Assembly: GCA_050084515.1 (NCBI GenBank)
Contig: CM114271.1
Coordinates: 49,414,001 to 49,478,000, forward strand
Length of the DNA: 64,000 nucleotides
Direction: 5' to 3'
DNA from: Blasia pusilla
Taxonomy: Eukaryota
Positions 1 to 64,000 of the stretch are shown one piece after another. The position numbers and the translations under genes are program-made. The first letter of the stretch is position 1. The number at the start of each line of letters is the position of its first letter. A model generated the notes under the pieces. That model ran no database searches. It was not told the DNA's origin and saw only the letters and a list, made by a program, of their open reading frames with translations.

Positions 1-249
1 ATTGTTGTATCATTGGTACTTTGGTGTAAAATTTGATTTGTATATGTTGCGCACAATATATAAACACTCTGGTGAATGTGAATGCACGTTAATTGAGTGA
101 ATACGTGGAAAGATAAAATAAGAGATTGCCAAAGGTAACAAGATAGATGAAGTAGTATTGAAGTTGTTAGTGCCTCCATTGCTCTCATATCTCTCTTTCA
201 AGATAATGAAAGCATATGGAATCACTATAGGGTGGATGATGGTAGCTCA

Positions 250-620
250 TTCCCTACATATGACTCACGTATAGCATCTACATTTCTATCACAAAAATCT
301 TACCAAGATAAATCTCGTAGTCAAATCTCTTACGTGGGAATCCTTGTAGATATTTTTCAATTAGATTATGGCATTTTGGATGAGCTTATTTTGCTTATGA
401 GAGGCAAGTAGGTTCAATCATCCCATAATAGGCTTGATGCTATAATGATCCATGATGAAAATGGTTTTCTCTTGGCAGAATTTAGAAGATTCCTACCATG
501 TAACTCAGATCCTTTTGTTTTTCCCAGCCAAGTCAAACAAGTATTTTATGCCCCTATTGAGGAACAACCTGGTTGGAAAGTTGTTATGCAGAAAGCTGCC
601 CGATCTTGACGAGTAGTTGG
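250..620 (+). pseudogene. CACTA TnpD transposase C-terminal (DUF4216-like) remnant
   Basis: Translation from 331: YVGILVDIFQLDYG...GK*V...HDENGFLLAEF...SDPFVFPSQVKQVFYAP...PGWKVVMQ. This matches the YxG..I.LxY / D..GF / EPF...Q..QVFY / W.VV pattern; it has internal stops. Confidence 0.8.
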
Positions 621-2956
621 GTGGAGGCCACACATATGCACTAATGATCATGTGGACCTAGGGGGGATGAAGGCTTCAACAAGCTTGTAAATGGAAATGC
701 CAAACATTTCTCTAGCTGATGCAATCCACTTATCAAATGTTGAATTAGATCTAGCCTCTATAGAATTATATTTACGACTAGTGAAGAACTGGGTGAAAGT
801 TCCAAAGACAACGATGAGATCAGAAGTAACTCTCATAGTGAGTAAGGAAGTGCATTTTGTAATACACTAATAAGCTTAATCTATCTAGATCAAATCAAAT
901 GCATGATCCAAGTATGATAAGAGTTGGCTATGAATATTTTGATGGTGATGGTGATGGTTCAAGGTCTTGTGTATGTCTTTATAATGAGGTATATGGATTA
1001 ATCAACCTAATGTTGCTATAATCTAATCTTCATCACAAATTGCTAATTTGAAGTTATGGGCATACCTTTGCTTATGCAAGAAGTATCTGACTTTTTGTGG
1101 AAAGCTATTGTGACGTGGGTTTTTATTTCAGGATGCAGATTAATTATAGAGTCAAGTGGGGTTGAAGAGTCGAATAGTGGAGATAATCTAACCACTTTTG
1201 GATCCAAATTTTGTACAAATGATGTAGGAACAATATTGTTGGAGGAGGCAAACATAGAGTACTTCAAGCTGAGAGAGTGAGAGCAACAACACGTCTCCTT
1301 GTTGCCAAGTGGAGATTTGAATCACCTTAGATCTCATGAAAAATGTCATCATTCTAGTTATTTAACATTGTATTCTATGTTAGTGAATAGATGTTCCGAA
1401 TACTTCCATGAGTTTTTCTGCCATTAAGGAGTTTCATATCCCTAGATTGTTTGCTCTTTCCTTGGGCATCTAAAGTATTATTATCTTACATAGTGTTTTG
1501 TAGGTCAATTTTTCTAAAAGAGATACTTAAAGCGAAAGCAACTTTAGTATATGCTAGAAGAAGGTTACATACATCAACACTTAAAGTCCATTTCATTCGC
1601 CAACGGTGCTTACAATTAAAGATGGATCAATTTGGGTCTTCACATGGTGAAGCCAATCTCTTTACATGTTACATTCTTAATGAAATCTTATCTAATAATA
1701 TATTCTTTTGTTTAGCAAGGCCAGTTCCTCCAAGTTGGGTTCCAATTGGAAACTTGTATCCACCCCACCCATCACAGGGATTCAATGTACCAAAACCTAC
1801 TCATGATCACCCATCAAAAGAAGCTCATGAGTGGAGAGACCAGCAAACCCGCTTGGTAAGTTTGCAGTTATAGATCAATACCTGACACAATGATTTGAAA
1901 TTCTGGACGCATCCATTCTTACCCATAAGAAATCCTCTTGTCTATAGATTTTATAGCTTTATCTAACTTCTCATTTGTTTGTTGTAGACTCATATGTCAA
2001 GAGTATGCATCACAAGAATATTATACCTAATTAAGATACCGATGTAGTCTCCATAATGGAAAATATCCAATCTGCGTGTAGCTATGATATCTCTTGGGGA
2101 TTTTACACCTGAGATTTGGCTTTAATATTGGCTTTCACGATTATTGATCAATGCACACATGTGTTTTTTTATATAGAGTTGTACGACAACTTTGACCCAT
2201 AGGATATATGCCATGGAGAAAGAAAGCGCATTAACAAAGACGGATATTTTTTATATCAAGGAGAACATTGCTCATATGATGGCAATGTTGTCAAAGATGA
2301 CTCAAGTGGTGCCTGAAAACACCACTAGTCCTCATCCAAAAGTGGTAGTTCCAACTCCATCCCCTTATTTCCCTTCCATGTGTTTCCAAGGATGTGAATC
2401 GTTCCTTGGCATCAAAATCAAAAGAAAATCCAGGAGACCCTGATATGGATTTAAAAGGAGATTCTAGAGGTAATCCGAGTCCTTTTTTTTATTGATGATG
2501 TCGAGAGCAATGTGGAGGTGATAAAGAAGAGTACAATTGAGCCAATTGTTTCCCATGCTTATAGTCTTACAATAGAGATAACTAGCCAAGATGTTGAAGT
2601 TCTAGAGCTTATGAACAATAAGACAAATGCTTCGAAGAAAAAGAAAAAAAGGAAGCAATCTTCACTCAATGAGAGGAGAGAGAAGAACATTGTAAGTAAT
2701 TGATTTTGATGTCTATTGCTTAATCATTTCCTTGTATACACATTGAAGAAATTCAGGAATATTGATTTGAAGTGATTTGGCTTTGGAGAAGTTTTTGGAA
2801 GGTGCATTCTCGATTCCTATATACTCATACAATATTCCCCACAATGGTTGGAGTATTGTGAAGGTAACTATTTAAGATAAATTTTGTAGTGTGGCTTGGC
2901 TGAATTTGCAAATACGGTATAACAATTAATTCATGTATGTGTGGTCATGCATGCAG

Positions 2957-3220
2957 TTCACAGTAGGGGACGAGATGTTTCTTTCAAAGAGTCGTAAAGG
3001 TTGGGAACATGTGGTAGTGGGAAAGATCTCCGACATTGCAGGAAGAGATAAATATCATGGTAGCTTGATACCCTTGGGATGTGTAAAGGTGGATGTGGTC
3101 ACAGTGCATGATCCAAAATCCAAACTACAATATCTCAACCATGATGATGATCCCCCACAAACCTAGTTTGTGCACTAGGTTCCTAAAATTTTGTGGCCAT
3201 AGAGATCATTGAAAAATTTG
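2957..3220 (+). pseudogene. CACTA Tnp1/En/Spm-like (TnpA-associated) domain exon
   Basis: VGDEMFL...VVVGKISDIAGRDKYHGSLIPLGCVKVDVVTVHDPKSKLQY...DDDPPQT, preceded by a TGCAG acceptor. Paralogous to 60359-60634. Confidence 0.65.
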
Positions 3221-4494
3221 TAAGCTTTCCACTTGCTCATACTTTCTAGTCTTCTTTCTTTAGCTAATTACTTTCACTTACCAAGAACTTAGAGTATAAA
3301 GGGTAGTTTCAATCTTGGTTAGTGCCTTACCTCATATATCTTGAACGTATAACCTCCAATGTATGCACTGTATTTGACTTTCATGAAAAGTACTTGATTT
3401 TTTTGCCTCACTAAATGGTACTTAACGAAGTTTTGAATACAAATATGAATTATCACATTATCTACTTGCTTTCAGATTTACTCTCTCATGAACCATCTAC
3501 TTTATAAAATTGGACTAGTATTAATTATTTTCTTTTCATCTAGTATTGTTGGACTTGTACTTTACGGATACTACCCTTTTCAAATCAGGAGTATGTTTAA
3601 GTGTGTAGTCTCCATTTATTCATACCATAAAATTGATTGGAAATGCATGTCATATCATTTTAATTGGCTTTCAAACAAATGGAACCAAACACTGATGAAG
3701 GAAGATTATTATGTTGAATATGCTTTGTTGTGTTCCATGACTTTTCTCTTCTAGCAAGAATGTCCCAAAAGATATATTCTTATTTCCCATTTGCTGATCT
3801 AATATACAACTAAAAGAAGTGAACTATTGCCACTAATAAGAGTTAAAAATTAGTGGATACAATTGAAACTAGTCATAAAATTAACTACCAATGTTAGAGA
3901 TACAACTCCACATATTAGTCAAATTACCCATTCTCACTACATCTAGTATCAATACTACGTGGGTTTAAGTGGATATGATGACATTTTTCATCATATCCAT
4001 CCAATGATAAATGTGTTGAATAAATACTAGGAAAAAATAAAACTAGGATTAGTATAGTTAAAGCACATATCACTGCAAATCCAACAAGTGGACAAATAAC
4101 ATGATTACAAGTACATCAAGTTAGAATCTTGTAACTATTTTTAGTCTAAAAAAACCAAACAAAAAACTAAGATTAGTATGTTACACGACCAATTGTGTCT
4201 ACGTGGCACTTAATAGATCATTCCATGTCATCATAGTAAAATTTCCATGTCATACTCACTATGTGGGTCATGAGGATATTCCAAACCTTTAAATCTTGCC
4301 ACATCATCAAAACATGCTTGCGTTGTCATATTGCCAACATGGAACTTTACAACTAGAAGTCCTAAGCAACGAGTCCTTTAATACTAGAAGTCTATAGTTT
4401 TAAATCTCAGTTACTAGTGGCTATAAGTAGTCCTTTGCAACTATGCATAGTTGTATACTCTAGTGGCAAAAAGGGTATTTTCTTTCTAGTGATG

Positions 4495-5230
4495 GAGGTA
4501 ATGCCAAGTTTCTTCAATTCTTGTCCTTGATACAAAACCACATTCCAAGTCAGTCGCAACTTTACTTATATCCGGGGGAATGTTTTGTAGTTGAGAATGG
4601 TGCAATGGAATTCATTGCTGATGATGCTCAAATTATCTATATCCATCGCAATGATGTAAATATATTCAATCGTGTTTCTTTAAGGGAGATCTTTGGCGAG
4701 TGTGAAATTCTTCTTGTGAATGTTATAACTGATCATAGATGCCGCCCCTACTATTCCAAAATTGAAGGATTGGTTATCAAATAAAAATTTTCATCAAATA
4801 CCATTCATTGATCTTGGATAGAAAGTTCTTTTGAAATCTAATATTGATCTCAAAAGACAAGCATCTAATGGGTCTACCGCCACTGTTGTCGATTTAGCAT
4901 TCAAGGATGATTTACTCACTACAGTGCTTGTAAAGTTGGAGTCAAATCGTGAAGTCATTAAAGTATGGAGATCCAAATTTTACACACTAAGATATGGACC
5001 CGATCAAAATTTTACTAAATGATCTTTTCCACTAGCGTTGGGATATGCAATTACGAGACACAAAAGTCAAGGACTAATTGTATTCGGCAAGTGTCTGCTC
5101 ACGATTAAATAGGTTTTTGCACCTATATTGTTGTATCTGATGTTATCCATAGTAAAATTCAGGTCTAACATGAGAATTCTAGGCCGAATCAAACCTGTTG
5201 ATTTTCAAGTGTTTGGACAGAGTGGTTTCG
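4495..5230 (+). pseudogene. PIF1/RecD-like SF1B helicase C-terminal half (Helitron- or TE-type), 5' end interrupted by the CACTA element
   Basis: KVLLKSNIDLKRQASNGSTATVV, then FPLALGYAITRHKSQGL (5026-5076) and FAP..LYLMLS.V correspond to PIF1 motifs IV-VI. Contains stops and frameshifts. Confidence 0.8.
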
Positions 5231-6349
5231 GCACTTCATAAGTTTAACTTGTTTCTTGGATATTTTTTGTTTTGAAGTATGTCATCTTATGAAAGTGTTT
5301 GCAAACTTCATGGAAAGGAGGTTGCCATGGTCTAACTTGGCCCTGATGCTCCTACCAAAACGTTGACTCCAGTAAATGCCATTCATTAGAACCCAATTCT
5401 ACTAAGCAACGATAATGTCAACATAGATCCATATGAAGACAATACTACAAGCTTTGATTCTCATCGTGTACAAAAGATGCAGTAGGCATAGGTTGGCTAC
5501 CACTTGCTACCTGTTTTTTAATGCTAAGAAATTTGTTGGAACAATGCTAACATAATTGTGAAGAGGTACCAAGAATACTATGAAATCTTCATTCTTTAAC
5601 CTTAGCACTTCCTTATGGGTTCTTGAGAGGGACAATGCAATAGAAGTATGGTCATTACTGCGTAGGATGAATACTTATACATTTAAGGAGCCTATGCAGA
5701 TGAAAGTTAGTTTGTATCCTACATGTGGTAGGTCCATCCTTATTAATATGGCTGAACTTAGAGCTGAAGTTGGCATTGACTAATTAAGGTCTGGTTCTAG
5801 CGTTTTGTTATCTGTGTTCCCAGAACGTTGGTTGATAACCTAGGTTGTCTAAGAATTTCATCTGGTTTTCAATGGGAGATATGAAACGTGGACAAACATC
5901 CTGTTGTTAAGCATTTATGTCTTCCAAAATCATGCTTACAAAGTCCAAGTAATTGCTTGGAACTTGCAAGACTATATTATACTATTAATAATAATATTAA
6001 CATTCTATAGTAGTTCTTTTCCTCATGTTGTGTTTGTTCTTTGTGGAATAGAAAATCATGACGTCACGGAGTAACACAGTGAAAAGATAAGGCTATAAGA
6101 AATCATCCCAAGCCACTTATACAATGCAGGCTTCCTCGGTTGCACAAGGACTTCCTCTCTTCGAACATGAACCAAACCCAACTCCCCAATAATTGCCGAC
6201 ATACCATTGTCTCCATCACACATTGAAGTTCCTTTACAACAAGTAACATACAATGATGAGTAGGTTTGTTATTGGACAAACAAGATAGGGGTTGCCAATC
6301 GATGAAAATGATCTTAGTAGGTCTCATACTACAAATCAATACAAAGCGC

Positions 6350-6416
6350 TCTATTGGTGGGATATAGGCAGATCAACTTCACCAGTCAGTTGATCTGCCT
6401 ATATCCCACCAATAGA
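6350..6416. repeat. Perfect hairpin, 29-bp arms, 9-nt loop
   Basis: TCTATTGGTGGGATATAGGCAGATCAACT-tcaccagtc-AGTTGATCTGCCTATATCCCACCAATAGA. Confidence 0.95.
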
Positions 6417-9400
6417 AGATCTTGATCTCATTATGAGACTTCCACTTGACATTCTAGTAGATCTTTTGTTTGCCAAAGTAGGTCACTTACTATGAAGAAT
6501 GAAATCCACAGTGGACAACGGTTCCATCTCACATTTTTCCACAATTTATAACAAATATTCACTAATTGAAAGTGCTCAGATGCAGAGTAAAAACTTGCAA
6601 CCATCAATTGGTGGCATTAGTGTATATGATGTGAAGCAATGTGGAAGTAGTTCCTGTGTTGCTCCAATTGTCTACCGCAGTGAATCATTGTCCGAGTCAC
6701 CCAATAAACGGAAGTGTGTTCAATGTTGCAATTGGATAACCAACTCTTCTATGCTTCAATTCATATTTCTAAATGCTTTAATAGCCATGCTCTATGTTGA
6801 CTATTGCAACATGTTTAACTACTAAATTTTGTACCTACTTCAGCTATGGCATGTGGGGACAACATCCATATCATCGTTATATCGGTTTAAACAAACACCT
6901 TGCTATGCAATTCCACATAAAACTTTTCTTTGAAATCTCCATCAATTTTGATATCCAAATGTAGACTTGTATCCAAGTTTCTCCAATCATTTGATTTGCA
7001 TATGGTGTTGGTGAAACTAGCCAATCTCCTAGTAAGCTTACTTTTATCACAACTACTTCTACGTTGCTTACTTGATATTTTGTTGTCAATGGAGATCTAA
7101 GTACGTGCGCTACGCAAATAATTTATAGTCATAATCTATTTGTGTATTGTGCTCAAATACTCAATTGAGTTTACCTCTATGTATGTTAGGTTGTGTACGT
7201 TCTGATTGAACATTATGTGAAAAAAATCTCCCGACCTGATCCATGATGTTGTTTACCGTCTCATTATGATATTTAAAATGAATGCATTTTCAAAGGAACT
7301 CGCTCAATCTTAATATATATGGTTGCGAGGCTTTTATGTACACTCCACTTTTTGTGCGTTAGCAACTCTGCCGATAACTATATACTAATTGCTCAATCAA
7401 ATTTGCCATGGACCCGCCATTGGTCAGGGAACTTAAGGGTATCTATTTCTCCTCAGTACTATTCCGCTTATTGGAAATTATATAAAGTGTTACATTTTTT
7501 CCACCACTAGATGTACCTTGGTAGTGATCTTTTGTCCCTTTACTCTGTGTTTTTTTTTTGTACTCGTATGGCAAGATGGTGCAATCAACATTCTTCATAC
7601 TTATATCAGTTACGTAGAAAATTCCACACTAGCGCTGTTAATGCTTAAGCTACAAAGTTTCACTCCCCACCTTCCTTAGTTCATTGTACAAGATCTAATG
7701 TGCTCTGTGTTATTTTGCTATTCACTAATATGATTTTATGATCTATGTTATGTATTGCAGCAAATCCCTTCCACGCGAGCACCCTTTGATCCGTCTTGCG
7801 ATGACGATACAATGGTCAAGCAAGCAAAGTGTAGGAGAAGGAGGCGATATGTGGTCAAATCTTCAAGAGAAACACTTGGATGACATTACAATTGATATGC
7901 TGGAAGAGGAAAATACCCTTGTATACTTGTATGAGACAACCTTGTCTAACATTGAAGTTTTGTGAGAGAAGTATGATGACTCACAGAGTTAGCTTGAGAT
8001 TGTTAACATGTTGCTGAAAACCACCAATGAAGATGAGAAGTACAATGTTGATTTTATTGTACAACTAAAATCCACTTTGAAAGAGTTAAAGATGGATGTA
8101 CATATATTTGTGAATATGATAAAGATCGTGATACACATGTGAAAGCAAATCAGTCACTTGCTTCTTGCAAAACCGTCTAAGTTTTTTGCGTAGTTAATCT
8201 CATAGCGCGATAGTTCACTTTTTCTAAAGTGTATTGAGACAACACTTTTTGTTGAACACCGTCCTCTTCCAGTTGACATATTTGAATAGCGCATACATGT
8301 TTTAGCTTTTATGTGCGTAAGCTTAGTAGCTACAAACTATGGATTCATCGATAACGTCCATGTTGTTTGTTTTCGGATAATATCAATGTGTACTTATGTG
8401 TTTCAGATTGTTTTACATTCGTCCCTTATGCTGCAAGATTATGAGTTTTCATGTCATGGCAGTCTCTATCTTTTTTATCGAGCATCTTTTCGCACTGCAA
8501 TATGTACCCATAAATTCTTAGTTGCCATTCCTATTGTGCTTTCGTAATTTCATATGGATGCTAATGGTTGAGTCAATAATGTTGTCCCGTACACATCATA
8601 AGACTATTAATATATTAGTTTGCCATCATTATACTTTCTATGCTTCCCCACTATGCTAGGTATCTCAAATTCTGATTGTTTCAATAGGCAGTTATTTAAA
8701 CATCACCCATGTTGCAATTCGCCACAATGAGGACTGCTATTAGTCTATTCTAAATATAGTTGCCTTCATCTTAAGTTGCGATTCTCAACACCCATTTTTA
8801 TTTATCCAATTGCTTCCATAACGAGTATGCGGCCCCTTTTTAGGATTTTGAGTTTTATAACGGATTTCGGAACACACTAGGAACAGTCGAGAGTAACACA
8901 ACACGAATATGATCCCGATTCGGACTAACACGATAGTAGGCATAGGGAGTAACACACTGAAATCTTGAATAACAAAGCGCGCCGTATGTTTGGAGTGAAT
9001 CGGGACACGGCTAAAGAAGGCTAGGAATAACATTGTGGATACTATTCCGTATTAATGAGAGAATTAATATTATCATGGATGCTTGGCAAAATGCAAGTTA
9101 TCCGATAATAACTTGCATTTTTCATGCTCTGCACTTGGAGTTGACTTCTTGTAGTGGTCGTAATCAAATACGTAAAAACCGCCCATATTGCACAGTGCCG
9201 CACTCAAACCTGCTATAGGGAAAATGAGTCTCTTCTCACAGAGTGCGTTACATACTAAACTGAGCTCCCCGACCACCACGGACTTGTTTCAAATTTAAAA
9301 ACATCCACACATCGGCAAAGAAATACATACCACCACAAACTATCTATGGCACATCTTCATAATTCTCCAACCTCGCCTTCAACAGACTTCGGCACTACCG

Positions 9401-10728
9401 TGCCAACGCCCCAAACTATCTACAACACTTCTTCACAGTTGCGCAACCTCTACTACAAACACGTTCCGCCACCAACAGTTGTTTCATAATGTCGTAATAC
9501 CATTTCTTTATCACCCATAATGTGAGAAAGGGGGCTGCATACTTGTTCATCTCCTATATTCTTATCCCAAGATGAGGAGTCCCGTGCTTGATATACATGC
9601 CATAATGCTATGATGACGGTATCAAATGTTGAGGGCAATTGAATCAGATTTCAACCGGCCACCCCTAAAACAACCCTATCTCCCCGTTCCTAGCTGTCTA
9701 CCCCACCAGATTTCCGAACAGAATACAAACACCGGAAAAGAGCAGCTTTCATCCTCAAGAAAAAGCGCACAAAGCAATTGTACGACGTGGCGCACATGTG
9801 CGGTCATGTTCACAAGGCTAGGAGAGGCGGACACACGGACACCAGCGTAGCACCGAAAAAGGCGGTCCACGAGCGAGCTCAGGGGATTCTGAGGGGAATA
9901 TGGGCTATGGTCACCACTTGACGGTCACAAGTCGAGTGCACCAGCCTCTAAACGCTCTGGTCGACTGCAATAGGAATTGCGGCTTCTTGAATTCCCACCA
10001 TGCCACCAACTTCAGGCGGTGGGTAGTGGTACAAACGGTCGAGCCCACACTTGGGAGGTCCTCCATAGCTTGACATAGCCTAGCTCGGGCCCCTTTGTCC
10101 TAGACTGCTGGCAGATGGGCATCTCGAGACAGAAGGGGCCGTGGTGGATGAATTTAAATGAGGTCTGGGAATGCAGTTTTTTAGCGGAAATGGGCCCACG
10201 AATCGTCCGAAATCTTGAACAAACGACACTCGCGTAGAATTGAGCCGGGACAAGAGAATTTCGCGTCGTAAATACCCTTCATGCTCATGATGGGTGAGAA
10301 AGTCTACGGGCTAGAAATCGATTGCTTCGCAATTGGGGGTTTCTTTCACTTCGGGCAGTTGTGATCTTGAAGTTCAATGTTCTTTGAGTCCATTTTCTTT
10401 TTAAATTCTGGATGGGTTATCCAGTCTATAGTTTATTTTTCCACCCAAACTAAGAACTAATGTGATTCCTATTCATTATGTTTACAGATTTGAAAATGTG
10501 TGACCACTTTTTCGTGTAAAGTGAGACGACGAGAAGATGTGAAGATTTGACGTGATACATGGTATAATTTTAGATCCGTCTATGGATAGAGCACGGAGAG
10601 AGGCAGGTAAGGAAAATCAATGGAATCTTTTGGAAAAAAAGTATAAACAGATCAAAGATTTGAATTGTTGACAGAGTTAAGTCTCTTTCTTCCTTCGTTC
10701 AAACTGGATTATTCTTACCTATAACGAG

Positions 10729-11200
10729 AACTAGTTAGCATGCCCGAGCTATGCTAACTAGTTTTTCATAATTTTAAAATATTTTTCATTTCAAAATTCA
10801 AGTATTAATTTTTAAATTTCAAAAGAGCAATAAATTTTCACTTTTAAATAATATCCAACTCCTCTAATTGATTTCACTCCTCCGTAAAAAGTTTGAAAAA
10901 CACCCACTCTTCCCACCAAATTAATATTCACTAACTAAATTCTTAGTTAATTTTAATTAATGAAATTACTTTCCTTTTCCATCAAAATTCATTTTCCTTT
11001 CTCGTCAAATATGAATTCAGGAAAAAAAACTGATTTTAAATCTGTTTTAGTTATCCACCTTATTATCACTTAGGATCATCCGTTCTAATATAAAATTATC
11101 AAATTATCAAAATTAATTGATGAATAACTAGGATACAGTCTTGAGGAGGAATTTGAGAGTTAGTTATAATACTCGTGTGAAAGACAGGACACATGGATAG
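10729..11200 (-). repeat. AT-rich dispersed repeat with possible Helitron-like 3' end (hairpin + CTAG)
   Basis: The minus strand ends GCATAGCTCGGGCATGCTAACTAG|T at ~10731. The body is an inverted relative of the AT-rich repeats at 15100-15700, 16545-17100 and 24500-24860 (shared GGAGTGAAATTA-like motifs). Confidence 0.4.
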
Positions 11201-11949
11201 GTTAGATAGTTAGAAAAAAAAACAGCTATTGTATGTAGAGGCTGTAGAAATATTTGTACTCTTTCACTCAAATTCATTCTCTAATGCTATCCATCTAGTG
11301 TGATTCAAACATCCGGCAAAAAAATTCAAACATATTCCTATTTTGTCTTATTAGCCCATTATTTTGTCTTACTAGCTTATTTTGTTGTCTTATTAGCCTA
11401 TTATTTTGTCTTATTATACTTATAAGGTCGCCCATTCTAAGATAGATGTGCATTTTATGTCCATGTAGGACTTTGAAGATGTCCTTCTTCAAGTTTATGT
11501 GAAAATAATTAACCAAACCTATTACATCACAATGAAAAAATTATGTCTAAAAGGTTGCACTAGACTTAAGATCACATAGAATCCGTAAGGTTTGAACTCT
11601 AAAGTAAATGCCAAAGATTCTTGACCAGAATATTTATTCTTGTCGGGTTCCACTTAGTAAAATCCAATTTATTATAAAAAAATTTCAAAAGAGGATAAAG
11701 AAAGGTAATGACATCTCAAGAAGGGAAGGAGTGAAGAATTGTAAAATGAAATGCAAAAAGAAAATGATAGGACAACACAAAAAAACCAACTCAACAAGCA
11801 ATACAATTAATAGCTTGAAATAAATGTAACAAGAATACTAAGTCTAGTGATTGGTCAAACAGAAATGGATAAGGAAGTGAGTTACCACCAACCATTTCGG
11901 CTTGACGTATCAACACCAAACCTTCTCCATGTTATAAAGCCATTGAGAT

Positions 11950-14700
11950 GCATTGCCCAAAATAAGTAGTGACTACATACTAGTACATAGAGAATGTGCA
12001 ATAGCAAAGAGTCGGCCATCCATGCCTTGGGATCACCTTGATGCTTGCCACATGTTGATTGGAGAATATAATTATATTCTTTGGAAGAAGCACGTTTGTT
12101 AGAATAATTGATGGGCATATCATAGGCATAGAAGGAGCAAAAAAATGGAATGAGACTCACAAGTTATCCTCAAATAGAGTGCAACTTCTTGAATATGGCC
12201 ACACGACATAATTGAATATGTTAGCCACATCAACTTGAATTTCTATCCTTTCTAGATGAATATCAAGAGTGGTCCAGGAGCGTATCCCATGAACCACAAC
12301 CTCACAACCATCAAGGATGGGCACTCCAAATTGATGAGGAAATAAGTGGGCGCTAAAGCGAGGATGAAACTATGAGCACAATCATAAACTACCCAAGTGA
12401 TATATATTAAACCTCTCTAATACCCAAAGGGAAAACATTAGAAGAAGACTTATCTATAGCCAATAAAAAGAAGCCCTCGAGAGCCTAGAGATAGAGTACG
12501 GTAATCAATCTGTCGCATGTGCAAAGTGCAAAAACCTTATATAGAGAGATAAAGCCACTTGGAGAATATGTCATGAGAAAGGAATCATGAAGATGTTGAT
12601 AAACCATGCTTGATATCTCACCTACATATAAGGAAGGAGTATGAAGAAAATCCATTGTGAAACTTCCAAGTCAAAATCCGATGTATAATATTCAGTAAAA
12701 TATGGTGCGTCACCAATTGAAGGAGGTTAAAAAGCTTCTAAGAGTGCCACTATATCCCCAGTTGGAATCATCATAGAGGGAGGACCCATAGCAATGCTTG
12801 ATTTGCACATGAAAACTCACCAACTTGCCTCAAAATTTGGCTACATTGAAGGCATTGTTGTATTGAAGGCCTCCCATAATTGGCATGTTAAGTGAGATGA
12901 TTTGTTGCCAAGGCCTTTGCTCGAAGTAAATGCTCATTTTAAAGATTCTCCCAATCTCCAAACATAATTAAAGCATTGAATACGCAAGGAGGTTTTGCAA
13001 TGACCCATCACATCATCCCTTGGAGGGAGAACTAAGACCAACTATATATAATTAGGGGAAGAGTAATATTAAGAGATACCAAAATGTAGACATATGTGGA
13101 ATCACGCGTTAACCTTTATAATGGGAGAAGAAATATTTTTGGGTAATGGGGCACAGAGCATAGCAATATGTCTGTAGAGTCAAGGAAGAGGGAGACTTGG
13201 ATATCGATGGAAAGAGCGAAGGCGTTCATTTTGGCTTAAACAAGTCCAAGCAGCTGTTGTGGGGAGAGCAATAGGAGGTGGCAATGGATTAGGGATTGAA
13301 GGCCTATACATAAATTTACAATGTTGTTGATATTTTTTTATCCCATTGGATCGTTGAAAAACTTCTTAACACAAGGTATGGAATAAACTTTTGGAAAAAA
13401 TATAGAAGAAGAATTCAAGGGTTACAAGGAGAGTGTGGGAAGTGAATGAGATGATAAACGATAATCAAGGGGTAAATAGGTTGGGGAAGGAGGATGAAGA
13501 AGAGGAGGAGGTAAGGTTAGAAAATATGGGAGTTGGGGGCAAGTGTCCATATGAGATATAAGAGGATGGAAAAATATTTAGAATTTGGTAATATTAGATC
13601 TAGATTAAGATAAATAGGAAGAGACAAAGAGGGGATAAGAGGAGGATATGGAAGAAATATCAAGAGTGTAATGGATGAATGAGTATCAATAGGAAAATGG
13701 AAAGATGTATCATGAAGAGGATAACCAAGAGGAGAGGTTATGGTTGAAGAAGGGCGTATAAAACTATACAAGCAAAGAGATGGATTATCCAACCCCATAT
13801 CCATATAATCTAAAGCAAACATGACATTCAAGACAACAAGAGAAAAATAATTTGTTTTCTCCTCAAAGTATTAGGATAACAAACGTAATCAAAATAGTGG
13901 AATCCATCCAAAATAGATATAGACGGAGAGAATAAGATTAGACCAAGGAGAATTTATGATTGAAAGTCATTTTAAGAAATATAAGAAGCAATTGAAAAGG
14001 AGAAGTGATCTATATGGTGTTAAAAATAGTACCTTAAGAATATGAATATATAATGCCCTTAAGGAGATAGAGAATGTAGGGAGGGATGAAGTAATAAGGT
14101 GCATTAGTGAAATTACAAGGAAGATGTATGAGAGGAATTGATCCAAAACAAACCTACACACAAAAATAGGCACCGATGGATAAAAGATTATATTAAAGAA
14201 GAAAACTAGAAAACCCACATGACATGAAAAGAACGAGCTTACGAAGACGGTTGTAACAAGTTTTAGACCAAGCACAACAAAGAAATTGGAAACTCCAAAA
14301 AAGAAGATATGAGGAGAAAGTGAAACCTTCCCATCGATGATTAATATGAAGGGATGAGGTTGTCATGGTAGACCTAGAAAGTAGCAAAAGATTGAGAAAA
14401 GTAAGGGGAATCCTTTGAACTAATTGTAGACTGAAATCGCACTATAAGAATATATGCATTTAAGAATCTATGAGCTGCTCATGAGAGAAGGAGGTCCAAA
14501 TTAAAGATCCTAAAAACCTGAGCATGAGTGAAAAAAAAGAAAAACCCAAATTTAAGGCTTGAGAAGATAAACAAGTTGAGTCTAGGATTAAAAAGTTGGC
14601 CCAAAATTGAAGTAGTCACTACCAAAACACTCAACGGTCCTCCTCCTCCACATTGCTCCTTCCCTTCCAAATTCCCCTAACTTTCATAATCCATTCCAGA
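11950..14700 (-). mobile_element. Old, heavily decayed CRE-clade non-LTR retrotransposon (RT remnant)
   Basis: Minus-strand HLFPHQFGVPILDGCEVVVHG (HQFGV at 12322-12336), QVDVANIFN, LIPFFCSFYA and GKHQGDP are collinear with the RT of the copy at 21-23.5 kb. The 5' limit is approximate. Confidence 0.75.
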
Positions 14701-15099
14701 TTATAAATGTTTCATGATTGAGTGATGTTGTGCTAGGCCTCTTACTTTTAAACCAACATAGATAATGAATATGGCAGTAATTTTTTTAGGGAATTCAAAA
14801 TTAGTGCAAATAAGGAAATCTAATTCAAATCATAAATAAGTTATTCTAAGAATTAAGATGAAAGTGTTTATGAAAATTGGAATTCTAACTAACCAATATG
14901 GATGTCTTAAAGGTTCATGTATGGGGATTAGATCGTGTGGTTCATTCTAACATAAAAGACCACAAGGATGGAAGAATGTATATGGCAATACAAGACTTAT
15001 TAAAAACTTGAAAATTTATTGAAAAATTGATGTACACTTTCATAATTTATCTATATTATAATTGTCGACACTTTATGGAAAATAAGAAAAACTAGTGGA

Positions 15100-17100
15100 T
15101 TAGTAAGAAAAAAATAGCAACGTGTTTGAATTTTGTCACTTGATTCATATTAGATGAATAGAGAAATGACTTTGAGAGGAAGAGGAAAATATTTTTTAAA
15201 GTAGTAATTAAATTAATTTATACTATAATGGATGATCATAGATGTAAAATAAAACAAAATAATGCAATAATTAGGAAGAATAGAAAAAAATAAATTTTTT
15301 TCCCTGAATTGATATTTGATGAGAAGGGGAAATAAAATTTAATAGAGAAGGAAAATAAAATATTTAAACTTTATGGAAGGGTGGAATTATTCAGGGTAAT
15401 AGAGTATTTAATTGAGGAGTGAAATTACTTAGAAGAGTGGAATGTTATTATTCTTCTAAGATTTAAAAAGATAAAAATGATATTTCAAATTCTGGAAAAA
15501 AATTTGAATATTCTAAAAATAATTATTTTAATTCATAATTGATATTTTGGAAAATAAAATTAATTTTAATGGAAAGTGAAAATAATTAAATTAAAAATTT
15601 AATCAATGGATATTATTTTAATGAGAAGAATTGATATTTTTTAAACTTTTATGGAAAAGTGAAATTATTCAAGAGAATTTGATATTATATTTAAATATCT
15701 ATTAAGTACAAGATGAATCATTTCTGTCCTATTACATGAGGAACTTTTTTTCAATAAAGATACATATTTAAATAGCCCTAACTCATATGGACCTAGGAGA
15801 GAACTATGACAAAAAGTCTCTCCTCGAAGGATTGGAAAGGCTCGAAACAACTATTTTCTTTCCTGTAAGATCTCGTCCACATTAAAAAAAGTACATATGG
15901 TGTACCGAATGGCGTAATAAATAGAAATCGTGCATTATGTAACGAGTGATTCTTGCGGGGATCCACGGAGCTCTATAACACTCGACGATTGGATTTTATT
16001 TATTTTTCATATTTCTTGTACTTTAATTACCGAATGATACACATGTATGTGTAATTCAATTCCAAAATTTGTGGTGCTCAATTAAAATTGAGTTAAGGAA
16101 GGAAAAAATAAGAGGTTATCTTTTTTTGGATTTAGGTCCCGTAAGGATTTGTGGTCTTTTTATGTTGCGTCATATTGTCACATGTGGTCATTTGTTTTAT
16201 GTGAGATTTTTCAAAAGAAACGTTTTTTAAACCTCCGTTTACTCGTTATATTTAAAAATGCATTTTCCAACATGTGTAGAGGTCTTTTTCCTCAGTTCTA
16301 CACATCTGATTCCTTTTCTAACCGATCCAAATGGGGATGCGCATTACATGTATTTGAACGATGGAAAAAATTCCAAACACGAATCACTCGTTCCATCCCA
16401 TAAATAATCCGTAATTCTTTTTCTAATTGGAAATTGGATGACCCTTCCCGAGGGTCAAAAAAATTCCTTCATTGGGGATTTATCTCCTAAAAGAGCACTA
16501 TCCATTATCTAAGTTAAGAGCACTATCCATTTTACATGTGCAATAAGAGAAAACATGTTTGAATTTTGTTATTTGAATCACATTAAATGGGTAGAAAGAA
16601 TGAATTAGAAGAAAAAAAAAAAAAAAGTTTTATCAATTAATTTATATTAGAAATTTATAATGGGTGATCTAGGTGTTAATAAAGTAAGAATTATTTTGGA
16701 GATTGGAATATCATTTAAATTTTAATTGTGGAGTGGAATTATTTAGAAGAATGAAATGTTATTACTCTTCTAAGATTTAAAAAATAGAAATCATACATAA
16801 ATTTTCACATAAAAAAATTTATTAAAAAGAATCATGTTTATTCACATTTGATATTTTCGGCAAGGAAAATGAATTCAAATTGAAAAGGGAAAAGGGAAAA
16901 GATTTTATAAATAAAAAATAATTTTTAAATTTAATTTTAGCGGGAGAAAGGAAGAGTAAATATTATTCAAAATTTGATGGAGGAGTGAAATTATTTAAGC
17001 GAATTATTATTATATAAAAATAAAATTTAATTATCCTTTAAAAATTGTAAAAATTAGAAAAAATACAGTAAAATTTTTAAATTTTATTACAATGAGTTAT
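15100..17100 (+). repeat. Two diverged copies of an AT-rich dispersed repeat (15100-15700, 16545-17100)
   Basis: Shared starts TGTTTGAATTTTGT.A.TTGA.TCA.ATTA.ATG and shared GAGTG.AATTA.TTAGAAGA.TG.AATGTTATTA.TCTTCTAAGATTTAAAAA. Confidence 0.6.
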
Positions 17101-17587
17101 ATATAACAGCCCCGTAAAATATCTATAGCATCATTGACAGACATTTGCTCGACGTGACTCGTGAGTTAACATGATTGTTTGTGGAGGTCGTTGGATTATA
17201 TTTACATGGTTAGTAAGGTCAAGCAACGATGTTGTCTAATGGGTCTTATTAATGGGTCTTGTGAAACAAAGGTATTAGGTATTCTCGTGGGTTCTAAGTG
17301 GCAGGTGTAGTCTAAATGCCAAGTGTGTTTCTTCTTTCTTACACTCACCCGTATCTTCCATAACTTAAAAGTGCCCACTATGATCTTGCAAGGGAAGATG
17401 TGTAGGGAGGGGTTTCTTGGATTCCAGATCACCTCTTTCCGAAGGAAAAAGAGTATCCACTGGTTTACGAATAACATGACCGTTAAACTTTGCGATATCG
17501 GACTCTTAAAAAAGTCTCCTGAAAAAATTGATTAAGGTAATAAGCAAGAAGAAATGACAATAGTAGTATTGACAAAAAAAAAAAAGA

Positions 17588-17650
17588 AACAAAGATGCAC
17601 TTCGATAAAAACGAGTGATGGAAAACCCATCGGAAGGAAAGAGGGTCTCA
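17588..17650 (-). mobile_element. Orphan 3' terminus of the CRE-like retrotransposon family
   Basis: 17588-17636 matches 61871-61919 at 48 of 49 nt; the latter abuts the 3' UTR of the CRE copy at 62-64 kb. It contains the GATGG.AAACCCATC hairpin also seen at 21030-21044. Confidence 0.75.
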
Positions 17651-17699
17651 TGGGTCTCATTGACAAAAATAAGAATGGGAAGTTTCGAGGACCAAATTT

Positions 17700-20600
17700 T
17701 GTAATGATAAAAACCAATGGAGGTAGCGTAACATGTTACAAGATACAAAATTCATGGTACAAGCACAAAATTCAGTGGAAAAAGAAAAACCCCACCGAAT
17801 ACGCGAGAATGTTAATCGAAGTGGAGTCGGTTTCTTCTTGTGTTAACATCATCGAGTCTACGAAGACGGTTATCGTTGTAACGAAGATATTTTCCCCCAT
17901 GACGAATTTTGATCACCACCAATGAAGTACCTTCGCAATTCATCGGAGGGCTGACTCAGTTCCATCTTGAGTTTAATTTGGAGCGGCTGTCTAGTCGCCA
18001 ATATCGGACAGTGGAATTTCGAAGCTCTGGCACGACGTCCTATGTATGGATCCCGAGAATTCGAGGCCTCGACCTCGTCGTGTGGGAGAGCAGTCACTCG
18101 TCGACTACATCTAAAAGACGAGTTCATACCAATAGGGTTACGGACTACGAGTCCGTAACCCTATTGGTATGAACTCGCTTGCTGTCGATTCCATTAAGTT
18201 TTCTCGATTGAAATCATCTATACTATTGGGAATGGTACGTGGGCTTATTTTGAGAGGGCCTCCCTCCTATTTCGAAACGAAGCTTGCTAGATGGGTTAGA
18301 ATCGCCTTGAAAGCGCCAATCAATCCTTTGGCGCTGCACAAGTTAGACATCTCGCTCTTGAATTATGGCGTGGGTTAAATTATTTACGAAGGCCACCTAG
18401 TAAACTTGGTTCGCCTCCGAGCGGGACGAGATATCAATGGGAAAATCTAGAGCGGTGGTTCGAAGTAGTCAAAAAGAGTTTGGTGTAGGTCTGCTCATAT
18501 TTCAAGTCCGTGGACGCTGGATAGTGGGAGGCGAACCAGATTCGTGAATGATCCTTCAATTAATAGAACTTTAACGGAATTTGTGTCGGATCGAACCTTG
18601 GTCAAACAAAGTATATACCGAAGTCTCGTCCGCTGGATCGAGGTTCCGAGGGAATCCACTTCCCGCATCTTCAAAGCCGTGCCGAATCCTGTTCTTCACG
18701 GCACTGGACTGCTCTATGGTCATCGCCCAATATTAGGTTTCACTTCCAAATAAACAACTCGTAGGCCAGTGCCGGGATTCTTTGTAGAGCTAGCCGACCA
18801 AATTCAGACCTTTCCGATCGAAATCTGTAAATGTTGGGAAACTTCCCGATGATAAAAGAGGATTTTCTTTGTAAAATCTTTACATTCCCGACAAGAAAGA
18901 CTTACAGGAGCGTAGCAAAATTGCCAATGACTCTATAGCAATTACCCGAGCTTTGTCTAGTAGGGATGCTTCTGCGCTTTGGAGTCCTCTCAGTCCGAAA
19001 ATTCACTGTGCTGGGCTGGACGACTCATCAAGAGCCACGACGAAGCATGCCGTCCTTAACGACGAACTGGGAAGACTGAGGAAAAAGCTCGACTGCGAAG
19101 AACCGCATCCCGTCACAGAATAACGATAGCGCGGGTTGATTTCATTCGATAGGACTGGATCACACATACTTACGCATAAATAATTATGGTACTCTAAACA
19201 TAGAATGTAGCTATTCACGTTTCTTGATCGGACAACTCCATCACGGGGTAGGTGTCGCAAGCTCCGTCCGATAACTCTGGATTGGTTTCGCTTCCTCGTA
19301 ATCTCCAGGACACTTGTGAGGCCACGAACGTCACGAAGACTTATCGGGAGCCGGGGATGTAGTTTGAGAGTGGATGCCACCATTTCCCCCGATTTGAAAC
19401 CTTCTTTTTTGCCAGTTCCTCATAGGCAGTGATCATATCCTCCCTCTCCACCTCGAGCGTCAGTTATTGAATAGTTGTATTCCATCCCCGCAATGAATCG
19501 CGGTGAGACATTCTACATTTGAAAATTATCCTGGAGAAGATAATCAACGGCGCAATTAAAATTTCCATAATCATGGTTAAATCTCGTTCTGCCAACACAT
19601 ACGTGTATGAGGAAAAAGGGGCAATACCTGCAGTTGACGCTCGTGGATAATCTGTGCACCCGAGGATCTCGCTGGCTGGACGGTATGATTTTTTGCAATT
19701 GCTTGCCAGTCTTCTTCATGGCGAGCGAAATAGCAACCACTCCCTCTCCTCCATCAGAACGCAGACATGATATTCATGGGTGGCCACGTAGGATCAGGAG
19801 TGATTGATTGTAGCGGAATAGCAGTCTGCTTCTGGAAAGAGCTGCTATGTCAAAGAACATATCGAGTTGAAAGAAATGGACAGCAGCCACGCAGATTTGA
19901 GCGATAGCTAGAGCATCGACTGAGGATTCAATGAGCCTTTGGAAGCAATCATTGCAGTACGGAAAATTGTCACCTGGCGACCTCAATGCATGATCTAGGG
20001 GAAACGGAAATCTAAGAAAAGAATTCCAACCATCGCCCGTACACGATCGTACGACTATCTCAATGTGGGCTTCAACGAGACGAAAATACAGCGCTTGAGC
20101 CATAGATTGAGAATCTCCGGTAGATTGAACCATCCCACGATCTCAGTGGCTTCGACGAGATAGCAACCCAGGACTTCAATCATCCAAAGAGTACCTCCTA
20201 GTCCTGATGTGGACCCGCGCCTCCATGGCACATGAATATGTGCCTCATTTGCGTTCAATTCTGTCCAGATTTCAGACTTCGTCCCCAGCCATACGGATTT
20301 AACGATCTTCCCTGTGGCAGGTTGCGATCAACGCTCTCGATATCTCACCACTCCAATTACAGAGATCTAATCGGAACACAGGTGAATCTGCAGCCTTGCT
20401 ACCGCATCGACGGATGAAAATGACATCTGGATCACTGCAGTCTGGTTTACCAAAGATAGATGGGCTAGATTATATGAGAGGTTTGTTAAGTTAGAGATCT
20501 ATATACGGGTATACGGGAAATTGATACGTTGAGAGCCTGTATAAAACGCGGGCGATGTAAAATCCATCGGAAATTTGAGGAGACCTATGGGTTTAAAGTG

Positions 20601-20900
20601 AAATCTAATGCGGAGCCCGTCTACTTGGGGAGGAATCGAGATATGCCTTGCTTCCCTCTTTTCTAAAATGAAAGGAAATTCATTAAACACTTGGAACCCT
20701 TTGTCGGGCTCTTTGAGGTGTGGGGGCGTCCCAACACGAATTCGGTTTGGATCGGTATAAGAAGGAGCTTACTAACGTCTCATGTGATTACATATCTCAA
20801 GCTACGAAGGCGTGAGTTACTTGTAAGGGCAGGAATGAAAGGAATGAAAATTCTATATAAAAGAAATCTAGGGCTAGAGTATATGTATATTTTATACGGG
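17700..20900. other. Unassigned CpG-rich, coding-like but frameshifted 3.2-kb segment
   Basis: Higher GC/CpG than the flanks. Fragmented minus-strand frames (e.g. 19003-19383, 19513-19740, 19774-20133) and no evident introns. No family confidently recognised. Confidence 0.3.
18119..18177. repeat. Perfect hairpin, 28-bp arms, 3-nt loop
   Basis: CGAGTTCATACCAATAGGGTTACGGACT-acg-AGTCCGTAACCCTATTGGTATGAACTCG. Confidence 0.95.
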
Positions 20901-21024
20901 TTTGTTTAATATCGGAGAGTACAAATCAGAGCAGACCGAAAATAGAATAAAAAAGGTGAGTGTCTAAGGTCTGATTTAATTGAATAATGTTGTAAAAACA
21001 AATGAAATAAAATATATATGTAGA

Positions 21025-23460
21025 AAAAGGATGGGAAACCCATCACTATACAAAAGAGGGGGCATGGAGACCCAAAAAATAGACCTCAAGACCGGAACCG
21101 GCCCCGAGGAGAAAGAAGGGGGCCTTCCCCCCTAACGACCAAAGTCACCAACAACAAAGACAATATCAGCAACACCTAGAGAACTATGACTACTACTAAG
21201 TGGGCCTCTAGCATAGGCGTCTCCAACCGCCTGAGCCTGCCGCAGAAGCCCATTTGCCCTGGCGCGCTGCAAAGCTATGGAGACCCGTTGCCTACAATAA
21301 AGTATCGCAGTGGCTAAGGACAATCCATTTCTCGACTGGAGATGATGGGCGCAATCCGTAAGGAACGAGTCAAACCTCTCCCCCATCGCCCCATACATCT
21401 CAATGGCTAGGGGGATAAATCGATGTCCGTCATGAAGTCGACTATAAATGTGGGTCTTCTTGACCGCCGCTGCCGCCGCTCCTTGTAGCAATCTCCCTTG
21501 TGCTACCACTTGGGCTCGCACCGCCTCCTGCGTAGGATCCGTCACTACAACATCCGCTACCACCACCTCATACTCCCTCGTCATGTAGAGATCAGCACGG
21601 ATAAGGGAATCCCGCATGGAGTAGTGCCTCTCTCTTTGTACATGGAATCCACTCTCCCGAGCAATAGAGAACATAATATCCCGCACTGCATCGTGAGTGG
21701 CTATCCTCTCACCCCCAACTGGACACCGTGCCAAATGCACACCAAGTGGATCCAGACTCCGGCGACACTCGCAATGTGTCGAACCAACCACCGTTGGTTG
21801 GGGTAGGCCCAGTCGGAACCTCATCGCTATAGTGTAGGTAAGTGGTGCGATGCGGAAAGCCGGGATGAGGGGACGAGCCCCCACCCATGAGCTGCCCCCT
21901 TTCCGGAGCAAGAGCGAATACGGGCCCGAACCTCCATGGGGATATTCCCGTCCGACATAGTAGCTCTAAACAATGCATCAAAGTGGGCTTCCATCAAAGA
22001 AGATTGGAGCCCAAATTGTCCGTAGGTAACTAGGGAAGAGAAAGCGGGAAGAACTGCTCTAGCCTCAACAAGAAGGGAGTCTCTACAAGCTGTGAGTGAA
22101 GACTGAAGTGGGAAAAGATCATCCTCAACCTGGGAAACGTACTGTAAAAGTAGTGGTCTATGCCTAACCAGGACTTTGTATCGAGTTTTGTGGCGGCGGC
22201 TCTTACCGAGGATCTTCTTCATGTGGACGATCTCATGAGGATTGGTGACCCTCAAGTAGCTTATGGAATCCTCTTGTCATGTTTTGCCCGTAGACCTGGT
22301 TATCTGTGTAGAACCGTCTGGGCGACTAGCCATATTTCTTCCTTGTATAGATCCTTTGATAGAAAGATTATGCAGGTGTTTGGGGATCTTCTAGGACCCG
22401 GCTCATTAGAGTGCCCCGCGGGGGAGTTAGCTCGTAGATAGGCTTCTTGGCCGATTGCCTTTGGTGGAGTAGGTCTCATAGCGACTGAGTTAGTGGCGTC
22501 TTCAGCCTTTTTAGGGAGTTGGGCCACTGTAGCACCCCTCCTTTGCTCCTGATTTTTGGTTAGGGATAGACCGCTACTTTTATAGTAGGTTTCCCAGGTT
22601 GAGGATGGTCTTTTCCGACAGTTTTTTGACATCTGCTGGAGGGCTTTGTGTCTTGGGAAACCCTGGGAAGCCCTCCAACAGGTGTCAAAAAATGGTCGGG
22701 TAAATGAATATCCGCTAACAAGCCTAATGAAGACCAAGCCTTGCACTTTCCCACCTTCACCGCGAGGCCAACGTGTGCCAACTGTGCTGAAAAGTGCTGA
22801 AATGTAGGAACAACCAAGTCTCCACGGCCGACAATGTGAGTATCATCTGCCAACGAAGGGAAAATGCAACCCGGGAAAGCCGCCACTGTAGAAAGAACCT
22901 CTCGATAATGAGCCAAAGCAAACAATGCACCATCCAAGGGATCACCCTGACGCGTCCCGATAACAGACTCCAAGACCGTGACCTTCTCCTCGAACCTACC
23001 GTGGTGAAAATAGAGAGCCGAGGGGCCCCCATAAAAAGCATGCACGAAGGGAATCAGGCTCGCTATGGGACCCCCTGTGTCTCTCAGCTCCGTGAAGATA
23101 GCTACCCGAGACACTGAGTTAAAGGCGTTCTCCACATCAACTTGGAGAACCACCCACTTGGGGATGTATATATAAACAAGCCCTCAAACCTAAGGCTACA
23201 GCCTCACAACCGGCTGGCGTGGCAACTCCGAACTGGTGCGGACTCAAATGTGACCGGAAAGCCTCACGGAACTGCAAAGCGATAGTGCGACTCACCAACC
23301 GCAAGAGCACCTCCCCTATGGCAATCGGACGGATCCCTCCACCCTCCTTCGATAACGCGAAAAGTCGCCCCGCCCCCAATACCTGGGCTACTGCTGTTGG
23401 CACTCTCCCCTGAGCTAGGTGAGAGGCAACCTGAAGCAACTCGGAAAGTGGAAACACCAT
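21025..23460 (-). mobile_element. 5'-truncated CRE-clade non-LTR retrotransposon (RT + zinc knuckle + restriction-like endonuclease), internally inverted
   Basis: RT motifs GGIRPIAIGE, HQFGV, QVDVENAFNSVSR, GTRQGDPL and LADD. The C-terminal ORF 21132-21911 has C.C...D..G.H...C, HD.V, E, RADL..DV.V, K..Y and FIPLAIE..G (RLE PD..D-type). Confidence 0.9.
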
Positions 23461-26400
23461 ATGAGATGGAGATGTACCTATGATAGTGCACGTTACCATT
23501 GTATCACCACCCCGTCACCAAATCTGTAGTGGAATATGAAGTAGATCATGATCATTTTCCGCAATCCGAGGATCTGAGTTATCCAGCCCCTAAAAGCCAA
23601 AAGCCTTCCCTCTACTGTGATGATCCTGTGTGTGCCTCACCACCTCCCAAGGGAATCATCTCCATGTTGATTGGCCGTCGAGTTTCGCTGGGTGGAAATT
23701 ACAAGACTTTACCAAAACCATTTTTTTTCCTGAGAAATTTTTGCGCTTCTCATTTTCCGACCGCATTTTCAAAATGCCCTAATGCCGAAACTAGTGAAAC
23801 ATGACTATGAGGTTTCAGCAGGTATCACCAATTTTCTGAAATTTTCAGATTCGAGTCGAAAACATCTAAAGTCTGTCGGCCGCCTTAGAAAAACAGCCCA
23901 CACTAACCTAACTCACATCTTGAGAGTGTATTACCGGGTATCATGGAAGGTACATTGTCAAAAAAGGCACGAATCCCATAAAGTCTTTGGAAATTTGACT
24001 CAAACCCGAGAACAAGTTCGAAATTCGCGTTGGGAATGTTGCCGATAATCACCTACCGGTTCCTGTAGGAAGACTCACAACAGTGAAAGTGTCTACGTAC
24101 GTTGTGTGCAGGCATAGAACTAAAAGTGTCCACGTGCATTGCATTTTCTTACAAGTCCTTTCCGTCTATCTGTCCTGGTAGGGCCCCGTTTCTGATTTGT
24201 GGGTCTTCATTCCAATCCCTAGTCACCAACTTATGAGTCGGCTTCATACGAAGGCGTAAGACATACCAACATGAATCTTTTGAGGACTACTAATGCGGTT
24301 CAGTCCGATCATGAGCCTACAAATAGCGAGAGGGCTCATAAAAAGAGCCCAACCGAACCTTATGTGGAAGCGGAGGGTGAGGGAGGGGAAGAGGAAGATG
24401 AGGATAACGATGTAAGCCCATCAGTACCTCTGTTTGTGTGTTAGAGTGGTAGAAAGCGAATAATTTATGTACAATTGTTTCAAGTATTGAATTTTGAGTT
24501 TATCTTATGTTTTTAAACTCGAAATTCGTAAGAAAAAAAAATAGTAAGATAATAAGCTAGGAAAATAGTAAAAGGGTATGATTTTTTTGATAAAGTTTTA
24601 TGAAAATGAAAATAAATTTTGGGAGACGGAAAATGATTGAATTAATAAAAAATGGAGATTATTTTTAGAATAGAGTGGAGTATTATTTCAGCCTTTATTG
24701 AGGACTTGGGAGTGAGATGTTATTGATTCTTGAAAAGTAGAAAAACCAATGGATTTGGGAATGGAGGAAAATATTGGAGAGTAGAAGATTACTTCTAAAT
24801 TTCTTTTACAAAAATACCCTTTTTGGGCATGTTAAATTGCTAACTACTGGTAGGCGGTATGAAATATGGCAAAGAAAAAAAATCTTGTGATTGAAAATAA
24901 ATTATATTTTTGATCTTTAAGACCATTACATTTTCTCTTCGAAGTAACATAGTATTACTCCCATTCACAAGACAATGTTACCCCTTTGACCACAAGTACT
25001 CCTATGCATGAGGGAATAACACCTGAGGTTAGTCTAACCTCAACTTCTAGGGAATTGGAAAATTTGGCGACTAGAACTCTTGTTAGAGTTGAAGCCTCAA
25101 CACTTCCAAGTGTGAGTAATTAATGAATATTAATAATTTATAATTTTGTAAGAAACCTTGGTGTATGAGGTGAACTTAAGTTCCAATTGTGGGATGCATG
25201 GTCTTCTAAATTTTTTTTAAATGTACACCTTTTTGTATGTTACTAAGAATGAAGTCACAAACGAGTATTCATCATAGAAGAAGACTCCTTCCATATTTTT
25301 GTGCCTACATGGACCTACATCTCATCAAAATTTGATTAGCTTGGCCGGTTAACTCTTTAAGATTTAACAATCCGAATGATCCTTCGCACAAGAAGTAAAG
25401 TTTTCAACCATAAATAGAGAAAGCAACCAACGTAGGCAAGAAATGAAGGAGGCGAATGTAGGCAAGAAATATAGGTACACCATTGGATGTCTTTTGAGAG
25501 CTCTATGATTTCCATTACCAAAATGTGTCTTGTGTCATTTCAATAATATATGGTATTCTACTTCCATGAAAGACCTAGTTTGATAGGCGATTCCCAAATT
25601 GTTGCTACATCTCATTGACGCTCAACAAGAACTAGCCCAATGATTTTCTATATTTATTTTTTAAGAATGTCTTTAGGAAAATTGGTCTTAATTTATCTCC
25701 AAGCAAAGGGTTTTTATATGGAGTAAATTATCCAATTTGCTTGCCATGGATAGAGATGAAAAGGAAGAACATATGACAAACTAATGAGTGTCATATGTTC
25801 TTAATACAATACACAATGCAATGCAATTCAAAATGGTCATCCCATCAATTCTTCAACCTACCAAGTTAGAGATGCTCAAAATATCAGCCAAAAGTCATCA
25901 AGATTGGTATGTAGTATCATCAACATTTCTTCTAGAAAATAAAAATGAATTGAAATAAAAGAGAGTGAGTTTGGATTTGGGTTTGGATGGTGATGGCATA
26001 GAATCAGGTCCATCAAGAGGGATCTAAATCTATGAGCTTATATTGAGTTGATCCAGTAAGCAAGAGCATGAACCATACATTACTTAAGGCATTGTGTTTG
26101 AGTTTGGGATAGGCTTATAGTGCTAGAGATCAAAATAAAGCAGTGGATCAATTATAGTGTTGGAAGCACAAGGTATGTATTTCCAAGGGCCAATTAGACA
26201 TGTAATCAAGAGAAAGGGAGTGACAAGCAAGGGATAAGAAAGGTAAGAGATGGATAGAGGAGGTAAAGAGGCCAAAAAAAAAAGAACACTAAGATCAATA
26301 GAGAGAGAGGGCCGTAGTTGCGACACACCTCAAACAAGATCTAATACTATGTTTGACATTATTTTGTATAGATAGCTTCAAAGAAAACTTACGCAAAATT

Positions 26401-29400
26401 TCCATAATGCCCTTACTGCAATTCTTGCATTAATCATCATATTGACATATTCACCTTATAAGGAATTGGGCTCCATACATAATTCATAAATTAAAAATTT
26501 GGGAATGGAGATGATCATAGAGACTAAAATTTCCCGTGTCACAAGTAAAAGTGATATTGGTGGGTTGATCGTAAATTCAATTATGAACCACTGAGTCCTA
26601 ATCATAGAAAAAATTCAAAAATTTGGAGGGATGTAGAGAACAAGGATTGAAGGATCAAGGAAACAATTTCATCCTTTGCCTCATCACAATTAGCTAAGTC
26701 TATGGCGTTAAATCTGGCTCTGACTCGAGAAGCAATTCATAATTGTGGATCAAAGGAAGAGAGACCTTGGTGTGACCCACCAAAGTTGAAACCTAGACTA
26801 GCTAGTCATAAGACAAGAATAAGGAGAAAAATATGCCATGAGAATAACGCTAGTCTGGACGTGCTTGCCCATGAGAGTAATCTTAGGAGAAAGGGGGGAT
26901 AGTAAGTTACAAGGAGGAGGGTGGAGCAAGGTAGATGAAAGATCCTTGACCTGAATCAAAGGTAAGTAGCAAGGAAGATGCGAGAAGTCAAGCTGGGTGA
27001 GATTCCATGAGCCCAGTCACAAAGAAAAAAATGGTCGCAAGAGAATCGCGAGACACCAAATGAAAAAAATTAAGACGAGTGCTAGCCATATGCCACAAAA
27101 AATATGGGTAGAGGTTCCAAAATGAGTTTGGTCTACACACATACATGTCTGCGTACAACCTTATCAAGGATTGAATTCTCTTGAGCCATTATTTCCTTTC
27201 CTCTCCCGCAAAAAAGAAAGAATCTCTTTGTCCCTATGTGGGTACTCTAAAATCTAGGCATCTATACTCTCAAATAGACACACAATACTAGATGTTTGTA
27301 GTTTCTACAAACATAGATAATCCCTATGAATCAAAGTTTCTTCTTCAATATGACAAGTTGCTTTTATGTATATGGGCATCTTTATATCTTTCCTTCCGCA
27401 TCAAAATCAATCTTCATTACATAATCTAACAAGAAAAACTTGTAAGCATGAATTTTTATGCTCTGACACATATGGTGTAACAAAGAGCTCAATTGCTAGC
27501 AAGAAGAGGATCTTGCAACGTTGGTATTTTATAATTGAATAGAATAAATTACTCTACATAAGGATGAACAAGAATGTGTTGTCTATCCCTCAATAATTGT
27601 ATGAGCTTGGGTATGAGTCTCCAAATATGATTTTTTCTTGGGTCCTCTCACATGCGTCCTTTTCAACCCTTCAAGTTCAACGATAGAATTATGGATGTAA
27701 GCCCATGGAAAACTCACATTTTTTTTTCTTTATGTTAATAAATATCTTTCATTCTTGTAGTCAAGTTTCAAGCCTTTGAATTTTACCTTTAATGGAGTTG
27801 AAATCCCATGCAAGGCTTCAAAGGTTGCACGAAAACGGAAAATTTCGTCCATGAGACGGACATGCTTGGCGTGCACTCGAGCTCGTCGTGCGGGCCCATC
27901 CATTCTCCAAGATTTCTCAAGATTGCAAGATAGTCACTTGTGCAACTATGTTGATGCATATGCTTTACTTGGAACTTTGATTTGCTCATAGTTTTGATTT
28001 CCAAATGTTATTACTCTTCTTCTATTCATCCTATTTTGGTTATCACAATTTTTTGAAAACCATGAATATTTTAGAATTTAAACTCACCCATCTCTAGTTC
28101 ATGAGTAAAGACTTTTGATCCTTCTTATGAAAACACATCTTTTTTTCAAGGGGAGACTCTTCTCAATCACTAATCGAGAAAACATATTTGTTTAGATATT
28201 CTCCCGCTCCTTGTAAGGTTGGCCATTCTTGCTCCAACAACTTAAAATGTTCTTCCAAGCATGACTCTGAACTCTTCCACCTTCATACAAATTTTTTCTT
28301 GCTTGTAGAACTTGAGTTTTATGATATTTTTTAAAATGATGCCCTTTAATTCTAGCCCTCTATTATCTCAATTTTTAGCTCTTGGATCTCTTTTTGCTCC
28401 TCTCAGCAGATGTATGAGCTCAATTTTCACATAAACACACTCATGCACACACCAAACTTGTACACGAAAAAAGTTTCCCTATTCTTGGTTGGTCAAAAAT
28501 CTCATAATTGACACATACAATTCTCACACTTCCCTTTCAACATGGATCTTTGCACATGTAAACTAGACATCCAAAATGCTCTCATCAGACCTAGTTCCAA
28601 CCTTGTAATAAGATACAAAAGATGTCTCCTTGTGTACTATGTTTCAAGTTAAATTCCCACTTTCTTGAAAGTAGATGAGTATATATCCATCAATAAAGGC
28701 TCAAAGAAACACATACAACTTCTCAAGAACCAACCCATCCTCTCTAATCCTCTCACCAATTCATCTCCACAATGAGTAATTAGCATACTTTAACAACAAA
28801 GTACTCATTCCTCGGAAGGAATCCCACTAATTACATAATTTCATTTAATATGTGCTTAGGGGACTCAACTACAGAAAGATGATCCTTCTCAAGCCTCACC
28901 TTGGGATAAACCCCTTTCCAACTCCCTTAAGCTCTAAGAATGTGATCCGTATGTATAGATCACAAAGGGGGGCCAATAGGTCACTCTTGGACTTTATAAC
29001 CCCAATTACACTAAGGTCTTATGAAAACAAACATGTCCATTGATGTGATGGATTTTTTTGGACAAGCCTATACATGTCATTCCGTCCCCGTTCCGGAGTT
29101 TGTTGGAAACCTAATTTGCTTGTGCAATGATGGGTTGCGGGTGTAGGAAGGCAATGGAGGCTAGGGAGTCCAAGGAAGATAGCATAGGGCAGGGCCAGAT
29201 GCAGGGTGCGAGTCATAGCGCAAGAAAGCAAGGTGTGGGGTGGGGAAAAATATAGAAGAGCAGAGATTGGCATGGGGGGCGCGATGCAGAAGAGGGCATG
29301 TGTTGCGGGGTGGCTCTAGGCATAGTGTGCAAGTTGCAGGGTAGGAGAGTGCGGGAGCAATGGAGGTTGTAGGGACAAGTGCAGAATTGCAGAGACAATT

Positions 29401-32400
29401 GTGGGGGGCATGATGTAGAAGGGGATGTGGGTTGCAAGGCAAATGCCACATGTAGCGCATGGCATGGGGGAGGGGGGCTGGGGTGGGGCGGGACATTTAA
29501 AAAAGAAAAGAAAAAACCAGAATCTACCTACAAACCCTATATGTCCCTTCCAAATGGTGGGATATGGGGACATGCGAGGCGTAAGGATGCCCGAAAAGGC
29601 ATGGGTCAAGGCATGGGGATGGTTAGCAAGGATGCAAGAAGTGGGCGGGCATAGATGTAAGAAGCGAGAAATATTTCCCGCACAAATATGTCCATCCCTG
29701 GAACAACCATGAGTCTGCAGACACCGACTTTGTTTGCATTCAACATGTATAATCTCTCTATTGGGCTCCATTATCTACTCTTGTTGAAGACAACCACTAT
29801 CATGGTGGAAAATTTGTTAAGTTCATTGGAAACATAGAATAAGAAAATCTTTGGATCCTATTTTTTCCTTTGGAAATTTCAATTAAGAAAATTTTCAAGT
29901 CAAATTTCCATCAATAAAAATATCAAGCCATAAAATTTATAGTGTGGATATCCTCCATTGGAAACATCTAACCATTTTTTTCATATAAAATTTCCACCAC
30001 TTGAAATTTCTCCCCGAAATATGTAATAAAAAAAAATAATATACATCCTAGGGGAAGGGAATTATAAGAGATACGTCATCCTTCAATTATGAGGCTTTAT
30101 TTCATTTATAATATTACTTCCATATTAATTATGCAATCTTCCTTCGTTTACAATTTTTATTTGTCGTGCACATATACATTGTTGTCACCAAACACACACA
30201 CAAACACACACGGTCGCATGCTGACTCATGGCATCCAAACATCAAGATGATAAGTACCAAAATATCTCTTTGTAAATTAAGTCATACTCTCAACTACAAT
30301 TAAAACCCTACATTTAAATTTACCTCATATAACTCACTAATCTTATGTTCTTTCTATATAAGATAATATAATATCTACATTCTCTCTTTGAAAGAAAGTG
30401 TGCTTTTTTTGGAAGAGATTATCCTCATATAATAAACTCCTTACTAAAATAATCATTTGGGCCTTGTTATAAGTTTTAGCTAAGGAACTATTCAAGACGC
30501 AGCTTGAGGTATTTACCCACGTACTTTGGTTTAGGTGAGCGACTAGGTGAGATTGCCAAATTGGTCGAGGCTTACGGAAGTGGCTATGTAGGAAACTAGT
30601 ATGATCTATGTATATACCTCAAGAGACTCAGAGCCATTAAGCACTTAAGGACTTCACTAACTTGCCAATGGAATACATGACTCGTTAATTCTTTGAGACT
30701 CAACCCAAGCCTTCCGTTCACAAGGCTCAAGGACAAGATCTCTTTGCATGCTAACAAGGAAGAGAAGAAGTTCAAATCTATGATGTGGTATGAAAGCACA
30801 CAACGAAATAGGCCATGATGAGTGGAAAATTTTGGTAGAGGCTATTACCATGGTAGAGGACAATAAAATGCCCAAGAAGAGTAAGAAGAAGGTCATGGAT
30901 GTTGAAACGCCTTGGGATGGGGAAGGATCAAGGAACGAAGCGAGTGAATCAATAGGCCTTGTTCTTCTAATGATGTTTGAAGAATTATAGATATTAAATG
31001 AGGGAAACAATGAGAATGATGGATGGGAGATGAAATACCATTTTGCGAGACATCTTCCCTGAAGACTTTTGGCAATCCATTCAAAAGACTCAACCTCAGG
31101 GGGGCCAAAAACCAAGTCGTTGGGCAAAAGGAGCAAGGGTGCACATGGACAAAGTCCATGTCCATAGACTTATGTCTATCCCTAGGACGGAGATGTCTAT
31201 GCAGGCTCGAGTGCCCGCGGCTTGCATTTGAGCCCACTCTTGGAGCCTGCCAAGCTTGTAGCGGGCACTTGGCTCGCCGAGCCAGCATCGGTTTGTCGCC
31301 CGTTCATGGTTGGCTTCAAGCCCGCCATGCATGAGCCTAGCGTGCATGTGCAGGCCCAGTGTAGGCTCAGCCAGCCGGGTGCCCACTATGAACTCAGCAG
31401 GTTGTGGGTGCAGGCTGCGGATACACGCGTGACATGTCTGTGGACATGTCCGTCCTATGGACAAACTTGTCCATTTATGTGTAACCTTGAAAAGGAGTCA
31501 TTCCCGATTGAGAAGAGGGAGAATGGGGAGGTGAAGAGAGAAGTTCTTGAACATGGGTTGATAATCTTTCAAGCTTCAATGAGTTCTAACACGTCATCTT
31601 GGAGGTGTTAAGAGACAAACCATTATGGCAACAACGACTGGTTGCAGTATCAACAACCGGCTTACTCAAGAGGTCCACTCTTACGCAAAGAAAGACTCTC
31701 AACACAACAACGGAGCCACGAGGTCACAAAGCTGGGAAATTAAAGAATAAGGATGGGGCGAACTGTGCTCCAAGAGTCAAGGAGAGAGCTGCACCATGGA
31801 TGGGTTGAGAGTTGGTTGTTCCGACCAAAAACCGAGGTTGAGGCAAGTCAAAGCGGTCTGTGATTAGAGGCAAGAATGACTAACAAGACATGCCACAAGA
31901 GTGTGTGAGGAGTGGTATTGTCATCAAGTGGACAAAGATATCCTACGGGGGCTGGCTGGAGCAAATTGCGTAGGTGCAAAGGTGAGCAAGACGACTAGAA
32001 GGGCCTCGTAAAAGCATAGCAAAGCCGAGGTACACAAGGAAATGGCGAGCTCAAGTGGATAAGGAGGGACTATGTACATGAGCTAAAAATGTGATGCAAC
32101 TAGGGCACGGGTGAGTAAGAAAAACGCAGGACAAAGGCAAAGAGGGGTAGCCGTGAGAGGCAGAAGGGCAGCTTGCATGGAGTTGCCCTTCTCTGGTGCT
32201 ATTCCAAGCTAGATCAGTTTTGGTTCAGACAACGGGGCCAAAAAAATGTATGCGGCTCCGTTGGCCTCCGTTCCCAACTATTATTTGTCTTTTTGTAGTT
32301 TATTTCTCACCTTCATCCTTGCATATAAGGTCCAACTGTAGGAATAAAGAAGGTGAGAAAGGAAAGAAATAGTGATTTCTAAACCCCCTTTCTTCTTTTA

Positions 32401-32539
32401 ATTGTCTTATATTTTTATAGATGTGTGGTTTTCATATCTTCTATGGAACTATTTAAGAAAAAGGTTTTTTTAAAAATTTTTTGGAAACAAACCAATAAGG
32501 AAAACCAATCTCAATTCTATTCTTAATGGAGACAAGGAA

Positions 32540-34458
32540 ATTAGGAGAAAATAATGAAAGCCTTATATGCCTATGTTTGGAGGCATATTGGACCCAGGTG
32601 AATTAGGTAAGAGCATGCCAGCCATTTAGGCACTGAGCTAGGTAGGGGAGGTTGAAGGAATGAGGGTTGCTTTACATTGGGAAGCAAGGTAGGCATTGTG
32701 AGTCGGGAGGAGTCATGAGGAAAGTAGGTTATGAGCAAAGACGGGCTCCAAGAAGCTAGGGACTCCTATATAGGGCACAGGGTTGGTATAGGTATGTATG
32801 TAAGGTGGTGTAGAGTTGGGAATACCTGAGGTCAAGCAAACATTAAGAGAGCCACTTGACATGAGAGTATGGTGTAGCCAAGAGAGAGTCAAATGATGGA
32901 GTACACAAACAACCCTTTTGCCCATAGGACGGCAAGATGGTATGATAGGGAAACGTGCAGCGGAGATGGAAGAGAGAGCCATGATAGAGGAGTTGGGATA
33001 AGGCAAATTGGACATGGTGAAGTCCATGTGATGTTTTACTAGAGGGTAGATGTGTGTGGTTCAAGTGAAGCCACGCTCTCAATCAGGGTCATGATATATT
33101 GTAGAGTTGGGAATACCCAAGATCAAGTAGATAGTAGTAGAGCCAATTGACTTGAGACCATGGTGTAGCTAGGAGGGAGTTAAATAAAGGAGTAGACAAA
33201 ATAAACTCTTTTCCGCACGTGCAAAGGGCGGTGAGATGGTCTCATAGGGAAACATACAACCAAGATGGAAGAGAGTGCCATAATAATGGAGTTGGGGTAA
33301 GGAAGATTAGACATGGTGAAGGCCATATGATGTATTCATCTGCTACTAGAGGTAGTTTTATGTGCTTCAAGTGAAGCTACTCAGTCAATCAGGGTCATGA
33401 TGTGGTAGGATTAAACACGTAACCTCCAAGGTGATAAGAGGTAGGTTGGAGGGATTCCTTGGAGATTTCATGTCTTGGTGTTGGTTGTTATGGATCATGA
33501 TTGGTGGTGAGATGGAACAACCCATTGAGGGTGGTTGATTGAGTGTTCAACTTGTTAGTACTTTGCTAAGTTTGGGTGGGATGGATGTTCTGCATGGCTG
33601 GTCTACAATGGAGTGCTCGAGGTGGAGACACACATGATGATGCCGACAAATAATACATATATGCTAACGAGAGGTTTGACCTGCTATTTGACCATAAACC
33701 CTTTGGATTGCGCTCATCATCTCTAGTTGGGAAATGGTTTGTCTTTAGCTACTCCGATTCTCTATTGTAGGCAACAAAGCTCCATAGCTTTGCATCGTGC
33801 CCATGCTAATGGGCTTTTGCGGTGGGCTTAGGCTTAGGCTTTGGGAGATGTTGGCGCTAGAGGCCTACTTAATGGTAGTCATGGCTCTCAAGGTATTGTT
33901 GATATTGTCTCTACTATTGATGAGTCTATCCGGTAAGAGGGGGGTGTCCCTTTTTCTTTTCCTAGGATGTTGTGGCCTTCACGTACTCAACTCTTTGAGT
34001 CACCCTCTATTGTACTCCAAATAGGTTTTCCATCATCTAATTTTATTGAGGCTTCACATATTCCTGTTTGAGGATATTTTAGTGTGGTGGAGGTTGTTGC
34101 ACCACATGGATCATTTAGTGTTAATCATGCACTAACGTGATAGCACGTGTGTTCAGGTAATTCATTTGAGTCCCTTTTCCCAAACTTATCTCCTCTCATT
34201 GAGGGCCTTGGATATTGGGTAGAGCTAATGCTAGATTGGTGTAGCAATGGTGTTGAGTGAAGACTCCTTATGCATGAAGTACATGTATCTGTGGGTATAG
34301 GGTGATTTTGAGTAGGGATCACGTATATGACCTGAGAGATTGTCCATAGTTTAAGTGAGCTATTATAGGAGGCTTAAGATGAGCCTGATTGGTTGAGTGT
34401 GTATGAGGTCAAGTGTGTCATCATGTGATTAGCGATAGCATAGGTGAGCTTGTGAGGA
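32540..34458. repeat. Decayed repeat-derived sequence with ~290-bp tandem duplication (32811-33095 / 33102-33401); insertion site of the MULE
   Basis: Both units start TAGAGTTGGGAATACC and end TCAATCAGGGTCATGAT. Similar sequence resumes after 47138. Confidence 0.55.
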
Positions 34459-34867
34459 GGTGCGGTAAGAGGAGAGGAAGAGAGGAAGAGAGGAAGAGAG
34501 GAGAGAGGAGAGAGGAAACTAGGGTCAAACGAAATAGATACTTTTTTTTGAAGAGAGTTTCTGTTGGGTTGAAGAGAGGAAAATTTTGTTTGAAATTTTT
34601 TGCACTTTTTTGTTCATATATTAAGCAGTCCCACAATTTTTTTTTCCTCTTCCATATTTTGGCAACCCCTCTGAGTCCGACAAGTTGCAAATTGCACAAA
34701 ATTTAGAAAACTGAAAGAATCAGTGGAATCATAAGTGTGGAACCAATCACTTTTTCCATCAAGGTCTGGAAAAAATCTGTCATTTGCCCGGGGCTGAATA
34801 GAGTTCAAGCTCAAAGTGAAGGTTGAGAAAAAAAAAGAAGTACAATCTAAAACCTCATTTTGCATCC

Positions 34868-37800
34868 TCAAAGTGGTTTGTTTAAAATACTTCGAACTTC
34901 TTTGAGGGACAGAATTGGTTGGTGGATTCCTACTCCTACCTCCGACTCTCTTAAAACTACCAGCAACACATAGTACATGTGCTTACAAGGGAAATACCTT
35001 TTTCCACTTGTCTCTCTTTGGACAAAGTCATCACATGAACATGTGGGAAAGCAACAGATGTGCACCACATACACCCTTGTGACACTTGAATTTACAGTGT
35101 TGTTCCTAACCCAATACATCCTTCCTATTCCATTGCCACTCAAGACATCTTTCATGGCGATGATATCCATTTTTGCCTCCCGAGCTAATGCAATTCGCTT
35201 TGCTCTCTCCACCGTTGGCCTGCACATTTTGTTTCTCTTCACCCCATTTCTAGACTCAAACAGAAATAATGGATTGAGATCATCCACCTTCTCCGGGTAC
35301 ATGTTGACATCAATCTTGGGTTGAATACGAAATGCGAAGGTCTCTGTAATGCGAACATGCTCCAAACTTCCCCCGTCTACGAGTCTGAAACTGGCACTTG
35401 TAAGATTGTCCACTTCGTCTTGAGTGCAGTTCGTGCCTGCGGCGATGGGCCAAATCGTGGGGGTATTCCCGGGAGCTCTAATGGTAGCCGGATAAGACTT
35501 CCGGAAAGCGCAAGATTCATTTGGGCAGAAGAAGTACTTCAATTGATCCCCGGTCCTCGTGAAACGATCAAAGGTTTTGAGTCCCCAAAACCCAGGCAGT
35601 GGTCGTCCAATCCTTGTACAGTTCTTATTTAGGAAAGTGCCGCATGCTCTCCTAATGCCATCAGATCCTGCCCTGCAGGTGGGTCCACGTCCTGGGTTGC
35701 TCCGAGATATATGCCACCGTTTTAGGTTGCAATCCACCTCCATTACCGGAATCCCATATTGTTGAACCACCCTAGTGACAGGATGTTGCGAACTTCCAAC
35801 AACGGAGGGCTTTTGAAATAAAACATTCACTGATTTTGGAGAAGTAACTCCGTCACAGATTTGGGACGGGTCCGGAGTCCCCGAATACCTAGGCGGTGTA
35901 ATTTCCTCATCCAAATCAATCACCGGATTCGTTCTGGATCTTTGCCTCTTCACCGCCTGAAGTCAAGATACTTATATGGTCTCCACGAGTCTCGTTCGGA
36001 TTGCTCTACCACCATTTGTATGGGGACGTCTTGAAACCCGCCACGAATATCCCCACCTATGTGTACGTCTTCCTCGAGTGGAGTTCCACTACGCGACCGG
36101 TTGAAGGCTTCGACATACAATTTTTATCACCAGATCTCATAGTCATACGACATAGAGCTCGAGATCGGCGACCCTTTTCCTTTTGTTATGCCTTTTGTGA
36201 GGAAGATATGGGATCTGCAGGTAGCATTGCTCTTGCCTGGTCTTGTTGGCATGCCTCCACAAGTGAAATTCGTTGGCATGCTTGTGACAACCTCCAAGAG
36301 GAATGAACACTTTCTGCTCCACTTGTGTTGGGGTAGAGGGCATTTTCATGAACGTTCAATCCCTGCAACGACGGCAATGTTAGAAGGGAACGAAAATAAC
36401 TCAGGAGTCAAAGAAATAAGTGACTTGTCGAAACCAGATGGGTTGTAGGCCCGAGATATCCTATGAACGACTCTACGACCCGTTGGGTCCCGACGTGTTG
36501 TAACCTTAAACCCACCTATTGCAACCCGTCGGAACCGGACGGGTTGCAAGGCCGAGGCATCCCATGAACGACTCTGTGACCCGTCGCGTCCCGACGGGTT
36601 GCACACTCGGGTTGCACCAAACATCTGGATGCAACCCGTCGGTTTCCGTCGGGTTGCACACTCGGATAACCCGTCGCATCCGACATCTTGCTTGGTTTCT
36701 TCCGTTTGAAATCCATATAATTCCCACGCTTCTCACCCTGAGCTACAACTTTACAAAAAATTCTCAGCGTGAGCTTGACAAGACAAAATAGTGAACTCAC
36801 CTGCCGCATGAAGTTTCCCCATTGTCTCATAATGCAGTCCACCAACTCAACCAAGAGCACAACTCTTTGTACTTCCCCTCAATCGCATGCTTCCTCCACC
36901 ACCCATGAAGTTCTTCCTGGCATTCCATGGCCTGCTTCAAGGTTTTGCTGTCCTTGCAGCGTTGGAGTAGAGTGACATGCTCTGTCCTCTTATTCTCCTT
37001 GATGCAAGATTTGGTGTACCGGGTCACAAACTGTTGCCAATGGAAAGCATCCAACCTTTCCCTCTCCGCTTGAACCTCTCCACCCCAGAACACTTCCCGG
37101 ATAGCAATCCACCCAGGTTGTGCATTGTCTGCCATGAACCCATAAATTTCCAGAGGTGGCCTTTTGTTTTCCTTCACCACCTCCAATAAGAGTAACCAGC
37201 ACATCTTCAAACTGCCAACGTCTTCTGCCTTTACTTCACAGATAAATATAGTTTTGAGTCCCTTCTCCACATGGTCATAAACGTGAGCACCCATTGTCAA
37301 CCATCCGTTCAACACTCTGTAGCAAATATCAAAGCTTACCCAGCTCCCATAAAGATCTTCCCCTTCCCTCATTCGATCTATAAGATCGAGGCCACTCGAC
37401 GGACCTGTGGTTGACATTTTGAAGACATAGGCCCTGGATCCCTCGCCTCCTTGGCCCATGAACTACCATCTCTGAATGAATGGAAATCTGGAGTTGGCCT
37501 TGATTCGGCGATGGCATCCATTTCGGCCGTCTTTCCATCGTAACTCGATTTGACGCAAATTCGGAAGCATTCGGGATCAGCGAGAAATGCGAGATTCTCC
37601 GCAGTTGTTTCTCCTCAACGCCGTGATGTCACCCCGCCCAGGATTCCAAGCAATTTTTCACAAATTTGTGATGCCGTTGTAGAGCTTGATCACTCCGGCT
37701 TTGAACCCGGAGAGTTTCAGAGACCTCGGCTACTTTCTTCGCCACATCCTCTTTGATGTGTCTTTGAATTGCATCGTTACAGGATGAGTGTGGGAGCCAA

Positions 37801-38791
37801 CATGGACCCGACCTTGTATACTCGACGTGGAGCCCAAGTCGTGGACAATGAAAAATATGTATGCAGGACCGCTCCAACGCAGAAGGGAGATGCCGACAAT
37901 GAGGACATCGATGGCCTCCCGGCGTATGGTGGCACCGACCTCGTATGGAGTTTCTGCATTCTTGGGAGGGAATTGCGGACGTATTGACTCGCCGTTGCGC
38001 TCTAGATACGGGCATGCTTTGGACTTCTACACTCCAAGGCTCCCACGCATTGGCGGCGGGAGACAATCCAGGACCATCTGGAATTGAAGCATGGTCCGTT
38101 GAAGCTGCACCATCGATGACAATCGACTTTTCGTCCCATACCCTTCAGCGCCCTCCATCCTTCTTTTGAGCAGAGCAGCAAGTGGAGGCAACTCAAAAAT
38201 GCAATTACCATCGTACGTGGGCGGCAGCTCGTCGACAAGAATGTGCTTGAACATTTTCAAGGCCAGAGACGAAAGCAAACTATTGCCTGATACTCGCAAG
38301 AGGAAGGAGTAGGCGGACAGAGGGCCCGATTGGTGTCCGACAGATCCACTGAGGTTGATAACATCCGGAATCTCTTCACGAAGAATAACATTGTTACGAG
38401 CGTGCGAAGTTGGAGTCGAAGCCGGATCTGCAGAGCTTGGAGTTGCAAACGTAGAGCTCGGAGCACTAGGAAATTCTAGACCGTCTACTTGGGAAACAGA
38501 CGAATTCACGGGCAAGCCGTAAACTCTGTATTGACCATTTGGTAGAGGTAGGAGATTCCATACTTTACGGTCTGAGGTCACTCGCTGGACCGTCTCACCT
38601 ATTATGTCTTCCGTATCGTCCACCCTAACATCTTTGGATACAAAGATGGTTCCAATTTGGAGAAGAAATTGAACAGACAGAAAATTTTCATCTACTACTA
38701 TGAAAGACTCACGAGCTTGGGGTCGAATGATTTCTGATTGAGGAAGGGCCGCCAGATGATTGCCACAAGTGAGCTTAACATAATTATCCAT
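34868..38791 (-). pseudogene. MULE transposase (GCM-like DBD, DDE core, C-terminal SWIM finger), spliced, frameshifted
   Basis: GCM-like CVGALEC...HVGSHTHP (37781-37804). DDE motifs WVSFDICYR, GFMADNA, DAFHW (CxxH position) and PNTSGAESVH. SWIM CSCDDF...PCKHMYYV. Intron 36800 (GTGAGT) to 36363 (TTGCAG); stop at 34868. Confidence 0.88.
36425..36690. repeat. Palindrome array 1 (transposase intron)
   Basis: GCAACCCGTCGG.n.CCGACGGGTTGC-like units starting at 36521, 36576 and 36631, plus degenerate copies. Confidence 0.9.
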
Positions 38792-38817
38792 TCCAAGAAG
38801 ATTCCAACCGGAGGAGA

Positions 38818-38848
38818 CTGAGAATGAGAATGAGAATGAGAATGAGAA
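38818..38848. repeat. (GAGAAT)5 microsatellite forming the pyrimidine tract of a putative 5'-UTR intron acceptor of the transposase
   Basis: Minus strand reads (ATTCTC)n-AG ending at 38818. Candidate donor CAG|GTAATT at 39051. Confidence 0.55.
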
Positions 38849-39018
38849 TTTTTAATTTATAGTGAATAGGAAACAGATACTCCTGACAGATTTTTACTGA
38901 CAAGATGAATTCGGTGGGTGATATTGTCTGACACAATGGATCCAATTCTGTAACACATTCAATTCTGTTGCAATATGTTATCGGATTTGGGAAGCAGAGG
39001 GTTGCGCATCACACTTGG

Positions 39019-39733
39019 AACCCGTCGGAGTCCTGGTAACTAAAAAATTACCTGAACCTAACCGAAGCCTGCAACCCGTCGGCATCGGACGGGTTGCACG
39101 CTTCTGTTAAACATTGTCGAAGCGAGCAACCCTTCACTCTCCGACGAGTTGCTCGAATACCGCTCCTTCTTGCCCGAAGATGCCGGAGGCGTGCAAACCG
39201 TCTGTTCCCAACGAGTTCCGCGGGTGCCTCACATTTTAGCCCAAAGACTGCGAGGCGTGCAACCCGTCGCCCTCCAATGGGTTGCGCAAGGGCCTCGCCT
39301 TGTGGTGCATCCAGCCAGACTCTGACGACTTGCACGGGAAGCCCTCGTTCTTAACCCTTGATGAGGGAAGCGTGCAACCCAACGGTCTCCGACGGATTGC
39401 CCAAGATACGTCCCGTTCCCGTCCCAAACACGGCGGAGGCGCGGAACATGTCGGTCTCCGACGGGTTGCACGGGTACCTCGCATTCTTTTCCAAAGACGA
39501 CGGAGGCGCTCAACCCGTCGGTCTCCGACGGGTTGCTCGCGCACGTGGCGACGTACCCAGGATGGTGGAGGTGCGCAACATGTCGGTCTCCGACGGGTTG
39601 CGCGGGTACCTCGCGTTCTTTTCCGAAGACGACGGAGGCGCTCAACCCGTCGGTCTCTGACGGGTTGCTCGCGTACGTGGCAACGTACCCAGGATGGCGG
39701 AGCCGCGCAACCTATTGGACTCTGACGGGTTGC
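39019..39733. repeat. Palindrome array 2 (divergent promoter region), ~66-bp period
   Basis: Units start at 39071, 39126, 39193, 39259, 39307, 39374, 39443, 39510, 39575, 39642 and 39707. A higher-order ~132-bp dimer is repeated at 39443-39706. Confidence 0.92.
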
Positions 39734-39810
39734 CATTTTTCACGTCCGGACTTCCGTAACATCCGGCACGTCGCCGTCGAAAGGACGACGGGACCCAACG
39801 GCTAGAAAAG

Positions 39811-39818
39811 TATAAATA
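39811..39818 (+). promoter_or_regulatory. Putative TATA box of the ParB-MTase gene
   Basis: TATAAATA in GC-rich context, ~80 bp downstream of array 2 and ~300 bp upstream of ATG 40110. Confidence 0.5.
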
Positions 39819-41312
39819 GGACAGAAATCGCTCAATTCCGGTTTCTCATTTCGCGATCTTCATTCCTCACTCTCCCGCGCAGCAGCTGATCAGATACGAA
39901 GGGGCATTTCACACGGCGACACATCGCGAGTCGATAGGAGGGAATGAGAGCGAGACCGTTCGACTGAACGACAGCGAGACGGTTCGACTGAGCGATCGCG
40001 GGACGATTGGAGCTACCCATCAAGGCGATTCGAGATCCCATCTTGACATCAGCAAGGCGATTGATCAAGGGATTCGTTGTGGACATACGTGGAGGCATTT
40101 CCGGAAAAAATGACGAGGAAAAAATCACAAGCCAACAAGTCTGGGAGCTTCACTCCGAAGTCCATTAGGACTCCTGTGTCAGCTTCTCCTGGGCCTCGTT
40201 TGGCAAATGAAATTAGGCAGCAGGAAATCAAGGAGCGGGAAAGGGAAGCAGAGATGCACAACCAAGTGCTTCTTGCGAGACGTGTTCAAGAGGCGCTAGA
40301 TAAACAGAACGCAGAGGCTGAGACGTCGCAGGCCTTGACGAAAAGGATCGCCGATGAAAAGAGAGAAAAGAAGCATCTGGACGCGTCGGTGAGGAGGGAA
40401 GAATTGGCTAAAGTGAGGAGGGAAAAAGCGATAGCCATTGACGATAGCCTAGTCCGTCCAACCGCAAGTGTTGAGATGCGGGAAATGTCCCCCACGAAGT
40501 CCGGGGACACAATCAACATAGTGGAAACGCCAAAAGTTGAAATCGATGACGACGAGGTCATGAGGACCGCCAGCGTGGAGATGGTGGACATGGCCGAAGA
40601 AGCCGGAGAGCGGTCATTCTCGACTCCAAGCCCGGCGGAGGACATCGACCTCTATCAGATCGACGAGTTCCTAGTCGATTTGCCAGCTTCTGTCTCAGAC
40701 AAGTTAGCTGGTCAAGAAACCGACCCCATTTTCGAGCGGGTAAGAGAGGATCTGGGTTTTTTGAATTATGTGAATTGCAATTCATTGGGAATTCAGTGTA
40801 GCTTATTCATCTTGTCCGGTTCGACGGTGGTAAAGCGGATGGCACTCATAGAGGGCCACAACGCCCGAGGATTCCACTCGATTGCGGACAATGGAATACG
40901 TCCGCGAAACTCGATCCGAGCGAGGACATCGCGAAGCTTAAACAATCGCGGCAACAACATCCTCGTCGTGACTTTCCTCCCTTCTATGTTCAACCTTACG
41001 ACGAGCATGGAACCCAAGCTCTAGTTCTGAGGAGGACTTGGAAAAGCTCGACACATTCGGAGGATGCGAGACCAGGATTTCAGAAGGCAAGTTGAGGGCA
41101 TGGAATTCATTTGGATGAGGAATCTGCATTTCTTCATCCGGGATGGAAATCACGGAGTTCATGGCGTGGACCAAGTTTGCGGAGGAGCGGCCCAACTCAT
41201 TGGAGGCACATTTCTGCGTGAAGGCAGTGGTCCTTCACCCATTCCCTCATCACATGGTGATAGTGGAGATGGCAATGCATGCCATGAACACGTGAGTATC
41301 TTTAACACTTAC

Positions 41313-41930
41313 GCAACTCGTCGGACTCCGACGAGTTGCTCGATTGATGAATGGGTTAGGTTTGTTTTTGCCGAAAGCAACTCGTCGGACTCCGACGGGT
41401 TGCTCGACTGCATGCTTTTTCGGATGTTTTTTTAAGAATGCAACTCGTCGGACTCCGACGAGTTGTTTGATTGACCATAGATTTAACTAGTTTTTGGCCC
41501 AAAGCAAACCGTCGGAGTCCGACGGGTTGCTCGACAGGCCGCCTTGTCAGGATGTTTTTTGAAGAATGCAACTCGTCGGACTCCGACGACTCCGACGGGT
41601 TGATTTCAGCCAAAAACAGTTTCGAGGCAAGCAACCCGCCGGACTCCGACGGGTTGCTTTGGGGAAAAGACCTTCTAAACGTGCAGTCACTCGAACAACT
41701 CGTCGGAGTCCGACGAGTTGCATTCTTCAAAAAACATCCTGACAAGGCGGCCTGTCGAGCAACCCGTTAGACTCCGACGGTTTTCTTACCATGCATTAGC
41801 GAATCTGAATGCAATCCGTCAGACTCCGACGGGTTGCATCATTTAGCTCGTTGCTAGAATCCGACCTTGAGCTGTGACGACCCGTCGGACTCCGACGGGT
41901 TGCAGGAACCCATGTAATTTCCTGACGGGT
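41313..41930. repeat. Palindrome array 3 (intron 1 of ParB-MTase), 63-64-bp period
   Basis: 27-bp units start at 41313, 41377, 41440, 41504, 41568, 41631, 41695, 41759, 41811 and 41877. Spacers are mostly 36-37 bp. Confidence 0.95.
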
Positions 41931-44060
41931 TGAGTTTGGATGTGCAGGATTGTATCGGAGGGGAATGTCACCCACCACTGGATCCAAGACTGCGATCGGG
42001 TGAGGAAGGTGCTACGACGCACCGGGAGAGTCTGAGGGGTTCTTGGGCGATGCCCTTGTCAATCAGATGCTTGCAAAGGGTGGTCAGATTAAAAAGAAAA
42101 CTTGGGCAAATAAGTTTATTTCCCAAGATGCAGCCATAACCATCCTTTGCTGGTCGAAGATACAGGCCGCGAAGAAAAGCGCTGCACTGGAGCTGGAGCG
42201 GAGGGAGAAGGTATCTGCGTCTAAGCGCGCCAAATTCATCAAGCTGCAGATGTCTGCGAACGAAAATACACGGGCGAGCAAGATGCAGCGATACATCAGC
42301 ATTCTCAACCCCAAACTTGGTCCGGAGTTCTACAAGGAGCTGAAGGCGATTATCAAGCGCCAACGGAAAAGGGATGAAGATCCGCATGGTCGGATTGGGG
42401 AGAAAGTGTCCCTGGATCGCGTGCATCGGTTTGCGTTGTTCGGGATAAGCGAGTTTAGGAGGATATGACTGATGAAAATCAGTCTCGAGGGCTCAGAGGC
42501 CCAGAAGAGGGCGGCACACCATCCTCCGGGTGTGTCCGATCCAGTGATCTCACACTGGCTACGCGAATGGTCGTTCTGGGACGCGTTGCGGGTAATCGGG
42601 AAGTCCGTGCTGGACGGTCTGCAAGCGGAGCTCAGAAGATTAGAGCCCATCCCGCCGGAAGCAAACCTTGAAAGTTCTGGAGATTTCGAGGTTTGGCTCG
42701 ACGACATCCGGGACAAGCCAACCAAAAACCGAGGATTCAAGACCATGTTCAAGGTTTGCGTCCTCCCTCAGGCAGAGATTGACGAAGAAGTAGAGGGGAA
42801 CAAACGGGATCAAGCGAAGAAGAAGCGACATCTAGAGGAGCAGACGGACGATTCTGTTTGACTAAAAGCTGCCCAACGGATGGTCTTCAAGTACTTCGTC
42901 CAGTGTAAGAATGCAGGTACGTGGGGAAAATTACCGGTAGCCTTGAAATTGTGGGCCGCGCCGGATGCAGAGACATTCTCCATGTACGACATGGAGATGG
43001 GGCAAAGCACATGTCCGATTGGGAGGTGGAGAATTGCCCCATTTGGCTCGACTTCAACGACCCTGAAGACATCATCGATAAGGATTTACGAGTGCTTCAT
43101 GATGCAATGGCCTCAGGACAAGACGATATCCCCAATTTCGTCCAGCCTGAAGACTTCTTTGGAGGAGATGCAGAAGAGCAGGCCCACGAGACAACTGAGT
43201 TGGCTTCCAAGGTCCGCACAGCCAAAGACAAATCCACAGCGGGTCTCAAAGGCAAGGCGAGGGGAGGGAAAAATTCAGAGGTCGAGTCTTCCCAAAGAGA
43301 GGCTGAAGATTCAAGGCAGAGGCAGAATCGTCCGAACAAGCGGGGAGAGAGGGTCGGACCAAGTCCTCGGCGAAAAAAATGCCACCAGAGTCTGAGGTCA
43401 TAGAAACCCCGACAAGCCGTCCCCAGGCTAGGGAGAAGCGGAAGCGAGAGGTGCCCGGGTTGTCCCAAGGAGAATACAGTCCATCATCCTTGGGAAGACA
43501 CAGACAAACAATGACCCGGACAAGCGTCCTCCTTCAGTTCACTCCTTTATTGGATGAGCTGAAGAGCTTCAGTTCTCAAGCGTCGACACCAGCCATCAAA
43601 AAATTGACAACGCTGGGACGGAAGCTCCAACAAAACGGGCACGCTGCCTGGACGGTGAATGGAATGGTCGAAGAGGTTGCGGTGGATCTCTTGATCGCCG
43701 ATCTGCCCTCGGGGTTGCGACTTTGGGGCGAGAATCCGTCGGACGAGGTACTTGAGAGGAATGTGCCGCTCTCTTATGACCAGATTGCGCTTTTGTTCTC
43801 CTTTGCAGACGCCTATCTGAGTAACATGGGCTGCTTCTTGGTGTTGATTGGAGGGAGCGAGGACGAGCTCTTCAACCTCCAGTGCGTCAAGAGGTTGCTA
43901 AAGTGGAGGACGGCGCAATCGTGGATCATTAAAAACGAGTACCCACTCCGATCCGCGACGAGTCAGATTTGGGTAAGGCTCAATTCCTGTACTATAATTT
44001 CAATTATATTTTAAAGATGTGTATAATGAGAGTCAATCTGGGTTTTTTTTTTGTCCGTGA

Positions 44061-44390
44061 GCAACCCGTCGGGTTCCAACGGGTTGCATCTTTCCCACAT
44101 ACACAGGGAAAACCGCAGTGTACCTGCAACCCGTCAGAACCCGACGGGTTGTAGTTGCTTTTGGTTTTTCCCAGTTGATTTTGGTTTTTGGATGCAACCC
44201 GTCTGATAGCGACGGGTTGCTCTCAGCCGACCATGGGCTGCTCTAGGCCAGCAACCCATCGCCTTCCGACGGGTTGCTCACGGACAAAAACAACGGAGCC
44301 CGACGGGTTGTTTTTGTCCCTGACCAACCCGTCGGAAGGCGACGGGTTGGTTCGGGACAAAACAACCCGTCGGACTCCGACAGGTTGATC
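44061..44390. repeat. Palindrome array 4 (intron 2 of ParB-MTase)
   Basis: Units at 44061, 44126, 44194, 44251, 44324 and 44362, plus a partial copy near 44290. Confidence 0.9.
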
Positions 44391-45239
44391 CAAAGTCAGT
44401 TATTGAAAATGTTCTCAAGCCGACTTCTTTAGTTGCCGACATTGTTTCCAACGTGCTGATTTACAGATGGACCACTCCTACGTCTACTGCTTTGTTCGGC
44501 CCGAGCACAATTTCCAGGTGTTCAAGATCCAGGATCCTGTGGATCCATGCTCAGATGGGTACAACTTAGATAGTTTGTACAATTCCCCCCCGGGAATTTA
44601 CATGCAAGACAGTACCCCACTTCTGGGAGGAAGGGAAAAGTCGCCGACCACGATGCAAACGCTCATCGAGCTCTGCTCAAGGCCGGGTGACTTGGTGTTC
44701 GACTTAGTGGGACTTTCAGGGGCAAGTATCAAAGGCGCCTGGCAGAGTGGCAGGAATTGTTTGACCTTTGCAAGGAGGCAAAGGCAGAATACGAAAGGCT
44801 CGTTGGGGCGTACAACGGCCTTGAGCAGAGCTCATAGAGCTCTGCTCAAGGCCGGGTGACTTGGTGTTCGACTTAGTGGGACTTTCAGGGGCAAGTATCA
44901 AAGGCGCCTGGCAGAGTGGCAGGAACATTCTCTGCCTCGAGGGAAGGCAGGAACTGTTTGACCTTTGCAAGGAGGCAAAGGCAGAATACGAAAGGCTCGT
45001 TGGGGCGTACAACTCTCCACCGAAGCCGACAGGTCCGGTTCTAGACCCACCATTGGTTGTGACTCCATCGTCACTTCCAACGATTCCAAAAATTGGGAGG
45101 GCAAGGTCGAAAGTAATTTTGCAAGAGCTCTCAGACGATGACGAGTGAGTTCAAAGAACTCAACGACCCAGCTTGACTGCAGCGTTTGGAGTAGGGAGTT
45201 TTTTGATAATGAGGCAAAAGATTTCATAGAATAGATCAA

Positions 45240-46490
45240 ATGTACAGTTCCGAGCTTTTTTCGGATGATATAAAGGAGAAGATTTTTTCGAACGATGGTG
45301 GTGCTTGTAAAAGTTTGCTGAACATTTTTTATGGCATTCCGAATGTGATCGTCTATGTACTCCGCGGACTTCAATTTTGCAACCCGTCGGATTTCTCTTG
45401 CTTGCAACTTTTAACTTTTTGACCACAGCAATCTGGTGTCCAACGGATGGTCTTCAGGTACCTCGTCCAGTGTAAGAATGCAGGTACGTGGGGAAAATTA
45501 TTGGTAGCCTTGAAATTGTGGGCTTCGCCGCCGGATGCAGAGACATTCTCCATGTACGACATGGAGATGGGGCAGCACATGTCCGATTGGGAGGTGGAGA
45601 ATTGCCCCATTTGCATATCAGGCAACCTGTCGGATTCCGACAGGTTGCCTGATCAGACTCTTTCCCTGTTGGTCCAACTTAAGAGTCAGTCTGACGGGAT
45701 TCTTCCCTTGGCACCTTCCCCTCAACTCGTAAAGGCAGGCGAGGCTTCTTTTCTTCTCTCAGACGTGTTGGATTCCTACTACCTGTGCGATTGCCATCAT
45801 GGTATTACCAAGGACGGAGCACATATTGATACTTGATGGGTGTCACATTGCAGAGCATACAAGGTATACTGCCGAGGAAGGCGGTGGGACTCAAATCAGG
45901 TTACATGGGACCGTTATGGCGTACCTAGGGGGGGGCCAAGGCTCTCGAATTCGCCAACATTTTCGATCCCCGTCTACAATCGGCCAGAGAAGCCACTTGT
46001 ATCCCAGGACATTCCTTTTGTACTGTCACCGAGGAGAGTTAGGAGTAAATTGGTAGATGACGAGGCTGAAGAAATCATAGACTAGGTCAATTATACATTT
46101 CCGAGGTTCCTTCGGAGGTAATAAAGGACGAGATTTTTTCAACCCATAATGGTGTTTGTAAAAGTTTGCTGAAATATTTTGTTGGACTTGTGGATTGTGT
46201 TCTTTTAGCTACTCAGAATTACAATTTTGCAACCCGTATGATTCCGACGGGTTGCAACTTTTTGCTTTTTGCCCACTGCAACTTTTTTACCACTTCCAGG
46301 CAAGTTGTCGGGTTCTGACAGGTTGACTGCTTGAGTGATCGGACTCTTTCCCCGTGAGACCAACTTCTGACGCATTGTGGCGGGCTTCTTAACGTTTGGC
46401 TCGTTCCCCTACATTCGTCAAACCAATTGTAGGCTTCTTTTCTTGTCTAAGATGTGCAGGATTCCTACTACCTGTCGGATTGCCATTTTG
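45240..46490 (+). repeat. Diverged ~0.85-kb-period duplication in the 3' region of the element, with palindrome copies and an inserted copy of 42872-43045
   Basis: 45270-45430 resembles 46120-46280 and 45620-45797 resembles 46298-46486. 45440-45613 is near-identical to 42872-43045. Confidence 0.75.
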
Positions 46491-49400
46491 GATTCCCAAC
46501 CCGTTAGATCGTCGTGGGTGCAGGGTGGAAGAAAATCACTTCTAAAAATCTTCCCTTTCTTATGGTGAGCTTTCTTACGGGTTGGGAGGGGTGCAACTTC
46601 TCGGTTTCTCAGGCTTAGGATCTGAATGAAGAGACATCAGTTCCTCTTTACTCCAAACAACTAACAATCTTTTGGTTCAATTATCCTCTCATGTGTTCAG
46701 AAAGTTGGTTATGGGGCAATTCAGGGGAGGCCATGCTGCAGGCAACAATCCTGCAAAAAGAGAGGTTGGCATCCGGGTGATCCTCAAACAAAACTACCCA
46801 TGGGCACTGCTTATTGTAGACCGAGATAGGCAATGTTAAGAAACTTAGGCTCACATGGAGAGTGATGGAAAAATGTTTGTAGTGGTCTTATGATGTCTAC
46901 TTTTTTTTCGCCCCCAAGAAAAAGGAGGTTTTTTTAGGGCCAAATGTGGACCACTACCTACTCTCTTCTAAAGATTTCCTGAATTTGAAAGCAAACAAAA
47001 ATTTCAAATATGTCAAAAAGTTTTGAAGAGAGGAGGCGGATTTGGCCCTTTTTTTTTAAGAGAGACTCTCCTCTCTTCCTCTCTTCCTCTCCTCTCTTAC
47101 TCTCTCCTGCCAGAATACCAGCCCCCGCTTGTGAGGAGTCCGGAAGAGTCTTGGTAAGTTAGAGTGGTTGAGCGTGTGAGGCAAAGTTGCCATCACAAAA
47201 TTTTCCTAAGGTTTGAAAGAATAAGATGGTTCAAGTAGTGGTAGTGGTATCACGAGTGGGAGAAAGGTATAAAGGGGTTTTGAGTGAGAAACCATCCCGA
47301 ATTTCATCTATGGTTGTGTGATGCATACCTTTGCAGAACTTTAGAAAAAATTGGGAATTTCATATGAGGAATAGGTCATTTTTTTACATTTTGACATGGT
47401 AGAAGTATAGAGGACGAGGAATTGGAAAGCAAGGAGTAGTAGCTATATGGAATGGTTTCCAAGGATAGGATGAAGAAGTTGAAGAAGATGGGGACTCATC
47501 CTAGAGGAATGAAGAAATATAGAAAGAACACACTTCAAAGAGGCAAGGAAAAAAAGAATACAAAGACGAAGATTTAAGATGTGTTCAACATAAGTCCTTT
47601 TCCAAAAGAAGATTTAAATTGTGAAGACTCTATACAATTGATGAAGAAAGTATGAAATATCAGAACAAAGAACTTAAATGAAGATTCAAGAAGTTCTTAA
47701 AGGAATAATACTATATGTGCTTACAAAGAAGAACAAAGATCTTTTGTCTTTGTAACGTAGACTTTTAGAATACGAAAAAGAGGTACTGAAAAGACATTCT
47801 TCGCGAAGACTAAAGATCTTTGTTATTAACGAAGACTTCAAGAAGCTCAAAGATTGTTTTAGATAGGGAAGAGGTAGCTAGGAAAGAAAAGACAGAAGGG
47901 TTGCGAAAGAAGATCAAAAGGTGTACAATGTTCAGAAAGAATAGAACAGTTAAACCAATATATTCAATAAGATTACCAGAAGATCAAGATAGACCATTGA
48001 TTAGATGGTTTGCAAGGTTCAAGAAACCTCTTGGTAAGAAGATTCATTTTATCTCTCAAGAGAGGATCTTATGGAAAATAGTATGTAAGAAGACTCAAAG
48101 AAGGAAAAAACATCATCCGAGTAAGAGTATAGTTATGCTGCGAAAATGATCCGAGTTGAGGAGAAAGTAGCCTATGAAGCTTATACACCAATAGAGCCAT
48201 TGTGTCTTTAATGAAATAGAGAGTATTCCATTTTTGCATTATGAAGTGCGGAAATATCTCTTTTATATTCTATTGGGTCTGTAGAATGTGAGAAATGTAC
48301 AAAGAGGAATTCTTGAGAAGAGGGAATGTGCAATGTGTATGATGTATGAGATCTGTTAGATAGAGAGTAATATGCCAAGACAGATTGAAATTCGATAATA
48401 GGGAGATCCGTCTACGCATTATGATCTCTTTCAGGTTCCCTCTTGTGAATGAGGAGTCCAATTTTTGAGGATATAATTCTATTTTCACTTGAGAAGATAT
48501 TTTTCTGTGGAATTCGATATGCTTCTTTATGAGAGGATGAGTCAGCAAACAGGAATTATCTAAAGAGTCAACAGAGACCTGCGAGATTAACTAAAATTTA
48601 ATTTCTGGGGAAAATCTATCTTTTCAGAGATAGGAGTGATCCTTTGGTGGAACGAACTATCTATGTAATTATAAAACACTAAATTTGGCAATTATTGATA
48701 CATTACAAGTTGGATCATTATTATTGGACATCAATTCTAGTTACGACATCACATACAAAGACAATGAGATTTGGAGAGAGATGACCAACATGAGCCATAC
48801 GAGCATGTGTCGTTTCTTGAGTGCAATAGGGATCATTGACTTAGATAATTTCATGTAGGATTTTGATATGTGGCGTGATTTCCAAGAGATACGTACCCAT
48901 ACGCAATTCAACTCTTTCATCACATTGAAGGGTTTTTTCCATCATTTAGAGAGACCTCCAATGGATGATTATTGTGAGTTTTGATCATTACTTGGTGTAC
49001 ATATCAATGCCTTAAGAGTATATTAGGCTCCAGGATATGTGTCCACTAGTGGTCATGAGGCATATGATGGGATAGTGATAGCAATTACGCCCATATCATC
49101 AATCCAAGGACTAGATGAAGATGATAGGAGTGACGGCGGTGAAGCTACATAGACCTTAGATAATCGAGCGCACCTAATTTTAGTTCTACACTAGAGTTCT
49201 TTCAAGATTTGGGGAGAAGCTACCAAGACATGGGTACCAACAAGCTGAAGAATCTATATGAGTTTCAGTTGAGATTGGGTGAGAATCTATGGGAGGCATT
49301 CATACACATACAAAAATTGATCATTGCTATTCATAGAGTGATTGACGCACATGCATTTTAGTATTGGTACAAGGTTTAGGATTGAGAGTGGCAAATGAGA

Positions 49401-50499
49401 ATTTGGATGCGATATTGCTTCACATGGCAAAGCCCACGTTGAGGGGGATCTTTGAGTCGTGTGAATGGATTGAGCTAAATATGAGATGACCACAAGATTC
49501 TTGCAAGAGTCAACAAATCCACAAGTATCGAGTAGAGAACTTTTTTCGTGAAAATGACGTAACCAATGATAGACTTGGAGCTCAGAGTCGCTCCAACCTC
49601 TATGTTGTATCAAAATACTATGGAGAATTACACAGGTATGAGTAGTGGAGCTCAAATAGAGGCTTATGTTGTGGTGACTTGGAATGCTATGAGAGTGGCA
49701 AAGCCATAGAGAGGTACAATTAACATTGAGATAGACCCACATGAGGGGATTGAAGATCAACACGCCAAGGTTCCACAATCTTTTATGTTAAGCAAAGGAA
49801 TTTTATACACCATTGATGGTGCTTAGAAACCTTCGGTGCCTATAGGTGGGATGGGTACACCGACATCGTGAGGAGTTAGAGAGGAAAAATCTACACTACT
49901 TGAGATGGGGCCAATATCAAGCAATTTATTGGACATGGCTACTAGGATGAACCAATCTCTATTTTTTTCTGCCATGGATTTGGAGACGGTAGGAGTTGGA
50001 CTAGCAGAGATGTTTCGATTGGCCACGACGCTTTATGAGCGTAGAGAGGTTATGGCCTCTTATTTGGAGGTAGTTGTTGAGAAGATGGTGGAGCTAACCT
50101 CAAAGTAGATGCTTGCAAGGTGGCATGTGGACAAAGCCTATGTCTACAGACGTGTCCATGTCTGTGGACTTATGGCCATCCTATGGAAGGACTTGCCCAT
50201 GTGGGCCCTACATTCCCCTTCTCCCTCATTCCCCCCATTTGCCTCAATGTTCCACACATTCCCGTTTCTTCCTCCTCCTACCTTCATTCCTTTCCCCCCC
50301 TTATTGCCCCATCCGCCTCTATCCTACCTTCCTCCATGAGCTATAAGTATGGGCCCCACCTCTTCCAATCCATATCCATGGATATGCCTAGACTTGTCCA
50401 TCCATATCATCTTAGGAATGGAATTTTTTGTTTTTGTGCAACCATGGATGTTTAAGATGTCACCTACTAAGTCATGCATGGTGGGCTACGATGGCCAAG

Positions 50500-51500
50500 T
50501 TGGCGGATATGCCAGTTAGACAAGTGATGGATTGAGCAGTGGCGATAACATGTGTGGTATTGTTGGAAAACTAGAGCAAGGTGTTCCCTTGGTTGGTCTT
50601 ACAAGTAGGTTGTACTACCCATTGTGCGTCTTACTTGACGCACAAGTGCAATCCTTGATGTTAAGGAAGGTTATGTACTTGGTGTTAGGATTACGAAAAT
50701 TAATGGTGACATTAAGCTTTTTCCTTTTCAGATACAAACCTCTTTTAAGGGCATTTCACCCAAATAGTACAAGACTAGACAAGATCCAATTGTTAGACTC
50801 CAACTAGAGCATGCTTCAAATGGTGCGTAGTAATGTGATTACAACATCAACAAATTAGTCCAATGTTGTAAAAATGTTAACCTTCTCTCACGTAATTCTG
50901 TAACGTAAGCAATAATCTCATCAGGAAGTTATATGTGAAATGTAGGAATGAAGACGCTGGTTTGGAGCATCACACATTTCAATGTGTTGGTAGGGAGTAC
51001 GGTGTTTCACCCCCTTGGTTTCATCCTCAATTTTTGGGAGGAGACGATTGGTTATCTTCCAAGATAGCGATCATGTGATAGATGGATGAACCATATACCT
51101 ATATGGTTTGCGGGGCGCAGTGTTGGTCCACAAGGTGATGCCTTGATCACATTCCCAACATTCATATGAAGTGATTATTTGGAGAGGGAACGATTGGAGG
51201 GAAGCACGTATACGGAGGATGTCTCGATAGTGGATAATCTTAGGGAGAGACACCCCATGGTAGGTTTTTCTTCCCATGGTGCGAAGATCTCTTCACCATT
51301 GTGGAGTATGAGAATCAACTTGTAGGGGAGTTCAAATGAGCTCGTGAGGCAAGCATGGAGCTATGACTTTGTCTTGAAGCTTACATAGCCAAATGATGAT
51401 TGTGCTCTTGAAGTAGACACTTGATATCCTTATATACCACACCAGTTGTATGGCAACATCTAGAGGAGGGTGTGAGAGTGTAAGATCTTTTCACAGAGAT
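50500..51500 (-). mobile_element. Decayed Ty3/gypsy pol remnant
   Basis: SLQSFPLQ...CDQGITLWTNTAPRKPYRY resembles the LPP..DH.I.L.PG..P...PYRY region just upstream of gypsy RT. Otherwise degenerate. Confidence 0.4.
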
Positions 51501-52005
51501 CAATACGGTGGTCAGTTGTAGATGAGATGGATCCAAGGGAGACCCTTTGCATGCCCGCCCTTAGATTGCATGACATCATCAATTGTGCTAGATGTGTTTA
51601 GGATAGTAGATCATGACGGATAAATATGATGTCTGCTATGTAGCGTTAGGTGGAACAAACTACTAATTAGGGAGACGGTTGCTTAGTTTTGATGTACATG
51701 AGTGAGTGTATTTTTTTGGGGATCTATCCATGTCTTGGAAAGGTTGATGATATTATGTGTTGTGTAGATGTGATCTGAAATGTGGATGTGCACATCTTAA
51801 TTAACTAGCCAACATACAGAGTTCTACCATGTCAACGACATAGAAGGTGAACGGGCTATTTTTGCGTAACTTTGTTCCAAGTTATTGGATGAAGTTGGTA
51901 ATAGATCCATTATATCAAGACCATTATTTCTAACAAGTTCCCTCTTTTTCTATTTTCACGCAAGTGACCTATTGATTGAGTTGTCACATCTTATTTCGAC
52001 GTAGG

Positions 52006-52254
52006 TAGAGTTCTATTGCGTCGACGACGCAATAGAACTCTATGTTGACGACATAGTTACATAGTCACACCCAAACAACATGTTAGCGGGTTGTTTGGGT
52101 GTAACTTTGTCCCGAGATGTCGAATGAGGTTGGCAACAGGTCCGTTGGGTCGGAGACGTCGTTTATGGCGATTTTCCTATTTTGGTTTTAGTCTGTCAGG
52201 TGATCCGTTGATTGAGTCAATGATCATCCGGTAACCTGTGCACGCAGGTTACCG
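52006..52254. repeat. Cluster of three hairpins at the junctions of a ~230-bp tandem duplication
   Basis: 18-1-18 perfect palindrome at 52006-52042, hairpin at ~52063-52106, and CGGTAACCTG-tgcacg-CAGGTTACCG at 52229-52254. 51865-51990 resembles 52100-52228. Confidence 0.8.
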
Positions 52255-55200
52255 TTGGTAGGGCTATTTTTAGGGGAAGAGATTTTGGCTCTTCCCAAGG
52301 GTATAAGAGTGAGAGAGATGACTTTCTCAAGCCATATTTCTCATATTGAGCCTTAGGAGTGGCTCTCTTGCATAGACATGTGTGGGTGTGTAGGAGTTAG
52401 GGTGCTAGCGTCCGCATTCCCTCATAGCAGGGGGTGGATGTGATTCAATATGCCGATGTAGATTCACGAGTGGAGTTTTAGGCCGGGTGAGCCCTTTTTA
52501 CTACTCATGATTTTACATGAGAAAGATGCGAGGGGGCAAGTGAGAATTTGTTGTTTGCAGGTAGGCAAGTGAGTTGCCTCATTCGGGAGCTCCTATAGAT
52601 GTGGAATGATCTTTGTTTGTCATTTTTTTATATTCGGAAGGTCGTGCGCGGAAGCTCTATCCATTTTGCTCACATCTAGCTAGTGCAGGTTGACAAGGGA
52701 CATCAGTAGAGTGTAGCGTGACGTGTGATGGTCGCAAGTGAGTAGCGGGAGTGTTGGGAAAGAGGGAAAGGAGTTGTTAGGTCTTGCAGCCGCCACGTTA
52801 AGGGGTTGTTAAGTAAGGCAACTAGGGCACAGTCGCTACATTTTAGAGCCGTGTAGGTTAGATCAATACACTTATGTTAGATTGGGGGCCGCAAACGTAG
52901 TGTCACCAAAGTTTGGAAAGAGACGGGAGCAAAGGCATGTCACGGGGGGTGTAAACGCATGAGGGGTCGGAGCGGGTCTGGGAAGATATGAGGGGCTGAG
53001 GGCATAAGGGCGCGTGACCAAATGACATGGGAATAAGTCAAGTGGGGCCCGTGGAGAGTAAAGAGGGGTACGTGAAAGGAGCCGTGGGTCAAAGAGAATC
53101 GACATGAAAGGAGTTTTGGGGGGATTCAAGGAAGGAAATCAAGGTAGGAAGTAAAGCCTCGGAGGAAGGAAGGGATGACCAAGAGTCCAAGAAAGTGTGG
53201 AGTTGGGAGGAACCTTCCTAGGGCGCCCTGCCAAGTGGGACTGTGGGAGTAAGGTTGCACTACCGCTGCATCACGTTAGATTGAGGAGTGGAGTTTTAGG
53301 CTGGGTATGCCATTCTTACTACTCTTTATTTTTACAGGTTGTGGGGTCCCTTTATATATGCATGAGTATATTTTGTTTATATGTGGATCTTCCCTTATGT
53401 TGAGGAAGATCGGTATTGTGTGGTGTGACCAGGGATGTGGATTGTGTAGCGATGTGTATGCGCACAAAAGAGTCAAAGGTCATCATGTAATTTGTGTTAC
53501 CTTTTGGAGGTCTATTTTTGGAAGGCTATCACAATCCATCTTTCTCATGTTGAGCCTTTAGAGTACTTCTTTTGCTAGATCTTGATAAGAGCTTTTGTGT
53601 TAGAGTTTCAATTCTCTCGTGGTGGAGGGTCGATGTGGCTTGATATTAAACATAGATCTGAGAGTGGAGTTGGCGGTGTGAGCCATTTTTACTTTGATTT
53701 TAATGCACAATCTTGGTGTACATCTGTGAGTGTATTTTTCTTATGTATGGATCTACCCATGTAATGAGAAGATTGATGATGTAGGTTGTGTAGATGTGAT
53801 GAGAAATATGTATGCACATGACAACTACCTCCATGTTGACAAATCCCGTGTGGTAAAAAATCTGGTGGGAAAAAGGTTGTTTTCTCCACTATGAGTAAAG
53901 CTTGCCTCCTAACTTGATAATATCCTTGAAAGCATCTATGTTTATTAACTCCTTACATGAATTCTCCATCATCCACTTGGCAAGCAAGATAGCGTCAATG
54001 CCACAAGATGCTTGGAATGTTGATCAAGATGTTTGATCAAACTTTCACAATGCGCGTTTTTTAAAATTTTGATCATTGAGTTGATGCTATTCATGGATCT
54101 CGTCAATTTTCCACAATCATATATTGTAGTACTTTGTCAACACCTTTAAATTCCCCTTGATAGCAAGAAAAAGATGGCCACCCCTTGATACACGACTGGG
54201 GAACCAATCCTCCTTTTACAAATGAAATCAGGAATAGGGTTCCATAAAGGAAGCTGCTTTCTTTCATAATCATAAGGTAAGAAATAAGTAAGCCAACCTT
54301 ACGATCTTTCTACGCTAAACCAAGATAAAAAAAAATTGGGAGATGTGTAACACTACAAGGACCATTAAGAAAGATAGAAGGTACTCTTACATCCAAAAGG
54401 ATTTTATTTGAAGGATGAAAAAATTTCTTGAACACCAAATGAATTAAAATATAGTAAAATCTTTGATATACTTAAAGCCGGATCCCTAGGCTTTACTTGC
54501 ACAAGAGCAAAAAAAAAATGCCAATAAATTTTGGTATGGTCTTAGTGAGGTGAGTGAGTAATCACTAACCATATCCAACTTGAAATTTTCATTGCTGAAA
54601 TATGGAATAGAGGTGTGGAGAAATTGGAAAATCTAGGTACAAAATGTAGCAAATGCTTGAGTGTTACCTTTGATCATTACACTTGAAGAGCTCTTGTTCA
54701 ACACTTGGCTCACCAGATCAGTACTGTGGACTTTCTCAGTTCCTGTGGAATTTCAGATTTACATTGTAGATCATTGTATAATTATGGTACACCTACATTA
54801 AAAATTTCCAGACAACTTGCAATCTCTGAATTTAAGTGATTAAACCTACAAGAAGATATGTCAAATATTTTCACTTATCAAAGTATTCCTATCTTCAAAG
54901 CCAACATTCATGTGAGGCTTTGTCCTCCTTTTCTTAGGGGACTATTTAGCCTCAACAAGGTTCTTAGCATTGTCTATAAGCTCATGCAATTCTTGATGAC
55001 GCCCCATGCAAGCCATATATAGAATCAATTAGATCATGATGTGGAAATGAGAAAAACTCATCAGAATTTCAAGTGTTTCAAAGGTGTACAATAAGGACAC
55101 CCAAAAATATGAACACCGTATTTATAACAACACCTTAATCTGAGAATCCATTCATCATGCATTTTAATGTCATTCCCATACTTGTCCATATTATATTAAC

Positions 55201-57049
55201 ATCACATCTGTTTTAAGTTCATAATCATAGTTTCCAATTTATGAGTGTGCCTGGACTATTACTGTTTTGAGTTAATCTAAATAATTACTCTAGGGAAAAT
55301 TTAGGAGGAAAAAGTCCACAAAATCACTCTCCCTTGAAGGTGAAACCACTAGGCTCATCAAGTAATGCAAGGGCCCTATCTTGTGGTGGCCATGAACAAT
55401 CACCACTACAACACGGGCAGAATGTGTGATCATGCAAAATGTTGCCATCACACAATGTGCGCTCGGTTAGGCATACTATGCCAGGCCTTGTGTCAATGCT
55501 AGTATTACACAAGGAACTCAATTGAGGACAACAATTCTCTATGGAGAAAAACAGATTACCCTCAATGCATATTTTGCGAATAGCTCCGATCATGGACAAC
55601 TCTCTTGAGTTGCACAGTCGAGGCTCTGAATGGAAGCGCTCGTCGCCAGAAGAGTGAATCTGAAAGCCTACATCATGGCAAATGTGGAGTAACACAGTGT
55701 CAACAACACCCAACCTAATGTAACATGTGAGAGACTCTAGCCTCCCATCATACTCACCCCACATCAACCATCTCAAAGAAAAGTAACACGTACGACGGCT
55801 GCTAACTTCAAAGACACAAAATACTCATGTGTCATGATCGTGCACAATAGCCCTGTCGTAGAGGATGTCCTCCACGATGTCTGAAGGAAGTGTTGCCATG
55901 TGGTGCATGGTAGTCACGTGACCTTGCTAAATAACAAGAGAAGATCACTAAACGGTAAAGAACTTCAATGTTGACAATACTTCCACAATTCAGACAGGGC
56001 TAAAAAAATCTCCCCATACGTGCACTATACCAATCTCTCCATACCATAGACGTACCAATCTCTCCATACGTGCACTGTCCCTCTATCTTTTCTCTGTCCA
56101 CTCCTCTTCCCTGACTTCTCATACAACATCTCCACTTGTTAAATCCTGCACAAATGTAAAACATCATGGCTTTGAAAAATGAGAGTGTCTCCCTTCTCAA
56201 GCCGTGTCTAAGTAGGGCACCAGGTCAAAGGAAAAAAGGAAGAGGATGGGAGTGAAGACTCAAGGAAATACCAAATCAAAACACTGATGAGCCGTGGGCA
56301 GTAGTGCATTAGGTTGAAGGAGCGAAGCGAGAAGGAAGGGAAGAGTAAGAGACAAGAGCCCAATTCTCAATTTGTGACAGAAAATTTTAAATCAACAAAG
56401 GGCCAAGAACGGAGAGGATTTTGTGATGCACGACAAAGTTAGTTGAGTGAGAAATGATTTAAAGTGCTCAACAGAGAAATCTCTCACGCAATGTACTTTC
56501 TTTGACTCTGGCCAAAAAGTGTTTGTTGTGTTTACAAGTGCGCGTGCTCTTTTTCGTCTCTTAGATCGTTGAGACTGTCTCTCCCGCATCTATGTCTTCC
56601 ACGCCTTGTGATCGTTTCCCTCTCGTGTCCGTGCATCAAAATCCTAACAAAAAGTTTTCAAACTACAATACAAATTCCCCCCTGCGCATCAGCATATGGC
56701 AGTGATAAGCTAGAGAGTGTCGGTCAATGAATGCAGAAAGGGAGAGCAAGGTTCGATTCCCGCACCCTAGAAGCCTTTTGCCCTTCGGGAGGCCAAGCTG
56801 CTCGTGCCCAAGCTGCTCTTGCAATTGGATGTTTATTTTGAGATATTTGGGATCTATCTTATACAACATCACTATTAAATTTTTATAATAATTTATAATT
56901 ATTGAGTTTTATTCTCCATGCCAAGAAAAATTATGTTTATAATTTTCTCTTTTATATGAAAATGCAAAATTTAAATCAATATTTATATTTTAATCTTCTC
57001 CAAATTAGTTGTATTATATAATTATATGTAAAAAATGATTTAAATGATT

Positions 57050-57307
57050 GAGTGAGTCATGGAATATAACTTGCAAATGACCAAGTCATTTGTGTTATTA
57101 TTCGAGTCATTGATTTATGACTATTTTGGTTTTTTATGTCATATTAAATTATTGGACCAATTGAGTTATACTTTCAATCATTGATTTATGACTATTTCGG
57201 TTTTCTAGGTCATATTAAATGACTAGACCAATAGAGTCATACTTTCAGTCATTTTGTGCATTAGTCATTCATAATAGAGTCATAAAAACCATAGTTTTCT
57301 TCTAGTG
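57050..57307 (+). mobile_element. CACTA 3' terminus with ATGAC/GAGTCAT subterminal repeats
   Basis: Dense GAGTCAT/ATGACT repeats ending TTTTCTTCTAGTG at 57307, nearly the same terminus as at 4491. Confidence 0.7.
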
Positions 57308-58859
57308 CATGAATGTCCATGTTGTGTGGTTCCATGTAGAGACGTATAGTATGGTCAAGTGTTGGTTGAGAGGGAATTTTGAGTGGAGAATATTAGGACT
57401 CTAGAGTTGAGGGTCTACTCGGGTCACTTAGATATATACATTCCTACTTATGATAATGTTGGAGTTAGGACTTGCATGGTTTTGCAACATGTAAAAAACC
57501 TTATATAAGATACTAAAATCACCACCTCCTAAGAAACAAGGAAAAACAACCCAATTAATAAGTATACATTATTTTTTTGTTATATTTATTTATTTTTTGC
57601 TTTCCATTTACCACATGATTTTGGTCTATTTCCTTTTTTCCTAATATGAGTTTAAATCCTTATCAATATCAGATCTTGAAAGTGATGTAAAACACGTTAT
57701 GTAAGTAGATAATTATAAGACGCCCAATCAAACCTACTCCAAGAGGGATTCATCATGATATATGTGAATTCTACTTGTAAGAGTTTCTTCATATATGCCT
57801 CCAACTTATGAAATCACTCTTGATTTGGTTTTTGATAGCTCCTTTGATAGGCCTCGTTGGTGGAGCTCAAATCTATACCCTAGTCCTCTTCCCACTTCTT
57901 CATAACTTTCACAAGATGTTTCCAAAGATGACGGAGCTTGTAGTTTTCCATGTAGGAATATGTTGCATCCTAGCCAAAAATATATGCACCGTCCCCCTCA
58001 TGTCTATGCAAGGTACTCCCACTTACATAATCAAAATTTGTATCTATACATGAGGGTGAATGTTGTGTTAACACAATATGGAATGACAAAGAGCAAGAAC
58101 TCTCATAGTCAACGCCTAGTGTTTTGAAAATTGTTACTAAAACCTTTTTAATCTTGAATAAAAAAGGATAGTCACGCATACTTATGATGAACACCTTTCC
58201 CTTGTTGTTGTGTTATAACACTTCTCTCCAAGTGTTTTCAAATATCTTTGCTAGTAGATTAATGTACATGCAAAATTTCCAAGGGAGAAGGCACCCATTT
58301 TTAGGAAACAACTCTAGGATATTGTGGAGATAGGACTCTTGGAGTTGAGTAAGGTATTCGAGAAGGACGTTATCTTTTTTGACCTTGTGGGGAATGAAAC
58401 CCAACATAAGGATCCAACAATCATCCAATTTCTTGCCAAGTGGAGTCCGGCAAGTTGTGATGATAGCCTTTAAATAGTTTTAATGAACTATTTTGACTTG
58501 CTTCAAGAATGCTTGAAGGGTCATTATTTTGAAATAAATGACATAAATCTTTTTGAGGAATTTTTGTGGTGTGTGGCTTTAAAAGCTTGATCAAATTAGT
58601 ATGTCCTCGATTGAAATTATATGCACATATTAGTGAGTGCATGTTTCTATTTATGGAATATACTACTTTCCTTTTCCTCTTCCTCTTTCAAGTTGACATA
58701 TTTTTGTAGCTATGAGACTTTAGAATCTTCTATGAAAACAAGATTGTGGATGAGAGCATCAATCACTTGAAATAAGCTAATATTTCTGGAAAGGTAAATA
58801 CCTTTACACATTTGTAACTTGAATTCTAAACATTACAAATCTGGTGTTTGTTGTGGGGA

Positions 58860-59420
58860 TGGGGAAAGAGATAAACTTAAGTTCCGAATAACTCTATGTT
58901 TTGTGTCGTTGGTGGTAGCTGTCTTCACATGGAGTTATTTTGAACTTAATTAAGTTGACATTGTATTCCAACCACCACCACTTTCTATTGGTGGTGATAG
59001 TGACTGTGGATATATAGAGGGATGTGAACTTAAGTTCCAAATAACTCCATGTTTGTTGCCCCTTGATGGTGGTTGTGGTAACGTGGAGCTATTTGGAACT
59101 TTACTTCACGTGTATTTCGAGCTACCACCTTGTACCATTGATGGTGGCGGATGTGAGGATAGGGAGGGATGTAAGATTAAGTTCCAAATAATTCTATAGG
59201 TGTTGGCCTAGATGGCTTTTGTACATGTGGGGATGTAGAGCTATTTGGAATTTAAGTTCACTCTTACTTCCAACCACCACCACCTATCGATGGTGATGGT
59301 AGTTGTGGAGATAGAGTGGAAAGTGAAGTTAAGTCGTTCCATTTAACTTGTTGTCTCTTTCCTTTGGTGGTGGATATGGAGATGTAGAGGGAAGCAAACT
59401 TAAATTCCAAATAACCAAAC
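58860..59420. repeat. Foldback-type tandem array (GAACTTAAGTTCCAAATAACTCCATG in alternating orientations)
   Basis: Forward copies near 58873, 59027, 59173 and 59397; inverted copies near 58930, 59085 and 59238. Unit ~150 bp. Confidence 0.7.
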
Positions 59421-60358
59421 ATTTACTGTCATATTTGGAATTTTTTGGAGGATAGATGAAATCCTTGAAACCATTTATCATTATCAATTTTTTTTGTTGA
59501 TTTTCCCAAAATATCTCAAATAGGGAGCAGTATGTGCTAAGCATCTTGAAAGAAAGTAGATATTAGACTTCTCATCCTCCCTAGCATTAGACCCCCAATC
59601 GATTTTCACTCAACCCATTTTGAGTATGGATTTTGGATAACCATGAAGAACGCCAAGGCCATTGAAATGCTCATACTGACCTTATAAACAGTAGTGACAA
59701 AGCTAAATTTGTGACTATAACAATATCCCAAGATGCATATCTCAACTCTATTTTCTTTATAGTCAATGTTTTCATTATTCTATTTGCACTTGCTGAAGAT
59801 CTAGGAATGTTGAAGAACATGTCAAGAATGGGAGCAAACTATATGTATGACACCAACTACCAATTCAATAAACTTCCGTGTTTATGAGTGGTCAAAGTGA
59901 GAATTTTTGCAGGCGATAATAGTGTTCCATGCATTAATCTTTTTGAAGTTTAATGTTCTATAGGTGGAGCAATAGTGGACATACAAGCTTCACCAAAGAT
60001 CAAGAAGAAGAAGATGAAGGCAACCATCAAGATGGTTGCAAGTGTGGGTAGTGAGTCAGAATGTGACCCGAAAGTGCTAAATAGCAAGAAGCAAAGGGTA
60101 AAATACTCAAGCTTTCACTTTTTTCCTTGAAATTTCAGATGTGTTTTTGTAGATTTGTAACAACAATGGATGAGTTCTTGTGTTTTTATTCTTATTTGTG
60201 ATACCCAACTAGGTGGGGCTTGTCAATTTTTCAAGGACTTTACCAATAGATGGATGGACCTTCACCAAGGTAATGATTGAGAGTATACTAATTTATCAAA
60301 TGTGATGATGTTGTTATATTCACCATTAACTTTCTGTTTTGATATGGTATGAATGTAG

Positions 60359-60634
60359 CTCCGTTTGGGAGATGAAATACACCTCACACAGCTAAAACTC
60401 AGCCGGAATATTTCGGGTCATGGAGTAGTTTCGGGCTTGAGTGGGCGAGATAAGTTCCATGGGAAGGATATAGGTCTTGGATTAGTTCGAGTGGAACTTA
60501 AGGATACTTCTCAACCGGATTACCAACTATGGGAGCCGAATACAATGGACGAACCTACTCTACTCACACTTGGAGATGCAGTTGGAACTTCAATCGTCTG
60601 GTCGGAGTTGAATCTTAAGAAGCTAGTTCATTAG
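60359..60634 (+). pseudogene. CACTA Tnp1/En/Spm-like domain exon
   Basis: GDEIHL...GHGVVSGLSGRDKFHGKDIGLGLVRVEL...LWEPNTMDEPTLLTLGDAVGTSIVW, preceded by TGTAG. ATGACTC subterminal-type repeats follow at 61380-61600. Confidence 0.7.
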
Positions 60635-61870
60635 GATCTTTGGATTTGGTGGTTTTCATAAATGTTTAAACTTTCACAATGATTCCATTAGATCATTTGT
60701 TTTTAGTTTGGTTTCCATATGCTCTTCATTCCTTCTTGCAGCTTGCTGAGATGGAAATACTTTGATTCTTCCATACAATGAATCATGTATTTTTGGGTTT
60801 CATCAATTAGAGAATGGTTTGATTGTGATGTATCTGGAGTTTTCAGCATTCATTGTAATTGGCATGTACCCTATGATTACTTGCTTGATATATGTCCCTC
60901 TTCTAGACCTTCAGATTCAATTCTTTTCTATCCTCACCATTGTCTATGCTACTCAGGCTCACACATTACTCCTTGCTGGATCTGAGAGAGTCTCTACTTA
61001 TGTTAAGAGGGTTATGTTACTTAGATGACCACCACTTACTTACCAAAGTAACTCCTTTGATTTAACAAACTCCGAGAGGAACAATGGCAATCTGTGAACA
61101 ATACATGATCTAGTAATAAACCACAGCTTATAGTGTTGTGTGAATGACTAATACAATATGCCAAATAGCTCAGACGACCAAATATCATTTAGTGGTTAAA
61201 ATATGAGTAATGCACTCATGATTTAGGTTGTTATCTTAGGGACGTCATCATTCATCGCTCAACTACTCTAGGCTGTAGCTAGGAGAAGGTCTTAAGAATC
61301 TTTTTCAGGGTCAGTGAATGAATGACTTGTAATGTGTTTTTCAGCCTTTTGACCATTTGGGTCGCACGGGCTTGATCTATTTATCATTTACCATAATAAC
61401 TCATAGAGTCAATGTAATGACTCAAATGGTTAGGAAATATGACTTGTATAGTCATGTAAAGCATGAGATAAATGACTCAAACCATCCCAATGATTCAAAC
61501 GGTCAAAAAATATGACTCGTACAATCATGAATGACATGAGATAAATGACTCAAACCATCAATAAAATGTCTCACGATTACACCACACATAGGGTGACTAA
61601 ATAGTCAAGGGATGTTAAAACGGGAAACTGGGGAACTAATGCTTTCCCAACCAGCCAAACTGTCGTTTAGTGAGTTATTGGTGAACAAGTTTCCCATAGG
61701 GTGATCTTTGACACCCCTATCATTTCCGGTAATGCCAGTCCGTGAAAATTTCCGTTCCATTTTCGTATGAAGTGTCTCTTTCTACAAAGGAGACAATAAA
61801 GTGATTAATGATCAAATAGCACTTCCGCTCCATACGAATTAGGCTAACTATAAGTTGCAGGTGACTGAGG

Positions 61871-64000
61871 AACAAAGATGCACTTCGATAAAAATGAGTG
61901 ATGGAAAACCCATCGGAAGTACAAGAGGGGACTCAAAGAGTCAAAACCAAGGCCACAACACGACGGAAAAGGAAGAAGGGGCATTCCCCCTAAACTAAAC
62001 TCACCAACAAAGCAGAGACAATATCAAGCAACAACAAGAGAGCTATGACTACTACTAAGTGGGCCTCTAGCGCTGGCGTCTCCCACATTGAGCCCGCCGC
62101 AAAAATCCCATTAGTCACCTCTTGCAACGCTTATGGAGACCAGCCGCCACTAATCGCAGAGCTAAGGACAACCCATTTTCGAGTGGAGATGATTGATACA
62201 TCTCTATGGCCAGGGGATGAAGATGTGTCCTCGTGTAGTCATCAGAGATGCTCCTTGTAGCATTCGCCCTTGGGCCACCACTTGGGCTCGTGACCTTGCC
62301 CCGCGTAGGATCTGTGACTATTCCGCCACAACCACCTGGCCCACGTGTCATGTAGAGACGGCACGAATGAGGGAATCCGCATGGAGTAGTGCCTCTCTCT
62401 GCACATGGAAGCCACTCCGGTTGAACATGTTTGCATCGTGAGTGGCTATCCTCTCACCCCAACCGGGCCGGCGTGCCAAATGCACACCAAGTGGATCAGC
62501 TCCGCGACACTTTGGTGTGTAACAACCAACTCGATGGTTGGGGAGGCCCAAGCGGAACCGCAATTGGGTATAGGTAAGTGGTGCGATACGGAAAGCTGGA
62601 GAAGGGGGCGCCCCTACCCATGAGCCCCCTTCTTCCGAGAACGGGCCCTAACCTCCATGGGGATATGACATAGTCTGCCTCAAAGTGGGCTTCCATCAAG
62701 GAAGATTGGAGCCCAGATCGACCGGGAGGTAACTAAGGAGGAGAAAGTGGGGAGAACGGCTCGGCCTCAACTTGAAGGGAATCTCTGTTGTGAGTAAAAG
62801 TGGGAAAGAGCCATCCTCGACCCGGGAGACGAGTGTAGAAGGAGCGGTCTATCTCTAACCAAAAATCGGGAGCAAAGGAGGGTGCCACTATGGCCCAACT
62901 CCCTAAAAAAGCGAGGGCGCCACTAACCTGGTCGAGAGAAGACCTACTCCATTTAAAAGAAATCGGCCAGAGGCCTGTCTACGAGCTAACTCCCCCCATG
63001 GGGCACTCTAAGGAGCCGGGTCCTAGAAGATCCCCAAACACACTGCATGAGCTTCCTATCAAAGGATCTATATAGGGAAGAAAGGTGACTAGATGTCCAA
63101 ACAGTTCTAGTGAGGTAACCAGGTCAGGCGACTTGAGGGTCACCAATCCTTAAGATCATCAACGTGGAGAAGATCTCGGTAAGAGCCGCCAAAGTCGATA
63201 CAAAGTCCTGGCTCCGGCGGTACTCCCAAGACTCAACAGTCGCAAGAAGCCTCGGGTAAATGTAGATCATCACGTAGGCCTAATGGAGACCAAGCCTTGC
63301 ACTTCCCCCACCTTAGGCCGACAATCTGAAAAGTTCGAATGAGGGGACAACCAGATCTCGGGACCAACAATGTGAGTATCATGAATGAAGGGAACATGCA
63401 ACCCGGGAAAGCCTCCCGTCAGAACTTGTAATGTGAGAAAGAACTTGTAATGAGCCACAAAGAAACAACGCGCCACCCAGTAGGGTCACCCCGACGAGTT
63501 TGAGTGAGACTCCAAGACCGTGACCTCCTCCTCGATCGACCATTAAAAGCCTGCACAAAGGGAATGAGGGCTCGCCATGGGGCCACCGCGTCCCTCAACA
63601 ACTGTGAATATAGTAGCCCGAGATTGAGTTGAAGGCGTTCTCCACGCCCACTTTGGATGTACATCTAGACAAGCCCTCAAACCTAAGGCAACTCAACTGG
63701 TGCGGAGTCGAAAGCCTCACGGAATTGCAAAGCGAGAGTACGACTCACCAACCGCAAGAGCACTCACCAAATCGGACGGATACCACCACCCCCTTTGACA
63801 ACGCCAAAAGTCGCCCGCCCCTAATACTTGGGCCATCTTTGTTGGCACTCTCCTGAGCTAGGTGAGAGGCAACCTGAAGCAACTTCGAGAAGATCGGAAG
63901 AAAAAGGTGTTCGTACATCATACCTGACAAACCTCCGGCCGCATCGGAGAACGCCCGAGTGCCCGTGCAAAGAGGGATCAAGGAGCATATTCGGATGGAA
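61871..64000 (-). mobile_element. CRE-clade non-LTR retrotransposon copy riddled with short deletions, continuing beyond the window
   Basis: Collinear with 21025-23460 (LLQVASHLAQ, LIPFVQAF, TRRGDP, DPLGVHLAR, GERIATHDA, PLAIEMY). It extends further 5' (GGLSGMMYEHL). Confidence 0.88.

What the first reader, a model, noticed from the sequence alone, without database searches (positions are those of the whole stretch)
41313..41903. CRISPR-like geometry in a eukaryotic intron: 27-bp palindromes with 36-37-bp spacers at a fixed 63-64-bp period
Start-to-start distances are 64, 63, 64, 64, 63, 64, 64 bp. The palindromes are nearly invariant, while the spacers have diverged considerably (two alternating spacer types) yet keep their length. 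Even the unit with a 9-bp internal duplication (41568) has a shortened next spacer that keeps the period. A 63-64-bp period is about six helical turns, so bound dimers would sit on one face of the helix. Inference: selection on both site and phasing, as for a cooperative protein-loading array.
Basis: partly seen in the sequence, partly recalled or inferred. Interest (0 to 1): 0.8.

Follow-up and report, generated by a model that had tools for sequence, protein, structure and literature searches.

The report
Plant transposon with ParB-like loading sites
The repeat array is not CRISPR but one of several clusters of mirror-symmetric DNA sites inside a very abundant plant transposon that also encodes a protein shaped like the bacterial chromosome-partitioning clamp ParB, fused to a DNA-methylase-like domain, which suggests the transposon borrowed a bacterial load-and-spread device to control its own DNA.

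Summary
The array is real: ten 27-bp palindromes, periods 64,63,64,64,63,64,64,52,66, in an intron confirmed by RNA reads. It is not CRISPR-like. It lies inside a 12.7-kb Mutator-like transposon (34457-47126, 9-bp target duplication; about 2,000-3,000 candidate copies). The same palindrome fills its other two array-bearing introns and its divergent promoter; 0 of 36 sites are in exons. The interrupted gene encodes a ParB-fold domain (DGNHR), a ParB-like helical DNA-binding region and an amino-methyltransferase-like domain with a degenerate catalytic motif. A liverwort homologue's model matches ParB, Noc and KorB best (Z 8-9). Between two subfamilies, palindromes differ at 1 of 162 positions and spacers at 20 of 171; ParB dN/dS is 0.04. 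Of 33 distinct relatives, 21 carry their own palindrome clusters. Best reading: parS-like loading sites for the element's ParB-like dimer, working like VANDAL/VANC anti-silencing by a VirB/KorB-type mechanism. Binding, nucleotide use and purpose are inferred, not shown. Helical phasing is supported in this array only, and decaying copies show no protection from CpG loss. My searches found no description of this element.

The parts
41313..41903 (.). The array: ten 27-bp palindromes, consensus GCAACYCGTCGG-A(C/G)T-CCGACGRGTTGC; inferred loading sites for the ParB-like protein
41292..41947 (+). Intron of the accessory gene (GT..AG, 656 nt) holding the array; falls right at the end of the ParB-fold domain
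   Evidence: RNA joints in 3 of 3 raw runs; homology runs across the joint in Riccia proteins; spliced subfamily consensus has no stop
34457..47126 (.). Whole transposon, 12,670 bp, without long terminal inverted repeats; G-rich ends and GA-rich subterminal tracts. This copy is broken (22-28 stops in each frame of the joined accessory exons)
34448..34456 (+). Left 9-bp target-site duplication
   Evidence: 9/9 identical to 47127-47135; >=8/9 in 5 of 7 full-length copies
47127..47135 (+). Right 9-bp target-site duplication
40110..40770 (+). Accessory gene, first exon (charged, low-complexity N-terminus); 3' boundary approximate, not read-confirmed
40825..41291 (+). Accessory gene exon encoding the ParB/Srx-fold domain (V-R, WDGNHR, AMHxxN); frameshifted in this copy, open in sister copies; 5' boundary approximate
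41948..43972 (+). Accessory gene exon: helical ParB-like DNA-binding region, further helical domain, linker, N-terminal half of the methyltransferase-like domain (ADLPSG)
43973..44466 (+). Intron splitting the methyltransferase-like domain; holds a second palindrome array (44061-44388)
   Evidence: joint 43969-44466 in 2 reads in each of 3 runs (table 5c)
44467..45148 (+). Last exon: C-terminal half of the beta-class amino-methyltransferase-like domain; partly duplicated in this copy
   Evidence: PF01555 E=0.011 here, 0.0011 in a sister copy, 9e-6 to 5e-5 in Riccia homologues, all under the curated cut-off; M.RsrI E=0.018
39071..39733 (.). Promoter array: 11 palindromes between the divergent transposase and accessory genes, periods mostly 65-69
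36801..38791 (-). Transposase exon 1 (Cys/His-rich N-terminal region, putative DDE core); frameshifted here
   Evidence: MULE Pfam not matched
36363..36800 (-). Transposase intron holding a third array (36475-36657; periods 35, 46, 55/56 across copies)
   Evidence: RNA joint in 1, 4 and 7 reads
34868..36362 (-). Transposase exon 2 ending in a SWIM zinc finger
   Evidence: SWIM E=0.024, under cut-off
34662..34688 (.). Single palindrome about 200 bp inside the left end
45379..46326 (.). Four dispersed palindromes in the 3' non-coding region (45379, 45622, 46229, 46300)

Best explanation
The palindromes are parS-like binding and loading sites for a ParB-family protein encoded by the same transposon. 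Shown: the sites are confined to non-coding parts of the element, are under purifying selection, and accompany a conserved, transcribed, spliced gene whose product has a ParB N-terminal fold followed by a ParB-like helical DNA-binding region and a methyltransferase-like domain. Inferred: a dimer reads the dyad-symmetric site (about 70%). Inferred: nucleotide binding at the DGNHR pocket lets it close, leave the site and spread along the element like ParB, KorB or VirB, so the arrays act as high-throughput loading stations (about 55% given binding); which nucleotide cannot be predicted. Inferred: the spread coat, carrying a SAM-binding but probably weak or inactive methyltransferase domain, keeps the element's own copies transcribable against host 5mC silencing. 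That is the role VANC plays for VANDAL elements, with family-specific sites limiting the effect to cognate copies. Spacer lengths in steps of about 10 bp suggest neighbouring bound dimers interact.
For: Sites: 0 of 36 in exons that cover 58% of the element. All three internal arrays lie in read-confirmed introns. Palindromes differ at 1/162 positions against 20/171 for spacers, and position-specific variants are kept, so this is not simple homogenisation. Protein: model of Riccia homologue P0006 (139 sequences, 427 of 901 residues at pLDDT>=90). The top 13 VIA rows are ParB, Noc, KorB, PadC and pNOB8 ParB-like proteins (Z 7.2-9.2); B. subtilis ParB aligns 98 residues at rmsd 2.6; Myxococcus ParB aligns 193 of 194 residues across both domains at rmsd 7.6; the first unrelated fold is at Z 4.5. 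KorB tops the wide search of 48,161 chains (Z 7.9), and Spo0J residues 118-208 align to model 330-528 (Z 4.7, rmsd 2.9). D/G/N/H/R are 83-98% conserved, and the Box I-like Arg 88% and Box III-like Asn 94%. dN/dS between subfamilies S2 and S3: 0.04 ParB, 0.14 helical, 0.09 methyltransferase N-half. Relatives: 35 of 51 loci >=4 kb have >=4 copies of a palindrome within 1.5 kb, against 0 of 102 shuffles. After clustering, 21 of 33 distinct elements >=2.5 kb do (18 without three that are a 25-bp satellite), mostly upstream of the ParB exon, with many different sequences. Close pairs L105/L124 and L097/L129 share a motif; Mantel rho=0.21, P=0.018 over 16 elements. Precedent: VANC binds motifs in introns, intergenic and terminal regions of VANDAL (PMC5735166, passages); VirB is a ParB-like antisilencer that loads and slides (10.1101/2023.06.01.543266, abstract).
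Against: No binding or activity was measured. The confident model is of a homologue about 31% identical to this family's ParB exon; the family's own exon folded poorly (pLDDT 39). Foldseek E-values are only 0.14 and above, and no ParB Pfam model is matched (only DUF1015, E=0.007). The helix-turn-helix assignment rests on Z 4.6-4.7 and on high-rmsd two-domain alignments. In 27 copies not chosen by the array, CG transitions are the same in arrays (5.9-7.3%) and exons (6.1%), so there is no trace of protection from 5mC. 12 of 33 relatives show no cluster, 8 of them with at least 1.8 kb upstream of the motif. 2 of 20 ordinary MULE loci also hold a five-palindrome cluster. Several relatives carry two or three different palindromes, and the protein-motif correlation is weak. 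The methyltransferase motif IV reads D-[LMI]-P-[ST] in 22 of 24 pattern matches, lacking the aromatic residue. Expression is low (204-330 reads per 10-12 million).
Confidence: 0.55

Rival explanations
1. Same protein and same sites, different purpose: the ParB-like coat tethers copies to one another or recruits the transposase, steering new insertions into old copies, or it represses the element as KorB does.
For: 19 of 38 element ends are flanked by the family's own DNA. 53 of the first 100 listed exact 25-mer sites, which span C1 1.5-34.7 Mb, lie within 8.0-11.5 Mb. There is no sign of reduced CG decay in arrays. KorB is the best wide structural match.
Against: Nesting can come from local or intramolecular transposition, and the loci were picked as best hits. 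The densest upstream clusters sit in the divergent promoter, which fits transcriptional control.
Confidence: 0.2
2. The palindromes are bound by the transposase, either for transpososome assembly in an element lacking terminal inverted repeats or for self-activation; the ParB-like gene is a passenger or acts without sequence specificity.
For: A Mutator transposase alone binds and activates cognate copies (10.64898/2026.08.24.746577, abstract and passages). 2 of 20 ordinary MULE loci have palindrome clusters. Some relatives carry more than one palindrome family.
Against: In that preprint AtMu1 transposase peaks lie at the terminal repeats. Here only 1 site is within 300 bp of an end and 31 of 36 are in internal arrays. 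The ParB-like gene is under strong purifying selection and has a DNA-binding-type region of a family that reads palindromes.
Confidence: 0.15
3. The sites matter as RNA hairpins or DNA cruciforms (splicing control, small-RNA decoys, recombination hot spots) rather than as protein sites on duplex DNA.
For: The intron folds strongly (z=-17). RNA reads cover the array. The array centre is rearranged and inverted between copies.
Against: The same site fills the promoter region, where RNA depth is near zero. The exact sequence, not just the symmetry, is conserved. Hairpins would not require sequence conservation, and any palindrome folds by construction.
Confidence: 0.06
4. Neutral minisatellite amplified and homogenised by slippage and template switching.
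For: After insertion, palindromes and spacers decay alike. Unit number varies from 5 to 15. Phasing is not significant on merged length classes.
Against: 21-fold lower divergence of palindromes between subfamily consensuses, with position-specific variants kept. Isolated copies of the site far from arrays, and exclusion from exons. Recurrence of different palindrome clusters at matching places in relatives.
Confidence: 0.03
5. CRISPR-like repeat-spacer array yielding guide RNAs.
For: Palindromic repeats of 27 bp with 36-37-bp spacers.
Against: Spacers recur, duplicate and invert within and between copies. No Rfam match, no phage match, no Cas domain in the scanned ORFs.
Confidence: 0.01

Closest known systems
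VANDAL elements with VANC anti-silencing proteins (Arabidopsis; PMC5735166 passages, PMC10398659 abstract)
   Same: Transposon with an accessory gene and tandemly amplified, family-specific motifs in introns, intergenic and terminal non-coding DNA; motifs diverge between families.
   Different: VANC motifs are 8-9-bp non-palindromic words, here 27-bp dyads. The accessory protein here is ParB-like plus methyltransferase-like. No loss of methylation was detectable from CG decay.
ParB-parS and its regulatory offshoots Noc, KorB (RK2), VirB (Shigella), BisD (ICEclc) (PMC12704722 passages and section 7; VirB abstract; KorB and BisD search listing only)
   Same: N-terminal ParB fold with GxxR-type motif followed by a helical DNA-binding region; clustered palindromic sites; a mobile element controlling its own genes.
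   Different: Eukaryotic nuclear DNA transposon; intron-split gene; no ParA gene seen; insertions in the fold; DGNHR in place of the canonical Box II; fused methyltransferase-like domain; nucleotide unknown.
Phage and prophage ParB-N6/N4-methyltransferase fusions (PMC12704722 section 7; PMC4738411 passages on ParB-terminase loci)
   Same: ParB fold and PF01555-type domain in one polypeptide; a plausible source by horizontal transfer (inference, no tree built).
   Different: About 600 extra residues with a DNA-binding-type region; degenerate motif IV; carried by a plant transposon with cognate site arrays.
Eukaryotic 4mC/6mA methyltransferases of bacterial origin: MpDN4MT1, rotifer N4CMT, DAM-carrying retrotransposons
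   Same: Amino-methyltransferase domain of prokaryotic type in a eukaryote; in retrotransposons, proposed to favour the element's activity.
   Different: MpDN4MT1 keeps TSPPY whereas this domain lacks the aromatic residue. The DAM elements are retrotransposons, and that preprint's main text never mentions ParB, Mutator or MULE.
CRISPR arrays
   Same: Repeat and spacer lengths only.
   Different: Shared, invertible spacers; no cas genes; intronic position in a transposon.

Membership tests
Mutator-like (MULE) transposon | 8-10-bp target-site duplication | tested here: met
   9-bp duplication at >=8/9 in 5 of 7 full-length copies
Mutator-like (MULE) transposon | MULE-type DDE domain (PF10551) by sequence | tested here: inconclusive
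   No Pfam match; hhalign to ordinary MULEs of this genome 3.6% with very shallow profiles; pairwise z>3 in 2 of 12 comparisons. A D..D..H..E pattern is seen by eye against a pattern recalled from memory
Mutator-like (MULE) transposon | C-terminal SWIM finger | tested here: inconclusive
   E=0.023-0.024, under the curated cut-off
Mutator-like (MULE) transposon | Long terminal inverted repeats (absent in non-TIR MULEs) | tested here: not met
   Ends share only G-rich termini and GA-rich tracts
VANDAL/VANC | Family-specific motif arrays in non-coding regions | tested here: met
VANDAL/VANC | Accessory protein homologous to VANC | tested here: inconclusive
   No direct comparison with VANC was run; Pfam scans and fold searches point to ParB instead
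VANDAL/VANC | Protein-induced loss of DNA methylation | not testable with these tools
   Only an indirect CG-decay test, which showed no difference
ParB/Srx superfamily | ParB N-terminal fold | tested here: met
   Homologue model: Z 8.8, rmsd 2.6 over 98 residues to 6sdk; 24 top rows are all ParB/Srx fold; feature hits to ParB_N clusters 0.92-0.94
ParB/Srx superfamily | Conserved Box II GxxR and flanking Arg/Asn | tested here: met
   G94%, N98%, H95%, R83%; upstream R88%; downstream N94%
ParB-parS clamp systems | Helix-turn-helix domain after the N-terminal fold | tested here: inconclusive
   Spo0J 118-208 Z 4.7, rmsd 2.9; two-domain alignments rmsd 7-8
ParB-parS clamp systems | Site-specific loading, CTP binding, sliding | not testable with these tools
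   Nucleotide specificity is not predictable from sequence (PMC12704722 passages)
ParB-parS clamp systems | Partner ParA ATPase | tested here: not met
   Only two genes in the element; no ParA domain in scanned ORFs
beta-class N4/N6 DNA methyltransferase | Motif order IV before I and PF01555 similarity | tested here: met
   (scores just under the curated cut-off)
beta-class N4/N6 DNA methyltransferase | Catalytic motif IV with PP and aromatic residue | tested here: not met
   D-[LMI]-P-[ST] in 22 of 24 pattern matches, DVPF in one fern protein; ADLPSG in this family
CRISPR array | Unique spacers of foreign origin | tested here: not met
CRISPR array | cas genes or known repeat family | tested here: not met

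The most novel reading that the evidence does not exclude
A widespread family of DNA transposons in seed-free land plants runs a complete bacterial-type nucleotide-gated sliding clamp inside the nucleus. A ParB-HTH-methyltransferase fusion loads at family-specific, helically phased parS-like arrays, spreads through chromatin over the 12-kb element, marks or shields it against 5mC silencing, and guides new insertions into coated copies, building clusters of thousands of elements.
Probability: 0.3. Interest if true: 0.95.

Novelty: categorically new. Interest (0 to 1): 0.86.

Why it matters
ParB clamps that load at palindromes and slide are known from bacterial chromosomes, plasmids and conjugative elements. 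Searches found none described in a eukaryotic transposon. Each half has a known analogue (VANDAL/VANC for the layout, ParB/KorB/VirB for the protein), so a strict reader may call it a new variant, but no known system joins them. If it works as inferred, it answers for this family the open VANC question of how a protein bound at short motifs affects a whole multi-kilobase element. It tests whether such a clamp can move through nucleosomes. It supplies many natural protein-palindrome pairs for specificity studies and epigenome tools. It may also explain the success of a family with thousands of candidate copies in a 390-Mb genome.

Tried and rejected
Protein search with the methyltransferase N-half found nothing. 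The fold of the family's own ParB exon from 7 near-identical sequences failed (pLDDT 39). PDB sequence searches with ParB alignments and P0107 found no credible hit. Homodimer prediction for homologue residues 160-655 gave no verdict (score 0.00, alignment not used, fold uncertain) and is not used either way. An apparent halving of CG decay in the array was an ascertainment artefact: those copies were chosen by similarity to the array, and it vanished in 27 copies chosen by exons. The S1 rows downstream of the helical region are invalid because that consensus has a frameshift; only S2 vs S3 is used. No indexed RNA holder was listed; three raw runs with the same species label were laid instead. 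A search of the own genome with a distant ParB relative returned only this family among the 150 scored (20 fetched, 78-92% protein identity where measurable, all with the same palindrome), so protein-motif divergence could not be tested within the genome. Profile and pairwise tests did not establish MULE homology. Earlier scan notes: none in three look-ups. Rows dropped before counts: 12 of 60 loci lacked a complete intron; spacers seen once, longer than 98 bp, or hiding a half-site were left out; 29 of 80 metagenome loci under 4 kb were left out and 7 of 40 clusters under 2.5 kb out; alignment columns under 75% local identity were skipped.

Full report
Observation. Ten 27-bp palindromes start between 41313 and 41877, with periods 64,63,64,64,63,64,64,52,66. 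The window holds 40 sites at >=17/24 matches against 0 in five shuffles. Palindromes are 0.85 identical pairwise and spacers 0.36. Three details of the finding fail. There are eight spacer types in nine spacers, one an inverted copy of another. The unit at 41568 is a 9-bp duplication followed by a 27-bp spacer type seen 25 times elsewhere, so it is not a compensation. And the period is not fixed.

Context. The same palindrome forms three more arrays (36475-36657, 39071-39733, 44061-44388) and five single sites, all within 34662-46326. Comparison with ten other copies defines a 12,670-bp element at 34457-47126, with a 9-bp target-site duplication in 5 of 7 full-length copies and no long terminal inverted repeats. 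Searches of the 390-Mb genome gave 1,979 candidates for the array region, 3,092 for the last exon and 924 exact matches to one 25-bp site variant against 0 for the control. The element has two divergent genes. RNA reads from three raw runs, mostly 90-95% alike and so from sister copies, show both transcribed at low level in the expected directions, and splice out 41292-41947, 36363-36800 and 43973-44466. Each of these introns holds an array, the fourth array lies in the shared promoter, and 0 of 36 sites fall in exons that cover 58% of the element. The window's copy is broken.

The minus-strand gene is a transposase by context: target duplication, weak SWIM finger (E=0.024), three full-length relatives. 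MULE homology was not established statistically, so 'Mutator-like' is provisional.

The plus-strand gene is the key. In intact copies the exon before the array reads WDGNHR...AMHAMN. It has 104 relatives at E<=0.001, and full-length Riccia proteins align across the splice joint and on to the C-terminus. A model of Riccia P0006 built from 139 sequences is confident over about residues 160-730. Its best structural matches are ParB of Caulobacter, Myxococcus and Bacillus, Noc, KorB, PadC and pNOB8 ParB-like proteins (Z 7.2-9.2), then sulfiredoxin and SerK; the first unrelated fold is at Z 4.5. KorB leads a search of 48,161 chains at Z 7.9, a value the tool calls middling, but ranks 1-5 are all ParB-fold proteins. 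Foldseek ranks the same proteins first with weak E-values (0.14 and above). Alignments run beyond the N-terminal fold into the DNA-binding domain (193 of 194 residues, rmsd 7.6; Spo0J 118-208 at rmsd 2.9), which suggests but does not prove a helix-turn-helix. The pocket residues are 83-98% conserved. The C-terminal domain resembles beta-class N4/N6 methyltransferases (PF01555 E=9e-6 to 1e-3, under the cut-off), but its motif IV lacks the aromatic residue in 22 of 24 matches. Both domains are under purifying selection between subfamilies S2 and S3 (dN/dS 0.04 and 0.09).

Selection on sites. Between subfamily consensuses, six orthologous palindromes differ at 1 of 162 positions and five spacers at 20 of 171 (P=1.4e-5). 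Position-specific variants persist, which argues against homogenisation. Subfamilies at 78-82% protein identity keep 20-21 of 24 consensus bases while most spacers fall to background similarity. After insertion, sites and spacers decay alike, and CG transitions equal those in exons (5.9-7.3% against 6.1%): dead copies are methylated like the rest, and there is no trace of protection.

Phasing. In 48 introns, periods group at 51-55, 63-66, 73-75 and 83-85, about 5, 6, 7 and 8 helical turns. 26 spacer types give R=0.53, P=0.0007 at 10.5 bp, with a best period of 10.3, but merged length classes give P=0.38. The transposase-intron array steps 35, 46, 55 (P=0.017 on four types); the promoter and methyltransferase-intron arrays are not phased at 10.5 bp. 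Phasing is therefore local and moderately supported. The array centre is shuffled and inverted between copies, as expected for template switching between symmetric sites (inference).

Relatives. 80 metagenome loci with the ParB-like exon fall into 40 clusters; 4 clusters show a related transposase upstream in divergent orientation. 35 of 51 loci >=4 kb carry a cluster of >=4 palindromes, against 0 of 102 shuffles and 0 of 6 flanking pieces of the window. By cluster it is 21 of 33, or 18 without three 25-bp satellites; 16 have the cluster upstream of the ParB motif. The sequences differ widely between elements and from the window's. L086 repeats the layout with far-upstream, promoter and downstream 51-bp-period sites. 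Closer proteins have somewhat closer motifs (rho=0.21, P=0.018). Against exclusivity: 12 of 33 lack a cluster, several have two motifs, and 2 of 20 ordinary MULE loci also have a cluster.

Mechanism. Most likely a dimer of the accessory protein recognises the dyad and, as ParB does (PMC12704722, passages), uses a nucleotide to close and spread, so that arrays in introns and promoter coat the element. The likeliest purpose is self-activation against host silencing, by analogy with VANC, which binds motifs in introns, intergenic and terminal regions (PMC5735166, passages), and with the ParB-like antisilencer VirB (abstract). All of these steps are inferred. Rivals are insertion targeting or repression by the same protein (19 of 38 ends abut the family's own DNA), transposase binding (10.64898/2026.08.24.746577, abstract and passages), RNA or cruciform structure, a neutral satellite, and CRISPR (rejected).

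Literature. Seen as passages: PMC5735166, PMC4738411, PMC10406627, 10.1101/2021.02.12.428880. Passages plus section 7: PMC12704722. Abstract plus passages: 10.64898/2026.08.24.746577, 10.64898/2026.05.21.726589. Abstract only: 10.1101/2023.06.01.543266, PMC10398659. Listing only: PMC11790492, PMC12409273, PMC9156397. ParB-methyltransferase fusions are described in phages, and a ParB-type HTH fused to a different methylase clade in chlorophytes and chytrids. Searches listed no paper whose title or abstract start describes a plant transposon with a ParB-like gene or palindrome arrays. The library lacks most subscription papers, and I read no supplements. The canonical methyltransferase and MULE motif patterns used for comparison are recalled, apart from TSPPY.

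Verdict. A real, selected feature; not CRISPR; part of an apparently undescribed transposon family pairing a ParB-like protein with its own palindromic site arrays. Interest 0.86.

Noticed in passing
ends of element copies in L021-L080, L161-L180: 19 of 38 distinct element ends are flanked by the family's own DNA, often an inverted internal piece: self-targeting or local transposition.
   Followed up: partly
G000:C1 8.0-11.5 Mb: 53 of the first 100 listed exact palindrome matches (spanning 1.5-34.7 Mb) fall in this interval; copies form dense islands.
   Followed up: no
L153:7229-7622 (also L158, L159): This relative's palindrome resembles the bacterial parS consensus as I recall it, with a two-base longer centre; possibly coincidence.
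   Followed up: no
L192, L193: Ordinary MULE loci of this genome with five copies of a different 21-bp palindrome 0.4-1.4 kb from the transposase core.
   Followed up: partly
window 41365-41880: RNA reads pile on the array itself with spacers unlike the window's (up to 29 reads at one joint): unspliced or intronic RNA from another subfamily.
   Followed up: no
window 45181-46486 and 45437-45613: The 3' non-coding region holds an internal duplication (about 70% identity), and this copy carries a 177-bp duplicate of exon sequence from near 42870.
   Followed up: no
L100:4835-6606, L157:20-1087, L160:15176-16080: A 25-bp AT-rich near-palindromic satellite lies beside three ParB-like loci.
   Followed up: no
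ParB-like exon, window 40825-41291: Nearest feature matches include fungal DUF3723 clusters (0.94-0.95), a domain mentioned in Starship papers (listing only); ParB-like genes may recur in eukaryotic mobile elements.
   Followed up: no
window 57107-57253 and 61416-61559: Two-copy tandem repeats of 71 and 73 bp outside the element.
   Followed up: no
P0052 (Adiantum): Fern homologue keeps an aromatic residue in methyltransferase motif IV (DVPF), the best candidate for catalytic activity.
   Followed up: no
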